A stretch of DNA of 32,000 nt from positions 1,470,001 through 1,502,000 of the forward strand of contig NC_005070.1 of NCBI RefSeq assembly GCF_000195975.1. Direction: 5' to 3'. This DNA is from Parasynechococcus marenigrum WH 8102. GTDB taxonomy: Bacteria; Cyanobacteriota; Cyanobacteriia; PCC-6307; Cyanobiaceae. A program made the position numbers and the translations under genes. The notes beneath the pieces are model-generated. The model had not been told where the DNA came from. It saw nothing but the letters and a program-made list of their open reading frames with translations, and made no database searches. Of this stretch, positions 1 through 32,000 are shown piece after piece (positions within the stretch are counted from its first letter, which is position 1; each line of letters opens with the position of its first letter).

Positions 1-603
1 ATTGCATCGCCGATCAACGACATCGCCGACTCGCTCGGCGCTAACGACCTTCCCTACGCGATTCCCCTGCACCCGAACCTGGTGCATCTCACCATCGGGC
101 TGTTCGCGATCGGGATCGCCTTCGACTTCGCTGGCGCGTTTTACCCCTTGGAGAAAAGGGTCTTCCGCTTCCTGGCCCTACCCGTGACCCGCAGCGGCTT
201 TCACGATGTGGGATGGTACAACCTCGTGGCCTGCAGTGGCATCTCCTTCTTCACGGTGGCCGCCGGCTTCTACGAAATGCTGTTGGCGGTACCGCTGCCG
301 GGCATCCGCAGCATCCTCGGCCAGACCGCCATCGACACCATGCTCTGGCATGCCATCGGTGGGGTTGCCATTCTGCTGGTGATCGTCGCCATGACTGTCT
401 GGCGCGGTTACCAACGTTTCGTCTGGCGCAAAGACCTGGGGCGTCAGGTGACCTGGCTGTACCTGTTCAGCGGGGCCTCGATGCTGATGCTGATGGGCCT
501 GCACGGAAGCCTCGGCGCCTGGCTCGCCAGCGATTTCGGTGTTCACATCACCGCTGACCAACTGTTGGCCGCCGGTGCCGATCTCAATGAGGTGCTGCCA
601 TGA
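1..603 (+). CDS. DUF2231-like integral membrane protein (5' end probably outside window)
   Basis: Frame 1 is open from base 1; the track ORF is 82..603 (GTG). Multi-pass hydrophobic protein with an HPxLVHxxIG-type motif near the N-terminus. Its stop overlaps the next start (ATGA at 600-603), so it is likely co-transcribed with the oxidase genes. Confidence 0.6.
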   Translation: MASPINDIADSLGANDLPYAIPLHPNLVHLTIGLFAIGIAFDFAGAFYPLEKRVFRFLALPVTRSGFHDVGWYNLVACSGISFFTVAAGFYEMLLAVPLPGIRSILGQTAIDTMLWHAIGGVAILLVIVAMTVWRGYQRFVWRKDLGRQVTWLYLFSGASMLMLMGLHGSLGAWLASDFGVHITADQLLAAGADLNEVLP

Positions 604-1535
604 CCACCACTGCTCCCAAGAACAGCCCGAACATCGGCGCGATCGTGATCGTGACGGTTGCCGTTGCGATCAACCTGGTGATCGCCAAGTTGATGGCCAC
701 ATGGTCATACAGCTGGTTTCCGCCTCAGGCCTCTTCAGCGGCGCCCTACGTCGACGACCTGTTCGCCTTGGAAACCGGCATCGGCTCCTTCATTTTCTTC
801 GGCTGCACCGGAGTAATGGGTTGGGTGCTGCTGTTCAACCGCGCCGGTAAATACGACGAAAACGACGGTGCGCCGATAGAAGGCAACACCAAGTTGGAAA
901 TCATCTGGACGATCATCCCCCTGGTGACGGTCTTCGTGATCGCGGCCTACACGATGAACGTCAACATGAAGCTTCAGAACCTCGGTCCGAAGCACAAATA
1001 CGCCATCGGCACAGACCCAACGGCATTGATGGAGGCCGATCCCATCGCAGAGGTGGGCCCAATCGATGTGATTGCGCGCCAATGGAGCTGGGAATTTGTC
1101 TATCCCAATGGTGTTCGCAGCTCAGAGCTGCATCTGCCTGTTGATCAACGGGTCAATTTCCGCTTGATCTCTGAAGACGTGCTGCACAGTTTTTTCGTTC
1201 CGGCCTTCCGCCTGAAGCAGGACATCATCCCCGGCAGCATCATTTCCTACAGCCTGACGCCCACCAAAGAAGGGCGATTCCGGTTGCGGGACGCCATGTT
1301 CAGCGGTGCCTATTTCTCCCAGAACCAGACCGACGTCATCGTCGAATCCGATCAGGCCTACGGCAATTGGCTGACAACAACCGCCAAGCAACCGCTGCAA
1401 CCTGGCCTTGACCCTGGCCGTGCTCTTTACGACCGCCGCATCGCCCGCGGCGACAAGGGATGGGCCACGGTGCCGCCTGCACCGCCCCCAATGGTGAACG
1501 ACCCCGGCGATCCCTCCATCCCCCATGACGCCTGA
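600..1535 (+). CDS. ctaC: Heme-copper oxidase subunit II, CuA-less (ARTO/quinol-oxidase-like CtaC)
   Basis: 311 aa with two N-terminal TM helices, then a cupredoxin-like domain (WSWEFVYP, DVLHSFFVPAFRLKQDIIPG). It sits directly upstream of subunits I and III. The CxExCGxxHxxM CuA motif is replaced by DAMFSGAYFSQN. Confidence 0.85.
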   Translation: MTTTAPKNSPNIGAIVIVTVAVAINLVIAKLMATWSYSWFPPQASSAAPYVDDLFALETGIGSFIFFGCTGVMGWVLLFNRAGKYDENDGAPIEGNTKLEIIWTIIPLVTVFVIAAYTMNVNMKLQNLGPKHKYAIGTDPTALMEADPIAEVGPIDVIARQWSWEFVYPNGVRSSELHLPVDQRVNFRLISEDVLHSFFVPAFRLKQDIIPGSIISYSLTPTKEGRFRLRDAMFSGAYFSQNQTDVIVESDQAYGNWLTTTAKQPLQPGLDPGRALYDRRIARGDKGWATVPPAPPPMVNDPGDPSIPHDA

Positions 1536-1538
1536 GCC

Positions 1539-3227
1539 ATGACCGCCACCAATTACGACCCCCGCATCCTCAAGGCGCCCCATCCCGTACCCGGTGCTCC
1601 GGACAACTGGAAGCGCTTCTTCAGCTTCAACACCGATGCCAAGGTGATCGGCATCCAGTACATCGCCACCTCCCTGTTTTTCCTGCTGGTGGGAGGTCTG
1701 CTGGCCATGATCGTGCGCGGTGAACTGATCACACCGCCGGCCGATCTCGTTGATCCAACCGTTTACAACGGCCTCTACACCATGCACGGAACAGTGATGC
1801 TGTTCCTATTCCTGTTCCCAATCCTCAACGGCTTCAACAACCTGTTGATCCCCACGATGATCGGTGCGCCGGACATGGCCTTTCCGAAGCTCAACGCCGC
1901 CGCCTTCTGGCTGGTGCCGGTGTTCGCCGTCGTGCTGATGGGCAGTTTCTTCGCTCCCGGCGGTCCAGCCTCCTCGGGCTGGTGGTCCTATCCGCCGATG
2001 AGTCTGCAGAACCCCCTGGGGCACTTCATCAACGGTGAGTTCCTCTGGATCCTGGCGGTAGCGCTGTCGGGAATCTCCTCGATCATGGGCGCCGTCAATT
2101 TCGTGACGACGATCATCCGCATGCGCGCCCCCGGGATGGGCTTTTTCAAGATGCCGGTGTTCGTGTGGACCGCCTGGGCCGCCCAGACGATTCAGTTGAT
2201 CGGCCTGCCGGCCCTCACCGGTGGTGCTGTGATGTTGTTGTTTGACCTCAGCTTCGGCACCAGCTTTTTCCGGCCTGAGGGCGGTGGTGATCCGGTGCTG
2301 TTCCAACACTTCTTCTGGTTCTATTCGCACCCCGCCGTGTATGTGCTGGTGCTGCCGGTTTTTGGCATCTTCTCTGAGCTGTTCCCCGTTTATGCCCGCA
2401 AGCCGCTGTTCGGCTACCGGTTCGTGGCCATCGCCTCCTTCGGCATCACGTTTCTCAGCCTGATCGTGTGGGCTCACCACATGTTCTACACAGGCACACC
2501 GAACTGGATGCGCCACATTTTCATGTTCACCACGATGTTGATCGCGGTGCCCACCGGCGTGAAGGTGTTCGCCTGGCTGGGCACGCTGTGGCAAGGAAAT
2601 TTGAGGTTGAACACGCCGATGTTGTTCTGCCTCGGAGGCCTGTTCAACTTCATCTTCGCCGGCATCACTGGCGTGATGTTGGCCACCGTTCCCATCGATG
2701 TACATGTGGGAAACACCTACTTCGTGGTGGCCCACTTCCACTACGTGATCTTTAACACGATTGGCTTTGGGGTATTTGCTGGGATCTACCACTGGTTCCC
2801 GAAATTCACCGGCCGCATGTACTACGAGGGCCTCGGCAAGGTGCACTTTGCGCTCACCTTCATCGGCGCCACCTTGAACTGGTTGCCGTTGCACTGGGCC
2901 GGCCTGCTCGGCATGCCCCGCCGTGTTGCTTCCTACGACCCGGAATTCGCCCTTTGGAATGTGATCGCCAGCATTGGCGCTTTCATGCTCGGCGTCGCCT
3001 CGATCCCCTTCATTCTCAACATGGTGAGCTCCTGGGCCCGGGGCCCGAAGGCACCTGCCAACCCATGGCGGGCCATCGGTTTGGAGTGGCTACTTCCCTC
3101 TCCACCACCAGCTGAGAACTTCGAGGACGACATTCCCACCGTGATCAGCGAGCCCTACGGCTACGGCCTGGGCCACCCCCTCGTCGAGGACGAGGAGTTC
3201 TACGTCCGCCGTTCCCAGGAGGCCTGA
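1539..3227 (+). CDS. ctaD: Heme-copper oxidase subunit I
   Basis: 562 aa and 12-TM-like. Diagnostic motifs are present: FFWFYSHPAVYVLVLP, WAHHMF and VAHFHYV (heme and CuB histidines). Confidence 0.95.
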   Translation: MTATNYDPRILKAPHPVPGAPDNWKRFFSFNTDAKVIGIQYIATSLFFLLVGGLLAMIVRGELITPPADLVDPTVYNGLYTMHGTVMLFLFLFPILNGFNNLLIPTMIGAPDMAFPKLNAAAFWLVPVFAVVLMGSFFAPGGPASSGWWSYPPMSLQNPLGHFINGEFLWILAVALSGISSIMGAVNFVTTIIRMRAPGMGFFKMPVFVWTAWAAQTIQLIGLPALTGGAVMLLFDLSFGTSFFRPEGGGDPVLFQHFFWFYSHPAVYVLVLPVFGIFSELFPVYARKPLFGYRFVAIASFGITFLSLIVWAHHMFYTGTPNWMRHIFMFTTMLIAVPTGVKVFAWLGTLWQGNLRLNTPMLFCLGGLFNFIFAGITGVMLATVPIDVHVGNTYFVVAHFHYVIFNTIGFGVFAGIYHWFPKFTGRMYYEGLGKVHFALTFIGATLNWLPLHWAGLLGMPRRVASYDPEFALWNVIASIGAFMLGVASIPFILNMVSSWARGPKAPANPWRAIGLEWLLPSPPPAENFEDDIPTVISEPYGYGLGHPLVEDEEFYVRRSQEA

Positions 3228-3231
3228 ACAG

Positions 3232-3828
3232 ATGACCAGCGTCAACCCTGACATTCAGCTCAATCACACCGCTGGCCATGTGAAGCACGACGGTCACAAC
3301 ATGACCGGCTTCGTGATCTTCCTGCTCTCCGAGAGCGTCATCTTCCTGGCCTTTTTCGCTGGCTACGCCGTGCTCAAGCTCACGGCCCCCCAATGGCTAC
3401 CGGATGGCGTTGAGGGGTTGGAGGTGCGCATGCCTCTGATCAACAGCGTGGTCTTGGTGAGCTCCAGCTTTGTGGCCTACTTCGCCGAGCGATATCTGCA
3501 CAAGGGCAACCTCTGGGGCTTCCGGGCGGTGTGGTTCCTCACCATGGCGATGGGGTCCTACTTCGTCTACGGGCAGTACGTCGAATGGTCGGAACTCACC
3601 TTCAGCCTTAGTAGCGGTGTGTTCGGAGGGATGTTCTATCTGCTAACAGGTTTTCACGGCCTGCATGTGATCACCGGCATCCTGCTGATGGGCTTGATGC
3701 TGGCCCGATCGTTCCGGCCGGGAAATTACGACAAGGGGGAAATGGGCGTCGCTTCGGTGAGCCTGTTCTGGCACTTCGTCGATGTGATCTGGATCCTTCT
3801 GTTTCTCCTTATTTACGTCTGGCAGTAA
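3232..3828 (+). CDS. ctaE: Heme-copper oxidase subunit III
   Basis: 198 aa hydrophobic protein with GFHGLHVITG and LFWHFVDVIW motifs, 4 nt after ctaD. Confidence 0.9.
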   Translation: MTSVNPDIQLNHTAGHVKHDGHNMTGFVIFLLSESVIFLAFFAGYAVLKLTAPQWLPDGVEGLEVRMPLINSVVLVSSSFVAYFAERYLHKGNLWGFRAVWFLTMAMGSYFVYGQYVEWSELTFSLSSGVFGGMFYLLTGFHGLHVITGILLMGLMLARSFRPGNYDKGEMGVASVSLFWHFVDVIWILLFLLIYVWQ

Positions 3829-3832
3829 TCCC

Positions 3833-5338
3833 ATGATTATCGACGATCGCCACTACGACGTCATCGTGATCGGCAGCGGCGCCGGAGGCGGCACCCTGGC
3901 CGGTGCTCTGAGCCGCAAGGGCAAAACCGTGCTGGTGCTCGAGCGCGGCGGGGCGATGGCCCTGGAGGATCAGAACGTCGCCGATGTGGATCTGTTCCAG
4001 AAGGATCGCTACCACCCCAAAAACGAACGTTGGTTTGGTCCCGACGGAGATCCCTTCGCCCCCCAGACCAGCTATGCCCGCGGCGGCAACACCAAGATCT
4101 GGGGCGCGGTGCTGGAGCGCATGCGTGAAAAGGACTTCACCGAAGTCCCCCTGCAGGAGGGAATTTCACCGGCATGGCCGTTCGACTACGCCGAACTGGT
4201 CCCTTATTACGAACAGGCTGAACAGCTGTACCGGGTGCATGGCAAGGCCGGTGTGGACCCCACCGAGCCAGGGCGCCATGGCGACTTCCTGGCCAAACCA
4301 AAAGCGGTGGAACCGTTTCTGGAACCGCTTCGCGCCGCTCTGCAACGCCAGGGATGCCAGCCCTACGACATCCCCATCAGCTGGTCTGACGATCGGGAGG
4401 ACCCGAGTGGCGATGCCCAGCTGTTCGGACTTGAAGCTGGAGATCCGGACCGGCTCACCCTGCGCGACAACGCCAAGGTGTTGCGGCTGCATGTGAACCC
4501 CAACGGTCGAGAGGTGAAGGCTGTGGAGGCGGAGCTGGAGGGAGACACCTGGTTGTTCCGCGCTGATGTTGTGGTGTTGGCGGCAGGGGCTGTGAATACT
4601 CCTGTGATCCTGCTGCGCTCGGCGAACTCCCATCACCCCAAGGGCATCAGCAACGGCTCCGATCAGGTGGGCCGCAATCTGATGAATCTGCAGCTCACCT
4701 CGATCCTGCAGCTGGCCACCGAACGCAACAGCGGTCGCTATGGACGATCCCTGGGCATTAATGACTACTACTGGGGAGACAAGAACGTCAGCTTTCCCCT
4801 GGGGCACATCCAGACCGCCGGCGGCGTGCTGCAGGACGTGTTGTTCGCCGAGTCGCCACCTGTGCTCTCACTGGTGAGCAAATTGATTCCTGATTTCGGT
4901 ATCGAACGACTAGCGTCCCGCTCCGTGGCCTGGTGGGCGATGACGGAAGTGATGCCGGATCCCCACAACAAGATCTGGCTGCACAACGACCAAATCCGCA
5001 TCAATTACATCCACAACAACCGCGAAGCTCACGATCGACTCGTCTATCGATGGATCGACACCTTGAAAGGGGTGGAGAAGGACCCGATCACCAAAGTGGT
5101 GCTGAAGGCTCCCACCCATGCCCGTGGTGAAGCGCCCCTGAGTGTGGTGGGCTATGGCTGCGGCAGCTGTCGAATGGGCGACGACCCCGCCAACTCCGTG
5201 GTCGATGCTCACGGAAAGAGCCATGAGCTGGAGAATCTCTACCTCGCGGACGCCAGCATCTTCCCCAGTTGCCCCAGTGTGGGACCTGGTCTCACCGTGA
5301 TCGCATTGGCCCTGAGATTGGCGGAAAAACTCGACTGA
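3833..5338 (+). CDS. GMC-family FAD-dependent oxidoreductase
   Basis: N-terminal Rossmann motif DVIVIGSGAGGG and a C-terminal GMC_oxred_C-like region (GSCRMG...VVD..G..H...NLYLADASIFP). Starts 4 nt after ctaE. Confidence 0.85.
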   Translation: MIIDDRHYDVIVIGSGAGGGTLAGALSRKGKTVLVLERGGAMALEDQNVADVDLFQKDRYHPKNERWFGPDGDPFAPQTSYARGGNTKIWGAVLERMREKDFTEVPLQEGISPAWPFDYAELVPYYEQAEQLYRVHGKAGVDPTEPGRHGDFLAKPKAVEPFLEPLRAALQRQGCQPYDIPISWSDDREDPSGDAQLFGLEAGDPDRLTLRDNAKVLRLHVNPNGREVKAVEAELEGDTWLFRADVVVLAAGAVNTPVILLRSANSHHPKGISNGSDQVGRNLMNLQLTSILQLATERNSGRYGRSLGINDYYWGDKNVSFPLGHIQTAGGVLQDVLFAESPPVLSLVSKLIPDFGIERLASRSVAWWAMTEVMPDPHNKIWLHNDQIRINYIHNNREAHDRLVYRWIDTLKGVEKDPITKVVLKAPTHARGEAPLSVVGYGCGSCRMGDDPANSVVDAHGKSHELENLYLADASIFPSCPSVGPGLTVIALALRLAEKLD

Positions 5339-5812
5339 TCAATCGCCGAGCAGATACGCCCGCAAGGAGCCGATCGGCCCCTGCTGGGGGGCCTGCTGCA
5401 CCAAGCGCCCCGCCAGAAGAGCGCCGCCAATCACTTCATTCGGTACAAGACGGGACATCAGGCGAGCCTCCAACTCACTATTGATCTCATCGCTTGGGTA
5501 CAGGCTGATCACAGCCATCACCTCGCGGTCATCCATGAAGCGATGGACGAGAACGGTGATCTGGCTGTCATTGAGAAAACTGCGGCCATCCCGACCGAAC
5601 AGGTGTTGCACGGCATGAAACAGCTCATGCCGTACGACCTCATCGATGGAGCGCCCTTTGGAGCGGATGCGCTCCGTGCAGAGGGCAATCTCGGAGCGCT
5701 GGGGGTCGTAGCTACCAATCCCCGCCTGCTGATCGTCACACCAGGCACCTCCCTGAACCGTTCCCACCCCCAACCAAGCCGCAAGAAGCAACAAGAAGGG
5801 AATGGGCATCAA
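5339..5812 (-). CDS. Small secreted HExxH (zinc-metalloprotease-like) protein
   Basis: 157 aa with a signal-peptide-like N-terminus (MMPIPFLLLLAAWLGVGTVQG) and a single HELFH motif. Its stop abuts the GMC stop (TGATCA). Confidence 0.55.
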   Translation of the reverse strand: MMPIPFLLLLAAWLGVGTVQGGAWCDDQQAGIGSYDPQRSEIALCTERIRSKGRSIDEVVRHELFHAVQHLFGRDGRSFLNDSQITVLVHRFMDDREVMAVISLYPSDEINSELEARLMSRLVPNEVIGGALLAGRLVQQAPQQGPIGSLRAYLLGD

Positions 5813-5906
5813 GAATTAACGCTTCCTTAACTTCACCATAACTAATGCGTCTCACGGGTCCTGTGATGGATGCGACGGTTCTCAAGATTTCATCAGACTT
5901 TTGGGA

Positions 5907-7274
5907 TCAACCCATCGTCACGAATTCCTCGGACACCGAGGGATGCAAGGCCATCGTGCGATCGAAATCTGCCTTGGTGGCCCCCATACCGACGGCAATG
6001 GCTGCCATCTGAATGATTTCGGCGGCATGCTCCCCCACCATGTGGCACCCGATCACACGATCCGTCGAGGTCTCCACAACCAGCTTCAACAGACAACGGG
6101 GACCGGTGGCAGGGAGAGCACGCGACATTGATCGGAACCGGGCCCGATGGATCACCACACCATCCACACCGTGCCGGTCGATCGCCGCCTCTTCAGAAAG
6201 GCCCACCGTGGCCAGTTCGGGATCACTGAACACCGCGCTGGCCAAAAGGTCGTGGTTCACCTGTCGAGGCCGAGTGCCAAAGGTGGAATCGGCAAAGGCG
6301 CGGCCTTCGTCGATCGCCACCGGCGTGAGGTTGACCCGGTCGGTGACATCACCAACGGCATAAATGTGGGCAACCGAGGTGCGTGAATCGGCATCAACGT
6401 TGATCCGTCCCTGCTCCACGGCCACACCAGCAGCATCGAGACCCAGACCCTCCAGCCAGGGGCGACGGCCTGTGGCCATCAACACCCCACCGCAGGGCAG
6501 AGCCAGCCCATCCGACATCTGAACCGTCAGGTCACCGGGCTGACCGCTCACTGCCGACACCGTGCGTTCCAACAACACGTGGATTCCCTGCTCCCGCAGC
6601 CCCTCCAGCACGGCGTCCGCCAGCTCCCGGTCAAATCCCCTTAGCAGGCCCGAGCCCCGCACCACCTGGGTGACCTCCACTCCAAGGCCCCGCAGGATGC
6701 AGGCGAATTCACAGGCGATGAAGCCCGCTCCCACCACCACCACCTCCTTCGGCAACTGCTCCAGGTTGAACATGTCATCGCTGATCCAGGTGTGCTCAAT
6801 CCCGGGAATATCCGGGCGCACCGGCCGCCCACCAACCGCCACCAAATAGTGTGCAGCCGAAAGCTCCCGTTGAATCGGACCACCGCGTTCGGTGGCGATG
6901 CCGATGCACTGGTCGGACAGGAACCGGCCCCAGCCATCGATGCGCGCAACACCCGCCTTTTCCAGAAAGCCGAGATGCAGATGATTGAGCCGATCCACCT
7001 CGGCCCGCACCCGGCGAAACAGTTCCGCAACGCTGCTCTCAACGGAACCCAGGGTGAGGCCATAGGCCGGGGCATCGTTCAGTTGATGCCGCGCCTGAGC
7101 GCCGTAGACCAAGAGCTTTTTGGGGACACATCCCCGGATCACACAGGTGCCGCCGACGCGGTCTCCCTCAACAATGGCCACCTTGGCGCCATGGCGGGCC
7201 GCCCGCTTGGCAGCGGCCAACCCTCCAGACCCTGCACCCAGAACAATCAGATCAAAGGTCGACTCGATGGCCAT
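5907..7274 (-). CDS. gor: Glutathione-disulfide reductase
   Basis: 455 aa with the GAGSGG FAD motif, the redox-active GGTCVIRGCVPKK disulfide and a C-terminal HPSVSEEFVTM, typical of glutathione reductase. Confidence 0.9.
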   Translation of the reverse strand: MAIESTFDLIVLGAGSGGLAAAKRAARHGAKVAIVEGDRVGGTCVIRGCVPKKLLVYGAQARHQLNDAPAYGLTLGSVESSVAELFRRVRAEVDRLNHLHLGFLEKAGVARIDGWGRFLSDQCIGIATERGGPIQRELSAAHYLVAVGGRPVRPDIPGIEHTWISDDMFNLEQLPKEVVVVGAGFIACEFACILRGLGVEVTQVVRGSGLLRGFDRELADAVLEGLREQGIHVLLERTVSAVSGQPGDLTVQMSDGLALPCGGVLMATGRRPWLEGLGLDAAGVAVEQGRINVDADSRTSVAHIYAVGDVTDRVNLTPVAIDEGRAFADSTFGTRPRQVNHDLLASAVFSDPELATVGLSEEAAIDRHGVDGVVIHRARFRSMSRALPATGPRCLLKLVVETSTDRVIGCHMVGEHAAEIIQMAAIAVGMGATKADFDRTMALHPSVSEEFVTMG

Positions 7275-7434
7275 GGCGACGTTGGCAACAGATCAATTCT
7301 CTTGAAGCGGAGGATGCCTGTCGACGTGCCACCAGACACATGGCAGAAAGTAAAGGCAGCGTTATGGTTTGAGCAAGATTGGCTCAAGGACACGTGAAGA
7401 GACGTGGAAGCGAGAGCCTTACCACCGTTGACCC

Positions 7435-7674
7435 ATGAAAAAAACGCAACGTTCCAAGCCCCAACCCCCTGATCTTGAGCAACAGGTGCTCCAGCGTCGG
7501 GACATCGTGATGCTGCTCACCTCCGACGACATGAGTCTTCGTCTCAAACAGCTGGCACGCGAGGGTCGCCAGGACGACTGTCTGGCGCTGATGCAGGAAT
7601 TGGGGGACTGGCAGTCCTATGGACGAGGCGATCTGTCCCCGATCCTCCATGCCCCTTACATCGGTTCCGTCTGA
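7435..7674 (+). CDS. Hypothetical 79-aa protein (doubtful)
   Basis: ORF only; no recognisable motif. It overlaps the 5' end of the next ORF in another frame. Confidence 0.2.
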   Translation: MKKTQRSKPQPPDLEQQVLQRRDIVMLLTSDDMSLRLKQLAREGRQDDCLALMQELGDWQSYGRGDLSPILHAPYIGSV

Positions 7675-8881
7675 AGCACTCTCCTGGTCAGACCTGGAGG
7701 GTCTGACCGCTGACGAATCTGACCGCACGCAGGGGCCGACCAATGCCCAGGCGGTTCTTCGCTTGTTCGGCCAGGAAGCAAGCGCTGTTCGCGTCACCCT
7801 TTACCGCGATCACCACGCCTGGTGCCCGTACTGCCAAAAGGTGTGGTTGTGGTTGGAGTTCAAACGGATTCCGTACCGCATCCGCAAGGTGACGATGCGC
7901 TGCTACGGCAGCAAAGAGCCCTGGTTTCTGCGTCGTGTTCCGAGCGGAATGCTGCCGGCCCTTGATCTCGATGGCCGGCTGATCACCGAAAGCGATGAGA
8001 TCCTCCTGCAACTGGAGGCGACTTTCGGGCCCCTCGGCCAACCGATGACCACTCCGGACGTACGCTCCCATCGGCAGCTGGAACGGCTGCTGTTCCGGGC
8101 TTGGTGCCTGTGGCTGTGCTCCCCTGGCCTCAGCCCGAAGGATGACCAACGGGCCATGGAGCAATTCCGGCGCGTCGCCGGGCAGTTCGAGCAAGCCCTG
8201 CGTCAATCACCCGGCCCCTTTCTTGATCCCGCTGCACCGGGAACCGCTGACCTGGTGTTCGTGCCTTATGTGGAACGGATGAACGCCTCGTTGGCTTACT
8301 ACAAGGGATATCGACTCCGCCATGAGCATCCGGCCATCGATGCCTGGTTCCGGGCTCTTGAACAGCTGGCCACCTATCGCGGCACCCAGAGCGATCACCA
8401 CACCCATGCCCACGACCTTCCCCCACAGATGGGCGGCTGCTGGTCCAACCGTTCCGACGCGGCACGGACCATGGCCGATCAAATCGACCGCGGTGACGGA
8501 CTCGCTGACGATGAAGCCTGCTGGGACGCCGACCACAGCATCAACGCGGCGGCCATTGCCCTCGGCCGGGTGCTGCGTCACCGCGAGCGATTGATGGAGC
8601 GAAACCCACTGGGCCGCAGCGGCTTTGATCAACCACTCCGGTGTGCTCTCACCAACCTGATGGGCCAAGGCTCACCGTGCCCCGACCACGGCAGTGCCCT
8701 TGCGCTTCGCCACCTCCGCGATCGGATCTCAGTCCCTCGGGACATGCCCCTGCCGGCCGCTCGGCTGTTGCGTCAGGCACTTGAACGGACGGCAGCACTG
8801 GACGGTCCGGGTCAGCCGCCACCACTGCCGATCCGGGACCGATTCGATCAGGACCCAGCGCCTTTCGTGAGTCGGCCATAG
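7619..8881 (+). CDS. Glutathione S-transferase-like protein (thioredoxin-fold N-domain plus long C-terminal extension)
   Basis: Has VTLYRDHHAWCPYCQKVWLWLEFKRIPY (GST_N/glutaredoxin-like) and MLPALDLDG...ESDEIL. The true start may be the ATG at 7649 (MPLTSVPSEALSWSDLE). Confidence 0.75.
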   Translation: MDEAICPRSSMPLTSVPSEALSWSDLEGLTADESDRTQGPTNAQAVLRLFGQEASAVRVTLYRDHHAWCPYCQKVWLWLEFKRIPYRIRKVTMRCYGSKEPWFLRRVPSGMLPALDLDGRLITESDEILLQLEATFGPLGQPMTTPDVRSHRQLERLLFRAWCLWLCSPGLSPKDDQRAMEQFRRVAGQFEQALRQSPGPFLDPAAPGTADLVFVPYVERMNASLAYYKGYRLRHEHPAIDAWFRALEQLATYRGTQSDHHTHAHDLPPQMGGCWSNRSDAARTMADQIDRGDGLADDEACWDADHSINAAAIALGRVLRHRERLMERNPLGRSGFDQPLRCALTNLMGQGSPCPDHGSALALRHLRDRISVPRDMPLPAARLLRQALERTAALDGPGQPPPLPIRDRFDQDPAPFVSRP

Positions 8882-8903
8882 TGAGACTCTTGACACCTGC
8901 GGT

Positions 8904-9572
8904 GTGGCTCTCGACCTGTCTGGCTACCAACCGATCCCGGAAGCTGGACGCAAGACCGAGCTGATCGAGATCCCCATCGCCAGCCTGCAGCCAACCCAAT
9001 GGTGCGTGGGTCTGGCGGAGGTGTGGGCCCGGCAGGAGGACTTCGCCAGCGAAACCCGCCAGCAACGGCTCGATTACCTCAAGGGCAAACCCGTGCCCCT
9101 GGTTCGCAATGCTGCCGGTGAGGTCTGGATGGTGGATCGCCACCACCGACTGCGGGGTCTGCTGGGTCTGGATCCCCAGTCCACGACCTGGGGATACGTG
9201 ATTGCCGAGCTGCACTGCAGCGACCGCAGCGAGGTGCTGCGGTTCCTCGAACAACAGGGTTGGTTGTACCTGATCGACGGACGGGGGGCTGGACCGCGTC
9301 AGCCGATGGAGTTACCCCGCACCTTGCTCGATCTGGAGGATGACCCCTACCGCAGCCTGGTGTGGAAGCTGAAGAAGGAAGGCTTCATCAAGCCGCAGCC
9401 ACAGATCCCTTATCACGAATTTCGCTGGGGTGCCTGGTTGCGTCGACGGCCCTTGCCACCCTTCAGTTCCCGGCAGCTCCAGCCAGCACTGGCCCCGGCA
9501 CGGCGCCTGGTCTGTTCCCAGGCGGCCAGCACGATGGCGGGATGGAAAGGCGACAAGAAGGCTTGCCGCTGA
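8904..9572 (+). CDS. ParB-like nuclease-domain protein (ParBc_2-like)
   Basis: 222 aa with a GTG start. Contains IPIASLQPTQ...VWMVDRHHRLRGLL, which resembles the putative ParB-like nuclease family. Confidence 0.55.
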   Translation: MALDLSGYQPIPEAGRKTELIEIPIASLQPTQWCVGLAEVWARQEDFASETRQQRLDYLKGKPVPLVRNAAGEVWMVDRHHRLRGLLGLDPQSTTWGYVIAELHCSDRSEVLRFLEQQGWLYLIDGRGAGPRQPMELPRTLLDLEDDPYRSLVWKLKKEGFIKPQPQIPYHEFRWGAWLRRRPLPPFSSRQLQPALAPARRLVCSQAASTMAGWKGDKKACR

Positions 9573-10970
9573 TCAGCGTTTGCGCCGGGAATCAATCTGA
9601 AGCAGGTCCTTGACCTTCTGCACCTGGCCGGCCAGCTGGGGGTCGCTGGCCAGCTTCTTCTCCACCTGTTCGATCGCGTACATCACGGTGGTGTGGTCCT
9701 TGCCGCCAAAGGTGTCGCCGATCCGCGGCAGGCTCAGATCCGTGCCCTGCCGCATCAGATACATCCCCACCTGACGGGCCTGACTGACGGCACGACGGCG
9801 AGTGCTGCTGAGCATCTCCTCTGCGGTGACATCAAACACCTCCGACACCTTGTCGATCACTTGTTGCGGTGTGACATCGACGCCTTGCCCGGTCGGATCA
9901 AGCATCGGCGCCACCGACTCCACCGTCATCGGCAGGCCGGTGATCGAGGCGAAGGCCACGGCACGGGTGAGGGCCCCCTCAAGCTCACGGATGTTGGAGG
10001 TGAAACGCCCCGCCAGGTAGTGGATCAGATCCCGGGGCAGGGCCATGCGCTCCTGCTCCGCTTTCTTCTGGAGAATCGCCATGCGGGTCTCGAGATCAGG
10101 AGCCTGGATATCAGCGATCAGGCCCATCTGGAAGCGTGAGATCAAGCGCTGCTGCAACCGGGAGATCTGACTGGGGGGCCGATCACTGGCGATCACCACC
10201 TGTTTGCCGGCTTCGTGTAGGGCATTGAAGGTGTGGAAGAACTCCTCCTGGGTGTATTCCTTGCCTTCGATGAATTGGATGTCATCCACCAACAGCAGAT
10301 CCGCCGCGCGGTAACGGTCTCGGAAGGCCTTCATGCCGTCCTTGCGGATGCTGTCAATCAGATCATTGGTGAAGGTTTCGGTGGAGACGTAGGACACTCG
10401 AGCGGAGGGATCGATCTCCAGCCGGTAGTGACCGATGGCCTGCATCAAGTGGGTCTTGCCCAGACCGACTCCGCCACAGATGAACAGGGGATTGAATTCA
10501 CGGCCGGGAGCCTCCGCCACCGCCAGGGCTGCCGCATGGGCCATCCGACTGTTGGGACCCACAACGAATCGACCGAACACATAACGGGGGTTGAGCCCCG
10601 GCAGCACCCGTCGCGGCGATCGCGACGGCGCGGACTCCCGGGCAGCCGCCGAGTCTCCGGGGGCCGAGGCGGGTTCCGGCGGGTCAGCGTCCTGGTTTGT
10701 CACCCCGGGGGAGACGACAGCGGAATCAGCCAGAACCACCACCTGCACCGGGCCACCGCAGGCTTCGCTGGCCAACTGGGTGATCGAAGGGAGAAGCTGC
10801 TCCCTCAACCTGACTCCGGCAAAGGGATTCGGGGCCAGCAGGCGCAGTTCCCCGTTGGCAAAGCCACTGCAGGCCGTTGGCCGGATGAAGGTCTCGAAGG
10901 TGGGCTTGCTCAGCTTGGTCTGCAGCCCCTCACGCACCTTGCTCCAGAGCTCCTCGCCCGTCAGCACCAC
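9573..10970 (-). CDS. dnaA: Chromosomal replication initiator protein DnaA
   Basis: 465 aa with Walker [11 protein letters not shown], Walker [11 protein letters not shown], and the C-terminal DNA-binding signature [11 protein letters not shown] start. Confidence 0.95.
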
Positions 10971-11051
10971 ACCGCCATCCCTTGAATGCTGAATCTACGC
11001 ACGCTGCTCGGAACAGTCCGCTTTTAATGAATCAGCAGACACCAAGCTTCG

Positions 11052-12185
11052 ATGCCGCCTTCGCTGCGTCTGATCGGGTTCACCCTGATCGCCACCAGCC
11101 TGAACTCCTGCAGCCTGCTTCGAGACCTGAGGGGAGGATCGCAAGCTCCGAAGGTGGAACCTCCGCCTGTGGTCCACGATCAGCCGCGCTCAGCCCCCCT
11201 GCAACCGGGTGAGAACGTGATCGTCAAAGCCGTCGAGCGGGTCGGGCCTTCGGTGGTGCGGATCGATACGGAGAAAGACATCAACAACCCGATGGGTCAG
11301 CTGTTCGGCCTTGGCCCCTCCACCCAGCGGCAGCAGGGCCAGGGGTCGGGGTTCATCACCCGTGCCAACGGCCTGATCTTCACGAACGAGCACGTGGTGC
11401 GCGGGGCGGATCGGGTCAATGTGACCCTGCCCGACGGGCGCCGGTTCCAAGGCACCGTCCTGGGCGGCGACCCACTCACGGACGTGGCTGTGGTGAAGGT
11501 GGTGGCAGAAAATCTGCCGGTGGCGAGCCTCGGCAATTCCGACCAGCTGCGGCCAGGGGAATGGGCGATTGCGATCGGGAATCCCTTTGGCCTGAACAAC
11601 ACCGTCACCGCCGGCATCATCAGTGCCGTGGATCGGACTGATGCCAACATCGGGGAAGGGCAGCGAGTGCCGTACATCCAGACGGACGCTGCCGTGAATC
11701 CAGGCAACAGCGGTGGACCGTTGATCAGCGCAGCCGGTGAGGTGATCGGCATGAATACGGCCATCCGCAAGGCCCCAGGGGCTGGGTTGAGTTTTGCGGT
11801 GCCGATCAACCTCGCCAAACGGATCGCTCAGCAGATCGTGAGCACCGGGCAGGCCTCGCACCCCTTCATCGGTGTGCAGCTGCGCAGCCTCACCCCGCAA
11901 CTGGCACGGGAGATCAATGCCACCAGCACCCGCTGCACCGTGCCCGTTGTGAACGGTGTTCTCGTGGTGGACGTGGTGCCCGACACCCCGGCTGAATCGG
12001 CAGGGATCCGCCAGTGCGATCTGATCCGGGCCGTGAATGCAACCCCAGTGGAGAATCCATCCGAAGTGCAACTGGCCGTTGATCGAGGCCGTGTAGGGCA
12101 ACCGATGCAGATCACGATCGAACGCGACGGCCTAGAACAAACCCTGGAGGTTCTGCCGAAGGAACTGCCACGACGCCAGCGCTGA
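11052..12185 (+). CDS. HtrA/DegP-family serine protease with PDZ domain
   Basis: 377 aa with TNEHVV (His), GDPLTDVAVVKV (Asp), GNSGGPL (Ser) and a C-terminal PDZ-like region. The N-terminus is hydrophobic. Confidence 0.9.
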   Translation: MPPSLRLIGFTLIATSLNSCSLLRDLRGGSQAPKVEPPPVVHDQPRSAPLQPGENVIVKAVERVGPSVVRIDTEKDINNPMGQLFGLGPSTQRQQGQGSGFITRANGLIFTNEHVVRGADRVNVTLPDGRRFQGTVLGGDPLTDVAVVKVVAENLPVASLGNSDQLRPGEWAIAIGNPFGLNNTVTAGIISAVDRTDANIGEGQRVPYIQTDAAVNPGNSGGPLISAAGEVIGMNTAIRKAPGAGLSFAVPINLAKRIAQQIVSTGQASHPFIGVQLRSLTPQLAREINATSTRCTVPVVNGVLVVDVVPDTPAESAGIRQCDLIRAVNATPVENPSEVQLAVDRGRVGQPMQITIERDGLEQTLEVLPKELPRRQR

Positions 12186-12186
12186 G

Positions 12187-12837
12187 GTGACCACTCCCGC
12201 TGCCCTGGTGCTGATGGCCCGCTGGCCCGCGCCGGGGCGATGCAAACGACGACTGGCTGCGGACATGCGGTCACAGCTGAGCCTTAATCACAGCAGCGAA
12301 CGCAGTGCCCGCCTGCAGGCGCGGCTCACCCATCACACCATCGCTGTGGCCTGCACATTGCATCGAGACGGGTGGGTCAGCCCTGTGTTGGCCGTCAGTG
12401 GACTGGGTCCCAGCCGTGCCGGGCGTTGGGGCCGGCAGCAGGGCATCGAAGAGATCGGACTGCAGGGCGATGGCAACCTCGGAACACGGTTGAAACGGCA
12501 ACTGCTGCGCCTGCGCCATCGCCGCACCCCTGCGCTTGTGGTGGGCAGCGACCTACCGGAGTTCAACCGCCGCGACCTGCTGATGGCACTGGAGAGCCTG
12601 CACAGCCATGACCTTGTCCTGGGGCCCGCCGCTGACGGGGGCTACTGGCTGATGGGTCTGTCCGCAGCGCTGATGCAGACACCGGAGCGATGGCCACTGG
12701 TCGGCATCCCCTGGGGCAGCTCCGAGGTCTTGGTTACCACGCTGGAGTCAGCCGAATGCAACAACCTCACCGTGGGACTCCTGCCGCAGCTACAGGACCT
12801 GGATCACCTGCGTGACCTCAAGCGATGGCAGGGCTGA
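12187..12837 (+). CDS. DUF2064 / TIGR04282-like glycosyltransferase-related protein
   Basis: LVLMARWPAPGRCKRRLA at the N-terminus and GPAADGGYWLMGL. Starts 1 nt after the protease stop and overlaps the next gene by 13 nt. Confidence 0.65.
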   Translation: MTTPAALVLMARWPAPGRCKRRLAADMRSQLSLNHSSERSARLQARLTHHTIAVACTLHRDGWVSPVLAVSGLGPSRAGRWGRQQGIEEIGLQGDGNLGTRLKRQLLRLRHRRTPALVVGSDLPEFNRRDLLMALESLHSHDLVLGPAADGGYWLMGLSAALMQTPERWPLVGIPWGSSEVLVTTLESAECNNLTVGLLPQLQDLDHLRDLKRWQG

Positions 12838-13511
12838 GCATCCTGATCCCGACGCTTAACGAAGCGCGACGGCTTCCCCTGCTGCTGGCCGATCTGGCCC
12901 GGTGGCCCCATGGGGCCCAGGTGATCGTCGTTGATGGAGGGAGCCGAGATCGAACAACAGTTGTGGCCAGCCTGGCTGGCGTGGCTCGACTGAGCAGCCC
13001 AGAACGGGGCCGTGGGCAGCAACTCATCCACGGCATGGCCGCTGCTATCCATGACTGGACGCTGGTGCTCCACGCCGACAGCCGTCTGCCGCCCCGCTGG
13101 TGCAGCGCCGTTCAACGGGTGATTGAGAACCCCCAGGCGAAACGCGATGCCTGGTTCTTCGACTTTCGTGTGGAGGAGCGGGGGCCGATGCTGTGGCTGC
13201 TGGAACGCAGCGTCGGCCTGCGCAGTCGGCTGGGTCAGCGCCCCTACGGCGACCAGGGGCTGCTGATCCACCGCACGCTTTATGCAGCCAGCGGCGGTTA
13301 TCGCCCGATCCCCTTGATGGAGGACCTGGACCTGGTGGAGAGGATTGCGCGTCACCACAGGCTGCGGCGACTTCGCTGTCCGCTGGTCACCAGCAACCGA
13401 CGCTGGCAGGAGCAGGGGGTGATCAGCAGGGCCTGGTGCAACTGGAGGCTGCGACGCCGTTGGCAGCAAGGCATTGCCGCTGATCAACTGGCAGGTGACT
13501 ACGACCGCTGA
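12825..13511 (+). CDS. Family-2 glycosyltransferase (TIGR04283-like)
   Basis: LSILIPTLNEARRLPLLLADL...VIVVDGGSRD is a GT2 N-terminal signature. The pairing with the preceding DUF2064 gene is a known arrangement. Confidence 0.7.
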   Translation: MAGLSILIPTLNEARRLPLLLADLARWPHGAQVIVVDGGSRDRTTVVASLAGVARLSSPERGRGQQLIHGMAAAIHDWTLVLHADSRLPPRWCSAVQRVIENPQAKRDAWFFDFRVEERGPMLWLLERSVGLRSRLGQRPYGDQGLLIHRTLYAASGGYRPIPLMEDLDLVERIARHHRLRRLRCPLVTSNRRWQEQGVISRAWCNWRLRRRWQQGIAADQLAGDYDR

Positions 13512-13523
13512 ACGGAACGCAGC

Positions 13524-14030
13524 TCAGCTGGCGTACCAAAACGCGCAGCGATGCTGCTGCGGCTCCAGCTCCCAACCCTGGCGCTGATAGAAGTTGACCA
13601 CGCCTGGATCGGCGAACAGGCTCACTCGCTCCGTGCCCATGGCCTCCAGAGCCTCCAGTACGTAGACCATCAGCTGACTGCCCAAGCCACTGCCCTGGTA
13701 AAGCGGGTGCACAGCCACATCCCAGACCGTGGCTTCGAAGACACCATCACCGGTGCAACGGGCGAAGCCCACCAGGCGGGGGATGCGGGGATCGTGCCGC
13801 CACAGGCCAACGGTGAGCAGGCTGTTGGCCAGGGCTTTGCGCACCCGCCGCACCGGCCGCCGACTCCAGCCCACCGCTTCCAGCAACTGCTCCAGTTCCA
13901 CCAGGTCAAAGGGATGACGTCGACTGAACACCAGGGTCAGCTGATCGTTGGCACAGGAGCAGAGACGGGCCTCCTCGCCGTACTGCTCAAGCAGCGGCGC
14001 AGCCGGCAGGACGAGGGGGGAGGTCATCAC
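13524..14030 (-). CDS. GNAT-family N-acetyltransferase
   Basis: 168 aa with VAVHPLYQGSGLGSQLM (acetyl-CoA binding motif A) and FYQRQGW. Its start overlaps the ABC exporter stop. Confidence 0.8.
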   Translation of the reverse strand: MMTSPLVLPAAPLLEQYGEEARLCSCANDQLTLVFSRRHPFDLVELEQLLEAVGWSRRPVRRVRKALANSLLTVGLWRHDPRIPRLVGFARCTGDGVFEATVWDVAVHPLYQGSGLGSQLMVYVLEALEAMGTERVSLFADPGVVNFYQRQGWELEPQQHRCAFWYAS

Positions 14031-15805
14031 AAACGAGCCAACCCCTTTTCCTGCAGCTCCGCCAGCTGGGCGTAGAGCCCACCCCGGGCTCGCAACTCCA
14101 GGTGCGTGCCCTGTTCGATCAACTCACCGCGGCGCAGCACCAGAATCCGATCCGAGGCTTCCACCGTGGCCAGGCGATGGGCGATCACCACAGCCGTGCG
14201 TTTCTGCAGCAACCGATCCAGGTCGCGTTGCAGGGTGGCCTCTGTGGAGGGATCCATGAAGGCGGTGGCCTCGTCCATCACCAGCACCGTGGGGTTACGG
14301 ATCGCAACCCGTGCCACCGCCAGCAGCTGACGTTCACCGGACGAGAGATTGCCGCCACGCTCCCGCAACTCTGTCTCCAACCCATTAGGCAGCCGTTGCA
14401 ACAGGTCGTTCAGGCCCAGATCACGGCAGATTCCAGCCAGCTCCTGATCGCTGATCTCGGCATTGAGCCGAAGGTTATCGGCCACGTTGCCGCTGAACAG
14501 GAAGGTGTCCTGCAACACCACCCCCAGCTGACGTCGCAGATCGGCGATCGAAATCGAACGAATGTCACGACCATCCAGAAGAATCCGGCCCTGCTGAGGT
14601 TCATACAGCCGGCAGAGCAGCCGGATGACGGTGGTTTTTCCAGACCCCGTCGGTCCCACCAGGGCCACGTGCTCGCCAGGAGCAATGCGGAAGGAGAGGT
14701 TGCGCAGGATCGGCTCATCCGGCCGATAGCTGAAGCTGACGTTCTCGAAAATCACCTCCCCCAGGCCGGCCGAACGCAGCGGAGTGGCGTTGGGATCCTC
14801 CACGATCTCCAGGGGCTGCTCCATCAGCTCACCGATGCGCTCCACGGCCGTCAGACCACCCTGAATCTGGGTGAACCGTTCCGCCAGCTGACGCAGCGGA
14901 TCAAACAGACGCTGGGAATAGAGGATGAAGGTGGTGAGGATTCCAAGGCCCATGGAACCTGATGTCACCATCCATCCCCCAAGAGCCAACACCAGGGCAA
15001 CAGCTCCGAGGGACACCCATTCGAGGAAGGCAGAGATGCTGCTGTCGAAGAAAATCGTTCCATTCACAGCGCGCCTGTAAGCGGAACCGGTGCGCTGGAA
15101 GCGCTCGCCGTTGACCTGCTCGCGCCGAAACATCTGGACCACCTCCAGGCCCTGCAGGTTCTCCTGAAAATCAGCATTGAGCTGGGAGAGCTCCTCTCGA
15201 ACTCGGTAATTCGCCTTGCGGTAACGGCCCTGCAACCAGATCACCATCAAGGTCACGGGGATCTGTGTGCAAAGCAGCAACAGGCCAAGCCGCCATTCGA
15301 TCAGCAGCATCGAGCTGGCGATCACCACCAGGCTCACCAGATCGCCAAGAACACCAACGGCTCCGCTGCCGAAGACCTCCGACAAGGCATCGACATCACT
15401 GGTGAGCCGTGTGAGCAACTTGCCCACAGGCATGCCGTCGTGGAACCGCAGCGACAGCGACAGGGCATGACGAAACAGATCATCCCGGATCCGTGCGGTA
15501 AGTCGCTGACCCACAGCCTGGATGTTGAACAGCTGAACCCCCTGCAGCGCTAGACGCAACAGCACCGACACGAGCAGCAGCGACACGATCAGGCGGATGG
15601 CGGCCCCGGTCGTCAGACCCTCCAGCCAGGGAAGGCTGGGTTCGTTGCGCAACACACTGATGGCCTGGCCCACCAACAGGGGCTGAATCGCTCCCGCCAC
15701 CGCTAACGGCACGAGCAGCACCAGGGTCAGCAGCAGACGGCGGCGGTCATGAACGAGATAACGGCCCAGCCGACGCACTCGTTTCCAATCACTGATGACG
15801 CTCAT
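14027..15805 (-). CDS. ABC exporter, fused permease/ATPase (MsbA-like)
   Basis: 592 aa with a six-TM N-domain, Walker [10 protein letters not shown], signature [13 protein letters not shown] and Walker B LVMDEATA. Confidence 0.9.
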
Positions 15806-16455
15806 CCGGCGGCTCCGGCAGCGGCTGAAGCCGTGCGGACCGCCTCAACAATGGCGTTCAAAGACCCATCATCCAGCCGCATCGACAGGGGGTGACCAAC
15901 CAAGCGGGCCGTGGTGTGGAACAGATCCTCGATGGCCACCAGCCCGTTGTCCCGCAGGGTGCGCCCCGTCGCCACCAGATCCACGATCGCTTCGGACATG
16001 CCGGTGATGGGCCCGAGCTCGACAGAGCCATTCAAATGCACCAGCTCCACCGGTAGATCGAGCCCATCGAAGTATTCACGGGCGCAATGGGTGAACTTGC
16101 TCGCCACCCGGCAGTGGGGCGGCAGGTCCGCCGCCCGTTCGTACCCGCTGCTGGCCTTGACGGCCACGGCCATGCGACAGCCTCCGAAACCCAGATCCAC
16201 CAGCTGCGCCACCGGCAATTGGTGCTCCCGCAGCACGTCATAGCCAACCACACCAAGCTGGGCCTGGCCGTAGGCCACGTAAGTCGGCACATCACCGTTG
16301 CGCACCAGCAGTGCCCGGGCTCGACCGCAGGGGGTGGGCAGCATCAGCTGGCGGTTGTCCTTGTCCAGAGCCGCCGAAAAATCAAGACCTGCGGCCGCAA
16401 ACCGAGCCGCGGAATCCTTGAGCAGCGCTCCTTTGGCCAACGCGACGGTGATCAT
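15802..16455 (-). CDS. hisG: ATP phosphoribosyltransferase, short form
   Basis: [15 protein letters not shown]..., [14 protein letters not shown]. The ORF extends to 16605, but the conserved HisG N-terminus begins at the ATG at 16455. Its stop overlaps the exporter start (ATGA). Confidence 0.85.
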
Positions 16456-16495
16456 GGGTCCAGCGTTGACCGTGTAACCAGGCAGGACTTTAACG

Positions 16496-17245
16496 ATGCA
16501 ATCCTCCCTCCATGCCCTGCCGGTGCTGCAGGACAACGTCCTGTGGATCTGGGTGCGGGGCGATGAGGCCGCTGTGGTGGACCCTGCCGTGGCCGAACCA
16601 GTCATCGACTGGCTGCAACAACGGCAGCTGCAGCTGAGTGCGGTGCTGCAGACGCATCACCACGCCGATCACATCGGTGGAACCCCTGGCCTGCTGGAGC
16701 GATGGCCCGATGCGGCCGTGGTAGCGGCTGGAGCGGATCGATCGCGCATTCCCTTTCAGACCATCTCCGTCAGCGACGGCGATCAGGTGACCGTGCTCGG
16801 CCGATCGCTGCAGGTTTTGGACGTGGCCGCCCACACCTCCGCCCACATCGCCTTTGTGATCCCCGAGCAGGAGGATCCGGATCTTGGCCCGGTGGTGTTC
16901 TGCGGCGACACGCTGTTTTCCGGGGGGTGCGGACGCCTGTTCGAAGGGACCCCAGCCGACATGCACCGTGCCCTGAGGCGGCTATCGGAGTTACCTGAAT
17001 CCACCAAGGTCTGTTGCGCCCACGAATACACCGAGGGGAACCTGCTCTGGGCCATCCAACAGCAACCGCAGGATGCAGCCATTCGCCAGCGCTATGACGC
17101 CGTGGTGGATCTGCGTCGCCGCGGTGAGCTGAGCCTGCCCAGCAGCATCGGAGAGGAACGCCGCAGCAATCTGTTCATGCGGGCGGCATCGGCCGAAGAG
17201 CTGGGACGCCTGAGGCGGCATAAGGATCATTGGCGCGCAGCCTGA
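16496..17245 (+). CDS. gloB: Hydroxyacylglutathione hydrolase (glyoxalase II)
   Basis: 249 aa metallo-beta-lactamase fold with [27 protein letters not shown] and CAHEYT. Confidence 0.9.
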
Positions 17246-18335
17246 TCCGCTGCGGAAAGAGAATCACTTCGGCTCCAGGCTGAAACGCCAGTCGACAGCG
17301 GGTACCGCGCGTTACGTCCAACGCCAGCGCAGCGTTGACGCGGAGGTCGCAGGGCCCCTGCTGCACGCGGTACTGCCAGGCCTGTCCGAGGAACTCCCGT
17401 CCCATGACCGTGGCCTCACCCTGTGGATCGGGCTGAAGCCTGATCAAGGCTGGATCCACCAGCAGCAGTTGCTCATCGGGCCCAGGTTCAGAACCTGGCA
17501 GGGGACTGTCGCCCTCCAATGCACCGATCAGGCAGTGCATCGGACCATCGAGGGGCACAAGATTGCCTTGAAGGACAAAGCGACCGACAAACGGTGATGC
17601 GGGGGCATCAACGAGGGCTCTTGGGGTGGCGCACTGATGCAACTCCCCGTCCCGCATCACCGCCACACGATCACAAATGGCCAGCGCCTCGCTGGGGTCG
17701 TGGGTCACGATCAGCCCCGTGGCTCCACAAACCTGCAGAACAGAACTGAGTTCACTGCGCAACCGCAGCCTCACCTCAACATCCAGATTGGAGAAGGGCT
17801 CATCGAGCAGCACAAGCTTGGGGGCTGGTGCCAGAGCACGGGCCAGGGCAAGGCGTTGCTTCTGGCCGCCTGAGAGCTGATGGGGATAACGCAGCTCCAG
17901 CCCCTTCAGCCCCAGCAACTCCAGCAACCAGGCCGCTCGGCTGTCGTCCTGACCAGGACGAAGACCGAAGCAAGCGTTCTGCCAGGCCGTGAGATGGGGG
18001 AACAGGGCGTAGTCCTGAAAAACCATGCCAATCCCGCGCCGCTCAGGCGGCAGCCAATGGCCGTTCCCCGCCACAGGGCGCTGCTGCAGGTGCACCGACC
18101 CCTGCGATGGCCGCTCAAAGCCTGCGATCAATCGCAACAGGGTGGTTTTCCCGCAGCCGGAGGGCCCCAGCAGTCCCACCAGCTCACCGGCTGCAAGCTC
18201 CAGGTCGATGCCACGCAGCGTCCAGGGTCCAGCAGGGCCGTCGTAGCGATGCCAGAGGTCACGCACGGCAACGGTGGCCTGGGTCTGCGACAACAGCGAA
18301 ACGCGATGATCGATTCCATTCTGCGATCCGGCCAT
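17175..18335 (-). CDS. ABC transporter ATP-binding protein (FbpC/PotA-type with C-terminal TOBE-like domain)
   Basis: Walker [10 protein letters not shown], signature [15 protein letters not shown] and Walker [13 protein letters not shown]. The 3' end overlaps gloB by 71 nt. Confidence 0.85.
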
Positions 18336-18741
18336 GACCGCTCAAGCCGTTACGACCCCAGCAGCACCCGCTCCGGTGGGGCCTTACAACCAGGCGGTGC
18401 TGGCCGGTGGCTGGCTGTACTGCTCGGGCCAGATCCCGCTGGATCCGGAGACGGGGGCCATGGTGGGCGATGGAGATGTGGCGCTTGAGACGCGTCAGGT
18501 GCTGAAGAACCTCAGTGCCGTCCTCGAAGCCGCTGGAGCGACCGCAGCCCAAGTGGTGCGGACAACGATTTTTCTGGCTGATCTTGGGGATTTCCAAACC
18601 GTCAACGACATCTACGCAGAGATGTTTGGAGCGGGCACAAGCCCAGCCAGAGCCTGCGTGCAGGTGGCAGCGCTGCCGAAGGGTGCACGGGTCGAGATCG
18701 ACTGCGTGGCCTGGCTCGGTGATGATTTGCAGACCGGGTGA
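18334..18741 (+). CDS. ridA: RidA/YjgF-family reactive-intermediate deaminase
   Basis: 135 aa with APAPVGPYNQAV..GWLYCSGQIPLDP...ARACVQVAALPKGARVEIDCVA. Confidence 0.85.
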   Translation: MTAQAVTTPAAPAPVGPYNQAVLAGGWLYCSGQIPLDPETGAMVGDGDVALETRQVLKNLSAVLEAAGATAAQVVRTTIFLADLGDFQTVNDIYAEMFGAGTSPARACVQVAALPKGARVEIDCVAWLGDDLQTG

Positions 18742-18778
18742 TCTGATCAACTGCAGCGGTGAGACGCCAGGCGTTATG

Positions 18779-18804
18779 GCTCTCTGAGATGTAAAGAGAG
18801 CTTT
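18779..18804 (+). terminator. Rho-independent terminator-like hairpin after the RidA gene
   Basis: GCTCTCT(18779-18785)-9 nt loop-AGAGAGC(18795-18801), followed by TTT. It is nested within an outer GAGACGC/GCGTCTC inverted repeat (18761-18767 / 18809-18815). Confidence 0.5.
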
Positions 18805-18856
18805 GGTCAGCGTCTCGCCAGCACCAATCGAAACCGACGAACAGTCGGTGCTGACC

Positions 18857-19282
18857 ATGGAACGGCTGGCCCTCAGGGAGCAAGCCGCACAACCTTTACT
18901 CAACAGCGGCTGGACGCTGCTTTACTCCGGCCTGACCCCATTGAGGGCCAGCGTCACCCTGCTGGATCCGAGTGAAAGTCTTCAGATCAGTCTCCAGATC
19001 CCCATCGGAGAGGTTGATAAAGACTGGGATCTGTGGCTTGAAGCCTGCAACCGACAGCTCAGCGCCCCGCTCAGGCAGTGGCTGGAATCCCAAGGCATTG
19101 AACAGACCACCCTCAGCCGGCTGACAGGAGCTGAGCAAGGTGGTGAGGAGACTCTCAAGATCAGCAACATGCTCCAGGTGGCACGTTGGTTGCAAAGCCC
19201 GATCGAAGCCATCGAAGCCCTGGCGGAGTCCAACGGATCCCAGCTGGTGCTCCACCTGGCAGGACTGGGAACCAACAGCTGA
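18857..19282 (+). CDS. Hypothetical protein
   Basis: The track ORF starts at 18803 (TTG) inside the terminator hairpin. The first ATG (MERLALREQ...) is at 18857. No recognisable domain. Confidence 0.45.
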   Translation: MERLALREQAAQPLLNSGWTLLYSGLTPLRASVTLLDPSESLQISLQIPIGEVDKDWDLWLEACNRQLSAPLRQWLESQGIEQTTLSRLTGAEQGGEETLKISNMLQVARWLQSPIEAIEALAESNGSQLVLHLAGLGTNS

Positions 19283-19334
19283 GGGGGGCTGACCCCTGCC
19301 GACATAGGTTGTTGGACATCAGGGGGATGATCCG

Positions 19335-19568
19335 ATGACCCAGGCCAAGCTCACCATCGGTGAACTGGAAGCGGGATACCCGCTCTATTGCAAAGCCCTG
19401 AGACGACTGCTGCAACAAGGCAAGACAGCTAAGGACATCGAACGCACCGTCTGCTGGGGACACCTGGAAACCCTCAATCGTTGCTTACCGACGCGCTACA
19501 AGGCACCGTCCTATCTGCTGACCCTGATCCGCAGGGATCTGGAAAAAATCAAGGAAGGGAAGGTCTAA
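19335..19568 (+). CDS. Hypothetical 77-aa protein
   Basis: ATG ORF with core-like composition; no recognisable motif. Confidence 0.4.
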   Translation: MTQAKLTIGELEAGYPLYCKALRRLLQQGKTAKDIERTVCWGHLETLNRCLPTRYKAPSYLLTLIRRDLEKIKEGKV

Positions 19569-19903
19569 GCAGCCTCAGACCATTCACAGCCACCTCTCTC
19601 TGCATTGAGAGTGATTGCCTTTTCGTTCAACACACTGTTCGAAAAAGCGATTCAGTTAGAGCGAACGATTTTTCGGAAGCCAAAAAGCCGCTGCAGGGCA
19701 ACATCAGTTCTGATGATGTTGTTCATTTTTCCGCCTCCGTGATCGGGCTTGAGTGGAGCGATTCCGTGGCCCTCAGCCAGCAACAGACCATGAGAATGTC
19801 GTCCGCAGGGCAGAGTCAGGGATATCCACGCACCAGCAAGTGAGACGATTCACGAATGCGTGGCCGCTCGATATAAAGTCATACCAACGCGAAACGGCAC
19901 ACC

Positions 19904-20167
19904 ATGGAGTTCTCGATTGTCATCCTGAGCAAACACATTGATGATTATCCCAAGATCACATGGACAGACTGGAAAGATAAGAACAGAAAAAAAATGAAAA
20001 GCGAAGGCGATCATTGGTCAATGGCAACCTTATCTGGTGCCGATATCTGGGATTGCCTAGACAGCAACAAGATTGATCGTCTGCACCTAGTGCAGTGGAA
20101 GCGCTCTTGTGACGACCTGCACAGCGTGAGCCTTCCGGATCACCCGCATCCCGCCGAGAAAAACTGA
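19904..20167 (+). CDS. Hypothetical 87-aa protein (lower-GC islet)
   Basis: ATG ORF in an AT-richer stretch; no recognisable motif. Confidence 0.35.
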   Translation: MEFSIVILSKHIDDYPKITWTDWKDKNRKKMKSEGDHWSMATLSGADIWDCLDSNKIDRLHLVQWKRSCDDLHSVSLPDHPHPAEKN

Positions 20168-20219
20168 TTGACACGACACAGCCATCAGATGAGAGCCTAT
20201 TGAAGCGCCAAAGGATCAA

Positions 20220-20483
20220 TCAACCATCCATCAACCAATCATCATCGATGGCGTTATCATTATCTTCGATTTCAACGCCGGTGGGTTGCACACGTTCCGA
20301 CTGTTGAGGAGAAAGAGGTGGTGGGGGTGGAGGCATCGCAGGCCTGGAAAATTGATTGATCGGAATTCTTTGGCTTCCCCAACCTGCCTGATAGGGGATG
20401 ACGAGCAATCGGATTGGCTCACCAGCAAAAGCTGTCGTAGGACTGATCAAGAGCGGGAGCACCATCCAAGTCGAGGCTCGCAT
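20220..20483 (-). CDS. Hypothetical small secreted proline-rich protein
   Basis: The internal ATG at 20483 gives MRASTWMVLPLLISPTTAFA (signal-peptide-like), then a PPPPPP tract and an acidic tail. The longer 20220..20705 version would overlap the fibrillin gene. Confidence 0.3.
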   Translation of the reverse strand: MRASTWMVLPLLISPTTAFAGEPIRLLVIPYQAGWGSQRIPINQFSRPAMPPPPPPLSPQQSERVQPTGVEIEDNDNAIDDDWLMDG

Positions 20484-20494
20484 CCAACACCTCA

Positions 20495-21040
20495 ATGACA
20501 AACGAACAGGACGCGTTGGTTTCACTATTGCAGAGAAACCCCAATGACAAAAGCATCGCTGGGCGCATTGCGTCGCTTGAAGAGGCACAACCCGCTGACT
20601 TGAATCGTGATGCACCCCTTCTAGACGGTGTGTGGGATTTGCGTTGGAGCAGTTCAAGCCAGCCCTGGCTTCGTCAAGCACCTTGGCTGGAGAATCTTCA
20701 GGCACTGGACCTCAAGCAGAACAAAGGTTGCAACCTGCTGCGCTTGCGTGGACCGCTCGGAACACTTGGAGCCATCAGCGTCCAAGCAACTCTGAACGTG
20801 ATTAACTCAAAGCGGGTTGAGGTGAAATTCTGCAAGGGAGGCTGGCTTGGACCAACGCTGCCTGGTCTTGGTCCAATCAAGTTGTTGCGTAACGTTCAAC
20901 AAAGCTTTCCTGCCTGGCTTGACATCACAGTATTGAATCAACAACTACGCATCTATCGAGGCAACGCGGGAACAACATTTGCGTTGCTGAAGCTCGATAC
21001 GGTCGAGATCAAGGATCTGATTGATCAGGGCAATGATTAG
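20495..21040 (+). CDS. PAP/fibrillin-family protein
   Basis: 181 aa with LLDGVWDLRWSS, RVEVKF, WLDITVLNQQLRIYRGNAGTTFALLK, the typical fibrillin (PF04755-like) pattern. Confidence 0.75.
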   Translation: MTNEQDALVSLLQRNPNDKSIAGRIASLEEAQPADLNRDAPLLDGVWDLRWSSSSQPWLRQAPWLENLQALDLKQNKGCNLLRLRGPLGTLGAISVQATLNVINSKRVEVKFCKGGWLGPTLPGLGPIKLLRNVQQSFPAWLDITVLNQQLRIYRGNAGTTFALLKLDTVEIKDLIDQGND

Positions 21041-21058
21041 CCTGCTCCCGCATTCGAA

Positions 21059-21847
21059 TCAATTCCTTCCCACGATAACTGGAGGAGTCGATGCGCCAGC
21101 GAAGGATGGAACAACTTGTGTTTGCCCATCCCATTTATCAAGAAACAGCTTGTACAGAACGCTGTTATTGAGGGATCGACTCAATGTTTCAAATTTAATG
21201 GCTTCTTGTTCGGCAATCTGAACTTCTGTTTTTGCTCGCAAGAGCTGCTGTTGCGCAATTTGCTTCTGTTCAATGGCAGCCCTGTACTCTTCTGCGATCT
21301 GCAGCCCAGTGATATCAAGACCTCTTACAACGACGTAATCAAATTTACTGAGCTCCTGCGAGACGCTTTCCTGCACGAGCGAAGAGATGTTGTTCCAATC
21401 TGTCGCGATCGTATCGAGCTCATACTTTGAGAAGACTGACTTCAGTGATTTCAGCAGCGATGGCTGGATCACCCTTGCGTAGATCGCAGAGTCGTCAGTA
21501 GCGATTGTGCTGTATATCCTGGGAGCCTCAGATGGCTTGACGGCATATTTAACTGTTGCCGTTGCCTCGATCACCTGGAGATCCTTCGTCAGCGTCGAGA
21601 ATTTTTCTGGAATGACCTGCGTTCTCACGCTGAAGGAATGCGTGCTCTGCAGGAATGGAATCTTGAGGTTCAGCCCTGGCTGCCTTGGCTCATCCGAAAC
21701 CTTGCCAAGCGTCGTCACAACGCCCACCTCACCCGCAGGGACGACAAACAAGCTGGACAGAACCGCGATCCCCCCAAAGAATATTGACGACACAGCAATA
21801 ACTAGTTTCGAAACGTTCTCAGAGTTTTGATAAGAGCGCATCACCAC
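21059..21847 (-). CDS. SPFH/band-7 (prohibitin-like) membrane protein
   Basis: 262 aa with an N-terminal TM, then VVPAGEVGVVTTLGKV..., a coiled-coil EEYRAAIEQKQIAQQQLLRAKTEVQIAEQEA, and KWDG. An ATG alternative start lies at 21844. Confidence 0.8.
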   Translation of the reverse strand: MVMRSYQNSENVSKLVIAVSSIFFGGIAVLSSLFVVPAGEVGVVTTLGKVSDEPRQPGLNLKIPFLQSTHSFSVRTQVIPEKFSTLTKDLQVIEATATVKYAVKPSEAPRIYSTIATDDSAIYARVIQPSLLKSLKSVFSKYELDTIATDWNNISSLVQESVSQELSKFDYVVVRGLDITGLQIAEEYRAAIEQKQIAQQQLLRAKTEVQIAEQEAIKFETLSRSLNNSVLYKLFLDKWDGQTQVVPSFAGASTPPVIVGRN

Positions 21848-22043
21848 AAAAACATAACAATGTCATGCTAACAATCACATAGTCGCAGACAACGAAATTA
21901 AACAATAAAGTAACATCTTCAATCCACCCATCTATCTAACAAGGGGAAATGACAGCATCCAGCCGTTACCACCATCTCCCAGAGCACCAGTCACAGGAAT
22001 CGATGAGCAGCGCAGAGGCAGGCTGGCTAAGCGCAGCAGCAAT

Positions 22044-22067
22044 AAAAAACCCGCCATTGCTGACGGG
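22044..22067 (-). terminator. Rho-independent terminator downstream of the PfkB kinase gene
   Basis: The minus-strand RNA reads CCCGUC-AGCAAU-GGCGGG followed by UUUUUU (plus strand: A-run 22044-22049, cccgcc 22050-22055, gacggg 22062-22067). Confidence 0.6.
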
Positions 22068-22085
22068 GCCAGACATCCAAGTTGT

Positions 22086-22913
22086 CTATTCGTAGGGTCC
22101 AAATCGCGTCGCACAGGCGGCACCACATTGGGCACCTAAGTCGATGGCGTTCGCCAAGGACCATCGCGCAGCAAGACCTGTGACCACTCCCGCGGCAAAG
22201 CAGTCACCACATCCATAGCTTTCGACCAATCGCCCGGGTAGGGGTGCTGGGTCATAACGACCGCCCGGAAGACTGAGTCCTCCAGCGGCACCTTCCGTGC
22301 GAATCAGTGTGTGTGGAGCAGGGTTTAACTGCTCTGGCTCTACCCGCTCACCTGGATCAAGGCCACTACCAATAAGGGCGTCGAGGGAAACTCTGGCTTC
22401 CTGAAGCACAGGCAAACGAACCCGCGGAGTCGCCGCCAGGACTGCAGCAGAGCGGCAGGCTTTAAACAGAGGTTCATCCGCTGCCGTGACAAAGAGGCCG
22501 TCGAACTCGCCGAGGGTCTCCCAGGGAAGGTTGTCGTCCAGTGATGGGGTCAGCCGCTCGCCTATCACGGTGATCGCCCGATCCCCCTCACCATCGACCA
22601 AGCTCACGCCCCGCCGAGTTGGCGCTTCCCTCCAGGCGACATGAACCTCAAGGCCCAGATCTTCGAGCCGCTTGACGCAGGCTTCCCCGACCGAATCGCG
22701 GCCTAAGGCCGTAAAGAACTGGACGGGTTGCCGCTGCAACCGTGCCATCTGCACAGCAGCAACGGCACCACCACCGGCTGGTTCCTGCAGGGTCCGCAGG
22801 GCGTGTCCAATGCCCCCGGGAATGGGCAACTGATCCACCGCCAGAAATTCAACCCACTCAACATGCCCGACGACGGCCAAGCGCAGGGGCGGCAGGGCTG
22901 AAGTGGAAGACAA
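22086..22913 (-). CDS. PfkB-family carbohydrate kinase
   Basis: 275 aa with the C-terminal GCGDCFAAGVVTGLA motif (PfkB signature 2-like) and an overall ribokinase-like pattern. Confidence 0.75.
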   Translation of the reverse strand: MSSTSALPPLRLAVVGHVEWVEFLAVDQLPIPGGIGHALRTLQEPAGGGAVAAVQMARLQRQPVQFFTALGRDSVGEACVKRLEDLGLEVHVAWREAPTRRGVSLVDGEGDRAITVIGERLTPSLDDNLPWETLGEFDGLFVTAADEPLFKACRSAAVLAATPRVRLPVLQEARVSLDALIGSGLDPGERVEPEQLNPAPHTLIRTEGAAGGLSLPGGRYDPAPLPGRLVESYGCGDCFAAGVVTGLAARWSLANAIDLGAQCGAACATRFGPYE

Positions 22914-23142
22914 CGGCAGTCCTAGGCGGCTGGAGTTCCATCCTCCCTGGCGATTTGGCCATGATCAGACTGGTCGCTGCAGCTGCTCTGGGATGCCGAT
23001 CCCCTGGGGTAATCACCTCGGCCTGGCCAGATGGGTGGCCCTGATTGAGGAGGACGACCTGAGGGAGGCCACCATCGCGACGGACCGATGGCTGATCCAC
23101 CTACAGCGGGATTTGGTGCTGGAGGCCGTACGGGTGGGTTAA
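22903..23142 (+). CDS. Hypothetical 79-aa ORF (doubtful)
   Basis: High-GC ORF between the PfkB start and the island edge. No motif, and the start is uncertain. Confidence 0.2.
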   Translation: MEDNGSPRRLEFHPPWRFGHDQTGRCSCSGMPIPWGNHLGLARWVALIEEDDLREATIATDRWLIHLQRDLVLEAVRVG

Positions 23143-23219
23143 AAGCAAACCCGATTCAGCAGAGAATCTTTGCTCTAGCTATTTCTCTATTCGGGGAGTC
23201 CCAGTGGCTGAAAACCTAG

Positions 23220-23260
23220 TGGAGCCACGGAGACTCGAACTCGTGACCCCCTGCATGCCA
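23220..23260 (-). pseudogene. tRNA 3'-half remnant (variable loop/T-arm/acceptor-like); putative island att remnant
   Basis: The minus strand reads TGGCATGCAGGGGGTCACGAGTTCGAGTCTCCGTGGCTCCA. This is a GGGTC variable-loop-like stretch, a GTTCGAGTC T-loop and an acceptor-like 3' end. The T-stem has a 1-nt bulge, and no matching 5' acceptor, D-arm or anticodon arm lies upstream. Confidence 0.55.
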
Positions 23261-23418
23261 TAGAGGAGTTCAAGGGCCTCAAACACACTGGTAGCACTGG
23301 ACTGACACTTAATTAATGCAAATGTGTGCGCAGAATGGGGAGCAGATTTGCCATGCCAGGCAGATCCCCTGCAGGAACTAAGGAGCAGGGCTTTTATTCA
23401 TAATGCAAACCAGAAAAT

Positions 23419-23438
23419 CTAGGGCCAAAAAGCCCTAG
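23419..23438 (-). terminator. Terminator-like hairpin
   Basis: CTAGGGC-6 nt-GCCCTAG is a perfect 7-bp stem. On the minus strand it is followed by ATTTTCTGGTTT. No obvious upstream gene is assigned. Confidence 0.3.
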
Positions 23439-24238
23439 AACGCGCCACATAAGCCACCAGTCCACCGTAAAACCGGCTGTCTTCATAATACTCAAATAGC
23501 TAAGCTGTATGTATTCCAAATACGCGTTTTAGTGCCCAAACTTCAGCTTCCTATTCAGGCTGACCTGATCATCAATCGTCTGGGTATGGAAGCCAGTATT
23601 GAACGTCAGCGTGCAGTCTTTGAAATTGATGACAATGCACCACATGTGCCGTCGTACGACCCACTAGCAAATCCCCAAAGCCTACGTCTAGCAACCCATA
23701 TCAGCTGAATTTCAATCAATCGATGAGCAGATCAAGGGTCGTACCCAATCTGCAATTTTAATCTCAGACTCGTCAGCTTGAAGCCCGAATCGCCAAGATC
23801 GATGGCACTAAGCATCTCCTACCAACACGTAGATACAGTCAACCGGTAGACATGGCAAAAATCAGGCCAAACCTGACACTTACATCGCTTATTACACAAG
23901 ATTCCGCAGAGCTAGCTCACTTTTGGGGTATTGATCCTGGTATCCGTCACCGTTCGACCAGGAGAAAGAGAACAGAGCCATGGCAGCGCAGTCGTCAGCG
24001 ATGCGCCAGAGCGCCTTCGCGACAGTAACGAGAGAGCTACAAAGGTCCGCGAGAGCAGCTCACTTATGCGACACAACCCAAGTATTCGTCATCGCATGGG
24101 AGGGAGAGAAGGAAGCCAGAGCCAATGCAGTGGAATGGGTCTGGATCATCAAGGTCGTCATGGGGGGAACTAACAAGCCACACATTGCTTTTCAGGGAAA
24201 TAGAGAGATATTTATAGGAGTTCGTCACCCTGTACGCC

Positions 24239-24934
24239 ATGTTCATCACCGTTTTTGGCCAAAAAGGTGGTGTCGCCAAAACTTGTAGCAGTATTCACAT
24301 TGCAGCATGCTGGAGCTATCAGCAAAAACGGGTAGTCCTGGTTGACTCCGACTGCAACCGATCAGCAACTGCATATGGCGCCAGAGAACTCTTGCCCTTT
24401 CCGGTCGTGCCAATTGAAGCGGCAGCTAAAGCCACTCGATTAGCCGAAATTGTCATAACCGACGGACAGGCAAGCAGCAACGAAGATGAAATTAAAAATT
24501 TGGTCGAGGGAGCCGATTTTATTCTGCTTCCCACCACTACGCAAAGCAGATCAATCGAATTGACAGTTGAGATGTCACAGATGTTGAGAAAATATAGGGT
24601 TCCCTTTGCTGCACTACTTGTAAAAGTGGATGCACGCAAAGAAGCTGCAGCTGAACAAGCCATGGAATTACTTCAGGCATTCGACATCAAAGTTTTAGAC
24701 TCACAAATCCCACTTCTAAGCGCTTTTGAACAAGCAGAAACGGAAGGAGTCACTGTTGATCAAGCGGTTGACAAGCGTGGTCGTGCAAATCCACGCAGGA
24801 TGACCGGATGGTCGGCATACTGCGCTGCCTGCAAGGAAATTGAAGATCTATTCGAAGAGCACCAAAAACTGAGGAAGAATCAATCGCCAATCGGATGGGA
24901 CTTCACACGGATGGAACATCGTGTAGCCGGGTAA
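24239..24934 (+). CDS. parA: ParA/MinD-family partition ATPase (small, type Ib-like)
   Basis: 231 aa with the deviant Walker A GQKGGVAKT, VVLVDSD, and IVITDGQ...ADFILLPTTT. Confidence 0.8.
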   Translation: MFITVFGQKGGVAKTCSSIHIAACWSYQQKRVVLVDSDCNRSATAYGARELLPFPVVPIEAAAKATRLAEIVITDGQASSNEDEIKNLVEGADFILLPTTTQSRSIELTVEMSQMLRKYRVPFAALLVKVDARKEAAAEQAMELLQAFDIKVLDSQIPLLSAFEQAETEGVTVDQAVDKRGRANPRRMTGWSAYCAACKEIEDLFEEHQKLRKNQSPIGWDFTRMEHRVAG

Positions 24935-25102
24935 ATACTGATGTCTGGCAACTGGCCCATAACTGTGGTTCTATCAAGAGAACTAACATATCAAGCTTCA
25001 GACAACACTGAAACCGTGGCCGAGGGGCAATGGAACCTAGGCTTGCCTGTGCCTGACTGCAAGGCTCAACCAAAAAAAAATCATATCTAGTACCACCATC
25101 TG

Positions 25103-25603
25103 TCAGGATCCAATCTTTTCGGAGCCTCCTATAAGCGAATACTTGGTTGAAAGTTCATACATTTTCTGGTGAATAGATGTATCGCGATCCTCAACGGAAA
25201 ACCAATCAGGTTGGACTGGCTCCATCAAGATTCTGGGACCCAAATCAATTGCTTTATATTCCAAAACAATGAATATGCCATCACGGTCTTTGAACCCAAG
25301 CTCTGCTAAGAGCATGCCGCTGTTGGTGGGCAGACTAATCATGGCTTCATTTTTGTACATATTAATCTCTGTTGCTATGACGGTTGTAATGACATCGCTA
25401 TCTGAACTACTTGGGATGTCCCTGATCCTAAGTATAAGTTGAGAATCTGCCTCTTGCTTCACAAGTGTCAAGGCTTCAGTCTTAAGCAACCATTTACAAC
25501 TTATAAAGCCTGGATGGAGACTACATGAAAACCAGGAGCGATTGGCCAAAACCTCACCCTGCTCGTTTTTCAAAAAGCCAAGTAATCGAAGCAGACGTCT
25601 CAT
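25103..25603 (-). CDS. Hypothetical protein, DUF4912-like
   Basis: 166 aa and AT-rich. The pattern W-x-hydrophobic...LILRIRDIP...AMISLP...LLAELGFKDRDGIFIVL resembles cyanobacterial DUF4912 from memory (not verified). Confidence 0.5.
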   Translation of the reverse strand: MRRLLRLLGFLKNEQGEVLANRSWFSCSLHPGFISCKWLLKTEALTLVKQEADSQLILRIRDIPSSSDSDVITTVIATEINMYKNEAMISLPTNSGMLLAELGFKDRDGIFIVLEYKAIDLGPRILMEPVQPDWFSVEDRDTSIHQKMYELSTKYSLIGGSEKIGS

Positions 25604-25723
25604 GGGCCTAAAAATTTATTATCAACAGACCAATTGCAATCGCCTCGAAAAAATTACAATACTTGATCATCGTATAGCTTGTAACAAAATGCCTATATTT
25701 TGGATTGAGTAGAAAGTGCTTGA

Positions 25724-26383
25724 TTACACATCGCCAAGATTGACAATATCGTAAGAACTACTAGTTGCCTCTAGCAATCTAGAGTATCGGCTTCCCCTGT
25801 AACCATAATTATAATCAACATAGCTGATACTTGAGGTGTTCGTTAGCGCAGAAGATTCTGAAACCTCGACAGATTCACTCTCCGTGGAGACCTCCTCTGA
25901 CGTAGAGTTGTTTTTTAAGTTGTTTTGGTTGGCTTCTGGGTTTATAATAAGATCTGAAGGTAAGTCCCCGCCCTTGTTGATCACGGATTTTAATAATAAG
26001 AAGTCATTTGATTCAACTTTGGAGACATTCACCAGACGCGCTATCACCCCACCTTTCTTTCCATACCCTTTACCAGCTCCATTGGAATTCCAGAAGAGAA
26101 AACCCTTCTTTTGATCAAAAATCAAATCAACGTCATGTTTCGAGTGGACCTTAACAGCTTCTTTCCTGTTTTTAGCAAAATGTATGGATGTATCAGTGTC
26201 AAAGCGTCTAGAGATAAGCTCTATTTTATTCGCAGCTCTCGAAAAGGAAGATAGATCATATTTTAAATATTTGGCTTTCTTTTTTTGATGATTGAGAAAA
26301 ATCTGAAGATTGCCATCATCACTGAGAGAGGGTTTTCTCATGAGTCTGAGGTGACTGGATTTATAATGACAAAGGATTCTCAA
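25724..26383 (-). CDS. Hypothetical protein with internal tail-module homologous to the esterase C-terminus
   Basis: 219 aa (alternative ATG at 26341). DVDLIFDQKKGFLFWNSNGAGKGYGKKGGVIARL aligns with the esterase DFDFLYDQKKGGLYFNENGADKGFGEGGIIAIL. The C-terminal part is Ser/Glu/Thr-rich and low-complexity. Confidence 0.6.
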   Translation of the reverse strand: MRILCHYKSSHLRLMRKPSLSDDGNLQIFLNHQKKKAKYLKYDLSSFSRAANKIELISRRFDTDTSIHFAKNRKEAVKVHSKHDVDLIFDQKKGFLFWNSNGAGKGYGKKGGVIARLVNVSKVESNDFLLLKSVINKGGDLPSDLIINPEANQNNLKNNSTSEEVSTESESVEVSESSALTNTSSISYVDYNYGYRGSRYSRLLEATSSSYDIVNLGDV

Positions 26384-26424
26384 AAGCGTGGATCGAGTGC
26401 GCTATTCGTTCCAGGACGTACCCG

Positions 26425-26616
26425 ATGCCGAACATCCTTGATCACGTCTCACTAGCACCAGTCGTTGAAGTAGACGCTTGGCCACGCTCAGCATAACGCA
26501 AGGAATGGTTCGCCATCACAAGGGGCATCATTCAAGACACCATCGCTGACATGAACCTCGATCCTGCTGCTGAAGCAGACGTGATCGAAGCCTTCACTGG
26601 TGCAGGGCTGTTGTGA
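26425..26616 (+). pseudogene. Pseudogene of the 63-aa gene family (in-frame TAA at 26494-26496)
   Basis: It has the same 192-nt length as, and is colinear with, the intact copy 30562..30753. Codon 24 is TAA where the intact copy has ACA. Confidence 0.75.
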
Positions 26617-26635
26617 ATGATCAGGAGCTGACTAA

Positions 26636-26737
26636 CTAATGGTCGTGCAGCAGCAGCTCAAGCTCTCCATAGAAGAGAGCCATAGTGCCAACGATGGCCA
26701 CGCACAGGGTGGTAGTGAGAAGCAGTTCGTTGAGCAT
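26636..26737 (-). CDS. 33-aa single-TM peptide (copy 1)
   Basis: MLNELLLTTTLCVAIVGTMALFYGELELLLHDH, preceded by AAGGAGGaaaagATG. A second copy lies at 31233..31334 with 5 synonymous and 3 non-synonymous differences. Alternative frames are not conserved between the copies. Confidence 0.65.
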   Translation of the reverse strand: MLNELLLTTTLCVAIVGTMALFYGELELLLHDH

Positions 26738-26897
26738 CTTTTCCTCCTTGTCGCTGTCCTTGGTCTAAGACAAATAGTCAGCACTTGTAGCTATTATTAC
26801 AAGTCTGAATGGAGTGAAAACCGGCCAGCAAGACCGATAGGCTCAAATCGATCGCAGCGCAGTCAACCTCAGCGATTTGCACCCCTACAAGCGCCGG
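26738..26897. repeat. Conserved non-coding leader, copy A
   Basis: Aligns with 31335..31495 and more loosely with 30955..31165. Contains the core GCAGCGCAGTCAACCTCAGCGATTT (26854-26878) bracketed by AAATCG/CGATTT and CCGGC/GCCGG inverted repeats. Confidence 0.7.
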
Positions 26898-27423
26898 GTA
26901 ACATCAGCCACCTGACCAGACAAATGCTTCAAGCCGCACCAAAATCAACTGCGATCCTCCTCCAATCTTTTACGTGATCTGAATAAACCGTCACGCCAAA
27001 CAGCAAGGGCACTCAGAGGCTTGAGTAGTTTCGTCAGCACGATTGTGGATACAGGAATCATTGATCGTCGCTCCACAACCTGGACGCGGCAAAACGCCAA
27101 GCGACGATTGAACTTGCAGAGGCACCGAAAGCAAGAAATGCTATCAGCATCTGGGAGGTATCCATGGGAAATTTACAAGAGAGGCTCTCCTAGCTACTCA
27201 CTAACGACTGGCGCTGTTGTTACCAATTTGGAGCAGCAACCACTGGTCCCGAAATATCCGTGTCATCTCAGCAATGCAGCTGACCCAATAAATCGCCGCT
27301 GATCAACATGGCAAGGGCCGCTAAGGCAAGCAGCTGTATCAGCAAGACGTCGCCACAATGGGATGACGAACTGCTCGAAGCTGTAGTATCAATGCTCAAA
27401 GCGCATGGTCTGCTGTAAGCGAA

Positions 27424-28620
27424 ATGAAGCCAGAAAACTTCACTTCAGAAAAGATTCCCGCTTCTCTCGATGAAGTGTCTTTGAATTATTTCGCTCACGA
27501 TGGTAATAAAAGAGAGTATTTAACATACATTCCATCAGGCTACTCGCACACAATTGAAGCTCCTGTCATTCTTAATTTTCATGGATTCGGGGGCACTGCC
27601 TCTGGGCAACTTGCTTTATCGGACTGGAGAGACCTAGCAGAAAAGCATGGCATTATTTTAATCTATCCTCAAGGGCTTGAACTGCAGAAAGGCGGAAGTC
27701 ATTGGAATCCCGATCCTGTGTCAAGTGACAGCAAAAGCATAAGTGACGACTTGGGATTTGTAAGACGATTGCTAAAGAGAATCTCAAAGAATTATTCAAT
27801 CGACAAATCACGTGTGTATGCAACTGGCTATTCCAACGGAGCAGGGATGGCATACGGGCTGGCACATCATATGCCCGACCTAATAGCAGGAATTGCTCCC
27901 GTATCAGGGTTGATGAATGACGAATATCTTTCAACTACTTCTGGCGGTTCACCTGTTGGTCTTATAAGTTTTAATGGCGAAGAAGATTGGGTACGCCCAG
28001 TCAATGGCATTAATGGATACTTGGCGTCTGTTGCTGACATATCAAGCCATTGGGCTAGGGAAAATAGTTCAACGCAAAGTATAGCCGAGCAATTCGCACA
28101 AGCCAATGGTGATCGCATTGAACGCACCTCCTACTCTCGAGATGATGGATTGACTACCGTTGAACAATACTTAGTAGACAGGGGTGGCCATGAGTGGTTT
28201 GATCTTGATATCGAAGGCAAAGATCTAAATCAACTTGCGTGGCAGTTTCTTTCGAGACTAAGGAAACAAGATGAAGGCATCTTAACGGCGCGCAAGAAAT
28301 CTCTTGAACTCCGATTGCCAGATGTTTTTACGCGAGGGTTGGCAGACAAGGTTATCAATTTCAATGCATTAACAGATGCAATAGATATTGATATCAATAG
28401 CTTCGGCATTAACAGATCAGCAACGTTCGAAACTGGCAAAAACAAGAAGGAAGTCAAGAAAGTTCTTGCCAAGCAAGACTTCGACTTCCTCTACGACCAG
28501 AAGAAGGGTGGGCTTTACTTCAACGAAAATGGGGCAGACAAAGGCTTTGGGGAAGGCGGCATCATTGCCATCCTTAAAGGCGCACCTGATCTAACGTCTA
28601 GCAATCTAGAGTTTATCTAA
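27424..28620 (+). CDS. LpqC/PHB-depolymerase-family (alpha/beta hydrolase) esterase with C-terminal tail module
   Basis: 398 aa with YLTYIPSGY...PVILNFHGFGG, DDLGFVRRLL and the GYSNGAGM nucleophile elbow. The N-terminus is hydrophilic (no signal peptide). The last ~85 aa are homologous to an internal segment of 25724..26383. Confidence 0.8.
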   Translation: MKPENFTSEKIPASLDEVSLNYFAHDGNKREYLTYIPSGYSHTIEAPVILNFHGFGGTASGQLALSDWRDLAEKHGIILIYPQGLELQKGGSHWNPDPVSSDSKSISDDLGFVRRLLKRISKNYSIDKSRVYATGYSNGAGMAYGLAHHMPDLIAGIAPVSGLMNDEYLSTTSGGSPVGLISFNGEEDWVRPVNGINGYLASVADISSHWARENSSTQSIAEQFAQANGDRIERTSYSRDDGLTTVEQYLVDRGGHEWFDLDIEGKDLNQLAWQFLSRLRKQDEGILTARKKSLELRLPDVFTRGLADKVINFNALTDAIDIDINSFGINRSATFETGKNKKEVKKVLAKQDFDFLYDQKKGGLYFNENGADKGFGEGGIIAILKGAPDLTSSNLEFI

Positions 28621-28650
28621 GGCATCTCCCTAGTTGATCTTCTCCGATAA

Positions 28651-29037
28651 GTGCCTATGGCAATCACCACACGAGCGCAACGCCAGCAACGACGTTACGA
28701 GGCTCTACAGCTGATCAGCTGTGGTGTTCCGCCAACTGATGCTGCTTCACAGCTGACTGTTAAGTGGGGTTGCAGTCGGCGAACGAGTCTGCGTGACATA
28801 GAAAGCGTGCATAGTGAACTAGCAAACGCCTTGGATTCGGTTGAGCTTCAGCAGATGATGGGTTGGCTGGCAACGCAGTATCAACGCCTGGCGGCCAAGG
28901 CTGAACGCGATGGCCAGTACGCCTCAGCTGTTGGTGCGTTGAACGCATTGCGAGCAATGGTTGTGCAACCGCAACTGGATGCGCAGTTTGCTGCGCACTT
29001 CCGTGGTCGCTTTACGCACCAAACGCACCGCAGGTAA
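28651..29037 (+). CDS. 128-aa HTH-like protein, paralog 1 (WGCSRR motif)
   Basis: Paralogous to 31520..31906; both share ...G(V)....(A)..L...WGCSRR...R....H and an Ala/Gly-rich helix (G.(Y/F)A.A(V/I)GA). The probable start is the ATG at 28657. Confidence 0.65.
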   Translation: MPMAITTRAQRQQRRYEALQLISCGVPPTDAASQLTVKWGCSRRTSLRDIESVHSELANALDSVELQQMMGWLATQYQRLAAKAERDGQYASAVGALNALRAMVVQPQLDAQFAAHFRGRFTHQTHRR

Positions 29038-29076
29038 CAATCGGTTTAAAATTATGTAGTAAGTCATTGGGATGAG

Positions 29077-29295
29077 GTGCAGATGATTAAATCCTTCCTG
29101 ACTATTGTTGGCGCGATAATTACTGTTGCATGCCCAGTAGCTAAGGCTGCTGAAGAAGATGACCAACAAACGCAAGAACCAAAAACATATGAAAGATGCG
29201 TGCTGGTCGCTTCTGAAAGGAATACAAAGTGGACTCAGTACAGAGTCGATGTCAATAACTGCAGAGCTAAATACGGCATGCCAGGTGAGTACTAA
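29077..29295 (+). CDS. Small secreted or lipoprotein-like protein
   Basis: The ATG at 29083 is preceded by GAGG. MIKSFLTIVGAIITVACPVAKA is signal-peptide-like, followed by an acidic stretch and 2 Cys in the mature part. Confidence 0.45.
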   Translation: MQMIKSFLTIVGAIITVACPVAKAAEEDDQQTQEPKTYERCVLVASERNTKWTQYRVDVNNCRAKYGMPGEY

Positions 29296-29536
29296 TACAT
29301 GTCTTGATAGTTCAAACTCTGGGACAACGGTCTAGCTTGAGCATCAACCCAATGACTGGGAGGTACTTCTTATGCTCGCTCGACCTCACCTTGTTCTGGG
29401 TTGGCTCCATTGCCAACCAGAGGACAGCAGATGACTTCTCGATCGGCAGCTAACCCATCGCGATCATTCGCTGGAGGCTGATCCAAGCTTCAGCGGTACC
29501 CAACCGAGCTTCGTTGAAGAGACCTGGGTCAACTGG

Positions 29537-29719
29537 TTGCCGAAGGCTGTCGCTCAACCCTTCTACAGAGACCAGCTCACCGCCCATGTTGCAGAGGTGG
29601 AACGCCAAATCTCCAACCTCAGCCGCGAGATTGAACGGCAGTCCGGCGGCCTGCTCGATCAGAGAGATTCAGCTGTGGATCTCAGGCAACGTCTCAAACA
29701 TATGCTGGAGGGCTCGTAA
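29537..29719 (+). CDS. Hypothetical ~60-aa coiled-coil protein (start uncertain)
   Basis: TTG start in the track; the frame is open from 29435 with no ATG. The 3' end is duplicated as a fragment at 30479..30521 with mostly synonymous changes, which supports this frame. Confidence 0.35.
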   Translation: MPKAVAQPFYRDQLTAHVAEVERQISNLSREIERQSGGLLDQRDSAVDLRQRLKHMLEGS

Positions 29720-29826
29720 ATATAGAAAGTTTTCATTAAAAGGTAAGAAGCGCTACAAATATTAGAATATCTACTATTTCGCGGCATCGCTCAATAGTAG
29801 ATTTTAGAGTCAGTAGCAAGCAAGTT

Positions 29827-30423
29827 GTGCCTGAGGAGATCTTCTACGCAAAAGGGGCTGTAATTCAAAGCCATTACGCGATCTCAAATGAAGCACCAGA
29901 CTCCTGGTCTTATTGCATCAAAGCAATAGCATCTGAGCGAGGTAACAATTTTGATGAAGTAATCGAATACAGAGATAGGCAATTACTGCGTCAGATGAGT
30001 CTCGTCAATAACAATGCAAGAGACCCACTGAATGTTGTGCAGACAAGGTTTGATCGGGTTGGATACAATTCATTTGCAATTGACTTTTATCACTCAAATA
30101 AAACACCTGAATTGGTATTTATCTCACCTATCTGTAAGCCTGAAAAATCAGATTTGTCATACGGCTCAATCGCGGATATCGCGTATACATTCAATTGTAA
30201 TTGCGATGTGAATTCTAAATGTTCCAAATTCATTCAAAGCACAACTCTTTTAGGAATAAATTTGATCAAGAAGGGTCGCTTGGAGGGGATAGAGTCGACA
30301 AGGGAGAAAATTATGGAGGAGTTCTCTACATACAATAGAGGTAGAGAAGTTGACATTAGCGAGGTGGCTCTAAAAAATAATAATTCTCAAAGTATATTAG
30401 AAGATTTGTCTCAGCTAAATTAA
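29827..30423 (+). CDS. Hypothetical 198-aa protein in a very AT-rich cassette
   Basis: GTG start with Asn/Ile/Lys-rich composition and no recognisable motif. This is the most AT-rich stretch of the window. Confidence 0.45.
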   Translation: MPEEIFYAKGAVIQSHYAISNEAPDSWSYCIKAIASERGNNFDEVIEYRDRQLLRQMSLVNNNARDPLNVVQTRFDRVGYNSFAIDFYHSNKTPELVFISPICKPEKSDLSYGSIADIAYTFNCNCDVNSKCSKFIQSTTLLGINLIKKGRLEGIESTREKIMEEFSTYNRGREVDISEVALKNNNSQSILEDLSQLN

Positions 30424-30478
30424 TAAAAATATTGATAAATTCAAATTTTTGTGCATTTGATCAATCTTATACATTTTT

Positions 30479-30521
30479 GGGATCTCAGACAACGTCTTAA
30501 GCACCTGCTGGAGACCTCATA
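30479..30521 (+). pseudogene. Orphan 3' fragment of a paralog of the 60-aa gene
   Basis: 35/43 nt are identical to 29677..29719. It translates to DLRQRLKHLLETS* versus DLRQRLKHMLEGS*. Confidence 0.6.
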
Positions 30522-30561
30522 ACCCTGCTCAACCATCCGTTTCCAGACGCACCAGATACCG

Positions 30562-30753
30562 ATGCCGAACATTCTTGATCACGTCTCACAAGCACCAGTT
30601 CTTGAAATAGACGATTTGCCACGCTCGGCAACACGCAAGGAATGGTTCGCCATCACCAGGCGCATCATTCAAGACACCATCGCTGACATGAAACTCGATC
30701 CCGCTGCGGAAACAGAAGTAATTGAAGCCTTCACAGGTGCAGGTCTGCTGTGA
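30562..30753 (+). CDS. 63-aa acidic protein (intact family member)
   Basis: MPNILDHVSQAPVLEIDDLPRSATRKEWFAITRRIIQDTIADMKLDPAAETEVIEAFTGAGLL. It has a pseudogene copy at 26425 and a tail remnant at 31171. Confidence 0.55.
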   Translation: MPNILDHVSQAPVLEIDDLPRSATRKEWFAITRRIIQDTIADMKLDPAAETEVIEAFTGAGLL

Positions 30754-30768
30754 GGGCTGTCATGCCCC

Positions 30769-30954
30769 TTACTGCATTAGGTCATCAGTTGGCCTTGCAG
30801 GGACAGTCGCCACTGCATCACCTGGCGTTGCTACTTGAGGATTGATTTGGTTCCAGCCATTGAACATGTGAATGCCTGCAATGAACGCCAGAGCAATCAT
30901 CAAGTAACCGATTCGGTTTTCCTCTTGGAAGGCTTGTCTTTCTTTTTTTGTCAT
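30769..30954 (-). CDS. 61-aa single-TM protein
   Basis: MTKKERQAFQEENRIGYLMIALAFIAGIHMFNGW..., preceded by AAGGAGGtcacaggATG. It occupies the same position (convergent, 15 nt from the 63-aa gene stop) as the 33-aa peptide genes in the other modules. Confidence 0.55.
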   Translation of the reverse strand: MTKKERQAFQEENRIGYLMIALAFIAGIHMFNGWNQINPQVATPGDAVATVPARPTDDLMQ

Positions 30955-31165
30955 CCTGTGACCTCCTTGCTACGCGGTCTTCCCCATGGCTTTGGTCTAC
31001 GCCTTTGGAGCAGACACTTGTGTTGGTTGTCACATTTCTGCATGGAGAGAAAAACAGCCATAAAGATGCGCCGGCAGGCAAGCGGACGGACGCTAAATCC
31101 AGTGCAGCGCAGTCAATCTCAGCGATTTAACCATCAAACGGACGGGCCCAACACGGCCTTGCAGC
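30955..31165. repeat. Conserved non-coding leader, copy B (divergent)
   Basis: Shares the TTGGTCTA, CACTTGT and ATGGAG(A/T)(G/A)AAAA(A)C blocks and the core GCAGCGCAGTCAATCTCAGCGATTT (31104-31128) with copies A and C. Confidence 0.6.
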
Positions 31166-31170
31166 GGCCC

Positions 31171-31213
31171 AGCAGAAGCGATCGAAGCCTTCACTGGTGC
31201 AGGGCTGTTGTGA
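31171..31213 (+). pseudogene. 3' remnant of a 63-aa family gene
   Basis: 31181..31218 is 38/38 identical to 26584..26621 (IEAFTGAGLL* plus 5 nt). The homologous coding sequence upstream is missing. Confidence 0.7.
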
Positions 31214-31232
31214 ATGATTGGAAGCTGACCAA

Positions 31233-31334
31233 CTAGTGATCTTGTAGCAGAAGCTGAAGCTCTCCATAGAAGAGAGCCATAGCGCCAACGATGGCCACGC
31301 ACAGGGTGGTGGTGAGAAGCAGTTCGTTGAGCAT
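31233..31334 (-). CDS. 33-aa single-TM peptide (copy 2)
   Basis: MLNELLLTTTLCVAIVGAMALFYGELQLLLQDH, preceded by AAGGATGaaaagATG. See copy 1. Confidence 0.65.
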   Translation of the reverse strand: MLNELLLTTTLCVAIVGAMALFYGELQLLLQDH

Positions 31335-31495
31335 CTTTTCATCCTTATCTTTGTCCTTGGTCTAAGACAAACCGTCAGCACTTGTAGCTCTTGTCACGAG
31401 CCTGAATGGAGTAAAAACCGGCCACTACAACCGATAGGCTCAGATCCACTGCATTGCAGTCGTTCTCAGCGACTTGTCCCCCTCAAAAGCGCCGG
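31335..31495. repeat. Conserved non-coding leader, copy C
   Basis: Colinear with 26738..26897. The core variant is GCATTGCAGTCGTTCTCAGCGACTT (31451-31475), with the CCGGC(31418)/GCCGG(31491) bracket conserved. Confidence 0.7.
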
Positions 31496-31519
31496 TTCCA
31501 ACCTTCCAAGTAGCAAGCC

Positions 31520-31906
31520 ATGACCCGCAAGCGCGTAACCGCTAGCGAGAAGAAACAACGCCATGCATGGGCGATACGTCAGATCGACAAAGGCGTCGGC
31601 TTCTCCGAGCTTGCGACCCTTGTGGCCGAAACATGGGGGTGTTCACGTCGACAAGCCCGTCGTGTCGTAGCTGATGCCCACAAAGAGTGGATGGAGATTG
31701 CCTTCGGAGCTGAGGAGATCGATCAGCGTGACCTGCTGATGCAAAGCGTCGCCCGCCTGGAGCGCACTGCGCGTAAGGCGGAAGCAAGCGGCAACTTCGC
31801 CTGTGCGATCGGCGCGGTTCAGCTGATGAATCGAATGATGGCCTCAGGTGCTGATCAGACGGGATGCCGCGGTCATCGCCGCAAAGGGCACTACTACCGG
31901 CACTGA
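31520..31906 (+). CDS. 128-aa HTH-like protein, paralog 2 (WGCSRR motif)
   Basis: MTRKRVTASEKKQRHAWAIRQIDKGVGFSELATLVAETWGCSRRQARRVV...; paralog of 28651..29037. It lies immediately downstream of leader copy C. Confidence 0.65.
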   Translation: MTRKRVTASEKKQRHAWAIRQIDKGVGFSELATLVAETWGCSRRQARRVVADAHKEWMEIAFGAEEIDQRDLLMQSVARLERTARKAEASGNFACAIGAVQLMNRMMASGADQTGCRGHRRKGHYYRH

Positions 31907-32000
31907 CTACTTCTGCCCGTACTCGATTATGAGTCGTTTCTGGAAGTTGAGTTGGCGGAGCTTCTCGATGTGCTGCTCATGCTCTCCGCTGCTCCAGTGG
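31907..32000 (-). CDS. 3' end of an unidentified gene entering from the right
   Basis: The minus-strand frame is open from the window edge to a TAG at 31907-31909 (...HWSSGEHEQHIEKLRQLNFQKRLIIEYGQK*). Its stop abuts the stop of the HTH-like gene. Confidence 0.3.
   Translation of the reverse strand, partial: HWSSGEHEQHIEKLRQLNFQKRLIIEYGQK

Follow-up and report, generated by a model that had tools for sequence, protein, structure and literature searches.

What does a short junction mark when it recurs three times in one low-GC region of a cyanobacterial genome? In the 32,000-nt stretch of Parasynechococcus marenigrum WH 8102 DNA analysed here (the window), a sequence-only reading had described such a junction (copies M1, M2 and M3) as the 3′ end of a 63-aa gene, a convergent gene for a small single-TM peptide and a 160-210 nt leader, and had taken it for the boundary between small elements with exchangeable cargo.

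The junction is repeated within a tRNA-Ala island

A repeat search of the window, BLAST and a three-way alignment confirmed the repetition. M1 26574-26873 and M3 31171-31470 were 87% identical over 300 nt in the repeat search (86.5% over 325 nt by BLAST, E about 1e-98), in line with the 80-90% over about 330 nt estimated by eye, and the two share an identical stretch of 38 nt; M1 26422-26616 and M2 30559-30753 were 89% identical over 195 nt in the repeat search. The stop codons of the 63-aa gene and the peptide gene lie 19, 15 and 19 nt apart in M1, M2 and M3, within the 15-19 nt proposed, and the Shine-Dalgarno sequences (AAGGAGG, AAGGAGG and AAGGATG, respectively) are those described. As claimed, the 63-aa gene carries a nonsense codon in M1 (TAA at codon 24, 26494-26496), is an intact 63-aa ORF in M2 and is a mere tail in M3, of 43 nt instead of 40; the peptide of M2 (61 aa) does differ from that of M1 and M3 (33 aa), and the fragment between modules is a copy of the 3′ end of a 60-aa gene. 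The leader stood as a set of conserved blocks but not as one unit. It is a composite of sequence upstream of the peptide gene and a separable motif, U, which forms the last ~33 nt of each leader and is also found without any peptide gene. In L001, whose sequence continues past the window (adding 21519 to an L001 position gives the window coordinate), a search revealed a fifth D copy (11585-11782 of L001; D is the 63-aa gene, see below), a fourth U (14228 of L001) and an E fragment.

The sequence matches that of Synechococcus genomes of the WH8102/WH8103 type, and the window holds the near end of an island at tRNA-Ala(GGC). GC content falls from about 62% in the 22-23 kb bin to about 42-51% across the 23-31 kb bins, and the low-GC island begins at a partial tRNA-Ala(GGC) (Table 1) that contains an exact 31-nt match (0 expected by chance) and was aligned to the full tRNA-Ala of the related locus L014. 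ARAGORN found no full tRNA in the window. The earlier reading overlooked this remnant and reported partial-tRNA repeats to be absent; they are present at the island edge and in relatives, and its statement holds for the spaces between modules, where neither the window nor the 10 kb beyond it contains one. The same range has no gene for an integrase, an excisionase or replication, and with no recombinase there, a present-day exchange of cassettes by a locally encoded enzyme is unsupported.

Table 1. Island features in the window, in window coordinates.
Feature	Position	Strand	Basis or remark
Partial tRNA-Ala(GGC)	23220..23262	-	Anticodon loop to 3′ end; att-type remnant, island edge adjoining PfkB
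Backbone A (58-aa ORF, 23532-23708) and B remnant (pseudogene)	23512..23970	+	tblastx, tblastn
ParA-type ATPase gene, first unit	24239..24934	+	Pfam CbiA E=7e-13, AAA_31 E=1e-9
D copy 1 (M1), nonsense pseudogene	26425..26616	+	Sequence; 88% identical to M2 copy
33-aa single-TM peptide gene, copy 1	26636..26737	-	ORF with AAGGAGG Shine-Dalgarno; in cargo slot
Leader A, proximal part, upstream of peptide gene	26738..26844	.	Blocks conserved with M2 and M3
U copy 1 (AAATCGATCGCAGCGCAGTCAACCTCAGCGATTT)	26845..26878	+	Repeat family in window; core common to cyanophage-like contigs
D′, truncated, 36-aa ORF, C-terminus ..EAVVSMLKAHGLL	27308..27418	+	Left border of esterase slot
Esterase with RTX-like C-terminal tail	27424..28620	+	Pfam Esterase_PHB E=2.7e-6
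E subtype 2, 128-aa HTH protein	28651..29037	+	Family alignments
C gene, coiled-coil backbone gene	29369..29719	+	60-aa ORF 29537-29719 is the C 3′ part
198-aa low-GC gene	29827..30423	+	Variable insert between C and duplicated C tail
C tail, 43 nt	30480..30522	+	81% to 29677-29719
D copy 2 (M2), intact, 63 aa	30562..30753	+	ORF; family alignment
61-aa single-TM peptide gene	30769..30954	-	ORF in cargo slot
Leader B, proximal part	30955..31094	.	Three-way alignment
U copy 2	31095..31128	+	Repeat family in window
D tail (M3), 43 nt	31171..31213	+	Remnant of third-unit D gene
33-aa peptide gene, copy 2	31233..31334	-	ORF and variant alignment
Leader C, proximal part	31335..31441	.	Alignment
U copy 3	31442..31475	+	L014/window synteny ends at 31472, right after CTCAGCGA
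E subtype 1, 128-aa HTH protein	31520..31906	+	ORF; right border of slot

The junction is probably the cargo slot of an integrative element

Three related elements, L020 (in a freshwater MAG), L022 and L023, retain an intact backbone in which four small co-directional genes, A-B-C-D, are followed by a cargo slot and by E, which encodes a 115-128 aa HTH protein; then come a helicase/primase, an excisionase-like gene and a tyrosine integrase on the opposite strand. The integrases of these relatives match phrog_1 (1e-9 and 3e-12) and score below the Pfam threshold (24.4 vs 27.1 bits), and the helicase matches AAA_25 at 2e-13. The elements adjoin tRNAs or tRNA remnants: two tRNA-Ala remnants about 8 kb apart lie on both sides of L022, and L023 has a full tRNA-Arg on one side. 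The slot is empty in L020, where the D stop overlaps the E start, and holds a 241-aa gene in L023 and a pilin-like gene in L022.

Homologues of these backbone genes recur in the window. Its A and B match intact A and B of L022 at 66% over 74 aa and 71% over 69 aa (tblastx), A also has tblastn matches in L022, L023 and L020, and C matches that of L023 at 54% and 41% and that of L022 at 30% over 99 aa (tblastx). By sequence, the 63-aa gene of the junction is backbone gene D, and the 128-aa HTH gene backbone gene E. The M2 D protein has an exact match annotated in WH8103 and Parasynechococcus marenigrum, and the counterpart of the M1 gene is intact in L014-L018. D′, directly upstream of the esterase, is the fourth member of the 63-aa family and is truncated at its N-terminus; it falls in the family alignment and matches D of L023 at 70% over 37 aa. 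E subtype 2 is 80-83% identical to E of L022 and L023. E subtype 1, the exact protein of WH8102 CAE08076.1, belongs to a family of 1224 hits and matches phrog_34910 (E=2e-6, an unannotated PHROG); a fold search for E found nothing, and a further copy lies at 19329-19745 of the related scaffold L003. The esterase sits exactly between D′ and E and is the cargo of that slot. The ParA-type ATPase gene of the first unit is either cargo or a partition module.

The junction module consists of the 3′ end of D, the material in the slot between D and E, and U before E, and it appears to be an interior cargo slot of an integrative-element backbone of about 6-8 kb, not a junction between small elements. 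Collectively, these results make it probable that the repeats are cargo slots of decayed tycheposon-like integrative elements stacked at a tRNA-Ala(GGC) hotspot. Homology and synteny, like the tRNA remnant and the variation of units between strains, are direct observations. We regard the array as decayed because it retains neither an integrase or replication gene nor an internal tRNA remnant. Since no tRNA remnant lies between the internal units, serial integration is deduced from the relatives and not seen directly.

Wild variants of the array differ unit by unit, as the earlier reading expected of related units with exchangeable cargo. In L014, the array corresponding to that of the window lies between LexA and PfkB, bordered by a full tRNA-Ala and by a partial copy; M3 ends inside U and two extra U copies are present. 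With respect to the tRNA flank, L014 and the window carry the segment 23452-31472 in opposite orientations, a difference that may have arisen in MAG assembly. Only one module is present in L071/L079, and L089 has the M2 unit inverted and two partial tRNA-Ala remnants. L081 and L077 have no counterpart of the 198-aa gene, for which no family match was found; in both, the C gene runs straight into D and the counterpart of the 43-nt C tail is contiguous with it, suggesting that this tail is the true 3′ end of the M2 unit's own C gene. L081 also lacks M3, its M2-type U being joined directly to the L014-type right flank. The breakpoints among these variants fall in U or at gene tails.

A plain segmental duplication in a static island, or a generic dispersed repeat, unlinked to mobile elements, would agree with the absence of mobility genes from the window, and the 38-nt identity of M1 and M3 is compatible with gene conversion. 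This explanation is largely refuted, and very improbable, given the synteny of the backbone genes with integrase-bearing elements at tRNAs in other genomes and the unit differences in L081 and L077. In addition, the peptide of M2 is a different one, the copies have diverged by 11-14% and do not share neighbours, and the U core pattern is absent from the window's ~23 kb of core genome.

How the units recombined, and in what order, we infer as follows. Serial integration at the tRNA would have placed several related backbones in series, which is probably why the module is repeated. Deletions from the downstream side of E to the C or D of the next unit may then have removed genes A and B, those for the helicase and the integrase, and the att remnant; the short C and D tails (43 nt each) would be the illegitimate joints so produced. 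Later rearrangements between repeated parts, chiefly U, would have added, lost or inverted units.

The peptide genes of the cargo slots

Across 17 variants, the first 23 codons of the 33-aa gene show variation in just 4 of 69 columns (6%, against 25-49% in the flanks), and synonymous sites are conserved too. The 61-aa peptide gave 33 protein clusters, 32 of them at 75-98% identity and nearly all exactly 61 aa long. No family match was found for either peptide. This conservation, the small size and hydrophobicity of the peptides, their strong Shine-Dalgarno sequences and the nearby ParA gene would suit a type I toxin-antitoxin-like or addiction cassette, made up of the peptide gene and its conserved upstream region, whose copies stabilise island segments; because the gene converges on D at 15-19 nt, antisense read-through is possible. 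We nevertheless think such a cassette unlikely. Neither an antisense RNA nor a promoter or conserved RNA structure was detected for it. Leader A has a weak promoter-like site (minus strand, 26820-26793) and leader C a terminator-like hairpin plus T-run (minus strand, 31435-31417); the RNAalifold covariation term was unfavourable (+1.26), Rfam gave no match, and the D, C and E copies and the esterase slot would be left unexplained.

Motif U

U lies about 45 nt upstream of E. Its core, (C)AGATCC-N-TTGCAGCGCAGT-(G/C)GATCT(C/G)AGCGA, occurs in about 30 IMG/VR cyanophage-like contigs that resemble Synechococcus phages (TerL 47% to S-CBS3, PrimPol 52% to S-LBS1). At 16 IMG/VR loci, a primase/helicase ORF is predicted to end about 50-90 nt before U, which is in reverse orientation to it; at two, U lies within about 40 nt of a T7-type TerL and at two more at 0.4-2 kb, again in reverse orientation. 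In L031 and L032, it sits between a 206-aa gene (p206) and terS-terL. Phage-specific short repeats flank the phage copies, and the primase-to-terS spacer of S-LBS1 holds a degenerate copy. U was not found in S-CBS3, cultured phages gave no blastn match, and the literature searched holds no description of it.

One way to explain U is a site-specific, integron-like cassette array in which a recombinase shuffles peptides and cargo at U or at GATC-containing tail sequences. Every M2/M3 cassette in the window ends in U, and U copies stand in tandem in L014 and A18-40. The L014/window break falls exactly after CTCAGCGA, and the L081 joint lies in U where M3 is missing. Cargo is found on either side of U: in A18-40 (L085), which has no identified D, a metallothionein gene lies just upstream of E and downstream of two U copies. 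The C tail begins GGATCTCAG and the D tail GCGATCG, both resembling the right arm of U, and several U-bearing phage contigs have large serine recombinase genes 0.7-4.5 kb from it. However, neither the array nor its surroundings encode a recombinase, cargo also occupies slots without U (L022, L023 and the esterase slot), ordinary homologous recombination equally predicts breaks at repeated sequence, and the tails are truncated genes, typical of illegitimate joints and not of precise site-specific products. We therefore doubt that the array works in this way.

Comparison with known systems

The preferred reading, decayed elements stacked at a tRNA, has a close precedent in the tycheposons of Prochlorococcus (Hackl et al.). 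These integrate at tRNAs, leaving partial tRNA repeats, and carry a divergent tyrosine integrase, an excisionase, a small replication module and variable cargo, and repeated integration drives older, decaying elements deeper into the island (10.1101/2020.12.28.424599). Tycheposon-like insertions in Synechococcus sit at tRNA-Phe (Grebert et al. 2022, PMC8995045). Apart from the tRNA used, the elements described here share these features with tycheposons and tycheposon-like insertions as a group, probably including stacked decay, although the window copies have lost all hallmark mobility genes. Their tRNAs are tRNA-Ala(GGC) and tRNA-Arg(TCT), and the main text of the tycheposon preprint does not mention tRNA-Ala; nor do the consulted parts of either paper describe the A-B-C-D/E backbone, the fixed cargo slot or U.

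Like integron arrays, the island has small promoter-proximal cassettes in series, which are present or absent between strains and each of which has a related imperfect-palindromic motif behind it. Unlike them, it has no IntI-type integrase and no attI, U does not resemble attC, its cassettes carry truncated tails of flanking genes, and cargo is also found in slots that lack U. Type I toxin-antitoxin loci of the hok/sok, ldr, tisB and zor-orz types encode hydrophobic peptides of tens of residues. The peptide genes here resemble them in hydrophobicity, in a long conserved upstream region and in multiple diverged copies in mobile DNA; they share no sequence homology with these loci, and no antitoxin RNA was identified.

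SaPIbov5 and E. coli cos-PICIs with Rpp are phage-inducible chromosomal islands that carry the cos site of a helper phage. The elements described here are likewise small and integrative, with a short phage-type motif beside a small HTH gene, opposite the integrase end. U is only a candidate packaging site, no homologue of terS, of a capsid gene or of Rpp was detected, and E matches only an unannotated PHROG. The type of structure seen in the island is already known; the ~33-nt motif that ends each repeat, which cyanophage genomes also contain, has no counterpart in the literature searched. U may be a cyanophage signal (a packaging site, a replication-origin core or a late-operon control site) copied by island elements, a tentative reading that we hold with little confidence. 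The phage contigs, the stereotyped position of U beside primase/helicase or TerL and its flanking repeats argue for it, as does the reported enrichment of tycheposons in virus particles (10.1101/2020.12.28.424599). Against it, PhageTerm-predicted headful packaging of S-LBS1 starts elsewhere (PMC6157547), S-CBS3 lacks U and blastn matched no cultured phage, neither the island nor the related elements examined showed a terS or capsid gene, the IMG/VR scan used gave no E homologue, and multi-copy U arrays speak against a cleavage site. If U is a phage signal, the elements or their peptide genes could respond to or exploit an infecting siphophage in the manner of PICI-like satellites.

The junction modules are cargo slots of an integrative element

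The sequence-only reading had proposed that one junction module occurs three times in the window (M1, M2 and M3), and a repeat search, BLAST and a three-way alignment confirmed that the three are related. The repeat search paired M1 with M3 (26574-26873 and 31171-31470, 87% over 300 nt) and M1 with M2 (26422-26616 and 30559-30753, 89% over 195 nt), and returned a 34-nt family with three copies starting at 26845, 31095 and 31442. By BLAST, M1 and M3 were 86.5% identical over 325 nt. The proposed gene details held in the sequence and ORFs, with convergent peptide genes lying 19, 15 and 19 nt from the 63-aa gene and Shine-Dalgarno sequences of AAGGAGG or AAGGATG. As had been read, the 63-aa gene is a nonsense pseudogene in M1 (TAA at codon 24) and survives only as a tail in M3, 43 nt long; the gene fragment noticed between modules is a piece of backbone gene C (30480-30522).

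Intact elements were found by a genome scan with the family of the 128-aa gene, in which a narrow peptide pattern returned four loci. Three related contigs, L020, L022 and L023, have one gene order in common (see the table), with a cargo slot between genes D and E. An integrase was present in these three and in strain A18-40; integrases of the intact relatives matched phrog_1 at 1e-9 and 3e-12 (BLASTP 7e-10), and the helicase matched AAA_25 at 2e-13. The 958-aa primase/helicase-like ORF of L020 was judged by eye. The excisionase-like genes of all three contigs were likewise assigned by eye only, and that of L023 had no family match. L022 lies between two tRNA-Ala remnants and L023 at a tRNA-Arg, and the same-family integrase of A18-40 adjoins a tRNA-Arg.

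Features of the window and gene order of the intact relatives (positions are in the window; lengths are for the intact elements)
Feature	Position or length	Strand	Locus and basis
Partial tRNA-Ala(GGC)	23220-23262	minus	window; 43-nt 3' portion, adjoins PfkB
A + B remnant	23512-23970		window; tblastx onto intact backbone
D	26425		window; tblastx
U	26845-26878		window; ~33-nt quasi-palindromic motif
D, truncated	27308		window; tblastx
E	28651		window; tblastx onto intact backbone
C	29369-29719		window; tblastx onto intact backbone
D	30562		window; tblastx
U	31095-31128		window; ~33-nt quasi-palindromic motif
D, tail only	31171		window; tblastx
U	31442-31475		window; ~33-nt quasi-palindromic motif
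E	31520		window; tblastx onto intact backbone
A	58-67 aa	plus	L022/L023/L020
B	132-166 aa	plus	L022/L023/L020
C	117-125 aa	plus	L022/L023/L020
D	51-65 aa	plus	L022/L023/L020
Cargo slot	variable size	either	L022/L023/L020
E	115-126 aa	plus	L022/L023/L020
Helicase/primase	large	minus	L022/L023/L020
Excisionase-like gene	83-91 aa	minus	L022/L023/L020
Tyrosine integrase	410-484 aa	minus	L022/L023/L020

Family alignments identified the 63-aa gene of the modules as D and the 128-aa gene as E. Across loci the backbone is conserved and the cargo variable: L020 has no cargo, its D stop overlapping the E start; in L023 the slot is occupied by a 241-aa gene, in L022 by a pilin-like gene on the minus strand, and in the window by an esterase or peptide genes. 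In A18-40 (L085), a metallothionein gene lies just upstream of E, and a D gene was not identified there. Since the backbone maps onto the window and the esterase sits exactly between a truncated D and E, the junction module is the D-E cargo slot in three copies, with the esterase unit as a fourth. Past the window end, a fifth D is followed by a 603-aa RTX-like cargo gene and then the motif U; an E fragment also lies there, and the related scaffold L003 has one further E copy.

Four otherwise unrelated cargo proteins have the same ~60-aa tail (..DFxYDQKKGxLYFxxNGxxKGxGxGGxxAxLKG..), which looks like a secretion or RTX-type C-terminal domain. Two are encoded in the window (25724-26383, minus; 27424-28620, plus) and two on the related contig L001 (12014-13825 and 16667-18307).

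A protein search with E returned 1224 homologues, none with a Pfam domain, and 601 matches at E<=0.001 in a representative library clustered at 50% identity; a scan of IMG/VR returned no homologue. Among solved structures, a sequence search gave only a weak HTH match to TfuB1 (E=0.009). The AF2 model (pLDDT 73) has five helices with an N-terminal HTH. The idea that E is a small terminase or Rpp-like is unsupported because this model had no Foldseek PDB match below E=1. The large unannotated family could serve as a marker for decayed elements.

The array is a remnant at a tRNA-Ala hotspot

Three metagenome scaffolds matched the window at 100% identity and Synechococcus WH8103 matched it at 98.8%; the exact WH8102 entries CAE08073.1 and CAE08076.1 are among its proteins. 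GC content drops from ~62% in the core to ~42-51% from 23 kb onward. A stretch at 19000-22000, over PAP_fibrillin and Band_7 genes, is already low in GC (0.48-0.54) and precedes the high-GC PfkB gene and the tRNA remnant.

ARAGORN found no tRNA in the window, and the absence of partial tRNA repeats had been remarked on earlier. That remark is correct for the interior of the array and wrong for the island edge, where a tRNA-Ala remnant adjoins PfkB; it is the only copy in the window and the next 10 kb. In the related contig L014 (GCA_902612475.1), the same array is bounded by a full tRNA-Ala next to LexA and by a partial one next to PfkB, and L089, another relative, has two partial copies. The island is therefore a tRNA integration hotspot.

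Window 23452-31472 and L014 2887-10910 are the same 8-kb segment in opposite orientation relative to the tRNA-Ala/PfkB flanks, reflecting either inversion of the whole array or misassembly of L014, a MAG/SAG contig. The junctions of this segment have TTAATGCAAA and TGTGCGC(C) motifs in common. Repeats of TTGGCGCACA/TGTGCGCC occur near both tRNA copies in L014 (2700-2800 and 12885-12910), and iteron-like short direct repeats (CAATGCGCACACG twice, ACAAGCGGTAC twice) lie between E and the helicase in L023 (10373-10562) and L022 (10373-10560); both sets are candidate origin or arm-type sites. The small ORF directly after ParA (window 24941-25090; L014 4376-4606) encodes 76 aa in L014, L016 and L017 and 49 aa in the window, where it may be a disrupted ParG/ParB-like partner gene.

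The system behaves like tycheposons, which have been described as tRNA-targeted, integrase-bearing cargo shuttles that stack and decay in islands (10.1101/2020.12.28.424599). The window copies resemble them in adjoining a tRNA gene, in having partial tRNA repeats as att remnants and in carrying variable cargo on a conserved backbone. They differ in having no integrase, primase/helicase or excisionase; no integrase, excisionase or replication gene was found in the window or the next 10 kb. Lacking integration and replication genes, they are remnants rather than functional members. The element type is already known, and what is new is the fixed D/E cargo slot and U. An integron was rejected, as there is no integrase gene and U, by inspection, does not have the R''-L''/L'-R' architecture of attC.

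The most economical history of the array is serial integration followed by deletion. Units would first have integrated one after another, and deletions would then have run from downstream of E into the C or D of the next unit, leaving the 43-nt C and D tails as illegitimate joints. Unit-wise presence and absence among relatives, which the sequence-only reading had named as a check, was observed. In L081, C, D, the 61-aa peptide gene, leader B (that of M2) and U are joined straight to an L014-type right flank, without the 198-aa gene and without M3. The 198-aa gene is missing from L077 as well, only one module is present in L071 and in L079, and in L089 the M2 unit is inverted and adjoins ParA. 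In L014, M3 is truncated inside U, and two more U copies (70-nt spacing), a methyltransferase and a third E subtype are added. These wild variants support ongoing rearrangement.

Three rearrangement joints fall at GATC-containing sequences resembling the right arm of U: the C tail (30480) has GGATCTCAG, the D tail (~31150-31171) has GCGATCG, and the break with L014 (31472) has TTCTCAGCGA. The resemblance may be fortuitous, or the motif may be one at which cutting or crossover preferentially occurs.

The leaders are composite and the peptide genes are conserved

Each leader is a composite: its proximal ~105-140 nt accompanies the peptide genes, and its distal ~33 nt is U, followed by ..CCC.TCAAAAGCGCCGG.. 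U also occurs with no peptide gene: after the 603-aa cargo gene, in tandem in L014, and twice in A18-40 between the excisionase-like gene and the metallothionein gene. A fourth leader suspected near 23973-23993 was dropped, as the site belongs to the B pseudogene and nothing else of the leader accompanies it.

An alignment of 17 variants showed the 33-aa peptide gene to be almost invariant in nucleotide sequence over its first 23 codons (26669-26737 and 31266-31334, minus strand), with 4 variable columns out of 69; in the flanks, 25-49% of columns vary. Constraint therefore reaches synonymous sites, and the alignment suggests that this gene is constrained beyond its protein sequence. The small hydrophobic peptides would fit a type I toxin-antitoxin system, a possible reading; searches for an RNA partner or a conserved structure found neither. 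Covariation support was absent when the minus-strand leaders were folded with RNAalifold, Rfam had no match at gathering score in the whole window or at E<=5 in 26400-31600, and promoter and terminator scans returned weak, non-conserved sites only. D and both peptides had no credible family in Pfam, PHROGs or NCBIfam, and the exact peptide sequences were not found in the protein collection searched.

The 61-aa peptide gene is real and conserved. A copy 85% identical to it lies on the related contig L090 (8000-11500), in a small islet between AI-2E transporter genes and secDF. This islet has neither U nor a tRNA, so the 61-aa peptide gene also travels outside the tRNA-Ala island.

Motif U is common to the island and to cyanophage-like contigs

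Pattern scans with the U core, (C)AGATCC-N-TTGCAGCGCAGT-(G/C)GATCT(C/G)AGCGA, detected it in ~30 contigs of IMG/VR and in several from metagenomes, one of these carriers having only 33% GC. U is common to the window and contigs L024, L027, L031-L034, L039-L070 and L071-L083. From their gene content, the carriers outside the island look like cyanophages: their TerL (gpA type) is 47% identical to that of Synechococcus phage S-CBS3 and their PrimPol/VapE 52% identical to that of S-LBS1, and some have a T7-type TerL. The position of U is stereotyped: it follows the predicted primase/helicase ORF end at a distance of ~50-90 nt in 16 IMG/VR loci, and is within ~40 nt of a T7-type TerL in two loci and 0.4-2 kb from it in two more; in all of these its orientation is the reverse of that of the gene. 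In contigs L031 and L032, U is located between a 206-aa gene (p206) and terS-terL. Phage-specific short repeats flank U, and in L027 at least five copies are packed into 450 bp.

Among cultured phages, blastn with U gave chance matches only, and S-CBS3 has no U. In S-LBS1 the primase-to-terS spacer contains a degenerate copy; headful packaging of this phage has been predicted from a site elsewhere (PMC6157547). Its GenBank record (L070, MG271909) has a tandem duplication of 255-nt period in that spacer (34258-34641) and terminates inside the second U-like copy (..CTGCTGCAG). No relevant paper on the U core was found in the literature searched.

The left arm of U is invariant and its right arm variable, a pattern expected more of a DNA site bound by a protein than of an RNA stem. 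U may act as the core of a packaging site or concatemer junction, as an origin core, in operon control or as a recombination site. The idea that U is the element's origin beside the helicase is weakened by L022 and L023, which lack U and have iteron-like repeats of their own in the interval from E to the helicase. A PICI-like satellite is a possible reading, given that U is shared with cyanophage-like contigs and lies near their terS/TerL or primase genes, but no terS or capsid match was found in the island.

One wider interpretation, which we regard as rather unlikely, is that U is a functional DNA signal common to siphophages and T7-like podophages of picocyanobacteria, working as a concatemer-junction or packaging core, an origin core or a late-operon control site. 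Its capture by tycheposon-like elements would have placed it before E. Infection by such a phage would then activate, replicate or package the island units, or the membrane-peptide genes at 110-145 nt from U. Islands and phages would in this way be connected through a satellite relationship or abortive infection, and U would also act as a preferred crossover point in cargo exchange.

Most strain-specific genes of WH8102, a model marine Synechococcus, are located in its islands. The analysis gives such an island a concrete anatomy, in which copies of the conserved A-B-C-D/E backbone, each with a single defined slot for cargo, are piled up and worn down at a tRNA-Ala gene. The D and E families, E with more than 1200 unannotated homologues, are markers for elements with no surviving integrase. 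The ~33-nt motif U, at recombination breakpoints, is common to island units and uncultured cyanophages, and through it the traffic long suspected among phages, satellites and islands of picocyanobacteria can be put to a direct test.

Follow-up and report, generated by a model that had tools for sequence, protein, structure and literature searches.

The 32-kb window studied here (the whole stretch of DNA that was analysed) carries real genes for tiny single-helix membrane peptides: two copies of a 33-aa gene (pep33) and one 61-aa gene (pep61). The 33-aa family is related, as judged from profile comparison, to a 30-31-aa ORF of Synechococcus myophages, a relationship that is new here. We see an even chance that the pep33 unit is a self-contained mini-gene for a membrane microprotein common to phage and host.

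In ocean carbon cycling, marine Synechococcus and the T4-like phages that infect them play a major part, and annotation has missed most of the small genes that the two share. The 30-33-aa family described here is conserved in host and phage and unannotated in most of the listed phage genomes, and its host copy occupies a defined mobile-island slot behind a compact, recognisable control block. It offers a tractable case for asking which microproteins are exchanged between phages and islands, and whether host membranes are where these peptides act during infection or nutrient stress.

Peptide genes in the window

Copy A of pep33 (26636-26737, - strand), recognised from its ORF and from family statistics as a gene for a single-helix membrane peptide, is the 33-aa ORF MLNELLLTTTLCVAIVGTMALFYGELELLLHDH; exactly this protein has been called in 104 blocks of public assemblies. 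Copy C (31233-31334, - strand) is a 33-codon ORF encoding MLNELLLTTTLCVAIVGAMALFYGELQLLLQDH. As the first-pass annotation of this DNA had counted, eight nucleotides separate the two ORFs, five of them synonymous (all third-position changes), and the encoded peptides differ by three replacements (T18A, E27Q and H31Q). Its further statement that other frames are not co-conserved also holds: the +1 frame of the same strand has no stop in either copy, and the substitutions between copies A and C are replacements in it, while the antisense frame, which belongs to a 112-aa + strand ORF (26639-26977), contains a stop in copy C. The overlapping 50- and 84-aa same-strand ORFs and the 112-aa antisense ORF were rejected as genes because changes fall at their replacement positions and because of that antisense stop. 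The most hydrophobic 15-residue stretch of pep33 (Kyte-Doolittle 2.07-2.24) spans residues 5-19, and the 33-aa peptides of the window contain no Lys or Arg and three to four acidic residues.

The third gene, pep61 (30769-30954, - strand), was confirmed as a 61-aa single-TM ORF in the same slot, with one hydrophobic stretch (best 15-residue Kyte-Doolittle window 2.07, residues 17-31). It represents a family of 32 clusters (75-98% identity, nearly all 61 aa), for which no phage relative was found. Homology between pep33 and pep61 was rejected (hhalign probability 0.6%); pep61 is a different membrane protein that uses pep33's slot and upstream block. All three ORFs are preceded by the strong Shine-Dalgarno (SD) sequences first noted for them: AAGGAGG at 26743-26749 (- strand, 5-nt spacer to the ATG) for copy A, AAGGATG at 31340-31346 (- strand, 5-nt spacer) for copy C, and AAGGAGG with a 7-nt spacer for pep61. 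The pep33 SD is kept across the family (pi 0.09), some copies having single-base variants. Repeats between the modules are far above chance: one of 300 nt (87% identity) and one of 195 nt (89%). In the cultured Synechococcus sp. RS9915 (CP047934), pep33 lies at about 1,453,897-1,453,995 and 1,458,478-1,458,576, and pep61 at about 1,458,014-1,458,196.

A conserved 33-aa family

The 33-aa family comprises 24 representative clusters of constant length, with the core MLNExxLTTTLCxAIVGxMALFYGExxLLQxxH. Coding constraint, suspected at first from the two window copies, is borne out by 17 distinct 99-nt ORFs, in which variable sites are distributed 14/7/23 over the three codon positions and dN/dS is ~0.33. 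Because of this family conservation, codon-position pattern and dN/dS, the peptide ORFs of the window are judged to be real, and the possibility that pep33 and pep61 are spurious is ruled out.

Known families offer little guide to the function of these peptides. No Pfam family matched the module peptides at E<=0.1, and at E<=10 over 20 pep33 members there were only chance matches, to SecE and a plectrovirus TM protein; NCBIfam returned Psb35-related and FtsX models alone, at weak scores. No sequence relative of pep33 was found in the PDB, and the peptide motifs turned up in no paper in a full-text literature search. Scanning viral contigs for MALFYGE gave mostly chance matches in unrelated proteins, and this line was set aside.

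Relatives in cyanophages

In 33 Synechococcus myophage records, tblastn detected a 30-31-aa, mostly unannotated ORF; in S-SM1, for instance, it occupies 158,894-158,986. Aligned by hhalign, the host and phage families match with a probability of 97% and a score of 42, against a mean of 9 and a maximum of 18 for column-shuffled controls (n=200) and 8 for the reversed control. The phage ORFs show the same signs of coding constraint (pN/pS 0.37, codon-position pattern 20/11/26), and phage clusters of the small gene are annotated as T4-GC 1456 or 984.

The position of the phage gene is conserved. In the seven records inspected it starts 3-7 nt after a 54-55-aa ORF ends, and four of the seven label that ORF T4-GC937 or gp198-like; talC lies nearby in three of them, and no convergent gene is annotated beside it in any. 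A metagenomic cyanophage contig has the same layout of phage ORF after preceding gene. The island peptide thus has a homologue at a conserved phage position, as expected of a small gene shared by cyanophage and host.

A compact block upstream of the peptide genes

The pep33 cassette is conserved from TGGCCGGTTTT to ~10-20 nt past the stop codon, and ~95 nt of upstream sequence travel with the peptide gene. Its upstream end in copy A is the block GGCCGGTTTTCACTCCATTCAG (26805-26826, - strand), which holds the CUCC 'anti-SD'; the 22-nt block GGCCGGTTTTYACTCCATTCAG is found two times (0.00 expected). The corresponding block of copy C (31340-31423, - strand) contains the SD, TAGACC at 31359-31364, an imperfect palindrome CGTG-N8-TACA at 31383-31398 and GGCCGGTTTTTACTCCATTCAG at 31402-31423. 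Alignment with modules A and C places the same elements upstream of pep61 (30962-31034, - strand): SD 30962-30968, TAGACC 30994-30999 and palindrome TGTG-N8-CACA 31019-31034. The upstream block up to TAGACCAAGG is therefore common to the unrelated 33-aa and 61-aa genes; the stretch from the TAGACCAAGG block to the SD measures 14 vs 28 nt between the two.

These limits modify the conserved leader proposed at first. A shared upstream block, with CUCC, is present in all three modules as claimed, but the leader is a composite and not one unit, since beyond ~26838 lies a 40-nt motif that is also found without a peptide gene. Just upstream of the cassette is a terminator-like hairpin (ATCGGTC-TTGCT-GGCCGGT followed by a T-run; 26820-26838, - strand), read from the sequence in copy A and flagged by the consensus scan at the equivalent site of copy C. 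The same pep33 cassette also occurs away from the 63-aa gene at several loci, and a divergent member (L044) and all phage members do without the upstream block.

Two elements stand out within the block. The hexamer TAGACC (26762-26767, - strand, in copy A), which may be a -10-like element or an RNA loop, is conserved more strongly than any other non-coding part of the cassette (pi 0.012) and occurs in 27 of 28 distinct cassettes, although the loci are closely related and such counts are of non-independent events; it is also present in the 61-aa module. At 26786-26801 lies a perfect palindrome, TGTA-N8-TACA, which includes the NtcA/CRP-type GTA-N8-TAC and is the sole match in the 32-kb window (0.07 expected). 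GTA-N8-TAC is perfect in 19 of the 28 distinct cassettes, with six different spacers, and has one mismatch in another seven; elsewhere in the window the palindrome is degenerate (GTG-N8-TAC in copy C, GTG-N8-CAC in module B).

The -10 box of NtcA-type promoters is TAN3T. The geometry of an NtcA class II promoter, with TAN3T ~22 nt downstream of the palindrome, is absent here, as TAGACC, the sole conserved hexamer on that side, follows after 19 nt and lacks the final T; in module B it follows after 20 nt. The consensus scan reported a sigma-70-like site in copy A only. Class II NtcA promoters have their site centred at -41.5 from the transcription start (PMC3898017).

RNA structure of the leader

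Folded as a single sequence, the 202-nt region sequesters the SD (z = -3.1), pairing UUUUC-A-CUCC with GGAGGAAAA. The pairing of CUCC with the SD, suggested by the first-pass annotation, is therefore formed in this fold; in the low-divergence set of homologous cassettes, though, the 34 proposed pairs include no compensatory change, and 10 of 28 sequences cannot form the central U-A pair of CUCC:GGAG. RNAalifold did not recover the anti-SD helix and gave a covariation term of -0.42 kcal/mol, at low sequence divergence. No covariation was seen in the leader: the four candidate helices show no compensatory change and their paired cells are no more frequent than in shuffles (90.7% vs 91.1%). Three hairpins are nevertheless 85-95% pairable over the 28 sequences, vs ~50% in slid controls. 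Rfam searches came up empty, both across the entire window at gathering score and within 26300-31600 at E<=1.

The 63-aa gene and the island backbone

On the + strand, convergent with the peptide genes, lie three copies of a 63-aa gene. Copy A (26425-26616; tblastn 84% identity), which ends 19 nt from pep33 A, is a pseudogene with an in-frame TAA at 26494-26496; copy B (30562-30753), encoding a predicted helical hairpin, is the sole intact copy in the window; and copy C (31171-31214) is a 44-nt remnant of the last ~12 codons with no promoter of its own. The gaps from the 63-aa stops to the peptide ORFs (19, 15 and 18 nt) are as short as first described, and the peptide genes are indeed intact where stops or frameshifts have hit the 63-aa gene and also the 115-aa and 132-aa backbone genes. 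In most loci 15-25 nt separate the convergent gene from the peptide gene, and the 12-codon remnant recurs beside pep33 C in L003 and L012 (tblastn); the 63-aa gene is missing beside the cassette in L031, L033, L034, L038-L043, L027-L030 and L044. As a source of antisense RNA, which was its suggested role, the gene thus has the required proximity and orientation in the window (15-19 nt, convergent) but is missing or cut at several loci. It has 418 related clusters in marine Synechococcus, and a scan of genome contigs with a single 63-aa protein gave four loci among the matches listed; the AF2 model of its product (pLDDT 75) has no structural match.

On the far side of the slot lies the 40-nt motif, outside the peptide cassette, with copies at 26840-26879 (nhmmer E=2.6e-9), 31095-31128 (E=8e-8) and 31437-31476 (E=1.5e-11), the last of them 44 nt upstream of a 128-aa gene (31520-31906, + strand) that diverges from pep33 C. 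A stem in this motif was rejected, pairing being inconsistent across variants by eye, with no covariation. The 128-aa gene, whose product is helical with a weak HTH signal, has 525 related clusters and a second copy in the window (28651-29037, 28% identical), which alone gives a weak Pfam HTH_23 match (E=0.024); AF2 predicts an all-helical protein (pLDDT 81) with one 44-residue helix. Predicted structure did not yield a function for either backbone protein, the best match of the 128-aa protein, a small terminase at E=0.6, being unusable. At L014 the 63-aa gene, the motif and a 126-aa gene are all present and the slot between is empty, with no peptide gene.

The backbone that carries the peptide modules also bears a ParA-like gene, and the window fits a degraded tycheposon-like remnant. 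At L001 the same unit lies beside a tyrosine integrase (Phage_integrase) and a DUF3854/AAA_25 protein, with a tRNA-Pro ~1.4 kb away; the pairing of tyrosine integrase with a primase-helicase-like protein next to a tRNA matches tycheposons in the part of the preprint cited here, as do the decayed tandem remnants and low-GC cargo of the window, which recall element-built islands (bioRxiv 10.1101/2020.12.28.424599). Synechococcus examples of tycheposons have been reported (PMC8995045). In contrast to those elements, the window has no tRNA, no integrase was found among the proteins scanned in its island part, and the 132-, 115-, 63- and 128-aa backbone genes are not among the hallmark genes named in that part of the preprint (bioRxiv 10.1101/2020.12.28.424599).

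What the pep33 unit may be

The first-pass annotation took the modules for type I toxin-antitoxin loci, in which the peptide would be a membrane toxin, its mRNA silenced by a structured leader and neutralised by antisense read-through from the 63-aa gene, so that the element is stabilised. The modules resemble hok/sok, ldr/rdl, ibs/sib and fst/RNAII in several respects: small hydrophobic single-helix peptide genes (the 33-aa peptides lie within the type I toxin range of <~60 aa with one TM helix) with good SDs occur in repeated modules, each with a conserved upstream stretch, on or near mobile DNA, with a ParA-like gene on the backbone and a convergent unit nearby, 15-25 nt off in most loci; they stay unbroken while the 63-, 115- and 132-aa genes decay; and the single-sequence fold pairs UUUUC-A-CUCC with the SD. 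This architecture is not supported by the comparison of loci. The convergent partner is dispensable, being absent in several contexts and reduced to 44 nt at copy C; the consensus scan found no antisense promoter-like site on the + strand of the cassettes, and no antisense RNA gene was found; Rfam gave no match at E<=1; no leader covariation was seen, and the central anti-SD pair is often broken. In the phage records inspected, the relative comes directly after another gene, and the annotation shows no convergent gene next to it. Neither Pfam nor NCBIfam contains a matching toxin family (Hok/Gef, Ldr, Fst, TisB, Ibs, ShoB, TxpA, BsrG or others). Charged and often basic termini are common among type I toxins, whereas the window peptides are acidic and free of Lys and Arg. 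Because conservation is residue-specific across host and phage, a specific partner is favoured over generic membrane damage. We therefore consider this reading unlikely. The proposed first cyanobacterial candidate for a type I system, msoT1/msoA1 of Microcystis aeruginosa, was likewise a small protein gene put forward as a toxin from sequence features, but there toxicity in E. coli was observed and the antitoxin promoter mapped, whereas pep33 and pep61 are known from sequence alone (PMC12390103). Since the single-sequence fold sequesters the SD, an RNA-level leader is possible without any antisense RNA: the block would be a cis-acting element controlling translation, as a thermosensor or a ligand or protein switch. 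The hairpins that remain pairable across the 28 sequences, the lack of a canonical sigma-70 promoter inside the block and the terminator-like hairpin with its U-run at the 5' edge are in keeping with this, but compensatory changes are lacking, the covariation term is -0.42 kcal/mol, RNAalifold misses the anti-SD helix, changes in the palindrome are one-sided, as in a protein site, and the block is missing from L044 and from every phage member, which leaves such a leader doubtful.

Two further readings start from the phage relatives. The island copy may compete with or mimic the phage peptide in a phage conflict, through superinfection exclusion or the timing of lysis or takeover; the occurrence of the family in 33 myophage records and of an integrase and primase-helicase-like protein at L001 agrees with this, as does the inclusion of PICI-like phage parasites among tycheposons, as stated in the part of the preprint cited (Hackl et al., bioRxiv 10.1101/2020.12.28.424599), and the phage small terminase is the best, though non-significant, structural match of the 128-aa protein. 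That match (E=0.6) carries no weight, no PADLOC defence family matches any module protein, and helper genes of metabolism or photosynthesis are just as often shared between phage and host; we regard a conflict role as rather improbable. In a more specific form, the island peptide would be a conditional membrane-active peptide derived from, or mimicking, the cyanophage microprotein and conferring addiction, abortive infection or superinfection exclusion on a tycheposon-like, possibly phage-parasitic, element. We think this unlikely; if true, marine picocyanobacteria would have a small-peptide toxin or exclusion module of a hitherto undescribed kind, controlled via a CRP/NtcA-type site or an RNA leader and not by classical antisense RNA. 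The second reading makes pep33 a thylakoid helper that would serve a photosynthetic complex as a small subunit or in assembly and that phages and islands carry in the manner of hli, for example a Psb35-like helix acting on HLIP/CP47. The hli genes are multi-copy in host genomic islands and also present in phage, some host copies being reported to respond to nitrogen stress, and the multi-copy presence of pep33 in phage and islands parallels them; both encode short single-helix membrane proteins of T4-like cyanophages and host islands, but pep33, only half as long, lacks the chlorophyll-binding ExxN/HxR motif and shares no sequence similarity with HLIPs. Residues 2-31 of the two window peptides weakly match NCBIfam NF047380, 'photosystem II protein, Psb35-related' (E 0.006 and 0.1), a protein that like them has an N-terminal TM helix, and Psb35 stabilises Hlips on the CP47 module (PMC11449106). 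These matches, however, score 16.9 and 12.9 bits over model positions 4-33, far below the cut-off of 80 for the 75-position model, whose ~45-residue remainder pep33 lacks; they extend to two of 20 family members and to no phage peptide, and no Pfam small-subunit family (E<=10) or PDB chain matches. Known small photosystem, cytochrome and toxin families were accordingly rejected for pep33, there being no Pfam match and no family-wide match to the Psb35-related model, and a photosynthetic role seems quite unlikely.

As a self-contained mini-gene, by our preferred account, the unit spans ~210 bp, with a ~95-nt upstream control block, a strong SD and a short ORF, and sits in a fixed opposite-strand slot of a decaying tycheposon-like backbone, flanked by the 63-aa gene on one side and, on the other, by the motif that precedes the 128-aa gene. 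Its 33-aa product belongs to a family shared with T4-like cyanophages of marine Synechococcus and would be a single-pass membrane microprotein; it would insert into the membrane and might bind a conserved host membrane component through a conserved juxtamembrane motif (M-A-L-F-Y-G-E, then L-L), a partner that is conjecture at this point, and the phage version would act on the same host target. Antisense RNA would not be its control. On this account transcription would start a few nt after TAGACC, and not upstream of the GGCCGGTTTT block, and the binding of a regulator such as NtcA or another CRP-family protein to the DNA at GTA-N8-TAC would turn the island copy on. Because the proposed regulator acts at this palindrome, expression of island pep33 would depend on conditions.

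Peptide genes and their conservation

Three small open reading frames (ORFs) on the minus strand, two of 33 codons (pep33 copy A, 26636-26737, and copy C, 31233-31334) and one of 61 codons (pep61, 30769-30954), proved to be as the first-pass annotation had described them. Of the 8 nt that distinguish the two pep33 copies, five are synonymous changes at third positions and three are replacements; each ORF is preceded by a Shine-Dalgarno (SD) sequence: AAGGAGG at 5 nt for copy A, AAGGATG at 5 nt for copy C, and AAGGAGG at 7 nt for pep61. The distance from peptide stop to the stop of a convergent 63-aa gene is 19 nt (copy A), 15 nt (pep61) or 18 nt (copy C). This neighbor is whole only at 30562-30753; at 26425-26616 it is broken by an in-frame TAA (26494-26496), and at 31171-31214 only 12 codons are left. 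The module repeats extend over 300 nt at 87% identity and 195 nt at 89%, and a CUCC element lies within upstream blocks common to all three modules.

A profile of the two window pep33 peptides, searched against 1.84 billion representative proteins, identified 24 clusters with the common core MLNExxLTTTLCxAIVGxMALFYGExxLLQxxH; where an entry is longer, in most cases the start has clearly been called too far upstream, through the SD (read as ...KEEK-M). The 46 loci drawn from public assemblies contain 17 different intact ORFs of 99 nt, which vary at 14, 7 and 23 sites in codon positions 1, 2 and 3, with a mean dN/dS of ∼0.33; damage was seen in just three copies (locus L046 has a frameshift, and L028 and L017, the latter from strain RS9915, have lost the stop). 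The clusters, the codon-position pattern, the dN/dS and the scarcity of damaged copies bear out the proposal that these small ORFs are real genes under coding constraint. Both window pep33 peptides lack lysine and arginine, and carry 3-4 acidic residues. One pep33 sub-lineage (loci L039-L043, e.g. L041 3998-4099) has a tandem ATG pair (MMLNE...), a Cys12 to Ser replacement, and a different downstream flank without the 63-aa gene. The 61-aa protein is represented by 32 clusters (75-98% identity, nearly all exactly 61 residues); kinship with the 33-aa family was ruled out (hhalign probability 0.6%).

Relatives in cyanophages

A 31-aa relative of pep33 is present on four IMG/VR contigs, one of which encodes PhoH, thymidylate synthase, an exonuclease and a helicase loader, identifying it as a T4-like cyanophage. 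A tblastn search with the phage version as query recovered the ORF from 33 GenBank phage records, all from phages that infect marine Synechococcus (including S-SM1, Syn19, Syn2, S-T4, S-CAM1, S-BM1, S-8S56 and Sf-FS3). In each of seven records examined, 3-7 nt separate the start of the ORF from the stop of a preceding 54-55-aa ORF (which four of them label T4-GC937 or gp198-like), and the ORF is co-directional with its neighbors, talC adjoining in three; the layout of a metagenomic phage contig (L018) matches. In these records, no convergent gene is annotated beside the phage relatives. Nine phage sequences yield the consensus MEALQxxGxxSLGCVAxMxLLYGEILLLQKx, with 20/11/26 variation by codon position and a pN/pS of 0.37. 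Compared profile to profile, the host and phage families gave a probability of 97% and a score of 42 over 23 columns, against a mean of 9 and a maximum of 18 for 200 column shuffles of the phage alignment, and 8 for the reversed alignment; on this sequence likeness, we take the two families as related.

What is shown is a conserved family of single-helix microproteins that Synechococcus islands and their myophages have in common, encoded by a compact mini-gene that moves horizontally. The pep33 genes belong with the small membrane protein genes of picocyanobacterial islands that phage and host share, and do not make up a novel type of system. These peptides are present in databases only as unnamed hypothetical proteins, the spot is without annotation in most of the phage records listed, and a full-text search for the peptide motifs returned no paper. 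The 30-31-aa phage ORF lies, for example, at GU071094.1 158894-158986 (locus L047, 2501-2593); in S-SM1 and Syn19 the annotated CDS covering it is longer (70 and 55 codons, respectively).

Cassette limits and island backbone

Alignment of ∼30 distinct copies delimits the unit that travels with pep33, which runs from TGGCCGGTTTTCAC, ∼95 nt upstream of the ATG, to ∼10-20 nt past the stop. Upstream of this cassette lies a 40-nt motif (26840-26879, 31095-31128, 31437-31476), sometimes in tandem; in locus L014 the 63-aa gene is followed by two motif copies and a 126-aa gene, with no peptide gene between. Because the motif occurs without a peptide gene, the peptide genes fill an optional slot in a backbone ordered 132-aa gene, 115-aa gene, 63-aa gene, slot, motif, 126/128-aa gene, the slot being empty or holding pep33 or pep61. 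Of the 'conserved leader' claimed earlier, the ∼95-nt block does travel with the peptide gene, while the motif beyond it does not depend on one. The motif reads GGCTCA.ATC...CTGC..GCAG..CTCAGCGA on the plus strand, upstream of the 126/128-aa gene (in L014, 4218-4320). It might serve as an operator, or as a site of the recombination or packaging type, and no RNA stem in it proved consistent.

A low-GC island of a marine Synechococcus genome (45-50% GC, vs. ∼60-65% to the left) takes up the right third of the window; it is virtually the same as an ENA metagenome scaffold (L002) and syntenic with RS9915 (CP047934, L017). From 23762 to 32000 it consists of repeated backbone (seen also at L014 3216-4724 and L017 3228-12731) with low-GC cargo between copies. 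The 115-aa gene has an in-frame TGA (29432-29434), and its 3' end occurs twice (29674-29719 and 30479-30522), flanking a low-GC 198-aa cargo gene; the 132-aa gene is a partial remnant of low identity (23762-24025, 39% over residues 20-119). The window has the appearance of decayed remains of tycheposon-like elements, arrayed in tandem. In a metagenome-assembled locus (L001), the 128-aa / pep33 / 63-aa unit lies in a ∼13-kb stretch with a tyrosine integrase, a DUF3854/AAA_25 protein and tRNA-Pro, a context that matches the published tycheposon description (bioRxiv 10.1101/2020.12.28.424599); tycheposon cases in Synechococcus have been reported (PMC8995045).

Control and function of the peptide genes

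Within the cassette block, TAGACC is the least diverse element (pi 0.012), compared with 0.048 for ORF codon position 2, 0.07 for TGTCT, and 0.09 for both TGGCCGGTTTTCAC and the SD. The block also contains the palindrome TGTA-N8-TACA, the sole such site in the 32-kb window (0.07 expected); among 28 cassettes, 19 have GTA-N8-TAC without a mismatch, over six different spacers, and 7 have it with one. The NtcA consensus is GTA-N8-TAC, usually centered near -41.5 (PMC3898017). The unrelated 33-aa and 61-aa genes share the upstream block as far as TAGACCAAGG, the stretch from there to the SD differing in length (14 vs. 28 nt), a pattern that a shared promoter-operator module would give. Counter to a promoter reading, TAGACC does not end in the T of a -10 box, and it follows the palindrome by 19-20 nt, vs. 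∼22 nt; a consensus scan found a sigma-70-like site in copy A only. A terminator-like hairpin and T-run stand directly upstream of each pep33 cassette (26820-26838 and 31417-31435, minus strand); this T-run, TTTTCAC, is what the first-pass annotation read as anti-SD.

In the explanation we consider best, and to which we would give an even chance, the peptide would insert in a membrane, and its conserved MALFYGE-LL motif would act on some component of the host that is of interest to both phage and island; a regulator bound at GTA-N8-TAC, not antisense RNA, would switch the island copy. An RNA leader working without antisense is an unlikely alternative. In a single-sequence fold of 26636-26837 (minus strand), UUUUC-A-CUCC pairs with GGAGGAAAA (z = -3.1). 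RNAalifold on 28 sequences did not recover this anti-SD helix (covariation term -0.42 kcal/mol), its central U-A pair is broken in 10 of the 28, and four candidate helices (34 pairs) hold no compensatory change, with 90.7% of cells paired vs. 91.1% in shuffles. The CUCC:SD pairing was thus not upheld as a conserved leader fold, a lack of support rather than a refutation because divergence is low.

The earlier reading of the modules as type I toxin-antitoxin systems appears decidedly improbable. At most loci the convergent 63-aa gene, the would-be source of antisense RNA, adjoins the cassette. L031, L033 and L034 lack it, the cassette there sitting among unrelated genes with a co-directional downstream ORF, and it is also missing beside the cassette in L038-L043, L027-L030 and L044. 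At copy C, the backbone motif and upstream block of the pep61 module stand directly upstream of the remaining 44 nt of the gene, leaving no 63-aa-gene promoter there. The cassettes contain no plus-strand promoter-like site and no Rfam match (at gathering score or at E≤1), and the peptides match no toxin family in Pfam or NCBIfam. Type I systems have been stated to be known only from Proteobacteria, Firmicutes and Tenericutes, with a Microcystis locus proposed as the first cyanobacterial candidate (2025, PMC12390103); one here, if true, would be notable. The defining antisense partner was not found, and on present evidence the peptide modules are not a toxin-antitoxin module. A role in phage conflict is rather unlikely, and would be a possible function of the same gene rather than an exclusive alternative. 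Least probable is a thylakoid or Psb35-like helper, whose sole basis is a 17-bit NCBIfam match, in 2 of 20 members: NF047380 ('Psb35-related photosystem II protein') matches 26639-26737 and 31236-31334 (E = 0.006 and 0.1; 17 and 13 bits, cut-off 80), and is confined to these two window peptides.

Neighboring proteins

For the 63-aa protein, the predicted fold is a helical hairpin, which matched no known structure. An AF2 model of the 128-aa protein (pLDDT 81) is all-helical, with one 44-residue helix, and the protein has only a weak Pfam HTH_23 signal (E = 0.024); its best PDB match, the phage G20C small terminase, is not significant (E = 0.6). Such a likeness, if real, would suit a phage-satellite lifestyle. 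Among the module proteins, none matches a PADLOC defence family. The two 128-aa backbone proteins (28651-29037 and 31520-31906) share only 28% identity. Otherwise unrelated cargo proteins have in common a ∼90-residue domain (FDFLYDQKKGGLYFNENG...GFG..GG), found in an esterase-like 398-aa protein (27424-28620, residues 300-398), a 219-aa protein (25724-26383, residues 47-131), and RS9915 proteins of 600 and 1063 aa (L017 14465-14776 and 18613-18921). No Pfam name is attached to this domain, which may serve all of them for targeting or anchoring. A ParA/CbiA-type ATPase gene marks the island's left edge (24239-24934, Pfam E = 7e-13), with no partner ParB-like gene among the surrounding ORFs. A 72-aa protein whose N-terminus resembles a signal peptide, encoded at 29077-29295 between the genes for the 128-aa and 115-aa proteins, is 98-100% identical in related loci.

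Follow-up and report, generated by a model that had tools for sequence, protein, structure and literature searches.

A short sequence with a conserved core recurs in a genomic island of Synechococcus sp. WH 8102, and the question raised by this locus is what kind of site that sequence represents. The window (the whole stretch of 32,000 nucleotides that was analysed) comprises bases 1,470,001-1,502,000 of the single 2,434,428-bp contig of this genome, whose tmRNA tag, as read by ARAGORN, is that of Synechococcus sp. WH 8102. A first-pass annotation of the window had described three to four copies of the element, one of them upstream of parA, and had offered as explanations a closed stem-loop RNA, a centromere-like site for an orphan ParA, an operator for 128-aa HTH-like proteins and a cassette recombination site. 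We consider it probable (at roughly 0.65) that the motif is an att-type site-specific recombination site of tycheposon-like, small phage-like integrative elements that target the 3' end of the tmRNA gene (ssrA).

Motif copies and their gene context in Synechococcus sp. WH 8102

The repeated element spans ~45-77 nt around a 26-nt core (TGCAnnGCAGTCnnTCTCAGCGAttt). Pattern matching in the window with the exact core, GCAGCGCAGTC-N(1-6)-TCAGCGA, gave matches at 23983, 26854 and 31104 (0 expected in 100 shuffles), and a repeat search recovered a diverged copy at 31442-31475 (family D4). When scored with a motif profile against the whole WH8102 genome, three of the copies originally claimed (A, B and C; Table 1) are real and the one at 23983 is not; the suspicion that the latter was a chance match is borne out, as it codes for ..RAMAAQSSAMR within a frameshifted remnant of a p136-family gene (window 23700-24130), with the orphan parA (24239-24934) just downstream of it. 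The three-frame translation of this remnant aligns (score 289 plus two further frames) to an intact p136 paralogue (genome ~1,524,35x-1,523,94x, minus strand), which has ..RAMAAQALQMR. Since the match at 23983 is not a member of the motif, the link to parA falls.

Table 1. Features of the window and its island (window positions unless stated otherwise; profile E-values refer to the whole WH8102 genome)
Feature	Position	Strand	Remarks
Motif copy A	26840..26883	+	Core 26853-26878, CGCAGCGCAGTCAACCTCAGCGATTT; profile E 2.4e-10 at genome 1496840-1496883; pattern match
Motif copy B	31093..31132	+	Core 31103-31128, TGCAGCGCAGTCAATCTCAGCGATTT; profile E 6.8e-11; flanks unlike A and C
Motif copy C	31437..31480	+	Core 31450-31475, TGCATTGCAGTCGTTCTCAGCGACTT; profile E 2.8e-10; 45 nt upstream of 128-aa gene
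Match at 23983	23983..24002	+	Not a motif member; partial chance match in frameshifted p136-family remnant (~23700-24130); profile E 0.2
p66-family remnant	26425..26616	+	In-frame stop, MPNILDHVSLAPVVEVDAWPRSA*RKEWF..; 89% identical to 30559-30753
Intact p66-family gene, 63 aa	30562..30753	+	From the ORF list; upstream of copies B and C
33-aa hydrophobic peptide gene	26636-26737	-	MLNELLLTTTLCVAIVGTMALFYGELELLLHDH
128-aa HTH-like gene	28651..29037	+	First conserved gene downstream of copy A
128-aa HTH-like gene	31520..31906	+	Directly downstream of copy C; PHROG phrog_34910 (unknown function), E 2e-6
42-nt copy of the 3' half of tRNA-Ala(GGC)	23220..23261	-	Local alignment, 40/42 identical; island boundary
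Full tRNA-Ala(GGC) gene	genome c[1524847-1524921], outside the window		ARAGORN tRNA list

The CCGGCC and GCGCCGG flanks of copy A fall inside the 77-nt span (26821-26897) first assigned to the element, and A and C share a duplicated 300-nt segment of 87% identity (repeat search). Unrelated flanks surround copy B and ~8 further genomic copies, so local duplication alone does not account for the motif. By mismatch scan and profile search WH8102 has about 11 good copies, all in two islands, the first behind the tmRNA gene (+ strand, 342,021-342,339) and the second, which includes the window, behind tRNA-Ala(GGC). On the tmRNA side, good copies lie at 344.9, 373.6, 373.7 and 376.8 kb (counted by strand, four + strand copies and one inverted copy lie 2.6-35 kb downstream of the tmRNA gene), and the tRNA-Ala island holds copies at 1,496.8, 1,501.1, 1,501.4, 1,505.7 and 1,523.3 kb (a tandem pair at 1,523.3). 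With so few copies in two islands, and with absence from most congeners, a dispersed repeat of the REP/MITE type was rejected; a sigma-70 -35/-10 promoter on either strand was rejected by eye, the supposed -10 being unconserved. A tRNA and tmRNA scan of the window found no genes, and no consistent target-site duplications were seen around the motif copies.

The motif is hardly a functionless conserved passenger of recently duplicated island segments. The duplicated block shared by A and C would suit a passenger, as would the many metagenome matches that are near-identical strain variants of the same loci, but the core is retained across 30-65% G+C and amid unrelated flanks, and the reversed core, used as a control, gave 0-4 matches at the loosest setting and none at comparable stringency. 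Confinement to paralogous leaders, which the first-pass annotation had entertained, is not what pattern and profile searches show; the motif is widespread beyond them.

The motif copies of the window lie between p66 and p128 genes in units 4.3-4.6 kb apart. Homologues of p66 also precede the WH8102 copies J, H1 and E as well as the motif in three congeners (G183, G214, G226), where the order p66, motif, p128 is kept as in the window; Pfam, NCBIfam and PHROGs gave no function for either family. The full order in these congeners is tmRNA, (tyrosine integrase), p136, p117, p66, one or two motif copies, p128, ..., primase, second integrase and partial tmRNA, with the motif co-oriented with the tmRNA gene, and the motif splits an int-p136-p117-p66 block from a p128..primase-int block and is internal to the tmRNA-bounded unit. 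The window has p136, p66 and p128 genes of these families as well, in a decayed state. The module of copy A recurs near-identically, with the same neighbours, in G183, where it lies 15 kb beyond the tmRNA gene. A further genome used for comparison, G098, has two elements of ~9.5 kb, bounded by one full tmRNA gene and by partial copies of it 9 and 19 kb away; their genes include those for a tyrosine integrase (PF00589, 6e-29), a Prim-Pol/VapE primase and an AAA_25 helicase. No integrase was found in the window, nor in the parts of its island examined.

Between copy A and its 128-aa gene lies an esterase gene (27424-28620; PHA-depolymerase-like, NCBIfam NF050058, 3e-50), and as the equivalent interval in G183 has no esterase gene, it looks, from this comparison, like inserted cargo. 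A perfect palindrome, TGTA-N8-TACA, which we take to be a consensus box for the nitrogen regulator NtcA, is present at window 26786-26801 within a conserved ~100-nt region between the motif and the divergent gene for a 33-aa hydrophobic peptide; it also occurs in the genome 1174262 and 373576 regions. Copies A, E and F have an intact box; that of C and G is degenerate.

On the evidence of these neighbourhoods, it is very improbable that the motif serves the 128-aa HTH-like proteins as an operator or the orphan ParA as a centromere. It is true that copies A, C and J, and those of G183, G214 and G226, have a p128 gene 45-1800 nt further downstream, and that a ParA gene is in the same island, but the two p128 paralogues of the window are only about 27% identical and yet have nearly identical motifs, and the motif is present in phage contigs, Cyanobium-like genomes (L025-L027) and AT-rich contigs whose fetched loci hold no p128 homologue. 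The core is moreover non-palindromic, and the proposal of a centromere had rested on the sole copy near parA, i.e. on a coding coincidence in a pseudogene.

Position behind the tmRNA gene and exchange of flanks

In three relatives (G238, G183, G025) the motif lies 5-11 nt past the last tmRNA hairpin. The full-length tmRNA gene of G238 ends in the hairpin GGGGCUGGAAGGCCCC, followed after 5 nt by ACCATTCCACCGCAGTCGATCTCAGGGATCA, and this trailer scores E 3.4e-4 in 2.5 Mb with a profile trained solely on copies not adjoining tmRNA; a partial tmRNA copy in G183 is also followed by the motif (ttaaccatttcactgcaggcgatctcggc), with the same placement after the partial copy of G025. The Rfam tmRNA model stops exactly at that last hairpin, and the motif is therefore a post-gene trailer; the possibility that it is part of a tRNA or tmRNA body was rejected, since ARAGORN and Rfam put the gene end before the motif. 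Among 23 distinct tmRNA 3' flanks, two beat all 1379 decoys and five more were in the top 3% (7/23 in total). In WH8102 itself the tmRNA gene is followed by AAACCATTTCACCGCAG, matching the left half of the motif, and the sequence beyond is homologous to the integrase-proximal region of relatives. Most native tmRNA trailers resemble the motif only loosely, and a profile made the other way round, from 22 heterogeneous native trailers, retrieves no motif copies in WH8102, so that the homology between motif and trailer is solid only in a subset of the trailers and in the left half. It is in this subset and this half that the motif carries sequence homologous to the flank of the target gene.

Directly after the WH8102 tmRNA gene (genome 342,340-342,560) lies the start of an integrase (..IPPVLAGMDKAE, matching that of the G098 integrase), whose start codon is joined, in frame, with the C-terminal portion of a 128-aa family protein; the arrangement reads as the deletion scar of a former integrase-bearing element.

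Comparison of 80 nt on each side of the motif revealed that flank identity switches exactly at the motif, with left and right sides reassorting. Copy B and the metagenome contig L198 are 94% identical on the left and 41% on the right, H2 and L198 61% and 95%, J and K 16% and 98%, and C and F1 (genome 373647) 80% and 11%, respectively. A hybrid junction was found at genome 345,0xx, where the A-type left half (a degenerate copy) passes directly into 252 nt duplicated from the 3' end of radA (345,021-345,273), a duplicate that lies 2.7 kb past the tmRNA gene; the junction falls exactly at GCGATCTCA, which is common to both partners, and the true radA is intact (2,144,865-2,146,283). A half-site joined to different partners is thus seen in the flank switches (94/41, 61/95 and 16/98) and again at the radA junction, which looks, from its sequence, like use of a secondary target. 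Homologous recombination across the conserved 30-nt block could also be a source of mosaic flanks. The cassette recombination site that the first-pass annotation had listed among its options agrees with these findings. No clear dyad symmetry or palindrome was seen in the motif core; classical tyrosine-recombinase core sites show dyad symmetry.

In the mechanism that we propose, the left half (AAAtCCATTgCAsCGCAG) would be the stretch just past the last tmRNA hairpin and the right half (TCgATCTCAGCGAttt) would be brought by the elements, whose circular form would have the order p66, left half, integrase. An incoming element would recombine with the resident trailer near GCAG|TCGATCTCA, and integration would pair the left half of the element with the resident right half; it is near this point, within the motif, that we infer the recombinase to cut and join. 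As each integration joins two half-sites, motif copies would come to sit at the seams between successive elements, and the window may be read as a tandem stack of decayed, integrase-less 4.3-4.6 kb units (motif, cargo, 128-aa gene, ..., p66 gene, motif) inside the tRNA-Ala(GGC) island. The motif of G183, G214 and G226 would then be the seam of two nested elements and not an internal site. Which integrase acts on the motif, and how tmRNA-type units reached the tRNA-Ala island, are points on which we infer rather than observe. An att site would explain the post-tmRNA position, the tandem copies, the mosaic flanks and the radA hybrid.

Occurrence in other genomes and phage contigs

The core also occurs in some congeners (good matches, <=2 mismatches, in about 9/51 genomes), in Cyanobium-like genomes, in AT-rich Prochlorococcus-like contigs and in uncultured phage contigs. 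The metagenome scan gave 10 loci only; the scan of assembled-genome contigs used an over-loose pattern, and nearly all of its matches are chance, L086 alone being real. A blastn search of an isolated-phage collection with one phage-type and one host-type query gave no match. Motif-bearing phage contigs encode three different primase families, with the motif ~1 kb downstream of the primase genes, and homologues of p66, p128, p117, p136 and the small hydrophobic peptide are absent from them within the fetched loci. No integrase was found in the fetched flanks of most motif-bearing phage contigs; a large serine recombinase lies 0.7 kb from the motif in L066, and a homologue is about 1 kb off in L194. 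Patchy in congeners, present in phage contigs, close to a serine recombinase and often adjacent to iterons, the motif has a distribution that appears typical of mobile DNA, and an att site would explain both the patchiness among congeners and the presence in phage contigs.

The orientation of the motif relative to adjacent genes varies, being sense in hosts and in a T7-like contig, and antisense to all flanking genes in three phage lineages (L059-type, L061/L066 and L033 contigs). This bears on the proposal of a structured RNA, which might act as a cis-regulatory leader, a 3'-end element or a small RNA through an AAATC..GATTT / GGGG..CCCC hairpin with a conserved apical sequence, transcribed after the p66 and tmRNA genes or ahead of the 128-aa gene. 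We think such an RNA unlikely. It would agree with the co-orientation of the host copies with upstream p66 and downstream p128, with a motif start 2-10 nt past stop codons (p66, argJ) and 5 nt past the tmRNA hairpin, with flanking stems in many Synechococcus copies, where pair 18-53 changes from U-A to C-G in 6 sequences, and with the complementarity, read by eye, of CCAUUGCAGC to the tmRNA 5' region GCUGCAAUGG. However, Rfam 15 gave no match at gathering score or E<=5, and the fold energies of seven copies and three reverse complements match those of shuffles (z -1.5 to +1.2). The AAATC..GATTT and CCGGC..GCCGG repeats reported earlier are present in the sequence but only partly shared in the family: across 28 distinct Synechococcus copies the GGGG-TAAATC / GATTTA-CCCC helix pairs in 78% of cells vs 74% in shuffles, with double changes at 6/10 helix pairs vs 3.9 expected, a weak to modest covariation. 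The GCGAAAA subclass has no inner stem, stems are missing from the phage, Cyanobium-like and AT-rich copies though the core is conserved there, and with the motif antisense to all neighbours in three phage lineages its strand is not fixed. The closed stem-loop RNA first suggested is not supported.

Some of the same loci invite a reading as a replication or host-factor DNA site within the origin of the elements, kept because a conserved host protein binds it. Iterons adjoin the motif in G238 (TGCGGATAA x3) and in G183 and G025 (CGGGATAAAT x3), GTGAAAA repeats do so in L025-L027, the phage-contig copies lie downstream of primase genes of three families, and in the T7-like contig the motif stands just past the RNA polymerase gene, which is where the primary origin of T7 lies. 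In the Cyanobium-like L025-L027, a helicase-like gene of AAA_25 type is followed by a 450-nt intergenic region that holds four degenerate copies. We nevertheless hold an origin site to be improbable, as it leaves unexplained the fixed place right after the tmRNA hairpin and the radA hybrid and flank breaks exactly at the motif, and copies A-C have no nearby iterons or replication genes. Att sites and origins are commonly adjacent in small integrative elements, so that motif-iteron adjacency is also expected if the motif is an att site.

Several of these loci merit separate description. In L025-L027 the intergenic region (oriented 1260-1700), which also holds several CGTGAAAA repeats, sits between the helicase-like gene, judged from sequence, and a downstream gene, and has the appearance of a replication-origin or att region. 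The AT-rich metagenome contigs L189 and L193 (Prochlorococcus-like, 30-33% G+C) have a near-perfect core 10 nt past the argJ stop codon; there is no tmRNA gene near the motif in these two contigs, and the argJ flank of WH8102 itself has no motif. In the T7-like viral contigs L067 / L031 the motif is just past the gene for the phage RNA polymerase, with CTCCGGTCT on its two sides as a 9-nt direct repeat; a flanking repeat was seen in one T7-like contig only. The sequence after the motif in L059-type contigs resembles what we take to be the Syn5 phage promoter (TGGGCACCC). The motif may be a cos site in the L061/L066/L033 phages, in which it is just upstream of terminase genes, but a cos site fails to explain the host copies.

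Comparison with described integrative elements

Tycheposons of Prochlorococcus are small integrative elements that combine a module for integration with a primase/helicase module for replication, and which target seven tRNA-type genes including tmRNA and tRNA-Ala(GGC), stack in tandem in islands and leave partial target-gene copies at their borders (Hackl et al., bioRxiv 10.1101/2020.12.28.424599). G098, G183, G214 and G226 share this architecture, and tRNA-Ala(GGC) and its 42-nt partial copy delimit the island of the window; the likeness is one of architecture and targets. In contrast to tycheposons, the host here is Synechococcus and not Prochlorococcus, the repeated site is beyond the annotated tmRNA 3' end with most copies lacking a recognisable tmRNA part, and the units of the window have no integrase or replication genes. 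In tDNA islands more generally, elements with tyrosine integrases interrupt a tRNA or tmRNA gene and make it whole again with a copy that they bring along; the 3' fragment thereby displaced lies at the distal end of the island, and such fragments recur in tandem arrays (Islander, PMC4383910; Williams 2002, NAR 30:866). Here, unlike in those islands, the conserved block is a post-gene trailer and not a T-arm or acceptor segment, the motif copies are only partly identical to native trailers, and the crossover point is putative. Elements that integrate at tmRNA and tRNA-Ala(GGC) and leave partial copies of the target have thus already been described, and what we report is a Synechococcus case of that kind, in which the conserved block beyond the annotated gene end would be a minor peculiarity of the motif.

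The motif might instead be a secondary site, at which integrase-less cassettes (motif, cargo, 128-aa gene, ..., p66) are swapped in trans between the tmRNA/tRNA-Ala islands and cyanophages, and which doubles as a 3' trailer rebuilding a two-piece tmRNA gene. We give this little credence; if true, it would amount to an integron-like cassette exchange system in marine picocyanobacteria. Integron attC sites conserve structure and not sequence, and have an R''/L''-L'/R' architecture. As with attC sites, short imperfect-palindrome sites part promoter-poor cassettes in tandem here and flanks reassort at the site, whereas the R''/L''-L'/R' architecture is absent and it is the sequence of the core that is conserved. 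The stretches examined showed neither an IntI-type integrase nor attI.

With the motif as an att-type site, the patchwork of the WH8102 island would be explained as stacked remnants of mobile elements that target tmRNA and tRNA genes, the tycheposon-type picture would be widened from Prochlorococcus to marine Synechococcus, and a supposed new RNA motif and ParA centromere would both drop out as candidates. In practical terms, TGCAnnGCAGTCnnTCTCAGCGA could serve as a compact marker for element seams, and for phages or satellites that share the site, in genomes and metagenomes.

As to the island itself, the tRNA-Ala(GGC) gene and its 42-nt copy form a classical att pair about 31.6 kb apart. Because the island is anchored at tRNA-Ala and not at tmRNA, the motif copies of the window would be internal seams and not the island's own att sites. 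Three GTGCGCCAAA repeats come after the tRNA-Ala(GGC) gene.
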